Of a stretch of 64,000 nt of DNA, positions 1-64,000 are shown in pieces. The notes below the pieces were generated by a model. That model saw only the letters and a list, made by a program, of their open reading frames with translations. It made no database searches and was not told the DNA's origin. Both the position numbers and the translations under genes were made by a program. The stretch is from Anaeramoeba ignava BMAN (Eukaryota > Protista > Anaeramoebae). Position 1 is the first letter of the stretch; every line of letters begins with the position of its first letter. The stretch is taken from assembly GCA_028826165.1 (NCBI GenBank), contig JAPDFW010000076.1, positions 351,892-415,891 of the forward strand, read 5' to 3'.

Positions 1-352
1 CAAAAAAATTAAATCCAAAATTAAATCAAATTAAATCAAATTAATTCCAAAAAATCAAATCAAAAAATTTAAATCAATTTAAATCCAAAAATATTTAAAT
101 CCAAAAATATTTAAATCAAATTAAATCAAATTAAATCAAATTAAATCCAAAAATATTTAAATCAAATTAAATTAAATTAAATCAATTTAAATCCAAAAAT
201 ATTTAAATCAAATTAAATTAAATTAAATTAAATCAAATTAAATTAAATCAAATTAAATTAAATCAAATTAAATTAAATTAAATTAAATCAAATTAAATCA
301 AATCCAAAAATATTTAAATCAAATTAAATCCAAAAATAATTAAATTTAAATT
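1..352. repeat. Intergenic low-complexity repeat (AAATT/AAATC pentamers, AAATCCAAAAATATTT units)
   Basis: Tandem ttaaatcaaa/ttaaattaaa units visible directly. Confidence 0.85.
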
Positions 353-565
353 AAAAGGAGAATTGATTGAAGATAAAAAATTGTTTTAAATTTTTCTTCT
401 TTAAATTTATTTTTCTTCTTTTTTTTTTTTTTTTTAATAAAAATAAAAACAAAAAAAAATTTTTTTAATTAAAAAAATTTAAATTAACTACAGCTGGAAA
501 TATAAATAAAAAAAAAAAAAAAATAAAAAAATAAAAATAAAAAATCATTTTTCTTTTTACAAAAA

Positions 566-3500
566 ATGTCTTTAGGAACAGTTTTTGCAAAACAAATAAT
601 AAGCAACTACGATCATAAGTACACAACTATGGCGAGCCCAAAAGACAAAGGTAACTTAACAACAGTGCAAGGCTTATTAGCAGGAGGACTTGCAGGCGCA
701 GTAGCACGAACAGCAACATCTCCATTAGATGTAATCAAGATTCTGTTCCAAGTGCAAAAAGGTCCAAGTCATGAAGCAAAATATAAAGGTTTGGGTGATG
801 CTTTTGCTACTATTTATCGTGAAGAAGGTTTAGGTGGTTTCTGGAAAGGAAATTGGGCTGGTTGCCTCAGAATTGCTCCTTATAGTGCTATCAAATTCGC
901 TACGTTCGTTTTTTTTCTTATTTTTTTAACGTTTATTTAATAATTTAATTAATAATTTATTTAATAATTTATTTAATAATTTAATTAATAATTTATTTAA
1001 TAATTTATTTAATAATTTAATTAATAATTTATTTAATAATTTATATAATAATTTATATAATAATTTATTTAATAATTTATATAATAATTTATATAATAAT
1101 TTATATAATAATTTATATAATAATTTATATAATAATTTATAAAATAATTTATTTTTTATAATTTAATTTAATAATTTATATAATAATTTATATAATAATT
1201 TATATAATAATTTATATAATAATTTATATAATAATTTATTTAATAATTTTAATTAATAATTTATTTTAATAATTTATTAATAATTTATATAATAATTTTT
1301 TTAATAATTTTAATTTTATTTTTAATTAATAATTTTATTTAATAATTTAATTAATAATTTAATTTAATTAATTTAATAATTTAATTAATAATTTTATTTA
1401 ATAATTTTAATTAATAATTTAATTTAATAAATTTTATTTAATAATTTATTTTAATAATTTAATTAATAATTTATTTAATAATTTAATTTAATAATTTAAT
1501 TAATAATTTTAATTAATAATTTAATTAATAACTTATTTAATAATTTATAAAAATAATTTAATTAATAATTTAATTAATAATTTATTTAATAATTTATAAA
1601 ATAATTTAATTAATAATTTATTTTAATAATTTATATAATAATTTTATATAATAATTTATATAATAATTTAATTAATAATTTATTTAATAATTTTATATAA
1701 TAATTTTATATAATATTTTTATATAATAATTTATTTAATAATTTATATAATAATTTTATAATAATTTATATAATAATTTTATATAATAATTTATATAATA
1801 ATTTATTTAATAATTTATTTTAATAATTTATTTAATAATTTTTAATTAATAATTTATTTAATAATTTTATTTAATAATTTAATTAATAATTTAATTAATA
1901 ATTTAATTAATAATTTATAAAAAATTTATATAATAATTTATTTAATAATTTAATTAATAATTTAATTAATAATTTATTTAATAATTTATTTAATAATTTA
2001 TTTAATAATTTATTTAATAATTTATTTAATAATTTAATTAATAATTTATAAAATAATTTATATAATAATTTATTTAATAATTTAATTAATAATTTATTTA
2101 ATAATTTATTTAATAATTTAATAATTTATATAATAATTTATAAAAATTTATTTAATAATTTAATTAATAATTTAATTAATAATTTATATAATAATTTATA
2201 AAATAATTTATTTAATAATTTATATAATAATTTATTTAATAATTTAATTAATAATTTAATTAATAATTTTAATTTAATAATTTATATAATAATTTATTTA
2301 ATAATTTATTTAATAATTTTATATAATAATTTTAATAATAATTTATATAATAATTTATATAATAATTTATTTTAATAATTTATTTAATAATTTATAAAAT
2401 AATTTATATAATAATTTAATAATTTATTTAATAATTTTATAAAATAATTTATAAAATGGTTTATTTATTAATTTAATTAATAATTTATTTAATAATTTAA
2501 TTAATAATTTATTTAATAATTTATTTAATAATTTAATTAATAATTTATTTAATAATTTATTTAATAATTTATTTAATAATTTATATAATAATTTATATAA
2601 TAATTTATTTAATAATTTATTTAATAATTTATATAATAATTTATTTAATAATTTATTTAATAATTTATTTAATAATTTATATAATAATTTAAATAATAAT
2701 TTATATAATATAGCTTTGAAAGACTTCGTAAAGTTGTTGGAAAAGGACAACCACTTTCAAGTGTTCAAAGATTAATTTGTGGATCACTTGCAGGAACTAT
2801 TGGATTAATTTTCACTTATCCATTTGATGTTGTTAAAACTCGAATGACTGTTGATTCAAGATATACAGGAATTACAGATACTTTTGCAAAAATTATTCAA
2901 GAAGAAGGAATTGGTGGTTTATTTGGTGGAATTATTCCTTCTGTTGTTGGTGTTATTCCTTATGAAGGTGGACAATTCTTTGCTTATGGAGCAATCAAAA
3001 GTTTCTGGGAAGGTCCTGAAAAAAGAGTAAATTTTATAAAAATTAAAATTAAAATTCATTTATAAAATCAAAATTAAAATTAAAATTAAAATTAAAATTT
3101 AAATTTAAATTAAAATTAAAATTAAAATTAAAATTAAAATTAAAATTAAAATTAAAATTAAAAATTAAAATTAAAATTCATTTATAAAATCAAAATTAAA
3201 ATTAAAATTAAAATTAAAATTAAAATTAAAATTAAAATTAAATTTAAAATTAAAATTCATTTATAAAATTAAAATTAAAATTAAAATTAAAATTAAAATT
3301 AAAATTCATTTATAAAATAAAAATTAAAATTTAAATTCATTTATAAAATTAAAATTAAAATTAAAATTAAAATTAAAATTAAAATTCATTTATAAAATAA
3401 AAAATAAAATTAGCAATTAAGTGTTATTGAAAATTTACTTGTTGGATCATTAGCTGGAGCATTTGGACAAACAATTAGTTATCCATTTGATGTTATTAGA

Positions 3501-4270
3501 AAAAGATTACAAATACAAAGAAAATCAGGAAAACAAGAATATAGTGGAATGATTGATTGTGCTGTAAAAATTGTTAAAGATGAAGGATTCACAGGATTAT
3601 ATAAAGGAAATGTACCTAATTTAATTAAAGTTCTTCCTTATGCCGCATTAACTTTCACAACGTAAAAAATATAAAATTAAAATTAAAATTAAAATCAAAA
3701 TTAAAATTAAAATTAAAATTAAAATTAAAATTTAAAATTAAAATTAAAAATTAAAATTAAAATTAAAATTAAAATAAAAATTAAAATTAAAATTAAAATT
3801 AAAATTAAATTTAAAATTAAAATTCATTTAAAATTATAAAAATAAAATTAAAATTAAAATTAAAATTCATATTAAAATTAAAATTAAAATTTAAAATTAA
3901 AATTAAAATTAAAATTAAAATTATAAAATTTAAAATTAAAATTAAATTTAAAATTAAAATTAAATTTAAAATTAAAATTAAAATTAAAATTAAAATTAAA
4001 ATTAAAATTAAAATTAAAATTAAAATTAAAATTAAAATTAAAATTAAAATTAAAATTAAAATTAAAATTAAAATTTAAAATTAAAAATTAAATTTAAATT
4101 AAAATTAAAATTAAAATTAAAATTAAAATTAAAATTAAATTAAAATTCATATTAAAATTAAAATTAAAATTAAAATTAAAATTAAAATTAGTTATGAACA
4201 AGTCAAGAAATTCTTTGAAAACTATAATAATAAACGTAAAGCTCAAGCAACTCAACCTAAAAAGAAATGA
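566..4270 (+). CDS. Mitochondrial carrier family (SLC25) protein, SLC25A42/ADNT1-like; exons 566-903, 2714-3026, 3414-3661, 4192-4270
   Basis: Three Px[DE]xx[KR] carrier motifs (PLDVIK, PFDVVK, PFDVIR) and EG..G[FL][WFY][KG]G motifs; GT-AG joins keep the frame to TGA at 4268-4270. Confidence 0.93.
933..2710. repeat. Intronic 11-mer microsatellite (TAATAATTTA[TA])n
   Basis: About 1.8 kb tandem repeat essentially without G/C inside carrier intron 1. Confidence 0.9.
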
Positions 4271-4700
4271 AACTTCTTGAAATTTTTAATTAACTAATTA
4301 ACTAATTAAATCATCTTCTCCAAAAAAAAGAACTAATAATATTTTTTCCAAAATTCGTTTTCATTTTAATTTTCTTTTTCTTTTTCTTTTTCTTTCTTTT
4401 CATTCTTTTCATTCATTTTCCTTTTTTTTTTTTTTCAAAAACAAAACCAACTTATTTTTTGGTTGAGAATCAAAAGAATAAAAAAAACTTTCAATTAAAT
4501 TTTGATTTTGATTTTAATTTTAATTTTAATTTTAATTAGTTATTTCTTCTTTTTTCTTTTTTAAAATAATTAAAATAAAATAATAAATTTGTTTTTGTTT
4601 TTGTTTTTGTTGATTTTGATTTTTATTGAATTAGAAAAGAAATTTGAATTGAAAAAAGAAAAAGGAAAAGAAATTTGAATTGAAAAATTGGAAATTGGAA

Positions 4701-7448
4701 TTAAATATCTAAATCATCTTGAAGTTCTTTTTCTTCTTGTTTTTTTTCTTGTTTTCTTCTTTGTTTTTTTGTTCTTGTTTTTTTCTTATATAAAAGAATT
4801 GCAATAATAACTATTAAAATAATAAGAATTGGAATAAATATTCCAATAGTTATTGCTGTTGTGTTGGAATTGTTTGAATCAGTTGATTGAGTTGGTTCAT
4901 AAGGAGATAATATTGTAATTGATGTTGTTGAATTAATTCCTGAATATTCATTATTTGAACAATTTAAATCAGATGATGAATAAACTGAAATTTCATAATA
5001 TTCTCCTCCTTGTAATCCTGAAGTAATTGAATAATAAGCTGCTAGTAAATTTGTTAAACAAATTGATGTTGAGTTATAAGTAAATGAATATGCTTTTAAT
5101 CCACTTGATAAAATTAATGAATTCCAAGTACAAATAAATCCATTAATTAATGAATAACAATTTAATGAAGTAATATCTCCTAATTTAGCTCTTGTTGAAA
5201 TAATTGAACTAGGTAATCCTAAATATGGTGTTTCACAATTTAAATCAATACATCCTCGAATTGAAATATTATATTCAATATTTCCTGATATTTCACTTAT
5301 TATTCCAATAACTTCATTTCCACTTAAATTAAGAGATGTGAATTTTTGCCAATTTGTTCCATTATCAAGTGAAATTGAATAATTATTTGCATTTGTTAAT
5401 TTTGTAAAATTAAATTCAATTTCTTCAATTTTGGAAATTGTTTCATAAATTGTTGGAGATGTTAAATTATCAGTTGTAATTGAAATTGATGAAATATATC
5501 CACATTTTCCATTTGAATTACATGCTGATATATTGATTTGATATTCTTGATTTGGGAATTGAGCTGTAAATTGTTGATTTGTTGAAATTGGTTGATAATT
5601 TCCTGAATAATTTTGAGAAATTGATTGATAAGTAAAATTATAATAAAATGGAATTGAACAATTAATTGGTTGATTCCAATTACAATTAATATCGATTAAA
5701 TTTGAAATTGAACATGTTAAATTTGTAATTTCACCAAAAATTAATGAAATTGATGATTCAACAATTTCTCCTTTATCATCTCCTTCACATTCTTGTGTTC
5801 TACATCCACAAATTGAAATATTATAATCATTTTCACATTCTAAATTATTCCAAAAATAATCAAGTGAAGAATTATCAACTGAAATGAAAGATATTAAATC
5901 AGGTTGAGATTGATTGAAATAAGAAAGATTATAATGATCAATATGAGCAATTCCTTCATTGATTTGAACATTTGGATAATTCCAAGTAACATTAATTGAA
6001 TTATTTGAAGGATTTGATAATTGGAAATCTTTTACAGAATCAATTTTTGTTGTTAAATTAATGAAAGAAGAAGATTCACCACATATCATTGATACATGAT
6101 TACAAGCTTGAATTTGAATTGAATAATATTCATTTCCAGTAATATTATCATAAATTGAAGAATTAAATAATTGATAATAAACATTCTCATCTTCAAGAAT
6201 TGGAGAATCAATATCAATCCAATCATATCCATAATTAATTTGATATTTCAAATTTGGAAATTCAATTTTATTCCAATAACAATCAAATGATGAAAACAAA
6301 GATGAACAATTAACAATATTAACTTGAGGTAATTTAGCTTCATAAACAAATGCTTTATTTGCATCAGGAGCACCAACAACAATAAAATTCTCATAAATTG
6401 AAACAGAACTTCCAAAATTTGAAGCTGAAGGTCCATTCAAAATTTGTTCTTCATTCCAAATTGATTCATTATATCTATAAATAAATGCTTGATTTGCACC
6501 AGGAGCATCAACAACAATAACATCTTCATAAATTGAAACAGAAAATCCAAAATTTGAAGCTGATTCATTCAAAGTTTGTTCAAGTTCAAAATTTGATTCA
6601 TTATATCTGTAAATAAATGCTTGATTTGCATAAGTCCCAATAACAATAACATCTTTATAAATTGAAACACTTCCTCCAAAAGCTGAAGGTCCATTCAAAG
6701 TTTGTTCTTGATTCCAAAATGTTCCATTATATCTGTAAACAAATGCTTTGTTTGCCATATCAGTTCCAATAACAGTAACATTTTCATAAATTGAAAGAGA
6801 AATTCCAAAATATAAAACTGATGATTCATACAACATTTGTTCTTGATTCCAAATTGATCCATTATATCTGTAAATAAATACTTGATTTGCATCATAATCA
6901 GTTCCAATAACAGTAACATTCTCATAAATTGAAACAGAATATCCAAAATCTGTAACTGAAGATTGATATAAAATTTGTTCTTGATTCCAAATTGATCCAT
7001 TATATCTGTAAATAAATGCTTTATTTGGAACAGGAGCACCAACAACAATAACATCTTCATAAATTGAAACAGAAAATCCAAAATTTGAAACAGAAGATTC
7101 ATTCAAAGTTTGTTCAAGTTCAAAATTTGTTCCATTATATCTGTAAATAAATACTTGTTTTGCCATATAAGCCCCAATAACAAGAACATCTTTATAAACT
7201 GAAACAGAACGTCCAAAATATCCTGAACCTGAAAATTGATCTAATAAATTCCAAATCCAAGCTTCATTGAAAGAAGAATAATATCTTGTTGTTTCTGTTA
7301 ATGTTTCTATTTCTGTTAATATTGGTGATATTAATGATGATGAAATTGATTTTTGATTTTGATTTTGATTTTGATTTTGATTTGATTGAATTAAGAAAAT
7401 ATTGATAATTAAGAAAAAGAAAAAGGAAAAGAAAAGATTTAATTTCAT
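4701..7448 (-). CDS. Type I membrane protein: signal peptide, 7 FG-GAP-like propeller blades, FN3-like stalk, TM, basic/acidic tail
   Basis: Seven FGxSVSIY..V.V.GA repeats, Cys/Trp-containing FN3-like modules, hydrophobic TM followed by KKK; intronless. Confidence 0.85.
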   Translation of the reverse strand: MKLNLFFSFFFFLIINIFLIQSNQNQNQNQNQKSISSSLISPILTEIETLTETTRYYSSFNEAWIWNLLDQFSGSGYFGRSVSVYKDVLVIGAYMAKQVFIYRYNGTNFELEQTLNESSVSNFGFSVSIYEDVIVVGAPVPNKAFIYRYNGSIWNQEQILYQSSVTDFGYSVSIYENVTVIGTDYDANQVFIYRYNGSIWNQEQMLYESSVLYFGISLSIYENVTVIGTDMANKAFVYRYNGTFWNQEQTLNGPSAFGGSVSIYKDVIVIGTYANQAFIYRYNESNFELEQTLNESASNFGFSVSIYEDVIVVDAPGANQAFIYRYNESIWNEEQILNGPSASNFGSSVSIYENFIVVGAPDANKAFVYEAKLPQVNIVNCSSLFSSFDCYWNKIEFPNLKYQINYGYDWIDIDSPILEDENVYYQLFNSSIYDNITGNEYYSIQIQACNHVSMICGESSSFINLTTKIDSVKDFQLSNPSNNSINVTWNYPNVQINEGIAHIDHYNLSYFNQSQPDLISFISVDNSSLDYFWNNLECENDYNISICGCRTQECEGDDKGEIVESSISLIFGEITNLTCSISNLIDINCNWNQPINCSIPFYYNFTYQSISQNYSGNYQPISTNQQFTAQFPNQEYQINISACNSNGKCGYISSISITTDNLTSPTIYETISKIEEIEFNFTKLTNANNYSISLDNGTNWQKFTSLNLSGNEVIGIISEISGNIEYNISIRGCIDLNCETPYLGLPSSIISTRAKLGDITSLNCYSLINGFICTWNSLILSSGLKAYSFTYNSTSICLTNLLAAYYSITSGLQGGEYYEISVYSSSDLNCSNNEYSGINSTTSITILSPYEPTQSTDSNNSNTTAITIGIFIPILIILIVIIAILLYKKKTRTKKQRRKQEKKQEEKELQDDLDI

Positions 7449-8194
7449 TTTTTGTTTTGCTATTTTTTCTTTAAATAAAAAACATAAAAATATAAATAAG
7501 TAAAAATAAATGAAATTGTATGTTTTTGTGTTTTTTTTATATTTTTTTCTTACTTTGTGTTTTTTGGATTTTTTTGTTGTTTTTTTTTTTGCTTTTTTTT
7601 TTTAAATAAAATTAAAAATAAAATTAATATAAAAATTAAAATATTTATTTGTGTTTTTGTTTTTTGTGTTATTTTTATGTTTTTTCTTACTTTTTTTGTT
7701 TTTTTAAAAAGAGAAAGAAAAAGAAAAAATGATCTTTTGTTTTTTAATTTTAAATTAATTTTAAAAAAAAATTTTTTTTCTTGTTTTCTTTTTAATTTTA
7801 ATTTAAATTTTAATTTAAAATATTTTTGGAATATTTATCTGTTTTATCTTTTTTTCTTTGTTTCTTTTTCAATAATTTCTCTTTAAATTGTTTTTCTTTT
7901 TGTTAATTTTAATTAATAAAATAAAATAAATAAAATTTTTGGATTTTTATTTAATTGGAAATAATCAATTTCTATTTAGTTTTATTAATTATTTCTTGTT
8001 TAAATTTTGATTTTGAATTTAATTAATTATTTCTTCTTTTTCTTTTTTAAAATAATTAAATCAAAATCAAAATCAAAAAATAATAAATTTGTTTTTGTTT
8101 TTGTTGTTTTTGATTTTGATTTTTATTGAATTAGAAAAGAAATTTGAATGGAAAAAGAAAAAGGAAAGAAATTGGAATTGAAATAGAATTGGAA

Positions 8195-10112
8195 TTAAAG
8201 ATCTAAATCATCTTGAAGTTCTTTTTCTTCTTGTTTTTTTTCTTGTTTTCTTCTTTGTTTTTTTCTTGTTTTTTTCTGATATAAAAGAATTGCAATAATA
8301 ACTAGTAAAATAATAATAATTGGAATAAATATTCCAATAGTTATTGCTGTTGTGTTGGAATTGCTTGAATCAGTTGATTGAGTTGGTTCATAAGGAGATA
8401 ATATTGTAATTGATGTTGTTGAATTAATTCCTGAATATTCATTAGATAAACAATTTAATGTAGCTGATTGATAAACTGAAATTTCATAATATTCTCCTCC
8501 TTGTAATCCTGGAATTAAATAATAATTGAATAAATTTGTTAAACAAATTGTAGTTGAGTTAAAATTGAATGAATATGCTTTTAATCCTGTTGATAAAATT
8601 AATGAATACCAACTACATTCAAATCCATTAATTAATGATATGCAATTTAATGAAGTAATATCTCCTAATTTAGCTCTTGTTGAAATAATTGAACTAGGTA
8701 ATCCTAAATATGGTGTTTCACAATTTAAATCAATACATCCTCGAATTGAAATATTATATTCAATATTTCCTGATATTTCACTTATTATTCCAATAACTTC
8801 ATTTTCATTTAAATCAAGAGATGTGAATTTTTGCCAATTTGTTCCATTATTAAGTGAAATTGAATAATTATTTGCATTTGTTAATTTTGTGAAATTAAAT
8901 TCAATTTCTTCAATTTTGGAAATTGTTTCATAAATTGTTGGAGATGTTAAATTATCAGTTGTAATTAAAATTGATGAAATATATCCACATTTTCCATTTG
9001 AATTACATGCTGATATATTGATTTGATATTCTTGATTTGGTAATTGAACTTTAAATTGTTGATTTGTTGAAATTGGTTGATAATTTCCTGAATAATTTTG
9101 AGAAATTGATTGATAAGTAAAATTATAATAAAATGGAATTGAACAATTAATTGGTTGATTCCAATTACAATTAATATCTATTAAATTTGAAATTGAACAT
9201 GTTAAATTTGTAATTTCACCAAATATTAATGAAATTGATGATTCAACAATTTCTCCTTTATCATCTTCTTCACATTCTTGTGTTCTACATCCACAAATTG
9301 AAATATTATAATCATTTTCACATTCTAAATTATTCCAAAAATAATCAAGTGAAGAATTATCAACTGAAATGAAAGATATTAAATCAGGTTGAGATTGATT
9401 GAGATAAGAAAGATTATAATGATCAATATGAGCAATTCCTTCATTGATTTGAACATTTGGATAATTCCAAGTAACATTAATTGATTTATTTGAAGTATTT
9501 AATAATTGGAAATCTTTTACAGAATCAATTTTTGATGTTAAATTAATGAAAGAAGAAGATTCACCACATTTCGTTGATGCATTATCACAAGCTTGAATTT
9601 GAATTGAATAATATTCATTTCCAGTAATATTATCATAAATTGAAGAATTAAATAATTGATAATAAACATTCTCATCTTCAAGAATTGGAGAATCAATATC
9701 AATCCAATCATATCCATAATTAATTTGATATTTCAAATTTGGAAATTCAATTTTATTCCAATAACAATCAAATGATGAAAACAAAGATGAACAATTAAGA
9801 ATATTAACTTGAGGAATTAATTTAGCTTCATAAACAAATGCTTGATTTACAACATAAGCTCCCATAACAGTAAAATTATCATAAATTGAAACAGAAATTC
9901 CAAAATATAAAACTGAAGATTCATTCAAAATTTGTTTTTGATTTCAAATTGATCCATTATATCTGTAAATAAATGCTTGTTTTTCATTATAAGCGCCAAT
10001 AATAATATCTTTATAAATTGAAACCCAAAATCCAATATATCCTGAATGTGAGAATTGATCTAATAAATTCCAAACTCAATTTCATTGAAAGAAGAATAAT
10101 ATCTTGTTGTTT
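8195..10112 (-). pseudogene. Truncated FG-GAP/FN3 receptor paralogue (2 blades, no signal peptide, in-frame TGA)
   Basis: Homology runs to TTRYYSSFNE near 10110, then a frameshift and TGG>TGA near 9945; the 3' ~570 codons remain open. Confidence 0.8.
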
Positions 10113-10308
10113 GTTAGTTTTAATAATTAGTATTAAATTAATAAATAATTAATCACTATTTCATGTTTATTTTGTTTGTATTTGATTTATTTATTATTAT
10201 TTACTGAATAAAAAAGTTTGTTTTTAAAAATAAAAATAAAAATAAAAAAATGAATTTAATTTTTTTCATTTTTTTTTATTTCAATTTTTCGATTTTTGAT
10301 TTATTAAA

Positions 10309-12206
10309 ATGTTACCAAATAATCTTCAAAGTAGAATTTGTCAAATTTGTTTTGAAAAATTTTCAACTGAAAGAAAACCAATGATAATATGTAGTTATGG
10401 ACATAATGTTTGTTCTTATTGCGCAAGTTTTTTAGAAGAATGTCCCTTTTGTAGATCACCAAAAAGCAAAAAACCAACTATAAATTTGCTAGTTTTAGAA
10501 ATGATTGAAGAAATTGAAAAACGGGAAAAAATCAAAATTCCCGAAATCAATTCAAAAGAGTTATTTATTGAAAATTCACCATTTAGTTTTGGAGCAGTTG
10601 CTGATTTATATAAAGCAAATTGGGGTAATCAATTTGTGGCTGTGAAAAAATTAAGAATGAACCCAAGCAAAACGGATAAAAAAATCCTCAAAAACGAAGT
10701 TGAAATTGCATCCAATCTTCCTCATCCAAACATTATAAGGGTTTTTGGGATTACAAAGATTAATAAACAACTAGGAATTGTTATGGAATATCTTGAGCCA
10801 GGATCACTTGAAAAAATTATTCCAACTTTATCTTTTATTGAATGCGTGAATATTTGTCTTGGAATTATTGATGGATTGAAATATCTTCATTCCAAAAATG
10901 TTATTCATCGAGATTTAAAACCAGCAAATCTTCTTCTTGATGGGAAAGTCCCAAAAATTTCGGATTTTGGTCAATCAATTATTCATCAAAAAATTTTCCA
11001 AAATGCAAATATTAAAGGTTCAATTGAATATACTGCTCCAGAAATTTTGAAAAATGAAACAGTGAGTGATCGAACTGTTGATATTTACAGTTTTTCAATG
11101 ATAATTTTCCATTTATTTTCTAAAAAGAAGCCTTTTGATGATTTGAATTTGTTCCAGATTATCACTTATTTGCAGAAAGGAATTCGTCCAGAAATTTCTC
11201 AGAATTTGATTCCAGAATCACTTTCGAGATTAATCATACGCGGATGGTCAGGAAATCCAACAGAAAGACCAAGTCTTGATGAATTTCGAAAAGTTTTTCA
11301 AGAATTAAAATTGTTTTTTGAAAATGAAAATTCCAATTCCAATGAAAATTTAAATCAAAATGAAAATTTAAATCAAAATGAAAATTTAAATCAAAATGAA
11401 AAATTTGATGAACTTTCAATACAACTTCAACAATTTCTCCAAATTTCTCCTTTAAAATCAAACCAAAACCAAAAGAATAAAAATCAAATTAATTTCTCAA
11501 AACTTGAAGTTGAACAATGTATTGAATTGTTAAGTAAATCTGAAAATGAACAAAAAATTCAAGAAAAAGGAATTGAACGTTTATCAAATTTATCAATAAT
11601 AAGAGGTAATCAATATTTTTTTTCCCTAAATTGATTTATTGGATTAACAAAAAATAAAATGAACCATTTTTTATTTTTAGAAAATCGAACAAAAATTTCA
11701 AATTTAAATGGATTTCAAGTAACTTTTTCAATTATGAAAAAATTTCCTGATAATTTAAATATTCAATTAAATGGTTCAACAATTTTAGCAAATTTGATGA
11801 CTAAAAACAAAGGTAAATTGAATTTTAAAAACAAAAAAAAAATTTGATTAATTTATTGATCTTCTTTTGATTTAAAAAGAAAATCAATCAATATTTGCAA
11901 ATTTATCAGGAGTTCAAATAATAATTGGTTTAATGAATAAATATCCTGATAATGAATCAGTTCAACAAAAAGCCTGTTTAATATTGAAAAAAGCCGCAGA
12001 AAATGCAGGTAATTAAATTACAAAAATCAATTTAAATTTAATTAATTAATTAATTAATTGTTTTATTTTTTATTTTTTATTTAGAAAATCGTTTTGAAAT
12101 GATAAATTGGGGATTTTCTTTTTTTATTGCAGAATTGATTCATAAATTCCCAAATAATAAAGAAATTAAAATGATTGGGCAATCTTTAATAAATCAATTA
12201 AAATAA
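10309..12206 (+). CDS. RING finger + TKL-type protein kinase + 3 ARM-like repeats; exons 10309-11605, 11681-11812, 11880-12008, 12085-12206
   Basis: C3HC4 RING (CQIC..C..GH..C..C..CPFC); VAVK, HRDLKPAN, DFG and APE kinase motifs; phase-1 GT-AG introns. Confidence 0.88.
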
Positions 12207-12299
12207 AAACAAAAACAAAATATTCAAAAAATTCCACTTTTTTAACTCATTTTTATTTTCATCCTTTTTCTTTCTTTTTTTCAATAAAAAGTAATCAAT

Positions 12300-15200
12300 C
12301 TATATTTTTATTCCTTTTTTATTTTGATTAAATAGAACACTAAATTTTTTCCAATCAAAAAGAGAATTTCCTAAAGGAAAAAATTCTCTTTTAGCTTCAA
12401 TATTAATCATTAAAGCCAGTGAAGTATAAGAACTGAGAATTGAAGCCATTAAACAAGGAATTCCAACCAAAATGGAATTAAATTTATAAGCAAAATCAAG
12501 AATCAAAAAGAAAATTGCAATATCCATCCAAAATAAAAGCCAAAATTGAACTTTTGTGAGTTGTAAAGCAAATAAAGTGAAGAACATCATAAAAAAAAAG
12601 ATTGCAAACAGAAAAGATGCAAAAACTCTTTCTTCTGGTTCAATATTTTTTTTGGATGAATTCCATAATCCTTTTATCCAAGAAACAGCTAAAGAGAAAA
12701 AGAGTAAAGTAATTAACTAAAAATCAATTTTTTGAATATTTTTCTTTTCTGTTGTTTATTTTTTTTTAATTTTGATAAGAATAATTTTTTACAAAAAAAA
12801 AGCTTGCTCCGAAATTGTGTTTAACTCTAAAATCCAGAATAGCAGCAATCAAAGTTAATAAAGCAGGAAAGAATAAGAAAAAACTAAGTTTCGGAACTAA
12901 TTCATTTAAGATTATTAAAATTATTTATAAAATCAAAATTAAAATCAAAATTAAAATCAAAATTAAAATCAAAATTAAAATTTATCTCGAGATTCAAAAC
13001 AAAATGTTGATGTTTTATTGAAATGGATTTATTTTGGAAAAGTTTTAATTTCAAATTTATCAATTTTTGAAGAATGGAAAAAAAAATTATCAAATATTTC
13101 AAAAGTTAAAATAAAAATAGGAATCAATCCACTTTTAGATGATTTGAAAAGATTAATGAATGAAGAAGAAACCAAAGATTTCCAAATAATTTCAAATAAT
13201 CAAAAAATCAAAATTCATAAAATAATTTTGATTGCAAGAAGTGAGTTATTTAGAGGAATGTTTATAAGTGTAACTGAAGATAAATCAAATTCAGTTCATG
13301 AATACAGTAACAAAAAAACAAAAACAATCCAAAATCTAGTTAATTTCTTTTATACAGATGAAATTCCAAAAATCAAAAACAAAACAATACTTAAAGAATT
13401 AAAAGAATGTGTTGATTATTTCCAATTAAATTCAAAAAGATTAAATCAACTAATTAAAAAAATTATTGGTGAAATTCCTCAACAACAACAACAACAACAA
13501 CAAAATTCAAAAAAGAAATGTTTAATTTTTTGAATTTTTATTTTCTTGATCAAAGAATTTTCAAATTTTGATTTAATTTAATTCTTTTCAAAAAAATAAT
13601 TATTTTTTTTTGAATTATTTTTTCCAAATTTCATTTTTCAATTTTCAATTTTCAATTTTCATTTTTCATTTTAAACGAAATCAATGAAACAACAAAACAA
13701 AAAAGATTATGATTTACTTTTGAAAATTATTCTTGAAGGAGATTCTGGAACTCAAAAAAATAAGATTATACAAAAATTTATGCAGGAAATAGTTACACAA
13801 TCAAATGACAGATGGATTGATTTAGGTCCCTTATGCAAAGTGATTGAAATTCAAGGAAAAACAGTTTTACTTCAAATAAACAACATTAATAAATATGGTT
13901 TGTCTTGGAAAATTAAAAGAAAAACCAAAATATTTTTTGGAGAATTAATCGGAAAAAAAAATTTTAATTTAATTTTAATTGGTTTTTTTATGATAATGAT
14001 TTATGAGGAGGGTATAAGTCAGCATATAAAAGTATTTCTTTTTGTTATTAAAAAAAATTCAAAAATCAAATTCTAATTATATTTTTATTTTTATTTAGGT
14101 TTTTATAGCAAAGCTTATGGAGCAATGATAGTTTATGATATTACTAATAAAAAATCATTCGAAAATGTTGAAAAAATTTGGAAGTACCGAATCAGAATGC
14201 ATGCAAAGGAAAATATTCAAATGATGTTAATTGGAAGTAAATGTGATTTGGAAAATGAAAGAAAAATATCAAAAAAAAGTGGAAAAAAACTTGCTGATAA
14301 ATTGGGAATTCCTTTTTATGAAGTTTCAGTCAAAGAAAATATCAATATTGAGGATGCTTTCACAGAATTAACAATGAATATTTTGGATAATCTTGATGAA
14401 AATAATCAACTTAAACCAAAACCAAAATCAAAACCAATAATTTATTCAATTCAAGAAGATATGAAGCAATTATTTGAAAGAAAAGAATTATGTGATTTTG
14501 AAATTGAATGTAAAGATGATCAAAATCCACTTTCAAAATTCAAAATTCCAGTTCATAAATTAATTATTCAAAATCGATTAAGGATTGATGAAAATCAACT
14601 TGAAAACCAATTCTATTCAATTTTATCTCGAGATTCAAAACAAAATGTTGATGTTTTATTGAAATGGATTTATTTTGGGAAAGTTTTACTTTCAAATTTA
14701 TCAATTTTTGAAGAATGGAAAAAAAAATTATCAAATATTTCAAAAGTTAAAATAAAAATAGGAATCAATCCACTTTTAGATGATTTGAAAAGATTAATGA
14801 ATGAAGAAGAAACCAAAGATTTCCAAATAATTTCAAATAATCAAAAAATCAAAATTCATAAAATAATTTTGATTGCAAGAAGTGAGTTATTTAGAGGAAT
14901 GTTTATAAGTGTAACTGAAGATAAATCAAATTCAGTTCATGAATACAGTAACAAAAAAACAAAAACAATCCAAAATCTAATTAATTTCTTTTATACAGAT
15001 GAAATTCCAAAAATCAAAAACAAAACAATACTTAAAGAATTAAAAGAATGTGTTGATTATTTCCAATTAAATTCAAAAAGATTAAATCAACTAATTAAAA
15101 AAATTATTGGTGAAATTCCTCAACAACAACAACAACAACAAAATTCAAAAAAGAAATGTTTAATTTTTTGAATTTTTATTTTCTTGATCAAAGAATTTTC

Positions 15201-15665
15201 AAATTTTGATTTAATTTAACTCTTTCAAAAAATAATTATTTTTTTCAAATTGAACAACATGAAAAATATACAAGAGTGAATAAGAAAAACAAAATAACAA
15301 AAAGAAACCACCAAACTCAATTCGATTCAAATTCAAAATCATTTATAAAATCATTTATAAAATTTAAATTAAATATTTTCACTTAATTTACCTTCTTGAT
15401 CAGTTATTCCAAAACTAGACATTGCTAAAGCTAAATATCCAAAAGAAGATCCAATTAAACCAAGTGAAGTTGCTTCAAGTTTTCCTTGTTTTTTTGGTTT
15501 TTTTGGTTTTTTTAATTTCACAACTTTTTTGGTTTCTTCAAATTGATTTGTTTGTTCTGAAATTGTTTGTTTTGTGGAATTTAACCCCTCAGTTTCAACT
15601 GTTTCAAAATTTGTATCAGATTCAGAAACAAAATCATCTGTTTCAATAATTAATTTGTTTTTCAT
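12300..15665 (-). CDS. GPR1/FUN34/YaaH (SatP/Ady2) acetate transporter; exons 15665-15392, 12896-12793, 12716-12300
   Basis: EATSLGLIG resembles NPAPLGL; AAILDFRVKHNFGAS resembles AGLLEYKKGNTFG; SYTSLALMINIEAKREFFPLG matches the C-terminal pattern; canonical splice sites give one open frame. Confidence 0.8.
12981..13533 (+). pseudogene. 5'-truncated duplicate of the Rab-BTB gene 3' end
   Basis: Near-identical to 14622-15171 (few substitutions, polyQ 8 vs 7); begins abruptly after an AAAATT/AAAATC tract, and the track's start is TTG. Confidence 0.85.
13684..15171 (+). CDS. Rab-like GTPase + two BTB domains + CaaX (CLIF); exons ~13684-13897 and 14099-15171
   Basis: YDLLLKIILEGDSG, IVYDIT, IGSKCD and EVSVK Rab-like motifs; VHKLII and HKIILIARSELFRGMF BTB motifs; terminal KKKCLIF. 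The intron may contain a micro-exon. Confidence 0.85.
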
Positions 15666-15899
15666 TTTAATTTTATTTTTTATTTTTTTATTTTATTTTT
15701 TTATTTTTTATTTTTTTAAGTTTAAGAATTTTGAAAAAGAAAAGTGAAATAATCGATAAAAAAAATTTTTTTTGTGATCTTTTATGATTATTTCCACGTC
15801 TTAAAAATTACTCAAAAAAAAAAAACCAAATAAAAAAAATAATTTGTGTTAATTTTTAATAACGATAAGAATTCAAACAAACACTTTCATCTCCCAATT

Positions 15900-16350
15900 T
15901 AAATATTTAATTAAATATTGAATTGAATATTGAATTGAATATTAAATATTGAATTGAATTGAATTAAATATTAAATATTTAATTGAATTGAATATTGAAT
16001 ATTAAATATTGAATTAAATATTGAATTAAATATTGAATATTAAATATTGAATTAAATATTGAATTAAATATTGAATTGAATATTGAATTGAATATTGAAT
16101 TAAATATTGAATTGAATATTGAATTAAATATTAAATATTAAATATTAAATATTAAATATTGAATTGAATTGAATATTAAATATTGAATTAAATATTGAAT
16201 TGAATATTGAATTGAATATTGAATTGAATTGAATATTAAATTGAATTGAATATTGAATTGAATATTGAATATTAAATATTGAATTGAATATTGAATTAAA
16301 TATTGAATTAAATATTGAATATTGAATATTGAATTGAATATTGAATTGGG
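15900..16350. repeat. Intergenic (ATATTGA/ATTGA/ATATTAA)n repeat
   Basis: Tandem units between the divergently transcribed transporter and dynein IC genes. Confidence 0.85.
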
Positions 16351-16441
16351 ATTGGATTTGGATTTAATTGGAAAAAAGAAAAAAATTAAATTTCATTTTT
16401 TTTTTCATTTTTTTTTTCATTTTTTTTATTTTTTTTAATAA

Positions 16442-19400
16442 ATGACTTCACCAAGTGAGCGAGAAAAAAGAAAGAAAGAATTAGAAGCAAAAAGATTGAG
16501 GTTAGCAAAAGTTAGAAATGAAAGATTAAAATTATCACAAGGGAATGTAACGAAAAGAAAAATTAAAAAGAAAAATTAAAAAGAAAAATTAAAAAGAAAA
16601 ATTAATTAAAAAAAAATTTTTTTGTTTACAAATTAAATAGAAAACCTCACCATCCAAAACAAAAAAACCAAAAGATGAAGAAGTTGATAATTTAGTTTCT
16701 TCACTTTTAAATAAAAAAAAAAGTGACAAAACACCAACAAAAAAAATAGTTAAAGTTAAAAAGAAAGTTACAAAAACAAATGAAAAAAAACAACCAACAA
16801 AACTTCCTGAAGTTCCAAAAAAAGAACTGAAGTTACAAAAATCTATTATTCATGTTGATATTAGACCTAAAATTATTGAAAAATATCAAAAAGAAACTCA
16901 AACAACTTTAGTTTTTACTTCTACAAATACTGAAGATGATTCTAATGATGAAGATGCTAATCAAAATGAAAGTATTGATTCAACTCAAATTATTAATGAA
17001 GCTAAAATTGAAAGAGAACAAAATGAGAAAAAATTTAATGCTGAAAGTACATTTTTTTTTAAAATTAAATTAAAATTAAAATTAAAATTAAAATTAAAAT
17101 TAAAATTAAAATTAAAAATAAAAATTAAAATTAAAATTAAAATTAAAATTAAAAATTAAAATTAAATTAAAATTAAAATTAAAATTAGAATTAAAATTAA
17201 AATTAAAATTAAAATTAAAATTAAAATTAAAATTAAAATTAGAATTAAAATTAAAATTAAAATTAAAATTAAATTTAAAATTAAAATTAAAATTAAAATT
17301 AAAATTAAAATTAAAATTAAAATCAATTTAAATCAAAATTAAAATTAAAATTAAAATTGAAATTAATTAAAATTAAAAATTGTAATTAAAATTAATATTA
17401 AAAATTATTTAAAATTAATATTAAAATTAAAATTAAAATTAAAATTAAAATTAATATTAAAATTAAAATTAATATTAAAATTAAAATTAGAATTAAAATT
17501 AAAATTAAAATTAAAATTAAAATTAAAATTAAAATTAATATTAAAAATTAAAATTAAAATTTAAAATCAAAATTAAAATTAAAATCAAAAATTAAAATTA
17601 AAATTAAAATTAAAATTAAAATTAAAATTAAAATCAAAAATTGAAATCAAAATCAAAATTAAAATTAAAATTAAAATCAAAATTAAAATCAAAATCAAAA
17701 TTAAAATTAAAAATTAAAATTAAAATTATAATTAAAATTAAAATTAAAATTAAAATTAAAATTAAAATTAAAATCAAAATTAAAAATTAAAAATTAAAAT
17801 TAAAATCAAAATCAAAATTAAAATTAAAATTAAAATTAAAATTAAAATTAATATTAAAAATTAAAATTAAAATTAAAATTAAAATTAAAATTAAAATTAA
17901 AATTAAAATTAAAATTAAAATTAAAATTAAAATTAATATTAAAATTAAAATTAGAATTAAAATTAAAATTAATATTAAAATTAAAATTAAAATTAAAATT
18001 AATATTAAAATTAAAATTAAAATTTAAAATCAAAATTAAAATTAAAATCAAAATTAAAATTAAAATCAAAATTAAAATTAAAATTAAAATTAAAATTAAA
18101 ATTAAAATCAAAATTAAAAATTAAAATTAAAATTATAATTAAAAATTGAAATTAAAATTAAAATTATAATTAAAATCAAAATTTAATATTAAAATTAAAA
18201 TTAAAATTAAAATCAAAATTAAAATTAAAATTAAAATTAAAATTAAAATTAAAATTAAAATCAAAATTAAAATTAAAATTAAAATTAAAATTAAAATTAA
18301 AATTAAAATTAAAATTAGTTTTATCTGCTGTTGAAAGACAACAAGAAATGACTTCTTCAAATTTTCAAGATTTTTTTGCTTTTTCTAGTAAAATTATTGA
18401 AAAAGCACAAAATGAACCTTATGATATTTTAAGAGATTATATTGGACATTCAAATGATGAATACGAGTAAAAAAAACAATAAGAAAATGGATTTTTTATC
18501 ATTTTTATTGAAATAATTTAACTTTTATTTCTTTTCTTAATTACAATTTTTCTTTTTTTTAAGTGTTCAACAACCTACTATTTCAGATAATCGTCAATTA
18601 AAAGATGAAAAAATAACAAGTTATCGAGCAGTTACAGATTTACAATGGTCTCCAAAAGTAATTATTTTTATGATTTAAAATTAAAATTAAAATTAAAATC
18701 AAATTTAAAATTAAAATTAAAATTAAAATTAAAATTAAAAATTTAAAATTAAAATTAAAATTAAAATTAAAATTAAAATTAAAATTAAAATTAAAATTAA
18801 AATTAAAATCAAATTTAAAATTAAAATTTAAAATTAAAATTAAAATTAAAATTAAAATTAAAATTAAAATCAAAATTAAAATTAAAATCAAATTTAAAAT
18901 TAAAATTAAAATTAAAATTAAAATTAAAATTAAAATTAAAATTAAAATTAAAAATAAATTAAAAATCAAATTTAAAATTAAAATCATAATTAAAATTAAA
19001 ATTAAAATTAAAATTAAAATTAAAATTAAAATTTAAATTAAAATTAATATTTAAATTAAAATTAAAATTAAAATTAAAATTAAAATTAAAATTAAAATTT
19101 AAATTAAAATTAATATTTAAATTAAAATTAAAATTAAAATTAAAATTAAAAATAAATTTAAAATTAAAAATTAAATTTAAAATTAAAATTAAAAATAAAT
19201 TTAAAATTAAAAATTAAACAGTATCCCGAGTTATTATTAGCATCATACAGCATGAAACGAGAGATGCGAAGAGCACAAGAAGCTGATGGATTAGTATTAT
19301 TATGGTCATTAGCATTACCGACCCGACCCGAATCAACATTAACATGTCAATCACCAGTAACGAGTGCGATGTTTTCAACATTTTCACCATCAGTAGTAAT

Positions 19401-21379
19401 AGGAGGAACATTTTCAGGACAAATAGTTGTATGGGATACTCGAGCAAAATCAACGCCTGTTAACAGATCTCTTCTTTCATCAAGTGGTCATACTCATCCT
19501 ATTTTTGGAATGCAAGTCGTTGGCTCAAAAAATGCTCATTCTCTTGTCTCTTTGAGTAATGATGGTAGAATTTGTGTTTGGTCTCTTGATATGCTTAAAA
19601 CTCCTGAAGACGTTATTGATCTTAATTCTGGTCAAAATCGTTTGTCTCCTACTTCTCTTGTTTTCCCTCAAGATGAGGTTAATTTGTTTTATGTTGGTTC
19701 AGAACATGGTTCTGTTTATTCAGGTTTGAGAATGGGAAAGTAATTATTTATATTAAAAATTAAAATTAAAATTAAAATTAAAATTAATATTAAAATTAAA
19801 ATCAAAATTAATATTAAATATTAAAAATTAAAATTAAAATTAAAATTAATATTAAAATTAAATTAAAAATTAAAATTAAAATTAATATTAAAATTAAAAC
19901 TAAAATTAAAATTAAAATTGAAATAAAAATTATAATTAAAATTAAATTAAAATTAAAATTAAATTTAAAATTAAAATTAAAATTAAAATTAAAATTAAAA
20001 TTAAAATTCATTTTAAAATTAAAATTAAAATTAAAATTAAAATTAAAATTAAAATTAAAATTAAAATTAAAATTAAAAATTAAAATTAAAATTAAAATTA
20101 AAATTAAAATTAAAATAGCAATATTGGAATTGATAAGGAATATACAGGACATAGTGGTCCAATTACAGGAATTGATTTCCATAATTCAGCAGGAAATTCA
20201 AGCTTTCTTGATCTTTTTGTGACTTCATCTATGGATTGGACAGTAAAATTATGGAGCAAAAATTATCAAACACCTCTTTTATCATTTGAAGAATCGAATG
20301 AATATGTTTATGATGTTCAATGGTCTCCTATTCATCCTTCTTTATTTGCTTCTGTTGATGGTGCTGGTTATCTTTTCTTATGGAATCCTAATATTAATGT
20401 TGAAGAACCTGTTATTAAAACTCAAGTTTCTCAACATGCTATTAATAAATTAAGATTTTCAACTGATGGAAAGAAAATTATTACTGGTGATTCAGATGGT
20501 GTTTTAACTGTTCTTGAAATTAATTCTGATGTGAATTTTTCATTTTTTTAGCAATTACATCAAATTTAATTTAATTATTTATTTATTAACATCAAATTTA
20601 ATTTATTTATTTACATGAAATTTAATTAATTTATTTCAAATTTAATTTATTTATTAACATCAAATTTAATTTATTTATTTACATGAAATTTAATTTATTT
20701 ATTTGATTTAATTTATTTACTTCAAATTTAATTTAATTATTAACATGAAATTTAATTTATTTATTTACATGTAATTTAATTTATTTATTTACATGAAATT
20801 TAATTTATTTATTTACTTTAAATTTAATTTATTTATTTATTTATCAAATTTAATTTAATTATTTACATCAAATTTAATTATTTACATCAAATTTAATTAT
20901 TTCTTGAATTTAATTTATTTATTAACATCAAATTTAATTTATTTATTTACATGAAATTTAATTTATTTATTTACATGAAATTTAATTTATTTATTAACAT
21001 CAAATTTAATTTATTTATTTATTAACATGAAATTTAATTTATTTACATCAAATTTAATTTATTTACGCCAAATTTAATTTAATTATTTACATGAAATTTT
21101 AATTTATTTTTATTCAAATTCAAATTTAATTATTAAAATCAAATTTAATTTATTTATTACATGAAATTTAATTTATTTAATTTAATCAAATTTAATTTAA
21201 TTTATTTAACAAATCAAATTATTTACATCAAATTTAATTTATTAACATGAAATTTAATTTATTTATTTACTTTAAATTAGATTTCAATTCCAAAAGAAGA
21301 AACAAAAGCTTTTCAACAAAAAGTTATTAATTTGTATCCAAAAAAAAGAACTTCAAAAAGTGACAGTTATGTTTTTTGA
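16442..21379 (+). CDS. Cytoplasmic dynein intermediate chain (WD40); exons 16442-16546, 16641-17046, 18319-18466, 18564-18657, 19222-19739, 20119-20530, 21281-21379
   Basis: N-terminal ELEAKRLRL coiled coil, YQKETQT light-chain site, WSPKYPELLLASY, GHTHP, SSMDWTVKLW, WSPIHPSLFA. Confidence 0.92.
17060..18316. repeat. Intronic (AAAATT)n microsatellite; similar tracts fill many other introns
   Basis: Seen directly; source of the spurious ILILIL/NFNF ORFs. Confidence 0.9.
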
Positions 21380-21582
21380 TTCAAAAGAAATTTTAAAAGA
21401 AAGTTAAAAGCAAAATTAACTTACAAAATCAACAGAAATTCTTTTTTTTTTTCAATTTTTTTTTTTTTTGATTTTTAAAATAAAAAAAAAACACAACAAT
21501 TACTAATTTTTTTAAATAATTATTTTTATTATTTTATTTTTTTTCATTTTTTTTTTTCATTTTTTTTTTTGCTTTTTTTTTA

Positions 21583-24500
21583 ATGGCAAATCAAACAATT
21601 GAAACAGAAATTAAAAGTTTTCAAGGATTAAGAAGTGAATATACAGGACCAAATATTATCCCAAAAGAAATCAAACCAACTAGAAGTGAAAAAAAAATTA
21701 AAAAGAAATTTCCAGTATTTGTTGATCCTCAAGGAAATCTTTATGATATAAATTTTCTTCCTATTGAAGATAAAGAATCTTTACTTAAAGAATATGATGA
21801 TATTGATAGTAAATAAAATCAAAACAAAACAAAACAAAACAAACAAAAATAATAACGTTTCAAATTTATTTATAAATTAAAATATAAATTAAAATATAAA
21901 TTAAAATATAAATTTATTTATAAATTAAAATATAAATTTATTTATAAATTAAAATATAAATTTATTTATAAATTAAAATATAAATTAAAATATAAATTAA
22001 AATATAAATTATTTCCTTTATAAACAAAATAAATTTATTTATAAATGAATTAAGAAAATATAAATTAAAATAAAAATTAAAATAGAATTTATTTATAAAT
22101 TAAAATTAAATTATTTCCTTTCAAAACAAAAAGAATTCAAGAACTTATGAAAAATGAAATTAGATTAATTGAAAAATAAACAAATTGAAAATAAATTAAT
22201 TGAAAAACAAATTAATTTGAAAATAAATTAATTGAAAAATAAATTAATTGAAAACAATTTAAAATTAAGTACGAAGAAGCTTCTGTTAAATGGATTGATG
22301 ATATGGAAAAATCTCTTGGTTATTTAAGAATTCCAACTATTCTTGGAAGAACATATGCAAGACCAAGAGAAGTTAGAAGAGGGGTTTGTTTTTATTAATT
22401 TGAAAATTAAAATTAAAATTAAAATTAAAATTAAAATTAAAATTAAAATTAAAATTAAAATTAAAATCAAAATCAAAATTAAAATTTAATTTAAAATTAA
22501 AATTAAAATTAAAATTAAAAATAAAATCAAAATTAAAATTAAAATTAAAAATTAAAATTAAAAATTAAAATTAAAATTAAAATTAAAATTAAAATTAAAA
22601 TTAAAATTAAAATTAAAATTAAAATTAAAATTAAAATTAAAATTAAAATTAAAATTAAAAATTAAAATTAAAATTAAAATTAAAATTAAAATTAAAAATT
22701 AAAAATTAAAAATTAAAATTAAAATTAAAATTGTTTTTATTTTGTAAATTATTTAAAGGTTGAAGAATTAACAGAAGAAATTTCTGAAATTACTTTATTG
22801 GAATCAGAAACAGATTTGTTAACTGAAACCGAAACAGAAACAGAAATTGAAATGGAAACAGATTACGATTCTGAATGGGATAAAGAAGATAATGCACAAG
22901 TAGATGATCTGTAAATATTTAAATTTAAAAAATGAATATTTAAAAAATATTTAAATTTAAAAAATGAATATTTAAAAAATATTTAAATTAAAAAATGAAT
23001 ATTTAAAAAATATTCAAATTTAAATTCTTTTAAACAGTAAAAAAACAAGAACTCGTTCAGGATCTGATCTCTCTAAACTTAATAAAGCAAAATCATCAAA
23101 TGAAAATGAAAACAATGAAAATATTCAAAAAACTGAAGACAAAGATCAATCAAATCTTGAAGAAAAAAAATCAATTGAGGATGAAAATGAAAATGATAAT
23201 GAAAATGATAAAAATCAAGAAGATCTTCCAAGACATAGTTCAGGTCATCGAGATTCAATAGAAAGAGAATCAAATATTACAGATCGAGAAAATGTTTCCA
23301 TGTCAACAACTGAAAAAACAAAAGATAAAGAATTAATTAAATTGGATCCAATTCAAGAATTTCAACTTTACAAAATTTTAGATAAAGGATTAAATATGTA
23401 TTAATTTCAAAAATAATTTAAAAATAATTTAATTTCAAAAATAATTTAATTTCAAAAATAATTTAAAAATAATTTCATTTCAAAAATAATTTAAAAATAA
23501 TTTAATTTCAAAAATAATTTAATTTCAAAAATAATTTAAAAATAATTTAATTTCAAAATAATTTAATTTTAAAAATAATTTAATTCAAAATAATTTCAAA
23601 AATAATTTAAATTAAAAAATAATTAAAAATTAAATTAAAAATTATAGAGACCAAATTGAAAAGGAAAAATTTACTTTTGATATTAATCGTGTTTTATTTA
23701 AAAAAGATCCTTGGAATTCATTACTAATTCCTGAAGAACCAATTCCACAACATTATAAAACTTTAGCAGAATTTGATCGAGCTTATAAAAGATGGGCTCA
23801 AGTTTGTGTTCAATTTTTGGAAAATATACCACTTCATGCAAAACAATTTCAAGAACAATCTGGATTAAAACCTGTTGATGTAAAAAAAAATTTTTTTAAT
23901 TGAAAAATTTTTTTTAAATTGATTTGACATTTTTTTAAAATTAATTTTTTTTTAAATTGATTTAGCCTCAATTACAAAAAAGAAAAAAGCAAAAAAAACT
24001 CAAACAAGATTTCTTTAGAGATTATAGTTCTTGGAGAAGAAATATCTTTCTTCAAATTGCAAGCATTTCAGTAATTTTTAATTTTTAATTTTTAATTTTT
24101 AATTTTTAATTTTTATTTAAAACAAATACTTTTTATTTCGTTTTTTTTTTAAAGGTAAATGCTCCATTTGAAATTGAAAAAGATACAAAATTTTTAACAA
24201 AAACATTTAAAACAACAGAACCCAGTGAACCTTTAGAAGAAGAAAAGAAAGTAAATTATTTCTTTTTTTTCTTGATATTCTTTTATTTATTGAAAAAAAA
24301 AACACTTTTTTTTTAGAATCAACTTCACACTCTTTTAGCAAAAATGAAAAATAAATTATCATCAAAAGAAAGAATTCAAAATCTTTGTGGGAAATTTCAT
24401 GGAGTTGCTTGGGTAAATATTAAATAAATATTAAATAAATATTAGATATTAAATAAATATAAAATAAATATTAAATATTAAATAAATATTAAATAAATAT

Positions 24501-27500
24501 TAAATAAATATTAAATAAATATTAAATAAATATTAAATAAATATTAAATATTTAATAAATATTAAATAAATATTAAATAAATATTAAATATTTAATAAAT
24601 ATTAAATATTAAATATTAAATATTAAATAAATATTAAATATTAAAAATATTAAATAAATATTAAATATTAAATAATAAATATTAAATAAAAATATTAAAT
24701 AAATATTAAATAAATATTAAATAAATATTAAATAAATATTAAATAAATATTAAATAAATATTAAATAAATATTAAATAAATATTAAATAAATATTAAATA
24801 AATAATAAATAAATAAATATTAAATAAATATTAAATATTAAATAAATATTAAATATTAAATATAAAAATAAGGGTTATGGAACAACACTTGATATATCTA
24901 CAGAAATTAATCCAAATGATTTAACTAAACTTACAAAAGTTCCTGCTGTTAATTTATCCGTTTTTCTTACAAGAAGTGAAATTAAAGAAAATTCAAGAAA
25001 GAATTGTTCAAATAATATTCAAGGAAAATCAGTTCAATTTGATATTCCTGCTTATGATGTCAAGGAGGTTATTGATTGGACAAAAGTTACAAAAAATGAA
25101 AAATATTTGGATGATTTAAGAAAACAAATCCATAAATTGGGGTTTTTTGCACAATTTGATCATTTACAATCTGGTTGGGCAATTTCAATAAGACCACCAA
25201 CTGTATTTATATTTAATTTTATAAATGAATTTTAATTATAATTATAATTTTATATTTTTATATTTATATTTATATTTAAATTTTAGATGAACGATGAATT
25301 ATTGGAAAAAATTCAAGATATTGTTAAAAATTCAAATCCTTTTACAATTAAAGAATTTTTCCAAATTTTATCACTTCCACAAGTAAAAAAAAATTATTTT
25401 ATTTATCATTTCAAAATAAAAATTTTAATTTCTTTTTTAAAATTTTTATTAAAATTTAAGTTATTAGATCTTTTCCAAAGAATGCTTTCTAAAAATATTC
25501 CTGAACAAAAATCACAAAACAAAATGACTTATTTAGAATTTTTCCAAACAGTTGTTACACCCGAACATTTTATTGAATTACTTGATGAAGCAGAAAATTC
25601 AAAATCACTTTTAACACAATCAAAAATATCTAGTTTTATTACATCTTTATTACTTTCCAAAAATGGGAAATCTTATTTAGAACCATTGATTTCAGAACAA
25701 AACATCAGTAGAGTTTATCAAATTACAAATATTGTATCAATGTTCAATGATAAGAGAGTAGATATATTTCCTTTTAATGAAGAATTGATTTCATTAGTGA
25801 AAGTTGTAAGTTTAATTTTATAAATTTAAATTTTGATTTTAATTTTATAAATTTAAATTTTAATTTTAATTTTAAATTTTAATTTTAATTTTAATTTTAA
25901 TTTTAATTTTATTTTTATTTTTAATTTTATAAATGAATTTGAATTTTAATTCAAATTTTGATTTTAATTTCAATTTTATAAATGAATTTTAATTTTGAAA
26001 AGAAATTTGGAGCAGAAACAAAAATGTTTGAATTTGCAAACTTTGTCAGTATGTATTACTATTTGAAAATCCTCAAACAAATCCTTGATCAACAAGTGAT
26101 CTCACTGTATTTGGAACGAGAACTTCAAAAATCATTTGTATTCTTAATCAATTTATTAGAAGAATTTCCGAACATTATTGAGAAAGACATTTTCAAAGGA
26201 ATATCAAGCCGGTCGTCTTTATTATCAGGATATTTTCTGTTTGTAACAATACAACTACTTTATTTAGAAAGTTCTGAACTTTTCCGGATATTGAGATCAA
26301 CATCAGTAAACATGGTGTTTAGATTGAGAAATCTTGGCGGATCCAAGTTTCTCCACTCGCAAATGCACTCGAGATTTATGTGGAACTTGATGCGACAGGA
26401 AAAACATCTTGATTTTTTTGCCACAAATTATGGAGGAGCTGTTCAAAATATAACGGATGATTTATTTGTGAAAGTATCTGAAAAACGGGCAGAAAAAAAG
26501 GTGCAAATCGCAGTAAATAATGAAAATATTGAGCATGAAATAACGGATCAAGAAGTTGAGAAGAAAAAACAAGTGGAAATTCATGCAAAGAAACAGAACC
26601 AAAAACAAGTGGAAATTACAAAAGAAAATATCATTCCACAACCGCCATATATAGCGGTTCTCAGCGCAGGATTTGGCAAGTTTATCTATGAGAACATCAC
26701 GGTGAATCAACAGCTGATTTCGGTGAAACAGGTTGTTCTTTTCTCGGAATCGCTATACCACGAGATCACAAGCAAAATTGATTCTTATTTGAGTTCAAAA
26801 CAGTTGAATGTTTCAACTGGAATTAATTGCGTTGGATTTTTTCTTTCTTCAATGCTCAAATGCTTGATCAATTTGAACTTGATCACGACAGAGGACGGCG
26901 AAAAAACACAGAAAATATCAAAGAAAAAAAGCGGGAAAGGCGACAATAAGGAGATGATTCAAGACTCATTGAAAATTGACTTGAAACAATTTCAATTGAT
27001 TCAAAGTTTCTTAAGAAAATCTTCAGAAAGAGATTATCAGTTCAAATCGCACATTATGGATTGTTTGCGCAGCTTGATGAAGAACCACGAAGTTTTCAAG
27101 CTTGTCTCACAGGATCTTCAGTTCGTGACTGTTTTGCAAGATTTGTGTTTTGATGAGTCCAATTTTGCTTTTAACCGAAATTGTTGGAAAACCTTTTATC
27201 AAATGATTTATTATCATTTTGGATTCTGTCAGTTTTTAATTGAAAAGGAGAATTTGCCCACTTTTTTGACAAAAGCTTTGGGAAAAAAATCCACTGAGCA
27301 ATCACGCTCAATGGTGTTGCCAAACTCGTTATTTTATTTATCCAAACTTTTATTAATGAATACAATTGAAAAGCAAAGATTAAAAAAAGGAAAACAACCC
27401 GCTCGTTCTTACATGAAAGACGCGGTCAGAAGTCTTAAGAAAGACGTTGAATTGATTTCCGAAATGTTTATTAAAAAACATTTCTTTGTCAGACTCCATA

Positions 27501-27673
27501 TTTTATATACTAAGTTTGTCGAAAATAATGCTGGTGCTGAATATATTTCAATTGCAAAAATTTATCATACAATTGGAACTCAATCTATTCTTTCAAAATT
27601 ACTTAGAGAAGCAAAGAAATCTCAAAATTATATTGATGGAATTGAAAAAGTTAAACGGATTTTCGTTCAATGA
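21583..27673 (+). CDS. Large multi-exon protein of uncertain function, possibly related to the Sca1-complex scaffold ScaA
   Basis: Coding segments (FPVFVDPQGNLY, YEEASVKW, LIPEEPIPQHYKTLAEFDRAYKRW) separated by AT-rich, mostly GT-AG introns, ending in a ~1.67-kb exon. The ScaA resemblance is from memory only; 5' splicing is ambiguous. Confidence 0.65.
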
Positions 27674-27906
27674 TTTTTTTAATTGATTTTTTTTAATTGA
27701 TTTTTTTCTTTTTTTAATTAAATAAAAAAGGAGAAAAAAAAAATTATTAAAATTTTTCTTCTTTTAATTTAATTTAATTAAAAAAAAAAAGAAAAAAAAT
27801 TTTTTTTTTTAAAATTTTTTTCATTTTTTTTCTTTCTATTCTTTCTAAATTAAACAAAAAAAAAAACAAAAAAAACAAAAACAAAAACAAAAATATAAAA
27901 AACAAG

Positions 27907-29341
27907 ATGCAAGATAATCAACCAAAAGAAGAGTAAAATATTCAAATAATTTAATTTTATGCATAAATTTACAATTAATTTTCAATTTATATTTTAATTT
28001 TCAATTTATATTTTAATTTTCAATTTATATTTTAATTTAAACAAAAAAGGCAAAAAATTATCCCAGAAACTTTGAAAAAAAAGAAAGAACAAATTGAAAA
28101 AATTAAGCAAGAAAGACAAAAAAAAAGAGAACAACAAATTGAAAGACAAAAAAAAAACAGACAATTAGCTCATGATAATGCTGCAAAGTATGAAGAAGAA
28201 TATAAGAAAATGGAAAGAGATTTAGTTGAAAAAAGAAGAGCAGCCAAAGCTGAAGGAAATATATATGTAGAACCTGAACCAAAGCTTGCGCTTGTTATTA
28301 GAATTAAAGGGTAATAAATAATAATATAAATAATATAAATATAAATATAAATATTTAATAAATAATAAATATTTAATAAATAATATAAATATAAATAATA
28401 AATATTCAATAAATATAAATATAAATATAAATATAAATATAAATATAAATATAAGTATTTAATAAATATAAATATTTAATAAATATTTAATAAATAAATA
28501 TAAATATAAAAATAAATATAAATATAAAAATAAATATAAATATAAATATAAATATAAATCTAAATCTAAATATAAATATAAATATAAATATAAATATAAA
28601 TATAAATATAAATATAAATATAAATATAAATATAAATATAAATATAAATATATAAATATAAATATAAATATAAATATAAATATAAATATAAATATAAATA
28701 TAAATATAAATATAAATATAAATATAAATATAAATATAAATATTTAAATAATAAATATTTAATAAATATTTAATAAATAATAAATATTTAATAAATATAA
28801 ATATTTAAATAATAAATAATTAAATAATAAATAATAAATATTTAAATAATAAATAATTAAATAATAAATAATTAAATAATTTAGAATTACTGGTGTTGCT
28901 CCAAGACAAAGAAAAATCCTTCAATTAATGCGATTAAGACAAATCAATAACGCTGTTTTTATTAAATTGAATAAAACTTCACTTAGAATGCTTCATTTTG
29001 TTGCACCATATATAGCATGGGGATATCCAACATTAGGAACAATTAGAAAACTTATTTACAAACGAGGATATGGAAAAATTCGTTCACAAAGAATTCCATT
29101 ATTAACTAACGAAATTATTGCAAAAAGACTTGGCAAAAAAAACATAGTTTCTGTGGAAGATATTGTTCATGAAATTTACACTGTTGGCCCTAATTTTAAA
29201 TACGCTAACAATTTCTTATGGCCTTTTAAATTAAATACTGCTAGAGGTGGATTATCTTATATCAAAAGAAATTTTATTGAAGGTGGTGATGCTGGAAACA
29301 GAGAAGAATATATTAATAAACTCGTTAAAAGAATGATTTAA
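27907..29341 (+). CDS. RPL7: 60S ribosomal protein L7 (uL30); exons 27907-27932, 28050-28310, 28885-29341
   Basis: [58 protein letters not shown]. Confidence 0.96.
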
Positions 29342-29642
29342 TTCTCCTTTTTTTTAGAGATTTTCTTTTGCTTTCCTATCAAAATCTTTCCTTTCTTCTT
29401 TTTGCTTTCTTTCATTCATTCGTTCGTTCCTTTTTTTTTTTGAGTCCAACTTTTAATTTCTTTTTTTTACAAAAAACAAAACACAAAAAAGAAAACAATT
29501 TTCTTTTTCTTTTTCTTTTTCTTTTTCTTACACAAGATTAATAAACAAATAATAAATTCTTTTTAACTTTTATTTTAATTTTAATTTTAATTTAAAAAAA
29601 AAATAAAAAATAAAAATAAAATAAAATTAAAAAAAAATTAAA

Positions 29643-29724
29643 TGACGGCAACGAGATTCGAACTCGCGCTCCCAGAGGGAAATTGATTAGCAGTCAACCA
29701 CCTTAACCACTCGGCCATACCGTC
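29643..29724 (-). tRNA. tRNA-Ser(GCT)
   Basis: GACGGTA/TGCCGTC acceptor stem, TGGCCGAGTGG A-box, anticodon loop CT-GCT-AA, long variable arm, GTTCGAATC B-box, downstream T-run. Confidence 0.95.
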
Positions 29725-29729
29725 TTAAA

Positions 29730-32330
29730 TTTAATTTAATAAATTTATTTTTTTTAATTAATTTTAAATTTTAAAATATGTATTATTTATTTAAATTATT
29801 TTTATATTTTTATTTTTTAATATATTTTTTATTAATTTATATTAATAAAATTAAATATTTTTAATTTAATATTTATTAATAAATATTTATATTAAATATA
29901 TTTTAAATTTAATTTTATTATTATATATTAATTATTATTATATTATTTATTTATATAATTATATTAATATTTTTATTCCACTTTTTTTTTAAATAAAAAT
30001 ATAAATAAAATTAAATATAATTTATTTATAATTTATTTATAATTTATTTATAATTTATTAATAAATTTATTTTTTTTAATTAATTTTAAATTTTAAAATA
30101 TGTATTATTTATTTAAATTATTTTAAATATTTTTATTTTTAATATATTTTTTATTAATTTATATTAATTAAATTAAATAATTTTAAATTAATATTTATTA
30201 ATAAATATTTATATTAAATATATTTTTAAATTTAATTTTTATTATTATATATTAATTATTATTATATTATTTATTTATATAAATATATTAATATTTTTAT
30301 TCCACTTTTTTTTAAATAAAAAAATATCAATAAAATTTAATATAATTTATTTATAATTTATTTATAATTTATTAATAATTTATTAATAAATTTATTTTTT
30401 TTAATTAATTTTAAATTTTAAAAAATATGTATTATTTATTTAAATTATTTTTAAATTTTTATTTTTTTAATATATTTTTATTAATTTATATTAATTAAAT
30501 TAAATAATTTTAATTTAATATTTATTAATAAATATTTATATTAAATATATTTTAAATTTAATTTTATTATTATATATTAATTATTATTATATTATTTATT
30601 TATATAATTATATTAATATTTTTATTCCACTTTTTTTTTAAATAAAAAATATCAATAAAATTTAATATAATTTATTTATAATTTATTTATAATTTATTTA
30701 TAATTTATTAATAAATTTATTTTTTTAATTAATTTTAAATTTTAAAATATGTATTATTTATTTAAATTATTTTTAAATTTTTATTTTTAATATATTTTTA
30801 TTAATTTATATTAATTAAATTAAATAATTTTAATTTAATATTTATTAATAAATATTTATATTAAATATATTTTAAATTTAATTTTATTATTATATATTAA
30901 TTATTATTATATTATTTATTTATATAATTATATTAATATTTTTATTCCACTTTTTTTTTAAATAAAAAATATAAATAAAATTAAATATAATTTATTTATA
31001 ATTTATTTATAATTTATTTTATAATTTATTAATAAATTTATTTTTAATTAATTTTAAATTTTAAAATATGTATTATTTATTTAAATTATTTTTAAATTTT
31101 TATTTTTAATATATTTTTTTAATAATTTATATTAATTAAATTTAATAATTTTAAATTAATATTTATTAATAAATATTTATATTAAATATATTTTAAATTT
31201 AATTTTTATTATTATATATTAATTATTATTATTTTATTTATTTATATAAATATATTAATATTTTTATTCCACTTTTTTTTTTAATAAGAAAATATCAATA
31301 AAAATTTAATATAATTTATTTATAATTTATTTATAATTTATTAATAATTTATTAATAAATTTATTTTTTTTAATTAATTTTAAATTTTAAAATATGTATT
31401 ATTTATTTAAATTATTTTTATATTTTTATTTTTAATATATTTTTATTAATTTATATTAATTAAATTAAATAATTTTAATTTAATATTTATTAATAAATAT
31501 TTTTATTAAATATATTTTTAAATTTAATTTTATTATTATATATTAATTATTATTATTTTATTTATTTATATAAACATATTAATATTTTTATTCCACTTTT
31601 TTTTTTAAATAAGAAAATATAAATAAAATTAAATATAATTTATTTATAATTTATTTATAAGTTATTAATAATTTATTAATAATTTATTTTTTTTAATTAA
31701 TTTTAAATTTTAAAATATGTATTATTTATTTTAAATTATTTTTAAATTTTCATTTTTAATATATTTTTTTATTAATTTTATATTAATTAAATTAAATAAT
31801 TTTAATTTAATATTTATTAATAAATATTTCTATTAAATATATTTTAAATTTAATTTTATTATTATATATTAATTATTATTATATTATTTATTTATATAAT
31901 TATATTAATATTTTTATTCCACTTTTTTTTTAAATAAAAAATATCAATAAAAATTTAATATAATTTATTTATAATTTATTTATAATTTATTAATAATTTA
32001 TTAATAAATTATATTTTTAATTAATTTTAAATTTTAAAATATATATTATTTATTTAAATTATTTTTAAATTTTTATTTTTAATATATTTTTATTAATTTA
32101 TATTAATTAAATTTAATAATTTTAAATTAATATTTATTAATAAATATTTATATTAAATATATTTTAAATTTAATTTTATTATTATAAATTAATTATTATT
32201 ATATTATTTATTTATATAATTATATTAATATTTTTATTCCACTTTTTTTTTAATTAAGAAAATATCAATAAAATTTAATATAATTTATTTATAATTTATT
32301 TATAATTTATTGATAATTATTTTATAAATT
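29730..32330. repeat. Satellite array 1: 8 copies of a ~320-326-bp almost pure A/T unit
   Basis: TTCCAC marker at ~29978, 30302, 30627, 30947, 31269, 31593, 31919, 32239. Confidence 0.92.
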
Positions 32331-32574
32331 TATATTTCAGTTGTTTTCTTGTTTTCTTTCATTCGTTCCTTTTTTTTTGAGTCCAACTTTTAATTTCTTT
32401 TTTTACAAAAAACAAAACACAAAAAAGAAAACAATTTTCTTTTTCTTTTTCTTTTTCTTACACAAGATTAATAAACAAAATAATAAATTCTTTTTAACTT
32501 TTATTTTAATTTAAATTTAATTTAAAAAAAATAAAAATAAAAATAAAATAAAAACAAATAAAAAAAAAATTAAA

Positions 32575-32656
32575 TGACGGCAACGAGATTCGAACTCGCG
32601 CTCCCAGAGGGAAATTGATTAGCAGTCAACCACCTTAACCACTCGGCCATACCGTC
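32575..32656 (-). tRNA. tRNA-Ser(GCT), identical second copy
   Basis: Same sequence as 29643-29724. Confidence 0.95.
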
Positions 32657-32661
32657 TTAAA

Positions 32662-34560
32662 TTTAATTTAATAAATTTATTTTTTTTAATTAATTTTAAA
32701 TTTTAAAATATGTATTATTTATTTAAATTATTTTTATATTTTTATTTTTTAATATATTTTTTATTAATTTATATTAATAAAATTAAATAATTTTAAATTA
32801 ATATTTATTAATAAATATTTATATTAAATATATTTTAAATTTAATTTTATTATTATATATTAATTATTATTATTTTATTTATTTATATAAACATATTAAT
32901 ATTTTTATTCCACTTTTTTTTTAATAAGAAAATATAAATAAAATTAAATATAATTTATTTATAATTTATTTATAATTTATTTATAAGTTATTAATAATTT
33001 ATTTTTTTTAATTAATTTTAAATTTTAAAATATGTATTATTTATTTAAATTATTTAAATATTTTTATTTTTTAATATATTTTTATTAATTTATATTAATT
33101 AAATTAAATAATTTTAAATTAATATTTATTAATAAATATTTATATTAAATATATTTTAAATTTAATTTTATTATTATATATTAATTATTATTATATTATT
33201 TATTTATATAAATATATTAATATTTTTATTCCACTTTTTTTTAAATAAAAAATATCAATAAAATTTAATATAATTTATTTATAATTTATTTATAATTTAT
33301 TTATAATTTATTAATAATTTATATTTTTTTAATTAATTTTAAATTTTAAAATATGTATTATTTATTTAAATTATTTTAAATATTTTTATTTTTAATATAT
33401 TTTTATTAATTTATATTAATAAAATTTAATAATTTTAAATTAATATTTATTAATAAATATTTATATTAAATATATATTAAATTTAATTTTATTATTATAT
33501 ATTAATTATTATTATATTATTTATTTATATAAACATATTAATATTTTTATTCCACTTTTTTTTAATAAGAAAATATAAATAAAATTTAATATAATTTATT
33601 TATAATTTATTTTATAAGTTATTAATAATTTATTTATAAATTATATTTTTAATTAATTTTAAATTTTAAAAATATGTATTATTTATTTTAAATTATTTAA
33701 ATATTTTTATTTTTAATATATTTTTATTAATTTATATTAATTAAAATTTAATAATTTTAATTTAATATTTATTAATAAATATTTATATTAAATATATTTT
33801 TAAATTTAATTTTATTATTATATATTAATTATTATTATATTATTTATTTATATAATTATATTAATATTTTTATTCCACTTTTTTTTTAAATAAAAAATAT
33901 AAATAAAATTTAATTATAATTTATTTATAATTTATTAATAATTTATTAATAATTTATTAATAAATTTATTTTTTTTAATTAATTTTAAATTTTAAAATAT
34001 GTATTATTTATTTTAAATTATTTTTAAATTTTTATTTTTTTAATATATTTTTATTAATTTATATTAATTAAATTAAATAATTTTTAATTTAATATTTATT
34101 AATAAATATTTCTATTAAATATATTTTAAATTTAATTTTATTATTATATATAAATTATTATTATATTATTTATTTATATAAATATATTAATATTTTTATT
34201 CCACTTTTTTTTTAAATAAAAAAATATAAATAAAATTTAATATAATTTATTTATAATTTATTTATAAGTTATTAATAATTTATTAATAAGTTATTTTTTT
34301 TAATTAATTTTAAATTTTAAAATATGTATTATTTATTTAAATTATTTTTAAATTTTTATTTTTTAATATATTTTTTATTAATTTATATTAATTAAATTAA
34401 ATAATTTTAATTTAATATTTATTAATAAATATTTATATTAAATATATTTTAAATTTAATTTTATTATTATATATAAATTATTATTATATTATTTATTTAT
34501 ATAAACATATTAATATTTTTATTCCACTTTTTTTTTAAATAAAAAAATATAAATAAAATT
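32662..34560. repeat. Satellite array 2: 6 copies of the same ~323-bp unit
   Basis: TTCCAC marker at ~32910, 33231, 33552, 33875, 34201, 34524. Confidence 0.92.
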
Positions 34561-34725
34561 AAATGGAAATTTTTTTTAATTCTTCATTTTGTGAAAAGAA
34601 AAGAAAAGATAAGAAAAGATAAGAAAAGAAAATAAAATGGAAAAATGAAAAAATGATGCAAAACAAAAACAAAATTTTTTCCGATTTTTTGTTGTTTTTT
34701 GATTTTTTAAATTTTTGAATTTGTT

Positions 34726-37700
34726 TTAAAATTCGTCTTTTCCATAATTAGCCCATTTTGAAGATTTAATTTGAGCTCTTAAATTATTATTTGCTAAAAG
34801 ATCTTTATTAGGTAATAAATGATGAGTAATTGGGCTGATATTATTCATACTCAACCATTTTTCAATAGATTCACGATCATAAGTGAATCCATCAGCACAA
34901 AAAACTGGATCATCCATAACTTTATGACTTAAAGGACAAAGATAAGCTAATTAAAAAATTAAATTAAAAATTAAATTAAATTAAATTAAAATATTAAATT
35001 AAATTATTAAATTAAATTATTAAATTAAAATATTAAATTAAATTATTAAATTAAAAAATTAAATTAAAATATTAAATTAAATTATTAAATTAAAATATTA
35101 AATTAAATTAAAATATTAAATTAAAATATTAAATTAAAATATTAAATTAAAATATTAAATTAAATTAAATTAAATTAAATTAAATTATTAAATTAAAATA
35201 TTAAATTAAATTAAATTAAATTAAATTAAATTAAAATATTAAATTAAATTAAAATATTAAATTAAATTACCTTCAGGAGGTTTCTCAATTTTAACACCAA
35301 AATCCTCTTTAGAAATTCCAATTCCAAAAACAGCATCAGTAATTGGAACTTTCAATCGAGCAAACTTTTCAAGATCTTGTTCTGAAATTTTATTTTGATT
35401 TTGATTTAAATTTACATTTACATTCCCATTTTGATTTGGATTTTGATTTGAATTTTGATTTAAATTTGGATCATTTTGTTGATTAAGAGGATCTTGAACT
35501 TGTCTTTGAGGAAGATTTGGAGGAGGAATGAATCGAGGAAGTCCAAATTTTTCAGAAATCAAAGCAAAAGTGAAATCAGTACCACAAACAACTTGAGAAA
35601 TTTTAGCATCTTTAAGTTTAGTAACTTTTAATGGTTTTGACAGGTTTTTAGTATGTCCATTTCCAAGTTGACCATGAACACCATTTCCCCAACAAAAAAC
35701 TTCGCCAGATTGATTAACGACTGCAATATGAGAATCTCCACATGATATTTGTGTGATTGTTTCGTTGTTTAATCCAGAAACAAGTGTCGGTTTTGAAACG
35801 GATGAATTTTCCCCATTTCCAATTTGACCTAATGAACCGTTTCCAAAAACATATAATTCCCATCGTGTATTAAAATATGCACTGATAGCATTCCCACATG
35901 CTATTGTTCGTACTTTCGTTTTTTCTGTTTGCGCTATTAATTTTGGTTCTGTGCAATTTTTTCGTTCTCCATGTCCAAGTTGACCTTCATCTCCAATTCC
36001 CCATGAATAAACTTCTCCATTATCTATTTGAATTTAAATATTTTGAATTTAAATATTATATCAATTTAAATATTTTCAATTTAAATATTTTGAATTTATA
36101 TATTTTTCAATTTAAATATTTTTGAATTTAAATATTTTTGAATTTAAATATTATTTCAATTTAAATATTTTGAATTTATATATTTTTGAATTTAAATATT
36201 ATATCAATTTAAATATTTTATCAATTTAAATATTTTATCAATTTAAATATTTTATCAATTTAAATATTATATCAATTTAAATATTATATCAATTTAAATA
36301 TTTTGAATTTAAATATTTTTATATCAATTTAAATATTTTTATATCAATTTAAATATTTCTATTTGAATTTATATATTTATATATTTTTGAATTTAAATAT
36401 TTTCAATTTAAATATTTTTGAATTTAAATATTTTAATCAATTTAAATATTTTATGAATTTAAATATTTTGAATTTAAATATTTTGAATTTAAATATTTTT
36501 GAATTTAAATATTTTAATCAATTTAAATATTTTATGAATTTAAATATTATATCAATTTAAATATATTTATATCAATTTTAAATATTTTTGAATTTAAATA
36601 TTATATCAATTTAAATATTTGAATTTAAATATTATAATTAATTTAAATATTTTTCAATTTAAATATTTTTATATCAATTTAAATATTTTTATATCAATTT
36701 AAATATTTTTATATCAATTTAAATATTTTTATATCAATTTAAATATTTTGAATTTAAATATTATATCAATTTAAATATTATTTCAATTTAAATATTTATT
36801 TAAATTTAAATATTATATCAATTTAAATATTATATCAATTTAAATATTTTAATCAATTTAAATATTTTAATTAATTTAAATATTATATCAATTTAAATAT
36901 TTTATGAATTTAAATATTTTTATATCAATTTAAATATTTCTATTTGAATTTAAATATTTCTATTTGAATTTATATATTTCTTTTTCTTCTTATTTTTCTA
37001 ATCATATACTTGTTAATACAAGTGTATGTGTTGCTCCACAGGCTATTTGTGTAATAACTTTTCCTCGTAATCCTTCTACAATCATTGGAATAGGTTTTCA
37101 TATAAACTTCTCCATTTCTTAAATATAAAAATCAATAAAATTTTTTTAAATTTGAATTGATTTTTTAAAATTAAATTAATTTTTTAAATTAAATTGATTT
37201 TTTAAATTATTTTACTTGTTCTTGCTGCAGAATGAAAAGCTCCTGCTGAAATTTCACAAACACCAAGTCCACATAAAGATTCAATTCTTTTGGGAACTAA
37301 AGATTCAGAAAGATCCCCATGTCCAAGTTGTCCATCTTGTCCAAAACCCCAACTATAAACATCTCCATTTTCTAAAAGAGCCAATCTAAATTTTAATTTT
37401 GATTTTGATTTTGATTTTGATTTTAATTTAGATTTTGATTTTAATTTTGATTTTGATTTTGATTTTAATTTTGATTTTGATTTTAATTTTAATTTTAATT
37501 TTGATTTTAATTTTAAATTTTGATTTTAATTTTGATTTTGATTTTAATTTTAATTTTAATTTTAATTTTAATTTTGATTTTGATTTTGATTTTGATTTTA
37601 ATTTTGATTTTGATTTTAATTTTGATTTTGATTTTGATTTTGATTTTAATTTTAATTTTAATTTTAATTTTAATTTTGATTTTGATTTTGAATTTTGAAT

Positions 37701-38981
37701 TTTGATTTTGATTTTAATTTTGATTTTAATTTTGATTTTGATTTTTAATTTTGATTTTGATTTTGATTTTGATTTTGATTTTGATTTTGATTTTAATTTT
37801 GATTTTGATTTTGATTTTAATTTTGTTTTAATTTTTGATTTAATTTTGATTTTAATTTTAATTTTGATTTTAATTTTGATTTTTAATTTTGATTTTTAAT
37901 TTTAATTTTGATTTTTAATTCAATTTGATTTTGATTTTGATTTTGATTTTTGATTTTTGATTTTGATTTTGATTTTGATTTTGATTTTGATTTTAATTTT
38001 GATTTTGATTTTAATTTTGATTTTAATTTTAATTTTAATTTTAATTTTAATTTTAATTTTGATTTTAATTTTGATTTTAATTTTAATTTTAATTTTAATT
38101 TTGATTTTAATTTTGATTTTTAATTTTAATTTTGATTTTGATTTTAATTTTGATTTTAATTTTGATTTTAATTTTGATTTTGATTTTGATTTTGATTTTG
38201 ATTTTGATTTTGATTTTGATTTTAATTTTAATTTTGATTTTAATTTTGATTTTGATTTTGATTTTAATTTTAATTTTGATTTTTAAATTTTGATTTTGAT
38301 TTTAATTTTCATTTTGATTTTAATTTTGATTTTGATTTTGATTTTGATTTTAATTTTGATTTTGATTTTAATTTTGATTTTGATTTTGATTTTGATTTTA
38401 ATTTTGATTTTGATTTTGATTTTAATTTTAATTTTAATTTTGATTTTGATTTTGATTTTGATTTTGATTTTGATTTTGATTTTGATTTTGATTTTAATTT
38501 TGATTTTGATTTTAATTTTGATTTTAATTTTAATTTTGATTTTCAATTTATTTCACGAACGTATGTTTTTTTCCACAACAAACAGAATTTAATTGGGGAA
38601 GATTATCAAAAAAAGTCAAAGGAGTTGGATGTTCACAACTTTCTCTTGAATTATTTCCAAGTTGACCATAATATCCTTGACCAAAAACATAAAGAACTCT
38701 TTTATTTTCAACAACTAAAAAAAAAGCGAAAAAAAAAATAAAATTAGAATTTTTTTATTACATTTTATATAAATAATTTTTTTCATATTTTCAATCAAAT
38801 AAATCCTTTTCTTACTCATTATTGCTGCTGAATGTGTGCATCCTGCACTTAAAACTGGTACTGGTTCTTTAAATATTTCAATTCCAACAGGTACTTTAAA
38901 ATCTTTTTCTGTTTCTTTCATTCCAATTTGATGAGTATCATTTTTTCCCCAAGCATAAACATAAGAATGATCATTCCCCAT
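34726..38981 (-). CDS. RCC1-repeat + U-box E3 ligase-like protein; exons 38981-38816, 38714-38561, 37385-37216, (37117-37010, damaged), 36023-35271, 34946-34726
   Basis: Repeated VYSWG..GQLG.G and CG..H RCC1 motifs; YLCPLSHKVMDDPVFCADGFTYDRESIEKWL..SPIT..N..LR U-box. Confidence 0.88.
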
Positions 38982-39150
38982 TTGTATTTTTGTATTAAAA
39001 TTATTTTGGAAAGAAAAATAAAAAATGAAAAAATGATTTTTTAATTTTTTAATTTTTTAATTTTTTAATTTTTTAATTTGCCAGAAAACATTTTTTTTCA
39101 TTTTCATTTTCATTTTTTCATTTTTTCCTTTTCAAATTTAAAAAAAAAAA

Positions 39151-42100
39151 ATGTTACAAAAAGTTTTTTTGGTTTTATTTTTCTTTTCAATTGTTTTTTC
39201 TCATTCTGCAAGTGAATGGAAACAAAGTAGAGTAATTTATCAACTTTTGACAGACAGATTTGCTAAAACAACAGGAAATACAGGTTCATGTGCAGATTTA
39301 TCAAATTATTGTGGAGGAACTTTTCAAGGAATTATCAACCATTTAGATTATATTAAGGGGATGGGATTTAATGCAATTTGGTAAACAAGAAAAAAAAAAT
39401 TTAAAAAAAATTTAAAAAAAATTTAAAAAGTCGAAAAATTTTTTTTATTAAATTTTTTTGTTTAATTTTGAAAATAGGATTTCTCCAATTCCAAAAAACA
39501 CAGAAGGAGGTTATCATGGATATTGGCAACAAGATATTTATGAAGTTAATCCACATTTTGGTTCTGCAGATGATTTGACAAATTTAATTAAAGCAGCTCA
39601 TGATAAAGGTATTTGGGTTATGGGTGATGTTGTTGCTAATCATGTGGGAAATGTTGATATGGATTTCGCAGCAATTACACCTTTTAATACTTCTGATTCT
39701 TATCATTCAAAATGTCAAATTGTGGATTGGAAGTAAAATTTAAATAAAATTCATTTAAAAAATTAAAATTAAAATTAAAATTCATTTATAAAATTAAAAT
39801 TAAAATTAAAATTAAAATTCATTTATAAAATTAAAATTAAAATTAAAATTAAAATTAAAATAAAATTAAAATTACAGTCTTCCCAAACGATTAGAGATTT
39901 TAGCAATAAGAGATTTTTTTTTTATTTTTCCCAATCAATAAAAGAAGTAAACTATTTTCAACACAAAAAAAAATTTCCCTATTCCTTTTTTTATTGAGAT
40001 TTTTTCATGTTTCCAAAAAGTTGTTTCCAAATAAAAATGAAACTCTGGAAATGAATAATTATTCCTCAAGTTGACTCTCTCGAACAAAAAGAGATTTTGG
40101 GTTATTTTCAAGGAATAAAAATCCAAGAATAAAAATCAGAAAAAGAAAAAGTTAGTTCCTGGATTTCAAGAGTTTGAATATGCGTGCTTATTGAATCAAA
40201 TCCATATTTATTCGAGAAATTTTGAGAATATGAGAATTCAAACATTTAGAGAATTTGATCATTCTTCATCATATTTAGTAATGTGGATTGAGAAACATAC
40301 AGCTTTTCTCATTTACACAGATCAAATGTTATCTTAGAAAGAAGAAACGAGTGAATAAAAAAAAATGAAAGAATGATGATAGCTTCTTGTTTTATTTCAA
40401 AATTGGGAATTTCTTCTTGAAAAAAATGAAAAAAAATTTGAATTAAGTTTGAATGAATGAAAAAAATTTTGAATTAAGTTTGAATGAATGAAAAAAAATT
40501 TGAATTAAGTTTGAATGAATGAAAAAAAAGAATTTGGAATTGGTCTTTAAAATTAGACCAAGCAAAATATCTTTTGGAAACCATTTTCAAAGTATTTAAT
40601 AAATTGTCTTTTTTTTCTTTCTTTTTTTCTAATTTAGAATTCAAAGGATTCGAGCGACATTTCTTTCCTATTTTTCGTATTCTCTTTACTAACTGGCGAA
40701 TTTCAGCATGCTCCTTTTGGATTTTGGCAGGTTTTGCTTTTAGGTCATCTTTCTGGAACAGATCAAAAATGATATTTCTAAAAATTTCTCCATCTTTGGG
40801 ATTCAGAATTTCTCTTATCTCTTTAACAGATTTCTTTTCGAAAATTCTTAATTGAATATACTTTGAAACAAATACTAATCCACCCAATTATCTTGAATCG
40901 AATTTTCAAATTCGACTTCAGAAAAATCAAATTTCCATTTTTCTGCTATAGATTTCCCAAGTTCTGTGAGATGAGAATATCCGTTTAGAGAACTAAAGAA
41001 TTCAAACTTGTGCCTCTTTATTGATCAAAAAGAACCCAATGCCTCTCTTCAACCATTGGAGCTATTATCCATGTTCCATCAAAGTCTTCATCAAATTTTT
41101 CTAATTGATTTGCAATATCTTCCTTATCACCACTTTCTAAAACAAACATCTTGCCTTTTGAAAAGAACTTTTCAAGGAATTCAGCAAAGAATCTTCTGAT
41201 TTGAGGCAGCTATTCTTTTTCTCCAACTGAATTGATCGTGGTGTGTGTGGTATTTTCTTTTATTTATTGCATCTATACTTTTTAGAAAAAGTTTTTGATA
41301 ATCAGTTTTTTTTGATTTGGAAAACTTGTTTTTCTTCAACCTTTTTAAAATTTAGTCTTCCGATTTTTGTACAGTTCTTTTCTCGATATTTTCCTTTTTC
41401 TTTTCTTTTCACTTGATGTTGATTGTAACTCTATTATTCAGGAACAAAACTTGTTTTTCAAAATAAATCGGATAACACCAGTATGTCGAAAAATTCCAAA
41501 AACACAGTAGGAGGTTATTCAACTCTTAATGGGAATCTATTTCATCTCTGGCTAATTTTCCTTTTTGATCTATGATAGGTAAATTTGAGAGTTATATCCT
41601 TTTTGAATGTTACCAATTTATCCAAATGGAGAATTCCCGTCATCTTTCCTGGTACATATACTAACAAGTGACTTTTGAGAGTGAAATCTGTGTTATATGA
41701 GGTATAAAAACTTCTTTCAGCCAATCGATCATTTAGACCAACCAGATGAGGAAAGGAAATTTTGTTGGGTATTAAAATTTTCAAAGTTGCCTTGACAATG
41801 AATGTGGGCGGAATGGATCAGCAAGCAATTACAACTGCCATTTGATGATTTTTTTTTGTACTCTCTGATCATTCCTGAGTTTATCTGATTTAATGGATGA
41901 AAAATTTCAAATTTGGAGAATGATCAATCATTGGAAACAAAATTCGCATTCAAAAATCTTTTTCGCAAGTATTGAAGAGAAAAGAATATTTTAAATCAGT
42001 TTGGAAAATAATATGGCCAATTCTTGGATACTCTTTTTGATTTTTGGGAATCATTGAATCTTAAAGTTGTTGAATAAATGTCAAAAAAGATCCTTTCACT

Positions 42101-44204
42101 AATTTTTGATTCAAAATTGCTTCCGTGCTCGTTTTGAATTAATGTTTCTCCTCTCGGAATGAAAATTGGAGTCTTCCATAAATTTTTTTAGTTGACTTAA
42201 AATGCTTTTTAAAATTTGCTTTTACCTTTAAAAATTTTTGTTGGAAAGTTTGTCTTTTTGTGGTAATTTTGAACAAGAAAAAGTTTTTGTTCATTTTTGA
42301 AGGAACTTTAAGAAAAATAAAAATAATCGACAAAATTTTTGTCAGGCATTTTTCACCTTTTGCCAAATAAAAGAATAAAAAGAAAAAGATTCAAAAATCA
42401 AAATAAAATCAAAAAGTCAAAATTAAAAACCAAATCATAGAATTTTTATCTTTATTTTAATTGAAAAACTTGATCAAAAAAAAGTTTTTTTCGTAAAATC
42501 TCTAATCGTTTGGGAAGACTGTAGTATTAAAATTCATTTATAAAATTAAAATTCATTTATAAAATTAAAATTAAAATTAAAATTAAAATTAAAATAAAAT
42601 TAAAATTAGTATTAAAATTCATTTATAAAATTAAAATTAATTTATAAAATTAAAATTCATTTATAAAATTAAAATTAAAATTAAAATTAAAATTAAATAT
42701 AAAATTAAAATTCATTTAAAAATTAAAATTAAAATTAAAATTAAAATTGAAATATTAAAATTAAAATTAAAATTAAAATTAAAATTAAAATTAAAATTCA
42801 TTTATAAAATTAAAAATAAAATTAAAATTAAAATTAGTAATCAATGGCAAGTGGAAAATTGTCGTCTTTGTAATCTTCCTGATTTAGCTCAAGAAAATGC
42901 TTTTGTTAAAACAACTTTATTAAATTGGGTTCATGATATTGTTCAAAATTATGGATTTGATGGAGTAATTAAAATTTAAATCAAAATTCAAAATTTAAAA
43001 TTTAAAATTAATTATGAAAACAAAAATATTTATCTGAATATTTTAGTTAAGAATTGATACAACTCAAGAAGTTCCTAAAGTAAATAATGAAAGAAAAATT
43101 GAATTTAAATCAATCATTTCATGTTTATGTTCTTATTTTTGAAAAAAAAAAATAATAAATTTTTTTCTTTAATTAGGATTTTTGGACTTTATATTCTCAA
43201 TCAGCAGGAGTTTATACAGTTGGAGAAATTTATAATGGAGAGTAAATTTATCCAAAACAAAACAAAAAAATTTTGAAAGAAAAATTAATTTCTAAATTGA
43301 TATCTTTTGTTTTTTAAATTGTTTGAAAATTTTTTTTATGATTTTTAGTGTTGGATATGTTGCTGGATATCAAGGATGCATTGATGCTACTTTAAGTTAT
43401 CCTCTTTATTTCACACTTATAAGTGTTTTTGCAAACAAACAATCAATGTATCAAATCCAATCTGAATATGAAGCTTATGCAAGTAATTTTCCAGATATGT
43501 CAATTCTTGGAACTTTTATTGATAATCATGATCAACCACGTTTTTTGGATTTAAATGGAGATTATACTTCTTATAAAAATGCAATTGCTTTTGTTTTGAT
43601 GGCTGAAGGAATTCCGATTATTTATTATGGAACAGAACAAGGATTTGCAGGAGCAAGTGATCCAAAGTATAAATAATTTTAATAATAAATAAATTTGATT
43701 TTATTTTAATTTGAATTTGAATTTTAATTTTAATTTTAATTTTATTTAATTTTTAATTTTTTAAGTAATCGTGAAGATTTATGGAGATCTGGTTATAATG
43801 AAAATTCAGAATTATATCAATACATTAAGCAAATTAATGAATTTAGAACATCAAGTAAATTTGATAATACACAAAAACAGATACAAAGATATGCAGATGG
43901 TAATTTTATTATAAATCAATTAAAATCACAAAAAAAATCAATTGTTTTTAAAATAAAATATATTTATATTATTTTATAACTTTTATTTTTAGATAATTTC
44001 TATGCATTTACTCGAGGAACTGTTTTTGCTGCTTTTACTAATAAAGGAACAAATGGACAAGTTTCTCGATTGATTACTTATCATCCTTATTCTGATGGAA
44101 CAAAATTATGCAATTTGTTTGATTTAAGTGATTGTTTTGTTGTTAATAACGGACAATTTACAATTAATTTGAATGGACTTCCCAAAATTTACTATGAAGT
44201 TTAA
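39151..44204 (+). CDS. Secreted alpha-amylase, GH13 fungal-type; exons 39151-39380, 39478-39732, 42838-42964, 43047-43079, 43177-43241, 43349-43666, 43766-43899, 43993-44204
   Basis: Signal peptide, [20 protein letters not shown], catalytic RIDT / GEI / [15 protein letters not shown]. Confidence 0.95.
40432..40528. repeat. Three ~31-bp tandem repeats inside the transposon
   Basis: AAAAAATTTGAATTAAGTTTGAATGAATG x3. Confidence 0.85.
40745..41208 (-). pseudogene. Decayed Ulp1/SENP8-like peptidase C48 domain within the transposon
   Basis: Across frameshifts: [15 protein letters not shown] / [11 protein letters not shown] / IQDNWVD / VFVSKYIQ...FRNIIFDLF. Confidence 0.65.
41542..41845 (-). pseudogene. 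Decayed pogo/Tigger-type DDE_1 transposase remnant
   Basis: [16 protein letters not shown] resembles TVVLAC..G.KLPP.IIFK; [22 protein letters not shown] resembles VIPGG.T..LQPLD..V...FK. Confidence 0.6.
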
Positions 44205-44532
44205 AAATTCTTCATTTCAAGTTTAAATCCAAAATTCTTTTTTCAAATTCTTTTTTCAAATTGAATTCCATTTTTTTCAAAATTAAAAATCGGAAAAAAA
44301 TTTTCTTTTAATTTCTTTTAAATTCTTTTTTAATTTTCTTTTAAATTCTGTTTTAATTTCTTTTTTAAATTTTCTTAAATTCTGTTTTAAATTTTCTTTT
44401 AAATTCAAAAAAAAAATAAAAGGGGAAAATGTCAAAGCCAAAACAAAGGAGAAAAATAAAAAAATAAAAAAATAAAAAATATTTTGGTTTTTCATTTTTT
44501 TTTTTCTGATTTTTTTGAATACAAAATCATAA

Positions 44533-47500
44533 ATGGATCAAAAAGAAAGAGATTTTTTGGTTTTTGTAGCCAAAATGTGTGAACAAGCAAGAAGATATGA
44601 AGGTATTTTTAAATCAAAAAATCAAAAAAACAAAAAAACAAAATAAAAAAGAAATGAATAAAAAAAAATAAAAAAAAATTTTGTGATAAAAAATATAAAA
44701 ATAAATAAAAATAAATTAATTAAACATAAAGAAATGCGAGACGCAATGAAATCAATAATTCAAGTAACGGGAGAATTAACGACAGAAGAAAGAAATTTAT
44801 TGTCAGTTGCTTATAAAAACTTAATTACACCCAAAAGATATTCTATCAGAGTTTTTACTTCTTTTGAAGAGCGTGAAACTGAAAATGGTAATCAAACTAT
44901 TGCTGAAAGAATTCGTGAAAAACGTCTTAATTCCGAAAAAGAGTTAAAAGATATTTGCTTTGAGATTATCAGTTTTATTGATGAAAAATTGATCCCCTCA
45001 GCTACTAATGATGAAGGTCTTGTTTTTTATTATAAAATGTAATTTAATATTTTTCTTTTTTTTTTTTTTAAATTTAAAAATTAAATTTAAACTGAATTAT
45101 TCAAATTAATTATGAAATTTAAAATTAAGTTTAATCACACAATTATAAACAAAATTATTAACAAATTTATTAACAAATTTATAAACAAATTTATTAACAA
45201 ATTTATAAACAAATTTATAAACAAATTAAGAAATAATTTAATAACAAAATTATAATCAAAATTATAAACAAATTTATAAACAAATTTATTAACAAATTTA
45301 TTAACAAATTTAATAAACAAATTTATAATCAAATTTATAAACAAATTTATAAACAAATTTATAAACAAATTTATAAACAAATTTATAAACAAATTTATAA
45401 ACAAATTTATAAACAAATTTATAAACAAATTTATTAACAAATTTATAAACAAATTTATTAACAAATTTATAAACAAAATTATAAACAAAATTATAACACA
45501 TTAATAAATAAATTTATAAACAAATTTATTAACAAATTTATAATGAAATTTATAAACAAATTTATAATCAAAATTATAATGAAATTTATAAACAAATTAA
45601 GAAATAATTTAATAACAAATTTATAAGCAAATTTATAATGAAATTAATAAACAAATTTATTAACAAATTTATAAACAAATTTATAAACAAATTTATAAAC
45701 AAATTAATAAACAAATTTATAATCAAAATTAACAATAATTTATAAACAAAATTAACAATAATTTAATAACACATTTATAAACAAATTTATAATGAAATTA
45801 ATAAATAAAATTATAAACAAAATTATAAACAAATTTATTAACAAATTTATAAACAAATTAATAAACAAAATTATAAACAAATTTATAATGAAATTTATAA
45901 ACAAATTTATAATCAAAATTATAATGAAATTTATAAACAAATTAAGAAATAATTTAATAACAAATTTATAAGCAAATTTATAATGAAATTAATAAACAAA
46001 TTTATAAACAAATTTATTAACAAATTTATTAACAAAATTATTAACAAAATTATTAACAAAATTATAAACAAAATTATAAACAAATTATAAACAAATTTAT
46101 AAATAAAATTATAAACAAAATTATAAACAAATTTATTAACAAATTTATAAACAAAATTATAAACAAAATTAACAATAATTTATAAACAAATTTATAAACA
46201 AAATTATAAACAAAATTATTAACAAAATTATAAACAAATTTATAATAAAAATTTATAAACAAATTTATAAACAAATTTATAAACAAATTTATAAACAAAT
46301 TTATTAACAAATCTATAAACAAAAATTATTAACAAATTTATTAACAAATTTATAAACAAATTTATAAACAAATTTATCAACAAATTTATCAACAAATTTA
46401 ATAACACATTTATAAGCAAAATTATAAATAAAATTATAAACAAATTTATTAACAAAATTATAAATAAAATTATAAATAAAATTATAAATAAAATTATAAA
46501 CAAAATTATAAATAAAATTATAAATAAATTTATAATCAAAATTAACAATAATTTATAATGAAATTTATTAACAAATTTATAATGAAATTTATAATAAAAT
46601 TTATAATAAAATTTAAATAATTTTTAGGAAAGGAGATTATTGCCGATATTTAGCAGAATTTTTAAAATCAGATGAAAAGAGTAAATCCATTGAAAACAGT
46701 GGAGAAAGTTATAAAAAAGGAGTTGAAATTGGAAAAAATTTGAGTTCAACAAATCCTATTAGATTAGGATTATCTCTTAATTACTCAGTTTTTTTGTATG
46801 AAATATTGGCAAATCATCAAGAAGCATTTCAATTTGCAAAACAAGCTTTTGATGAAGCAAGGCCTCATATTGATTCTTTATCTGATAAATCATATAATGA
46901 TACAATTTTAGTCATGCAATTACTTAGAGATAACTTGAATTCTTGGGCAAAAGATTTTGAAGCTCAAGGTTCATAATTTTTCCATTTAGAATTTAGAATT
47001 TAAAATTTGATTTTAAAATTAATTTATAAAATTAATATCAAAATTAAAATTAAAATTAAAATTAAAATTAAAATTAAAATTAAAATTAAAATTAAAATTA
47101 AAATTAAAATTAATTTAAAATTAAAATTAAAATTAAAATTAAAATTAAAATTCATTTATAAAATTAAAATTCATTTATAAAATTAAAATCAAAATTAAAA
47201 TTAAAATTAAAATTAAAATTCATTTAAAATTAAAATTAAAATTAAAATTAAAATTAAATTTAAAATTAAAATTAAAATTAAAATTAAAATTAAAATTAAA
47301 ATTAAAATTAAAAATTAAAATTCATTTATAAAATTAAAATTAAAATTAAAATTAAAATTAAATTAAAATTAAAATTAAAATTAAAATTAAAATTAAAATC
47401 AAATTTGGAATTAAAATTAAAATTAAAATTAAAATTAAAATTATAATTAAAATTAAAATTAAAATTAAAATTAAAATTAAAATTGAAATTCATTTATAAA

Positions 47501-47645
47501 ATTAAAATTCATTTATAAAATTAAAATCAAAATTAAAATCAAAATTAAAATTAAAATTCATTTATAAAATTAAATAGGAGATGAGGATGAAGATGATGAT
47601 GATGATGATACTGAAGAACTTGATGAACCAAATCAAAAGAAATAA
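44533..47645 (+). CDS. 14-3-3 protein (divergent); exons 44533-44602, 44732-45038, 46628-46968, 47578-47645
   Basis: ERNLLSVAYKN, VFYYKMKGDYCRY, TNPIRLGLSLNYSVF, LVMQLLRDNL, acidic tail. Confidence 0.94.
45140..46615. repeat. Intronic 12-mer repeat (AAACAAATTTAT)n
   Basis: Tandem repeat within 14-3-3 intron 2. Confidence 0.9.
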
Positions 47646-47909
47646 TCAAAAAAAAAATTTATAATCAAAAAAAATAACTTTGGATTCTTTTACTTTTCTT
47701 TTTTTTTTTTTTAATTCTTTTCTTCTTTTTTTTTCATTTCAAAAATCTCACATCATCAATCAAAACGCTGTTCGAGTTTTTTTCTCTTCAATTTTCTTTT
47801 CTTCTTCTTCTTCTTTTTTTTTTTAATAACCCAAAAAAATTAAACAAATCAAAAAAAGAAAAAATTTATTTAGTAATTTATAAAAGAAAAAAAAAGAAAA
47901 AAAAGAAAA

Positions 47910-48949
47910 TTAATTATCAGTTGAATCACTGTAAGAATTTGTTTCATAAGATTCAGCATTTGATGATTTATTTTGATTTTGTGATTGATTTTGATTTTCA
48001 TCATCAAATTCATCAAAATCATCTTCATTTGAATCATTTTGATTTGAATTTTGATTTTGTGATTGATTTTGGTTTTCATCTTCATCTTCATCAAAATCAT
48101 CTTCACTTTCATCTTGAATTTCGTTTTGTTTTTGTTTTTGTTGTTCTTGTTCTTGTTCTCTTTGTTTTTGTTGTTCTTTTTGTTTCTGTTTCTGTTTTTC
48201 TTTTTCTTTTTCTATTGCAATTTCTTTTTTTTCTCTTAATTTTTTTGCAAGTTCCATTTTCTTTTTTTGTTCATAAATTTTTTCAAGAGAAAATAAAGTG
48301 GAATTTTCCATTTGTTCAAGAAGTGGAACAGGAGGTCTAAAATTTCCTAATTCTGGATTTGTTTCTGGATCATAATCAATAGGAGCACTTGTAGTATAAC
48401 TAATATTATGAGCATAACCAATTAAATCTTCAATACTAACTTTTCCTATTTAATTTTAATTTTAATTTTATAAATGAATTTTAATTTTAATTTTATAAAT
48501 GAATTTTATAAATGGATTTTAATTTTGATTTTATAAATGAATTTTATAAATAACTGTTTTTTGATTGTTTAGAAAGATCTAATTGTGTTTTTGCTTGTTT
48601 AATTGTAGTTCTGAGTTTAAGTTCAACTTTTCTTAATTCAAGAACTAATTCAGAAATATTTTCATCTTTTTCTTTAATTTGTAATTCAATTTCTTTAAGA
48701 GATTTTTGAATTGTTTCATGTTCTTTAACTTAAATTGAAAATTAGATTAAAAATTGAAAATTAGATTGAAAATTAAATTGAAAATTAAATACATTCTTTT
48801 AAAGCTTCTTGTAATTTTTTATCGGTTTGAACAAGTGATTTTGTTATTTCAACAATATCTTCACTTTGTGTAAGATTAGAAACTAAATCATGAACTAAAC
48901 TTTGATATTCTTGAAGAATAGAATTCAAATTTTTATATAATTGTGCCAT
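47910..48949 (-). CDS. MED4: Mediator subunit 4 (three exons)
   Basis: Coiled-coil N-terminus, then VSIEDLIGYAHNISYTTSAP...RPPVPLLEQMENSTLF signature and acidic tail; two short GT-AG introns. Confidence 0.8.
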
Positions 48950-49047
48950 AAAAAGAAAATAATGAATTAAATTAAAAAAAGAAAAAAAATGAAAAAAATG
49001 ATTTTTTAAAAAATTAAGGAAAAAAAAATATTTTTGAATTTTGGATT

Positions 49048-51184
49048 TTATTGGAACTTATTAATTAAATGAAATAAATGTAAATCAATTATTGAATTTT
49101 GATTTAATTGATAATAATCTTTTAAATCTTCAAATTCTTGAATAATTTCTTTTGTAATTTCTTTTGTTTCATCAAATTCATCATGATAAAGAAAATAAAT
49201 TAATTGATGAATTGTTTCAAATGATTTTCCTGAATAATCATGAACTTGATTAGATGAATCTTGAACACTTAAAAACATTCCTTGAAATAATTCACTTCTC
49301 ATTATTAATATTAATTTATGAACTTTAATTTCCTTTTCATCTTTACAAATAATTTTGAAATCTTTTGTTGATTCATTTTGATATAATTTTGATAAATCTT
49401 TGATTATTCCTTTTCTTCCTTTTTTGGATTCAATCCAATTTGAATCAAATCCAATTTCTTTAAAAAATTTCAAGAACTTTTTGTTCTTTTTTTGGTTTTG
49501 GTTCTTCATCTGAATAATCTGATTCATCTGAATAATCTGAATCATCTGTTTCATTTGTTCCAAATCTTTTTTTAATTTTTTCGAAATCAGGAAAACCTGT
49601 GTAAATGAAATTTAAAGCAATCTCAACTTCTTCTTTTGGTTTATTTTCACAATTTTTTATAAATTCATTTAAAATATTTTGATTATTATCAAATCTTGTT
49701 AAAAGAATTAATTTGTCAACTTTAAATTTGGAAGAATCATTTGATCGAATTTCAAAATTAGAAAAATTATCATTCGATTTTAGTAATTTGTTTAAATCAT
49801 CATTAAGTGAATAAATTTGTAAGAACAATTCAATATTTCCTTCCTGATTAACAAATTCTGATATATATTCGAGATTGACATCATTCATCATCAATATTTT
49901 CATTACTTCATAATTTTCATTTGCAACTGAAATTATAAAAGGTGTTTCTTTTTCTCGATTTCTTTTATTGATATCAAGTCCTTGTGAAATTAAATAAGAA
50001 ACCAAATTTTGAGGTTCAATATTTCCACAAACATAATGCAAAATTGTTTCCTTTTGAGCATTTTCTGCGTTAATATCAGCTCCTTTTTCAACTAAATATT
50101 TCAGAATATCAACTATTTCATTTTCTCGATCCTCATTTTCTCCAATATAATGCAAAGGAGTTTCATTTTCATCTGTTTTTGCATGAATATCAGCTCCTTT
50201 TTCAACTAAATATTTAACTACTTTCAGGGATTGATTCTTGCAAGCAAAATGTAAAGCTGTTTGATTTTCATTATTTGGAAAATTGATATCAGCACCTTTT
50301 TCAACTAAATATTGGATCACTTCAAATGAAGCGCAATGTTTGCAAGCAAGATGCAAAGGAGTCACTTTTTGATATGTTTGTGCATTAACATCAATCCCTT
50401 TTGCAATCAAATATTGAATAATTTCAATTGATGGATTATTCTCACAAGCATAATGCAAAAGTGTTTCATTTCTCAAAATTGTAGCATTAATATCAGCTCC
50501 TTTTTCAATTAAATATTGGATAATTTCAAGTGGTAATTGATGCAAAATTGCAAAATATAAAGGTGTTTCTCCTTCTTTTTTTTTTGCATTCACATCAGCT
50601 CCTTTTTCAATTAAATATTTGATCACCTCAAAGATATCTTCTCTTTGTTCAAAAAATAATTTATGAAGAGGTGTTAAATCACTATTCATTTTTACATTAA
50701 TATCAGCTCCTTTTTCAATTAAATATTTGATGATTTCAAGTGGTAATTTTTTGTAAATAGCTAAAGATAAAGGTGTGTCTTCAAATCTTTTTTTTGCATT
50801 CACATCAGCTCCTTTTTCAATTAAAATCTGAATAATTTCAAATAAATTTTCTTTTTCTGAATAAGTCAACGCAAAATGTAAAGGTGTTTGACTTTCTACT
50901 GCTTTTGCATCAATATCAGCTCCTTTTTCAATTAAATATTTGATCATTTCAATGTTATCTGTGTATATACACGCAGTATGTAATGAATTCATATTACTTG
51001 AATCTTTTGCATTAACATCTGCTCCTTTTTCAATTAAAATTTGAATAATTTTAAGAGGAAATTTGTTTTTAATTGCAAAATTTAAAATTGATTTTCCGTT
51101 TTTGATTAAATCATTTTGAGGAATTGATTTAAATTGTTTTAATAATTTAAAATCTTCTCTTTCAAGAATTTCCCAAATATCCAT
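49048..51184 (-). CDS. Ankyrin-repeat + BTB-domain protein, with a 1-nt frameshift near 49465
   Basis: About 12 TPLH..LIEKGADIN ankyrin repeats; HKLILIMRSELFQGMF BTB; removing one base of the T/A run joins KVLEIF to KEIGFDSNW. Confidence 0.85.
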
Positions 51185-51281
51185 TTTTAGAAAGAAAAAA
51201 AATGAATTTTAAAAAAAAAAATATTTTTTTTCATTTTTTTCATTTTCATTTTTTTCTATAAAGATATAAAAACTAAACAAA

Positions 51282-52541
51282 ATGTCAATTTTATGTGAAA
51301 ATTGTAAAACAAAACGAGCAGTTTTTTTAAGACCAAAAAATGGATCAAAAGTGTGTAAAGAATGTTTTATTGAGTTATTTGAAGAAGAAGTTCATGAAAC
51401 GATCCAAAAATTTCAAATGTTTGAACCAAAAGAGAAAATTGGAATAGGAGCATCAGGAGGAAAAGATTCAACAGCATTAATACATGTTTTAACAAAATTG
51501 AAAGAAAAATATAAATATGAGAATGATTTTGTTTTGATTTCAATTGATGAAGGAATTCATGGTTATCGAGATGATTCACTTGAAACAGTGAAACGCAATC
51601 AATTATTTTATAATCTTCCTTTGGAAATTGTTTCTTTTAAGGATCTTTTCGGTTGGTCTTTGGATGATATTATTCTTAATTTGGGTCCTAGTAATTCTTG
51701 TTCTTATTGTGGTATTTTGAGACGTCAAGCTTTGGATCTTGCCGCTCAAAAAATTTCAGTTAAAAAATTGGCAACTGGACATAATGCTAATGATGCTGCA
51801 GAAACTGTTCTTTTAAATTGTAATATTAATTATAATTTTATAAATGAATTTTAATTTTAATATTAATTTTAATTTTATAAATGAATTTTAATTTTAATAT
51901 TAATTTTAATTTTAATTTCAAATTTTTTATCCGATTTTAATTTTAATATTAATTTTAATTTTAATTTTAATTTTAATTTTAATTTTAATTTTAATTTTTA
52001 ATTTTTAATTTCAAATTTTTTATCCGATTTTAATTTTAATTTTAATTTCAATTTTAATTTTAATTTTATAAATGAATTTTAATTTTAATTTTTTATCCGA
52101 TTTTAATATTAATTTTGATTTTAAGTTTTAAGAGGAGATTCTGTTCGTATTTCAAGATCATCAGAATTTATAATCAATGATCAAAATGATTTTAAAAGAT
52201 GCAAACCATTTATTTATGCATACCAAAAAGAAATTGTTGCATATGCTTATTTTAATAAATTAGATTACTTTAGTACTGAATGTCCTTATGCAGTAAATGC
52301 TTTAAGAGGAAAACCAAGAATTTTTTTGAATGATTTGGAACGTGTTCATCCTTCAGGAATAATTGATATTATTGATTCGGGTCAGTTATTTGCTCTTCCA
52401 GATTCATCTATAAAACCAAAAATTCAAAAATGTCAAAAATGTGGTGCTGTTTCAAGTCAAAATCTTTGTCAAGCTTGCATTTTATTAGAAAAACTTAATA
52501 AATCAAAACCAAAAATTGAAATTGAAATTGAAAAAAAATAA
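51282..52541 (+). CDS. CTU1: Cytoplasmic tRNA 2-thiolation protein 1 (Ncs6); exons 51282-51819, 52126-52541
   Basis: SGGKDS PP-loop, IDEGI.GYRDDSL, CSYCGILRRQALD, TGHN.ND.AET, YFSTECPY, C-terminal CxxC..CQAC. Confidence 0.95.
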
Positions 52542-52700
52542 AAATAAAAATAAAAAAATTTAATAAAAAAAGAAAAATGGAATAAAAAAATTTAATAAAA
52601 AAAAGAAAATAAAAATAAAAATTTAATAAAAAAAGAAAAGTGGAATAAAAAAATTTAATAAAAAAGAAAAGTGGAATAAAAAAATTTAATAAAAAAAGAA

Positions 52701-52822
52701 AAGGATTCAACACTAAGTTTTCGCTGGCGGTTCCCCATCCAACTAACTCACTTAGCTCTCAATCATTTATCTTCAGGGTTCGGAATGTGTCCTGGAGTAT
52801 TTGATTGGATATGGCCGAATCC
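52701..52822 (-). rRNA. 5S rRNA
   Basis: ~120 nt: GGATTCGGCCATA...CCGAAC...GGATGGGGAACCGCC...GTTGAATCC; helix I GGATTCGGC/GTTGAATCC; followed by T-runs (Pol III terminator). Confidence 0.88.
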
Positions 52823-53337
52823 AATTTAATTTAATTTTTAATTCTTTATTTATTCTTTTTTTCTTTTTTATTTTTAATTTATTTTTTTAATTCTTTATTT
52901 ATTTGATTGAATATTATTGAATCCAATTTAATTTAATTTAATTTAATTTTTATTTATTTGATTGAATATTATTGAATCCAATTTAATTTAATTTTTAATT
53001 TAATTTATTCTTTTTCTTTTTAATTGAATTTTTTTAAATAAATAAGATCTAATTTATTTTAATTTTAATTTCTTTTTTAATTCTTTATTTATAATATTAT
53101 TTGAAAAGTTAATTAAATCTAATTTATTTTTTTTATTTAAAAAAAAAAAGAATAAAAAGAAAAAAAATTTTTTTTTTCTTAATTTATTTTTTAATTAAAA
53201 ATTAAAAATAAAAAATAATCATTTTTTTTCTTTTCCAAAAATATAAAAAGTAAGAAAAACAATTGATTTAAATACAAACACACAAAAACACACTTATTTA
53301 TTTATTTTTATTTTTTTTATTTAAAGAAAAAACAGAA

Positions 53338-56052
53338 ATGAAATTAAATCTTTTCTTTTCCTTTTTCTTTTTCTTAATTATCAATATTTTCTTAATTCAA
53401 TCAAATCAAAACCAAAATCAAAATCAAAAATCAATTTCATCATCATTAATATCACCAATATTAACAGAAATAAAAACATTAACAGAAACAACAAGATATT
53501 ATTCTTCTTTCGATGAAGCTTGGATTTGGAATTTATTAGATCAATTTTCAAGTTCATTAGGATATTTTGGATGGAGTGTTTCAATTTATAAAGATGTTCT
53601 TGTTATTGGAGTTTATGATGTAAATCAAGCATTTATTTACAGATATAATGGATCAATTTGGAATCAAGAACAAATTTTGAATGAATCAGCTACAGATTTT
53701 GGGAGTTGTGTTTCAGTTTATGAAGATGTTCTTGTTATTGGAGCTCATGGTGACAATCAAGTATTTATTTACAGATATAATGGATCAATTTGGAATCAAG
53801 AAAAAATTTTGAATGAATCAGCTACAGATTTTGGAATTTCTGTTTCAATTTATGAAGATGTTACTGTTATTGGTTCTTATTATGAAAATCAAACATTTAT
53901 TTACAGATATAATGGATCAATTTGGAATCAAGAACAAATATTGAATGAATCAGCTTCAAGTTTTGGAATTTCTGTTTCAATTTATGAGAATGTTACTGTT
54001 ATTGGAGCTTATGATGAAAATCAAACATTTATTTACAGATATAATGGATCAATTTGGAATCAAGAACAAATTTTGAATGAATCAGCTTCATATTTTGGAG
54101 AGTCTGTTGCAGTTTATAAAGATGTTATTGTTATTAATGTTTATAATTCCAAGGAAGTATTTATTTACAGATATAATGGAACAATTTGGAATCAAGAACA
54201 AATATTGAATGAATCAGTTACAGGTTTTGGAAAGAGTGCTTCAATTTATGAAGATGTTATTGTTATTGGCTGTCCGAATACAAAACAGGTATTTATTTAC
54301 AGATATAATGGAACAATTTGGAATCAAGAACAAATATTGAATGAATCAGTTACAAGTTTTGGATATTCTGTTTCAGTTTATGGGAATTTTACTGTTGTTG
54401 GTGCTATCACACCAAAAAAAGTATTTGTTTATGAAGCTAATTTAATTCCTCAAGTTAATATTGTTAATTGTTCATCTTTGTTTTCATCATTTGATTGTTA
54501 TTGGGATAAAATTGAATTTCCTTCAAATTTGGAATATCAAATTAATTATGGATATGATTGGATTGATATTGATTCTCCAATTCTTGAAGATGAGAATGTT
54601 TATTATCAGCAATTCAATTCTTCATTTTATGATAATATTACTGGAAATGAATATTATTCAATTCAAATTCAAGCTTGTGATAATGAATCAATGATATGTG
54701 GTGAATCTTCTTCTTTCATTAATTTAACAACAAAAATTGATTCTGTAAAAGATTTCCAATTATCAAATCCTTCAAATAATTCAATTAATGTTACTTGGAA
54801 TTATCCAAATGTTCAAATCAATGAAGGAATTGCTCATCTTGATCATTATAATATTTCTTATCTTAATCAATCTCAACCTGATTTAATATCTTTCATTTCA
54901 GTTGATAATTCTTCACTTGATTATCTTTTGAATAATTTAGAATGTGAAAATGATTATAATATTTCAATTTGTGGATGTAGAACACAAGAATGTGAAGGAG
55001 ATGATAAAGGAGAAATTGTTGAATCATTATTCCCATTAATATTTGGAGAAGTTACAAATTTTTCATGTTCAATTTCAAATTCAATCGATATTAATTGTAA
55101 TTGGAATCAACCAATTAATTGTTCAATTCCATTTTATTATAATTTAACTTATCAATCAATTTATCAAAATGATTCAGGAAATTATCAACCAACTTCATCA
55201 AATCAACAATTTACAGTTCAATTACCAAATCAAGAATATCAAATCAATATATCATCATGTAATTCAAATGGAAAATGTGGATATATTTCATCAATTTCAA
55301 TTACAACTGATAATTTAACAATATCTCCAACAATTTACGAAACAATTTCCAAAATTGAAGAAATTGAATTTAATTTCACAAAATTAACAAATGCAAATAA
55401 TTATTCAATTTCACTTAATAATGGAACAAATTGGGAAAAATTCACATCTCTTGATTTAAGTGGAAATGAAGTTATTGGAATCATAAGTGGAATATCAGGA
55501 AATATTGAATATAATATTTCAATTCGAGGATGTGTTGATTTAAATTGTGAAACACCATATTTAGGAGAACCAAGTTCAATTATTTCAACAAGAGCTAAAT
55601 TAGGAAATATTACTTCATTAAATTGTTATTCATTAATTAATGGATTTATTTGTAATTGGGATCCATTAATTTTATCAAGTGGATTAAAAGCTTATTCATT
55701 TAGATTTAATTCAATATCAATTTGTTTATCAACTTCAACAACAAGTTATTCAATTACTTCAGGATTAGAAGGAGGAGAATATTATGAAATTTCAATTTAT
55801 TCATCAGCTGATTTAAATTGTTCAGATAATCAATACTCAGGAATTAATTCAACAACATCAATTACAATACCAACAACAAATGAACCTAATGATAATTCAA
55901 GCACAACAATAATAGCTTTAGAAATAATTATTCCAGTTATTATTATTTCAATAATCATTATTGGAATTATTTTATACAAAAAGAAAAGAAAAAGACAACT
56001 TATTAAGGAGATTATAAAAGAAAAAGAACTTCATACTGATTTAGATTTTTAA
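53338..56052 (+). CDS. FG-GAP propeller + FN3 + TM receptor paralogue
   Basis: Same architecture, 7 blades, intronless. Confidence 0.85.
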   Translation: MKLNLFFSFFFFLIINIFLIQSNQNQNQNQKSISSSLISPILTEIKTLTETTRYYSSFDEAWIWNLLDQFSSSLGYFGWSVSIYKDVLVIGVYDVNQAFIYRYNGSIWNQEQILNESATDFGSCVSVYEDVLVIGAHGDNQVFIYRYNGSIWNQEKILNESATDFGISVSIYEDVTVIGSYYENQTFIYRYNGSIWNQEQILNESASSFGISVSIYENVTVIGAYDENQTFIYRYNGSIWNQEQILNESASYFGESVAVYKDVIVINVYNSKEVFIYRYNGTIWNQEQILNESVTGFGKSASIYEDVIVIGCPNTKQVFIYRYNGTIWNQEQILNESVTSFGYSVSVYGNFTVVGAITPKKVFVYEANLIPQVNIVNCSSLFSSFDCYWDKIEFPSNLEYQINYGYDWIDIDSPILEDENVYYQQFNSSFYDNITGNEYYSIQIQACDNESMICGESSSFINLTTKIDSVKDFQLSNPSNNSINVTWNYPNVQINEGIAHLDHYNISYLNQSQPDLISFISVDNSSLDYLLNNLECENDYNISICGCRTQECEGDDKGEIVESLFPLIFGEVTNFSCSISNSIDINCNWNQPINCSIPFYYNLTYQSIYQNDSGNYQPTSSNQQFTVQLPNQEYQINISSCNSNGKCGYISSISITTDNLTISPTIYETISKIEEIEFNFTKLTNANNYSISLNNGTNWEKFTSLDLSGNEVIGIISGISGNIEYNISIRGCVDLNCETPYLGEPSSIISTRAKLGNITSLNCYSLINGFICNWDPLILSSGLKAYSFRFNSISICLSTSTTSYSITSGLEGGEYYEISIYSSADLNCSDNQYSGINSTTSITIPTTNEPNDNSSTTIIALEIIIPVIIISIIIIGIILYKKKRKRQLIKEIIKEKELHTDLDF

Positions 56053-56788
56053 TTTCAAATTCAAATTCCAATTTTCCAAATTCTTTTTTTCTTTTTTTCT
56101 TTCTTCTTTTCAATTCAAAACAATCTATTTTCCAAATTCCAAAAAAAAACAAAAACAAAAACAAAAAAAACAAATTTATTATTTTTTGATTTTGATTTTG
56201 ATTTTAATTATTTTAAAAAAGAAAAAGAAGAAATTATTAATTAAATTCAAAACCAAAAATTTAAACAAGAAATAATTAATAAAATTAAATAGAAATTAAT
56301 TATTTCCAATTAAATCAAAATAAAAATCAAAAAAAATTTAATTTAAATTAAAATTAACAAAAAGAAAAACAATTTAAAGAGAAATTATTGAAAAAGAAAC
56401 CAAAAGAAAAAAAGATAAAACAGATAAATATTCCAAAAATATTTAAAATTAAAAAAGAAAACAAGAAAAAAAATTTTTTTTTAAAATTAAATTAATTAAA
56501 AAAAATTTAAAAAAAAAAACAAAAGATCATTTTTTCTTTTTTCTTTTTTCTTTTCTCTTTTTCTTTTAAAAAAAAACCAAAAAAAAGTAAGAAAAAAAAC
56601 ATAAAAATAACACAAAAACAAAACACAAATATTTATTTTTATTTTTTATTAAATTTATTTTTATTTTTATTTAAAAACAAAAACAACAAAAATTCAAAAA
56701 AACACAAAGTAAGAAAAAAACATAAAAAAAACACAATTCAATTTTTATTTATTATTTTTTATTTTTTTTATTTAAAGAAAAAACAAAA

Positions 56789-59551
56789 ATGAAATTAAAC
56801 CTTTTCTTTTCCTTTCTCTTTTTCTTAATTATCAATATTTTCTTAATTCAATCAAACCAAAATCAAAATCAAAATCAAAATCAAAATCAAAAATCAATTT
56901 CATCATTAATATCACCAATATTAACAGAAATAAAAACATTAACAGAAACAACAAGATATTATTCTTCTTTCAATGAAGCTTGGATTTGGAATTTATTAGA
57001 TCAATTTTCAGGTCCAGCAGTTTTTGGATTTTCTGTTTCAATTTATAAAGATGTTCTTGTTATTGGAACTCGTAATGCAGGCCAAGTATTTATTTACAGA
57101 TATAATGGAACAAATTTTGAACTTGAACAAAATTTGGATGAACCTTCATATTTCTATTTTGGATATTCTGTTTCAATTTATAAAGATGTTCTTGTTATTG
57201 GGACTGCTGAAAAACATGCATTTATTTACAGATATAATGGAACATTTTGGAATCAAGAACAACATTTGAGTGGATCAGCTACATATTTTGGAGATTTTGT
57301 TTCAATTTATGAGAATGTTACTGTTATTAGTAATTATGGTGCAAATCAAACATTTATTTACAGATATAATGGATCTATTTGGAATGAAGAACAAATTTTG
57401 AGTGAATCAGTTACATATTTTGGATATTCTGTTTCAATTTATGAAGATGTTATTGTTATTGGTGCTCGTGATGTAAATCAAGCATTTATTTACAGATATA
57501 ATGGATCATTTTGGAATCAAGAACAACATTTGAATGAATCAGCTTCATATTTTGGAAGTTCTGTTTCAATTTATGAAGATGTTATTGTTATTGGTGCTTG
57601 GGGTGCAAATGAAACATTTATTTACAGATATAATGAATCAACTTGGAATAAAGAACAAATTTTGAATGAATCTTCTGTTTCAAATTTTGGAGATTCTGTT
57701 TCAATTTATGGAGATGTTATTGTTATTGGAGCTGCTTATGATGTAAATCAAGCATTTATTTACAGATATAATGGAACATTTTGGAATCAAGAAAAAATTT
57801 TGAATGGACCTCCAGCTTCATATTTTGGAAGTTCTGTTTTAATTTATGAGAATTTTACTGTTATTGGAGCTGAGAATTCATTTCAAGTATTTGTTTATGA
57901 AGTTAGTTTAATTCCACAAGTTAATATTGTTAATTGTTCATCTTTGTTTTCATCATTTGATTGTTATTGGGATAAAATTGAATTTCCTTCAAATTTGAAA
58001 TATCAAATTAATTATGGATATAATTGGATTGATATTGATTCTCCAATTCTTGAAGATGAGAATGTTTATTATCAACAATTCAATTCTTCATTTTATGATA
58101 ATATTACTGGAAATGAATATTATTCAATTCAAATTCAAGCTTGTGATAATGAATCAATGATATGTGGTGAATCTTCTTCTTTCATTAATTTAACAACAAA
58201 AATTGATTCTGTAAAAGATTTCCAATTATCAAATCCTTCAAACAATTCAATTAATGTTACTTGGAATTATCCAAATGTTCAGATCAATGAAGGAATTGCT
58301 CATCTTGATCATTATAATCTTTCTTATCTTAATCAATCTCAACCTGATTTAATATCTTTCATTTCAGTTGATAATTCTTCACTTGATTATCTTTGGAATA
58401 ATTTAGAATGTGAAAATGATTATAATATTTCAATTTGTGGATGTAGAACACATGAATGTGAAGGAGATGATAAAGGAGAAATTGTTGAATCATCAATTCC
58501 ATTAATATTTGGAGAAGTTACAAATTTTTCATGTTCAATTTCAAATTCAATCGATATTAATTGTAATTGGAATCAACCAATTAATTGTTCAATTCCATTT
58601 TATTATAATTTTACTTATCAATCAATTTCTCAAAATGATTCAGGAAATTATCAACCAACTTCAACAAATCAACAATTCACAGTTCAATTACCAAATCAAG
58701 AATATCAAATCAATATTTCAGCATGTAATTCAAATGGAAAATGTGGATATATTTCATCAATTTCAATTACAACTGATAATTTAACAGCAGCTCCAACAAT
58801 TTACGAAACAATTTCCAAAACTGAAGAAATTGAATTTAATTTCACAAAATTAACAAATGCAAATAATTATTCAATTTCACTTAATAATGGAACAAATTGG
58901 GAAAAATTCACATCTCTTAATTTAAGTGGAAATGAAGTTATTGGAATAATAAGTGGAATACCTGGAAATATTGAATATAATATTTCAATTCGAGGATGTG
59001 TTGATTTAAATTGTGAAACACCATATTTAGGAGAACCAAGTTCAATTATTTCAACAAGAGCTAAATTAGGAAATATTACTTCATTAAATTGTTATGCAAT
59101 AATTAATGGATTTATTTGTAATTGGGGTTCATTAATTTTATCAAGTGGATTAAAATCATATTCATTTAGATTTAATTCAATATCAATTTGTTTAACAAAT
59201 TTGCCGAATTATTATTCAATTCCTTCAGGATTACAAGGAGGAGAATATTATGAAATTTCAATTTATTCATCAGCTACATTAAATTGTTCAGATAATCAAT
59301 ATTCAGGAATTAATTCAACAACATCAATTACAATATTATCTCCTTATCAACCAACTCAATCAACTGATTCAAACAATTCCAATGCAACAGCAATAACTAT
59401 TGGAATTCTTATTCCAATTATTATTATTTTAATAATTATTATTGGAATTCTTTTATATCAGAAAAAAACAAGAACAAAAAAACAAAAACAATCCAAAAAT
59501 CTAAATCAAAAACAAGAAGAAAAAGAACTTCAAGATAATTTAGATATTTAA
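56789..59551 (+). CDS. FG-GAP propeller + FN3 + TM receptor paralogue
   Basis: Same architecture, 7 blades, intronless. Confidence 0.85.
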   Translation: MKLNLFFSFLFFLIINIFLIQSNQNQNQNQNQNQKSISSLISPILTEIKTLTETTRYYSSFNEAWIWNLLDQFSGPAVFGFSVSIYKDVLVIGTRNAGQVFIYRYNGTNFELEQNLDEPSYFYFGYSVSIYKDVLVIGTAEKHAFIYRYNGTFWNQEQHLSGSATYFGDFVSIYENVTVISNYGANQTFIYRYNGSIWNEEQILSESVTYFGYSVSIYEDVIVIGARDVNQAFIYRYNGSFWNQEQHLNESASYFGSSVSIYEDVIVIGAWGANETFIYRYNESTWNKEQILNESSVSNFGDSVSIYGDVIVIGAAYDVNQAFIYRYNGTFWNQEKILNGPPASYFGSSVLIYENFTVIGAENSFQVFVYEVSLIPQVNIVNCSSLFSSFDCYWDKIEFPSNLKYQINYGYNWIDIDSPILEDENVYYQQFNSSFYDNITGNEYYSIQIQACDNESMICGESSSFINLTTKIDSVKDFQLSNPSNNSINVTWNYPNVQINEGIAHLDHYNLSYLNQSQPDLISFISVDNSSLDYLWNNLECENDYNISICGCRTHECEGDDKGEIVESSIPLIFGEVTNFSCSISNSIDINCNWNQPINCSIPFYYNFTYQSISQNDSGNYQPTSTNQQFTVQLPNQEYQINISACNSNGKCGYISSISITTDNLTAAPTIYETISKTEEIEFNFTKLTNANNYSISLNNGTNWEKFTSLNLSGNEVIGIISGIPGNIEYNISIRGCVDLNCETPYLGEPSSIISTRAKLGNITSLNCYAIINGFICNWGSLILSSGLKSYSFRFNSISICLTNLPNYYSIPSGLQGGEYYEISIYSSATLNCSDNQYSGINSTTSITILSPYQPTQSTDSNNSNATAITIGILIPIIIILIIIIGILLYQKKTRTKKQKQSKNLNQKQEEKELQDNLDI

Positions 59552-60323
59552 TTCCAATTCCAATTTCAATTTTCCAAATTCTTTTTTCTTTTCAATTTTA
59601 ATTTCCAAATTCTTTTTTTCTTTTTTCTTTTTTCTCTTTTCAATTCAAAACAATCTATTTTCCAAATTCCAAAAAAAACAAAAACAAAAACAAAAACAAA
59701 AAAAACAAATTTATTATTTTTTGATTTTGATTTTGATTTTAATTATTTTAAAAAAGAAAAAGAAGAAATTATTAATTAAATTCAAAAACCAAAAATTTAA
59801 ACAAGAAATAATTAATAAAATTAAATAGAAATTAATTATTTCCAATTAAATCAAAATAAAAATCAAAAAAAATTTAATTTAAATTAATTTTTTAAATTAA
59901 AATTAACAAAAAGAAAAACAATTTAAAGAGAAATTATTGAAAAAGAAACCAAAAGAAAAAAAGATAAAACAGATAAATATTCAAAAAAATATTCTTTAAA
60001 ATTAAAAATAAAAAACAAGAAAAATTTTTAAAATTAAATTAATTAAAAAAAATTTAAAAAAAAAAACAAAAGATCATTTTTTCTTTTTTCTTTTTTCTTT
60101 TTTTTTTTCTCTTTTCCTTTTAAAAAAAACCAAAAAAGTAAGAAAAAAACATAAAAATAACACAAAAAACAAAAACACAAAAATTTATTTTTATTTTTAT
60201 ATTAAATTTATTTTTATTTAAAAAAAAGCACAAAACAAGTAAGAAAAACATAAAAAAAACACAAAAAACACAATTCAATTATTTTTGTTTATTTATTTAA
60301 AAAAAAGCAAAAAAAAAACAGAA

Positions 60324-63021
60324 ATGAAATCAATTCTTTTCTTTTCCTTTTTCTTTTTCTTAATTATCAATATTTTCTTAATTCAATCAAACCAAAATCA
60401 AAATCAAAAATCAATTCCATCATCATTATTAACAGAAACAACAAGATATTATTCTACTCCAGATGAAGCTTGGATTTGGAATTTATTAAGTAATTATACA
60501 GGTCCAGGAGATTATTTTGGAAGAAGTGTTTCAATTTATAAAGATGTTCTTGTTATTGGAGCTTATGATGTAAATCAAGCATTTATTTACAGATATAATG
60601 GAACAAATTTTGAACTTGAACAAACTTTGGATGGACCTTCAGTTTCAGCATTTGGAAGAAGTGTTTCAGTTTATGAGAATGTTACTGTTATTGGAGCTCT
60701 TGCTGAAAATCAAGCATTTATTTACAGATATAATGGAACATATTGGAACGAAGAACAAATTTTGAATGAATCAGCTTCATATTTTGGAAGTCCTGTTTCA
60801 ATTCATAAAGATGTTATTGCTATTGGAGCTTCTTCTGTAAATCAAACATTTATTTACAGATATAATGGAACATTTTGGAATCAAGAACAAATTTTGAGTG
60901 AATCAGCTTTATATTTTGGATCTTCTATTTCAATTTATGAGAATGTTACTGTTATTGGAGTTTATGATGAAAATCAAACATTTATTTACAGATATAATGG
61001 ATCATTTTGGAATCAAGAACAAATTTTGAGTGAACCTTCAGCTTTATATTTTGGATATTCTGTTTCAATTTATGAGAATGTTACTGCTATTGGAGCTCCT
61101 AATGCATTTGAAGCATTTATTTACAGATATAATGGAACATTTTGGAATGAAGAACAAATTTTGAATGAATCTTCTGTTTCAAGTTTTGGAGATTCTGTTT
61201 CAATTTATGGAGATGTTATTGCTATTGGAGCTCCTTTTCCAAATCAAAACATTTATTTACAGATATAATGGAACATTTTGGAATCAAGAAAAAATTTTGA
61301 GTAAATCAGCTTTATATTTTGGATTTTCTGTTTCAATTTATGAGAATTTTACTGCTATTGGAGCTCATGGTGCAGATCAAGTATTTGTTTATGAAGTTAG
61401 TTTAATTCCACAAGTTAATATTGTTAATTGTTCATCTTCATTTTTATCATTTGATTGTTATTGGGATAAAATTGAATTTCCTTCAAATTTGGAATATCAA
61501 ATTAATTATGGATATGACTGGATTGATATTGATTCTCCAATTCTTGAAGATGAGAATGTTTATTATCAACAATTCAATTCTTCAATTTATGATAATATTA
61601 CTGGAAATGAATATTATTCAATTCAAATCAAAGCTTGTGATAATGAATCAATGATATGTGGTGAATCTTCTTCTTTGATTAATTTAACAACAAAAATTGA
61701 TTCTGTAAAAGATTTCCAATTATCAAATCCTTCAAACAATTCAATTAATGTTACTTGGAATTATCCAAATGTTCAAATCAATGAAGGAATTGCTCATCTT
61801 GATCATTATAATCTTTCTTATCTCATTCAATCTCAACCTGATTTAATATCTTTCATTTCAGTTGATAATTCTTCACTTGATTATCTTTTGAATAATTTAG
61901 AATGTGAAAATGATTATAATATTTCAATTTGTGGATGTAGAACACAAGAATGTGAAGGAGATGATAAAGGAGAAATTGTTGAATCATTATTTCCATTAAT
62001 ATTTGGAGAAGTTACAAATTTTTCATGTTCAATTCAATATTCATTAGATATTAATTGTAATTGGAATCAACCAATTAATTGTTCAATTCCATTTTATTAT
62101 AATTTAACTTATCAATCAATTTCTCAAAATGATTCAGGAAATTATCAACCAACTTCAACAAATCAACAATTTACAGTTCAATTACCAAATCAAGAATATC
62201 AAATCAATGTTTCAGCATGTAATTCAAATGGAAAATGTGGATATATTTCATCAATTTCAATTACAACTGATAATTTAACAATATCTCCAACAATTTACGA
62301 AACAATTTCTAAAACTGAAGAAATTGAATTTAATTTTACAAAATTAACAAATGCAAATAATTATTCAATTTCACTTAATAATGGAACAAATTGGGAAAAA
62401 TTCACATCTCTTAATTTAAGTGGAAATGAAGTTATTGGAATAATAAGTGGAATATCAGGAAATATTGAATATAATATTTCAATTCGAGGATGTGTTGATT
62501 TAAATTGTGAAACACCATATTTAGGAGAACCTAGTTCAATTATTTCAACAAGAGCTAAATTAGGAGATATTACTTCATTAATTTGTTATGCAATAATTAA
62601 TGGATTTATTTGTAGTTGGGATCCATTAATTTTATCAAGTGGATTAAAAGCTTATTCATTTAGATACAATTTAATATCAATTTGTTTACCAGATTTAAGA
62701 ACTTATTATTCAGTTCCAGGATTACAAGGAGGAGAATATTATGAAATTTCAGTTTATTCATCAGCTAATGAAACTTGTTATTATGATCCAAATTCAGGAA
62801 TTGAATCAATAATTTCAGTTACAACTTTATCCCAAACTAAAGAAACAAATGATAATTCCAAAGGCACAATAATCATTTTAGCAGTACTTCTTCCAGTTGT
62901 TGTTATTGCAGCACTTATTTTTTTCATAATTTTGATTAAGAAACAGAAAAATAGTATCAAAAGAATTATCAAAAAAAGAGAAAAAGAACTTGAAAAATCA
63001 GGAGGAATTGAAATGATTTGA
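60324..63021 (+). CDS. FG-GAP propeller + FN3 + TM receptor paralogue with +1 A frameshift near 61248
   Basis: AATCAAAACATTT vs AATCAAACATTT in sister repeats; correcting it joins the 327-aa and 618-aa ORFs into a 7-blade protein. Confidence 0.8.
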
Positions 63022-63157
63022 GTCGATTTCTTTTTTTTTTTTTTTTCATTTTCAATTCAAAAACAAGAATAATAAAAAATCAATTTTAATTCTCTTTCTT
63101 TCTTTATTTTTATCATTTTAATTTAATTTAATTAAAATCAAATTAAAATGGCTTTAT

Positions 63158-64000
63158 TTAATCTTCTTTCTTTTTCTCTTTTCCTGAAATAAATTGTTCT
63201 AATTTAAATCTTTCTGGTGATAAATTTATCATTGGTTTTTCAATCAATAAAAATGTAATTATTGAAATAGGATAAACAACTAAAGTAGTTTTTAAAATCA
63301 AAAGAAAACTATTTCTAGTATCAATCCAATCAAATCCAAATTTTTTGATTATATCAACTTCCAAAAGAAAAATAGGAACCAATTCAGTCAAATATAAAGA
63401 ATAAGAAAGATTTGAGAAAGGAATCCAAATTTTTAAAGAAAGAAAATAATTGAAAAAATTTCCAAAAATTCCTGCTTTGTTGATAATAAGTAATATTAAT
63501 AAAGAAGCACCTATTGAATTGATAATTCTGTTAAAAGAAAATAATCGAATGATAATTTGTTGAAGAACTGTAATATTTTCTATTTGAATATTTGAAGTAT
63601 AATGAGTTGTTCTGAGAATAAATAAAGATGAAAATAAAATCAATCCAATCAAAAGAATCATTAATCTAAATGGTTTGGATTTCTGACATTTTTCAGGAAA
63701 AGATGTTCTGTATTGAATAAAAGCAGCAAAACACCCAATAAGAATTAATGGGAATCTTGAATGAAATCCAAAATACAAAAACCACAACCCCAAATTTTTG
63801 ATCAAGAGATTCTGGATGATTGAAAACAAAATTTCCTGTTTCTGGCTCGAAATGAAAAAGTGTGCAAAGTTGCTCATCCCAAGGTTCAGTGTATAAAGGG
63901 TATCTATGGAACTCTGGAACAAAAATCACATACAGCAAATAGAAAATCAAAGCAATCACAAATATCTTTATCAATAATTTGCAGGGAATCTCCTGTTTTC
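63158..64000 (-). CDS. Acyltransferase-3 family (NRF-6-like) membrane O-acyltransferase, 5' partial, probable frameshift near 63790
   Basis: FHSRF..ILIG, LSLKIWIPFSNLSYSLYL and FLLIEKP motifs; multiple TM segments. Confidence 0.75.

What the first reader, a model, noticed from the sequence alone, without database searches (positions are those of the whole stretch)
39875..42521. Pogo-like transposon carrying a Ulp1/SENP8-type deconjugating protease
Seen: 28-bp perfect TIRs starting CAGT and a TA duplication. The minus strand carries DDE_1-like motifs (41542-41845) followed by a protease-like sequence: [52 protein letters not shown]. Restoring a single 4-nt deletion (GAT T[GTGG]A GTA) gives QDNWVDCGVFVSKY, the clan CE HW...QxNxxDCG signature, with spacing like SENP8/DEN1. 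The expected catalytic Asp position reads Ser in this copy. Known: C48 proteases are cargo of Mutator/Kaonashi, CACTA, Ginger and Zisupton elements; I do not know them as typical cargo of TA-inserting pogo elements. Inference: a transposon family encoding a deSUMOylase/deNEDDylase, possibly countering SUMO- or cullin-dependent host silencing, in a genome rich in BTB (cullin-3 adaptor) genes.
Basis: partly seen in the sequence, partly recalled or inferred. Interest (0 to 1): 0.85.

Follow-up and report, generated by a model that had tools for sequence, protein, structure and literature searches.

The report
Pogo transposons fused to SUMO-type protease
A small cut-and-paste jumping gene of the anaerobic amoeba Anaeramoeba ignava makes one protein that joins its transposase to a SUMO/ubiquitin-removing type of protease, a cargo known from other transposon groups but for which I found no report in this group; the copy in this window only looks broken, most likely because of a genome-assembly error.

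Summary
Real. 39875-42521 is a pogo-type (DD35D) DNA transposon of Anaeramoeba ignava with 28-bp perfect TIRs and TA on both sides, lying in an intron of an alpha-amylase gene. A second copy (contig C41, 3,203 bp) holds one intact 763-aa ORF: CENP-B-type HTH, DDE_1 transposase, linker, clan CE (C48) protease with His, Gln and Cys, helical tail. Four families at 32-58% identity share the fusion and form one transposase clade; three have Asn at the third catalytic position, this one Ser. A related protease-plus-tail module sits on Harbinger-type elements. Ulp1 cargo is known from Mutator, Ginger, CACTA, Crypton and NeSL; an ESM Atlas cluster shows DDE_1+C48 in basidiomycetes too. Substrate and anti-silencing role are untested. 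The scan noted this fusion before on other DNA of this genome (s1-686614, s1-686665).

The parts
39873..39874 (.). TA dinucleotide, left target-site copy
   Evidence: sequence; TA also flanks both ends of the C41 copy and of families B and C where both ends were held; empty site not seen
39875..39902 (+). 28-bp terminal inverted repeat (3' end of the element relative to its gene)
40440..40532 (.). three 31-nt tandem units just behind the stop codon (3' untranslated part)
   Evidence: sequence; identical in the C41 copy
40540..40750 (-). C-terminal helical, basic tail (about residues 696-763); the stop codon is missing in this assembly copy (5 nt short at 40539)
   Evidence: two long helices in the model; runs X1 and X3 carry the five bases
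40750..41240 (-). Peptidase C48 / clan CE domain: His594 codon 41041-41039, Ser611 codon 40994-40992, Gln644 codon 40895-40893, Cys650 at the 4-nt gap 40877/40876
   Evidence: intact copy: Pfam PF02902 E 1.4e-8; model pLDDT 88, Z up to 18.9 to clan CE structures; all four runs carry the missing bases
41240..41420 (-). Lys/Ser-rich low-complexity linker, variable in length between families
   Evidence: 22% identity between families against 46% for the DDE core and 37% for the protease
41420..42294 (-). Transposase: N-terminal DNA-binding part with HTH_Tnp_Tc5 and DDE_1 core (D194, D311, D347 = DD35D in the intact copy; D347 codon 41622-41620; ATG at 42294); riddled with small deletions in this assembly copy
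42494..42521 (-). 28-bp terminal inverted repeat (5' end of the element)
42522..42523 (.). TA dinucleotide, right target-site copy
   Evidence: sequence
39733..42837 (+). Intron (GT...AG) of a host alpha-amylase gene that contains the element amid AT-rich hexamer repeats
   Evidence: PF00128 E 6e-16 on the upstream exon; record 20 of run X5 holds 39477-39732 and 42845-42964 with 7 letters between; the reading frame continues across GT 39733 / AG 42836-37

Best explanation
An autonomous, young pogo-superfamily DNA transposon family of Anaeramoeba ignava. SHOWN: the intact form (3.2 kb) encodes one 763-aa protein, HTH - DD35D transposase - flexible linker - clan CE cysteine protease - helical tail; it is transcribed; the protease was gained once in an ancestor of at least four families and kept while the linker drifted. 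INFERRED from pogo biology: the transposase binds the TIRs, excises the element and inserts it at TA. INFERRED, the mechanism I think most likely (about 50%): the tethered protease is a ubiquitin-like-protein isopeptidase, SUMO the likeliest substrate, that acts in cis at the element's ends, removing SUMO (or ubiquitin) from the transposase itself, from neighbouring chromatin proteins or from repair factors, so that the transposition complex escapes SUMO/ubiquitin-dependent repression or degradation. The window copy is a real insertion of this family whose sequence was most likely eroded during long-read consensus polishing, plausibly because only part of the reads carry the insertion.
For: One ORF with PF03221, PF03184 (E 5.7e-24) and PF02902 above cut-off. 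Same architecture in families B (C20, C114), C (C1) and D (transcriptome protein P0010); families B and C have their own TIRs with TA flanks. Invariant across families: W536, H594-W595, Q644, D649-C650-G651. Protease identity between families 37% against 22% for the linker. The five protease-bearing transposases form one branch (SH-aLRT 99) beside two protease-less A. ignava families (quick tree). Best solved relatives by profile are SENP1 and SENP2; fold is clan CE. Run X5, spliced at GT-AG joints and so RNA, holds a 2,879-nt contig from just before the ATG to 39920. Sister copies are 98-99% identical. Artefact: share of window words in runs 0.38-0.44 against 0.42 shared with the C41 copy and 0.52 private; at every listed difference all depth carries the C41 letters; the assembly was polished with three rounds of Racon on nanopore reads (PMC11550330).
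Against: No activity data. Family A has Ser where Asp (or Asn) is expected, which may lower or abolish activity in this family. Sequence and fold cannot separate SUMO, NEDD8 and ubiquitin specificity: Z-scores for SENP5, SseL, pS273R, OtDUB and NEDP1 lie within about 1 of each other. Protease-less pogo families with intact ORFs coexist in the genome, so the protease is not needed for pogo transposition here. I could not identify the host SUMO gene (one search was swamped by ubiquitin). Logan contigs can drop rare variants, and no read spanning the C77 junctions was seen.
Confidence: 0.6

Rival explanations
1. The protease acts in trans as a general anti-silencing factor, lowering SUMO- or cullin-dependent repression across the nucleus.
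For: Many unrelated transposons in this genome carry deconjugating enzymes: Harbinger-type C35/C98 and C117, and C68; scan notes report Kolobok and Sola2 cases (unchecked). The genome has many ubiquitin-like domains.
Against: Covalent fusion to a sequence-specific DNA-binding transposase favours local action; few copies; no SENP8 affinity; no evidence linking BTB genes to silencing.
Confidence: 0.2
2. The protease processes its own polyprotein (as viral clan CE proteases do), releasing or activating the transposase, or the domain serves mainly as a non-catalytic SUMO/ubiquitin-binding module.
For: Asn at the third triad position resembles the viral polyprotein protease pS273R (my knowledge; the paper was not held), which scores Z 16.5. 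Family A has Ser there. A long exposed linker separates the domains.
Against: No conserved Gly-Gly cleavage motif is seen in the linkers; His, Gln, Cys and the Trp lid are all kept, as in Ubl isopeptidases; SENP1/2 are the best profile matches.
Confidence: 0.12
3. The window copy is truly degenerate: a host process deletes short G/C-richer stretches from transposon copies.
For: About 55-105 deletions in the 5' 2 kb with almost none in the last 1 kb; G+C falls from 34% to 30% in the hit part. Such a process would be new.
Against: None of the private words or letters is in four runs from two samples, although the single-copy flanking exons are. Sister copies of other families are 90-99% identical without this pattern. 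Polishing of a partly present insertion among AT-rich flanks predicts the same pattern.
Confidence: 0.05
4. The protease is neutral cargo, captured by chance and hitch-hiking.
For: Protease-less relatives persist; family B copy C20 has lost the tail.
Against: Catalytic and lid residues are invariant across families that are only 32-58% identical, and the ORF stays fused.
Confidence: 0.03

Closest known systems
pogo superfamily, DD35D families Passer and Fot/Fot-like (Gao et al. 2020, PMC7386202)
   Same: DDE_1 core, HTH_Tnp_Tc5 DNA-binding domain, DD35D spacing, short TIRs, TA ends, single ORF
   Different: C-terminal C48 protease and tail; that survey never mentions Ulp1, C48, SUMO or protease. 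Family-level placement was not tested against reference sequences.
Ginger1 transposases with C-terminal Ulp1 or OTU domain (Bao et al. 2010, PMC2836005)
   Same: Protease fused in frame at the C terminus of a DDE transposase; same proposed link to SUMO/ubiquitin control of repair or transposition
   Different: Ginger1 has a Gypsy-integrase-like transposase and CCGG/CCGT target duplications; unrelated to pogo
Ulp1-bearing Mutator (Kaonashi), CACTA, Crypton and NeSL/Utopia elements (cited in PMC2836005, PMC8978399, PMC3212892, PMC4640811)
   Same: Transposon-borne C48 protease
   Different: Different transposase or retroelement; often a separate gene rather than a fusion
ESM Atlas cluster, 1,151-aa representative, DDE_1 69% and Peptidase_C48 53%, 64 members, commonest Basidiomycota
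   Same: Same pair of domains in one protein
   Different: Larger; no sequence relatives of the A. ignava protease were found outside A. ignava, so probably an independent capture; I could not read its members
SENP1/SENP2/Ulp1 SUMO proteases and clan CE relatives (SnCE1, SENP5, SseL, pS273R, NEDP1)
   Same: Fold (Z 15-19), His, oxyanion Gln, Cys, Trp lid
   Different: Only 16-19% identity; third triad residue Asn (families B-D) or Ser (family A) rather than Asp; extra helical tail

Membership tests
pogo superfamily | DDE_1 transposase core | tested here: met
   PF03184 E 5.7e-24 on the intact C41 copy
pogo superfamily | CENP-B-type HTH DNA-binding domain | tested here: met
   PF03221 E 1.5e-5, above cut-off
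pogo superfamily | DDxD catalytic triad, x = 29-59 (35 in Passer and Fot) | tested here: met
   D194, D311, D347 = DD35D in all four protease families; ranges from PMC7386202
pogo superfamily | Short TIRs and copies at different sites | tested here: met
   28-bp TIRs; two copies with different flanks
pogo superfamily | TA target-site duplication | tested here: inconclusive
   TA on both sides of every complete copy examined, but no empty site was seen; junction regions were skipped as repeats
pogo superfamily | Placement among named pogo families in a tree | not tested
   no named reference transposases were held; tree used unnamed hits
Peptidase C48 / clan CE | Profile match above Pfam cut-off | tested here: met
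   30.7-35.3 bits against 20.7; also families B, C, D
Peptidase C48 / clan CE | Clan CE fold | tested here: met
   model pLDDT 88; Z 18.9, rmsd 2.1 over 168 residues to SnCE1; Z 16.0 to SENP1
Peptidase C48 / clan CE | Catalytic His and Cys, oxyanion Gln, Trp lid | tested here: met
   H594, C650, Q644, W536 invariant and aligned to SENP1's
Peptidase C48 / clan CE | Asp (or Glu/Asn) as third triad residue | tested here: not met
   Ser611 in family A (both copies and all runs); Asn in families B, C, D and the Harbinger-borne copy
Peptidase C48 / clan CE | Isopeptidase activity on a ubiquitin-like protein | not testable with these tools
   needs an assay
SENP8/NEDP1 deneddylases | Closer to SENP8 than to SUMO proteases | tested here: not met
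   profile E 0.15 for SENP8 against 1.9e-10 for SENP1; only 22-28% over short stretches to the host SENP8-like exon on C109; structural Z ties
Kaonashi / Ulp1-bearing Mutator elements | MULE transposase, long TIRs, 9-11-bp target duplication | tested here: not met
   DDE_1 transposase, 28-bp TIRs, TA ends

The most novel reading that the evidence does not exclude
In A. ignava a SUMO/ubiquitin-based defence against DNA transposases is strong enough that unrelated superfamilies (pogo, Harbinger-type, others) have each gained a deconjugating domain and even exchanged one protease-plus-tail module; the pogo fusion is an active in-cis counter-defence enzyme with an unusual His-Asn/Ser-Cys site, in elements still moving in culture.
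Probability: 0.25. Interest if true: 0.8.

Novelty: new variant of a known kind. Interest (0 to 1): 0.5.

Why it matters
Why so many transposons carry SUMO or ubiquitin proteases has been asked since the Kaonashi and Ginger papers and, as far as I could find, never tested directly. This element is a compact test system: 3.2 kb, one intron-free ORF, short TIRs, a pogo transposase of a kind that usually works alone in foreign cells, four natural variants, and protease-less sister families as controls. It adds pogo to the list of carriers and shows a protease module shared between two superfamilies in one genome. The artefact is a practical warning: broken transposon copies in this assembly may not be broken in the organism.

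Tried and rejected
Pfam on the window's own fragments: no DDE_1 or C48 hit. Single-sequence PDB search: nothing; the family profile was needed. Homologue searches for the protease outside A. ignava: none with E under 0.01, none among the best 150 representatives, none in viral contigs; 14 metagenome loci were generic C48 genes without a transposase; these searches are limited by word sharing and length windows. Eight long pogo-like hits had no C48. Search for the host SUMO gene was swamped by ubiquitin repeats. The careful tree did not finish; the quick tree was used. Literature searches and reading of PMC7386202, PMC5751038, PMC10799480, PMC12730594 found no report of pogo plus Ulp1; Repbase and subscription journals were not searchable. 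Element depth above flank depth in three runs was considered as a sign of more copies but not used: contig depth is not copy number and AT bias is strong. Real deletion-driven decay was rejected on the read evidence.
Full report
Observation. Bases 39875-39902 and 42494-42521 form a perfect 28-bp inverted pair that starts CAGT, with TA on both outer sides. The minus strand holds the DDE-like and protease-like fragments described. In the 42.8-Mb, 147-contig assembly the TIR occurs four times, as the ends of two elements, and the reversed control pattern never. The host is Anaeramoeba ignava.

The intact copy. The second element, C41:7972-11174 (3,203 bp, locus L031), has different flanks and one uninterrupted ORF of 763 aa from the first ATG. 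Pfam finds HTH_Tnp_Tc5 (86-145), DDE_1 (225-383, E 5.7e-24) and Peptidase_C48 (555-685, E 3.4e-7; 1.4e-8 alone), all above cut-off. The catalytic aspartates D194, D311 and D347 give DD35D, the spacing of the Passer and Fot families of pogo (PMC7386202). The protease reads HW ... An AlphaFold model of the C-terminal part (pLDDT 88) matches clan CE proteases: Z 18.9 to Simkania SnCE1, 16.7 to SENP5, 16.5 to SseL and ASFV pS273R, 16.0 to SENP1, 15.9 to NEDP1. A profile of the family finds SENP1 at E 1.9e-10, SENP2 at 4e-9 and SENP8 only at 0.15. So the domain is clan CE; SUMO is the best guess for its substrate, and nothing singles out SENP8.

A family trait, not a one-off. The genome holds two more families with the same single-ORF layout at about 40% identity: B (C20, C114) and C (C1, with a 5' part on C67), with their own TIRs and TA flanks. 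A fourth, D (P0010, 32%), is a complete ORF in the A. ignava transcriptome but has no intact copy in the assembly; a degenerate relative lies on C86. W536, H594, W595, Q644, D649, C650 and G651 are invariant; the third triad position is Asn in B, C and D and Ser in A. Identity between families is 46% in the DDE core, 37% in the protease and 22% in the linker, so the protease is under constraint. In a quick tree of the DDE core the five protease-bearing proteins form one branch (SH-aLRT 99) next to two protease-less A. ignava families: one gain is the simplest reading, though the careful tree did not finish and the root is unknown. Sister copies within families are 98-99% identical, which points to recent movement.

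A shared module. Harbinger-type elements on C35 and C98 (DDE_Tnp_4, HTH_Tnp_4) end in a protease plus helical tail that is 23-28% identical to the pogo one over about 240 residues (E 1e-20 to 1e-27), far closer than either is to the host SENP8-like exon on C109 or to the proteases on C117 and C68. This suggests exchange of the module between superfamilies or a common source; the direction cannot be told. Earlier scan notes describe the pogo fusion on other contigs (s1-686614, s1-686665) and Harbinger, Kolobok and Sola2 fusions to Ulp1- or USP-type enzymes; I checked the pogo and Harbinger cases myself, not the others.

The window copy is probably an assembly artefact. It is 556 nt shorter than the C41 copy through about 55-105 small deletions, depending on alignment settings, nearly all in the 5' 2 kb, while the last 1 kb is almost identical; G+C in the hit part falls from 34% to 30%. 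Of the window's 31-mers, 42% are shared with C41 and 52% are private. Public runs hold 38-44% of the sampled words, the shared part and no more. Laid on the window, contigs of four runs from two samples carry the C41 letters at every listed difference, including the four bases at 40876, with no depth left for the window version, while single-copy flanking exons are covered. The assembly was built from nanopore reads with three rounds of Racon (PMC11550330). My inference: the insertion is present in only part of the reads and polishing eroded it towards the AT-rich flanks. Limits: contigs can drop rare variants, and the junctions lie in repeats that the tool skipped, so neither the filled nor the empty site was seen directly.

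Setting and expression. The element lies in a GT-AG intron (39733-42837) of an alpha-amylase gene. Run X5 skips GT-AG introns of that gene and so is RNA; one of its contigs joins the exons on either side of the element, and another, 2,879 nt long, covers the element from just before the ATG to 39920. The intact ORF is therefore transcribed, from which copy is unknown. Family B and D sequences are in the EukProt transcriptome.

Mechanism. Shown: anatomy, conservation, fold, transcription. From established pogo biology: TIR binding, excision, insertion at TA. Inferred: a protease tethered to a TIR-binding transposase is best placed to act locally, removing SUMO or ubiquitin from the transposase, nearby chromatin proteins or repair factors, and so shielding the complex from repression or degradation (about 50%). 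Action in trans on silencing or cullins, self-processing, and a binding-only role are the rivals. Ser at the third triad position may weaken family A. Protease-less pogo families thrive in the same genome, so the domain is an aid, not a requirement.

Comparison with what is known. C48 cargo is known from Mutator, Ginger1 (fused at the C terminus), CACTA, Crypton and NeSL/Utopia elements (PMC2836005, PMC8978399, PMC3212892, PMC4640811). The pogo survey does not mention it, and nine paper searches found no pogo case; Repbase could not be searched. The pairing is not unique, however: the best ESM Atlas hit (score 0.90) is a 64-member eukaryotic cluster, commonest Basidiomycota, with DDE_1 and Peptidase_C48. 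No sequence relative of the A. ignava protease turned up elsewhere, within the limits of those searches.

Verdict. A real, constrained, transcribed pogo-protease fusion: a new variant of a known kind. Interest 0.5, mainly as a compact system for testing why transposons carry deconjugating enzymes and as part of a genome-wide pattern.

Noticed in passing
L049/L050 (C35:572776-576705, C98:16848-20777): Harbinger-type transposase ORFs ending in a protease-plus-tail module related to the pogo one (23-28% over about 240 aa): module shared between superfamilies.
   Followed up: partly
L068 (C117) and L071 (C68): Two more transposase-like ORFs with a second type of clan CE domain (His-Phe/Tyr ... Asn ... 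Gln-Cys-Gly), closer to each other than to the pogo module; C117 has DDE_Tnp_4.
   Followed up: partly
L078:528-3062 (P0138, ENA metagenome contig): An unrelated pogo-type transposase with a C-terminal region that has USP-like Cys and His boxes (UCH E 0.007, below cut-off); no TIRs found in the 5.3-kb contig.
   Followed up: partly
P0010, P0017 (EukProt transcriptome); L052 (C86:195441-198875): A complete fourth family is expressed but has no intact copy in the assembly; C86 holds a broken relative at about 55-60% identity. More elements may be missing or garbled in the assembly.
   Followed up: partly
genome-wide: At least 96 ubiquitin-like domain matches, including polyubiquitin arrays on C75 and domains inside ORFs of 1,300-1,500 aa on C70, C24, C59 and C74.
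   Followed up: no
L062 (C109:127747-128016): Exon of a host SENP8/NEDP1-like gene with a canonical His-Asp-Cys site.
   Followed up: partly
L038, L039, L041, L042, L047, L048, L055: At least four protease-less pogo-type families with TIRs and TA ends (2.2-2.4 kb and 1.6 kb); natural controls.
   Followed up: partly
window:39050-43250: Secreted-type alpha-amylase (GH13) gene with several introns filled with AT-rich hexamer repeats; expressed in run X5.
   Followed up: partly
L035:982-1760 (C1, family C): The linker of family C is expanded by an in-frame Glu-Asn-Glu-Thr-type microsatellite of about 190 codons without breaking the ORF.
   Followed up: no
L037:2493-3770 (C67): An ORF with an endonuclease-like start (non-LTR retroelement-like) lies next to the 5' end of the family C copy.
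   Followed up: no
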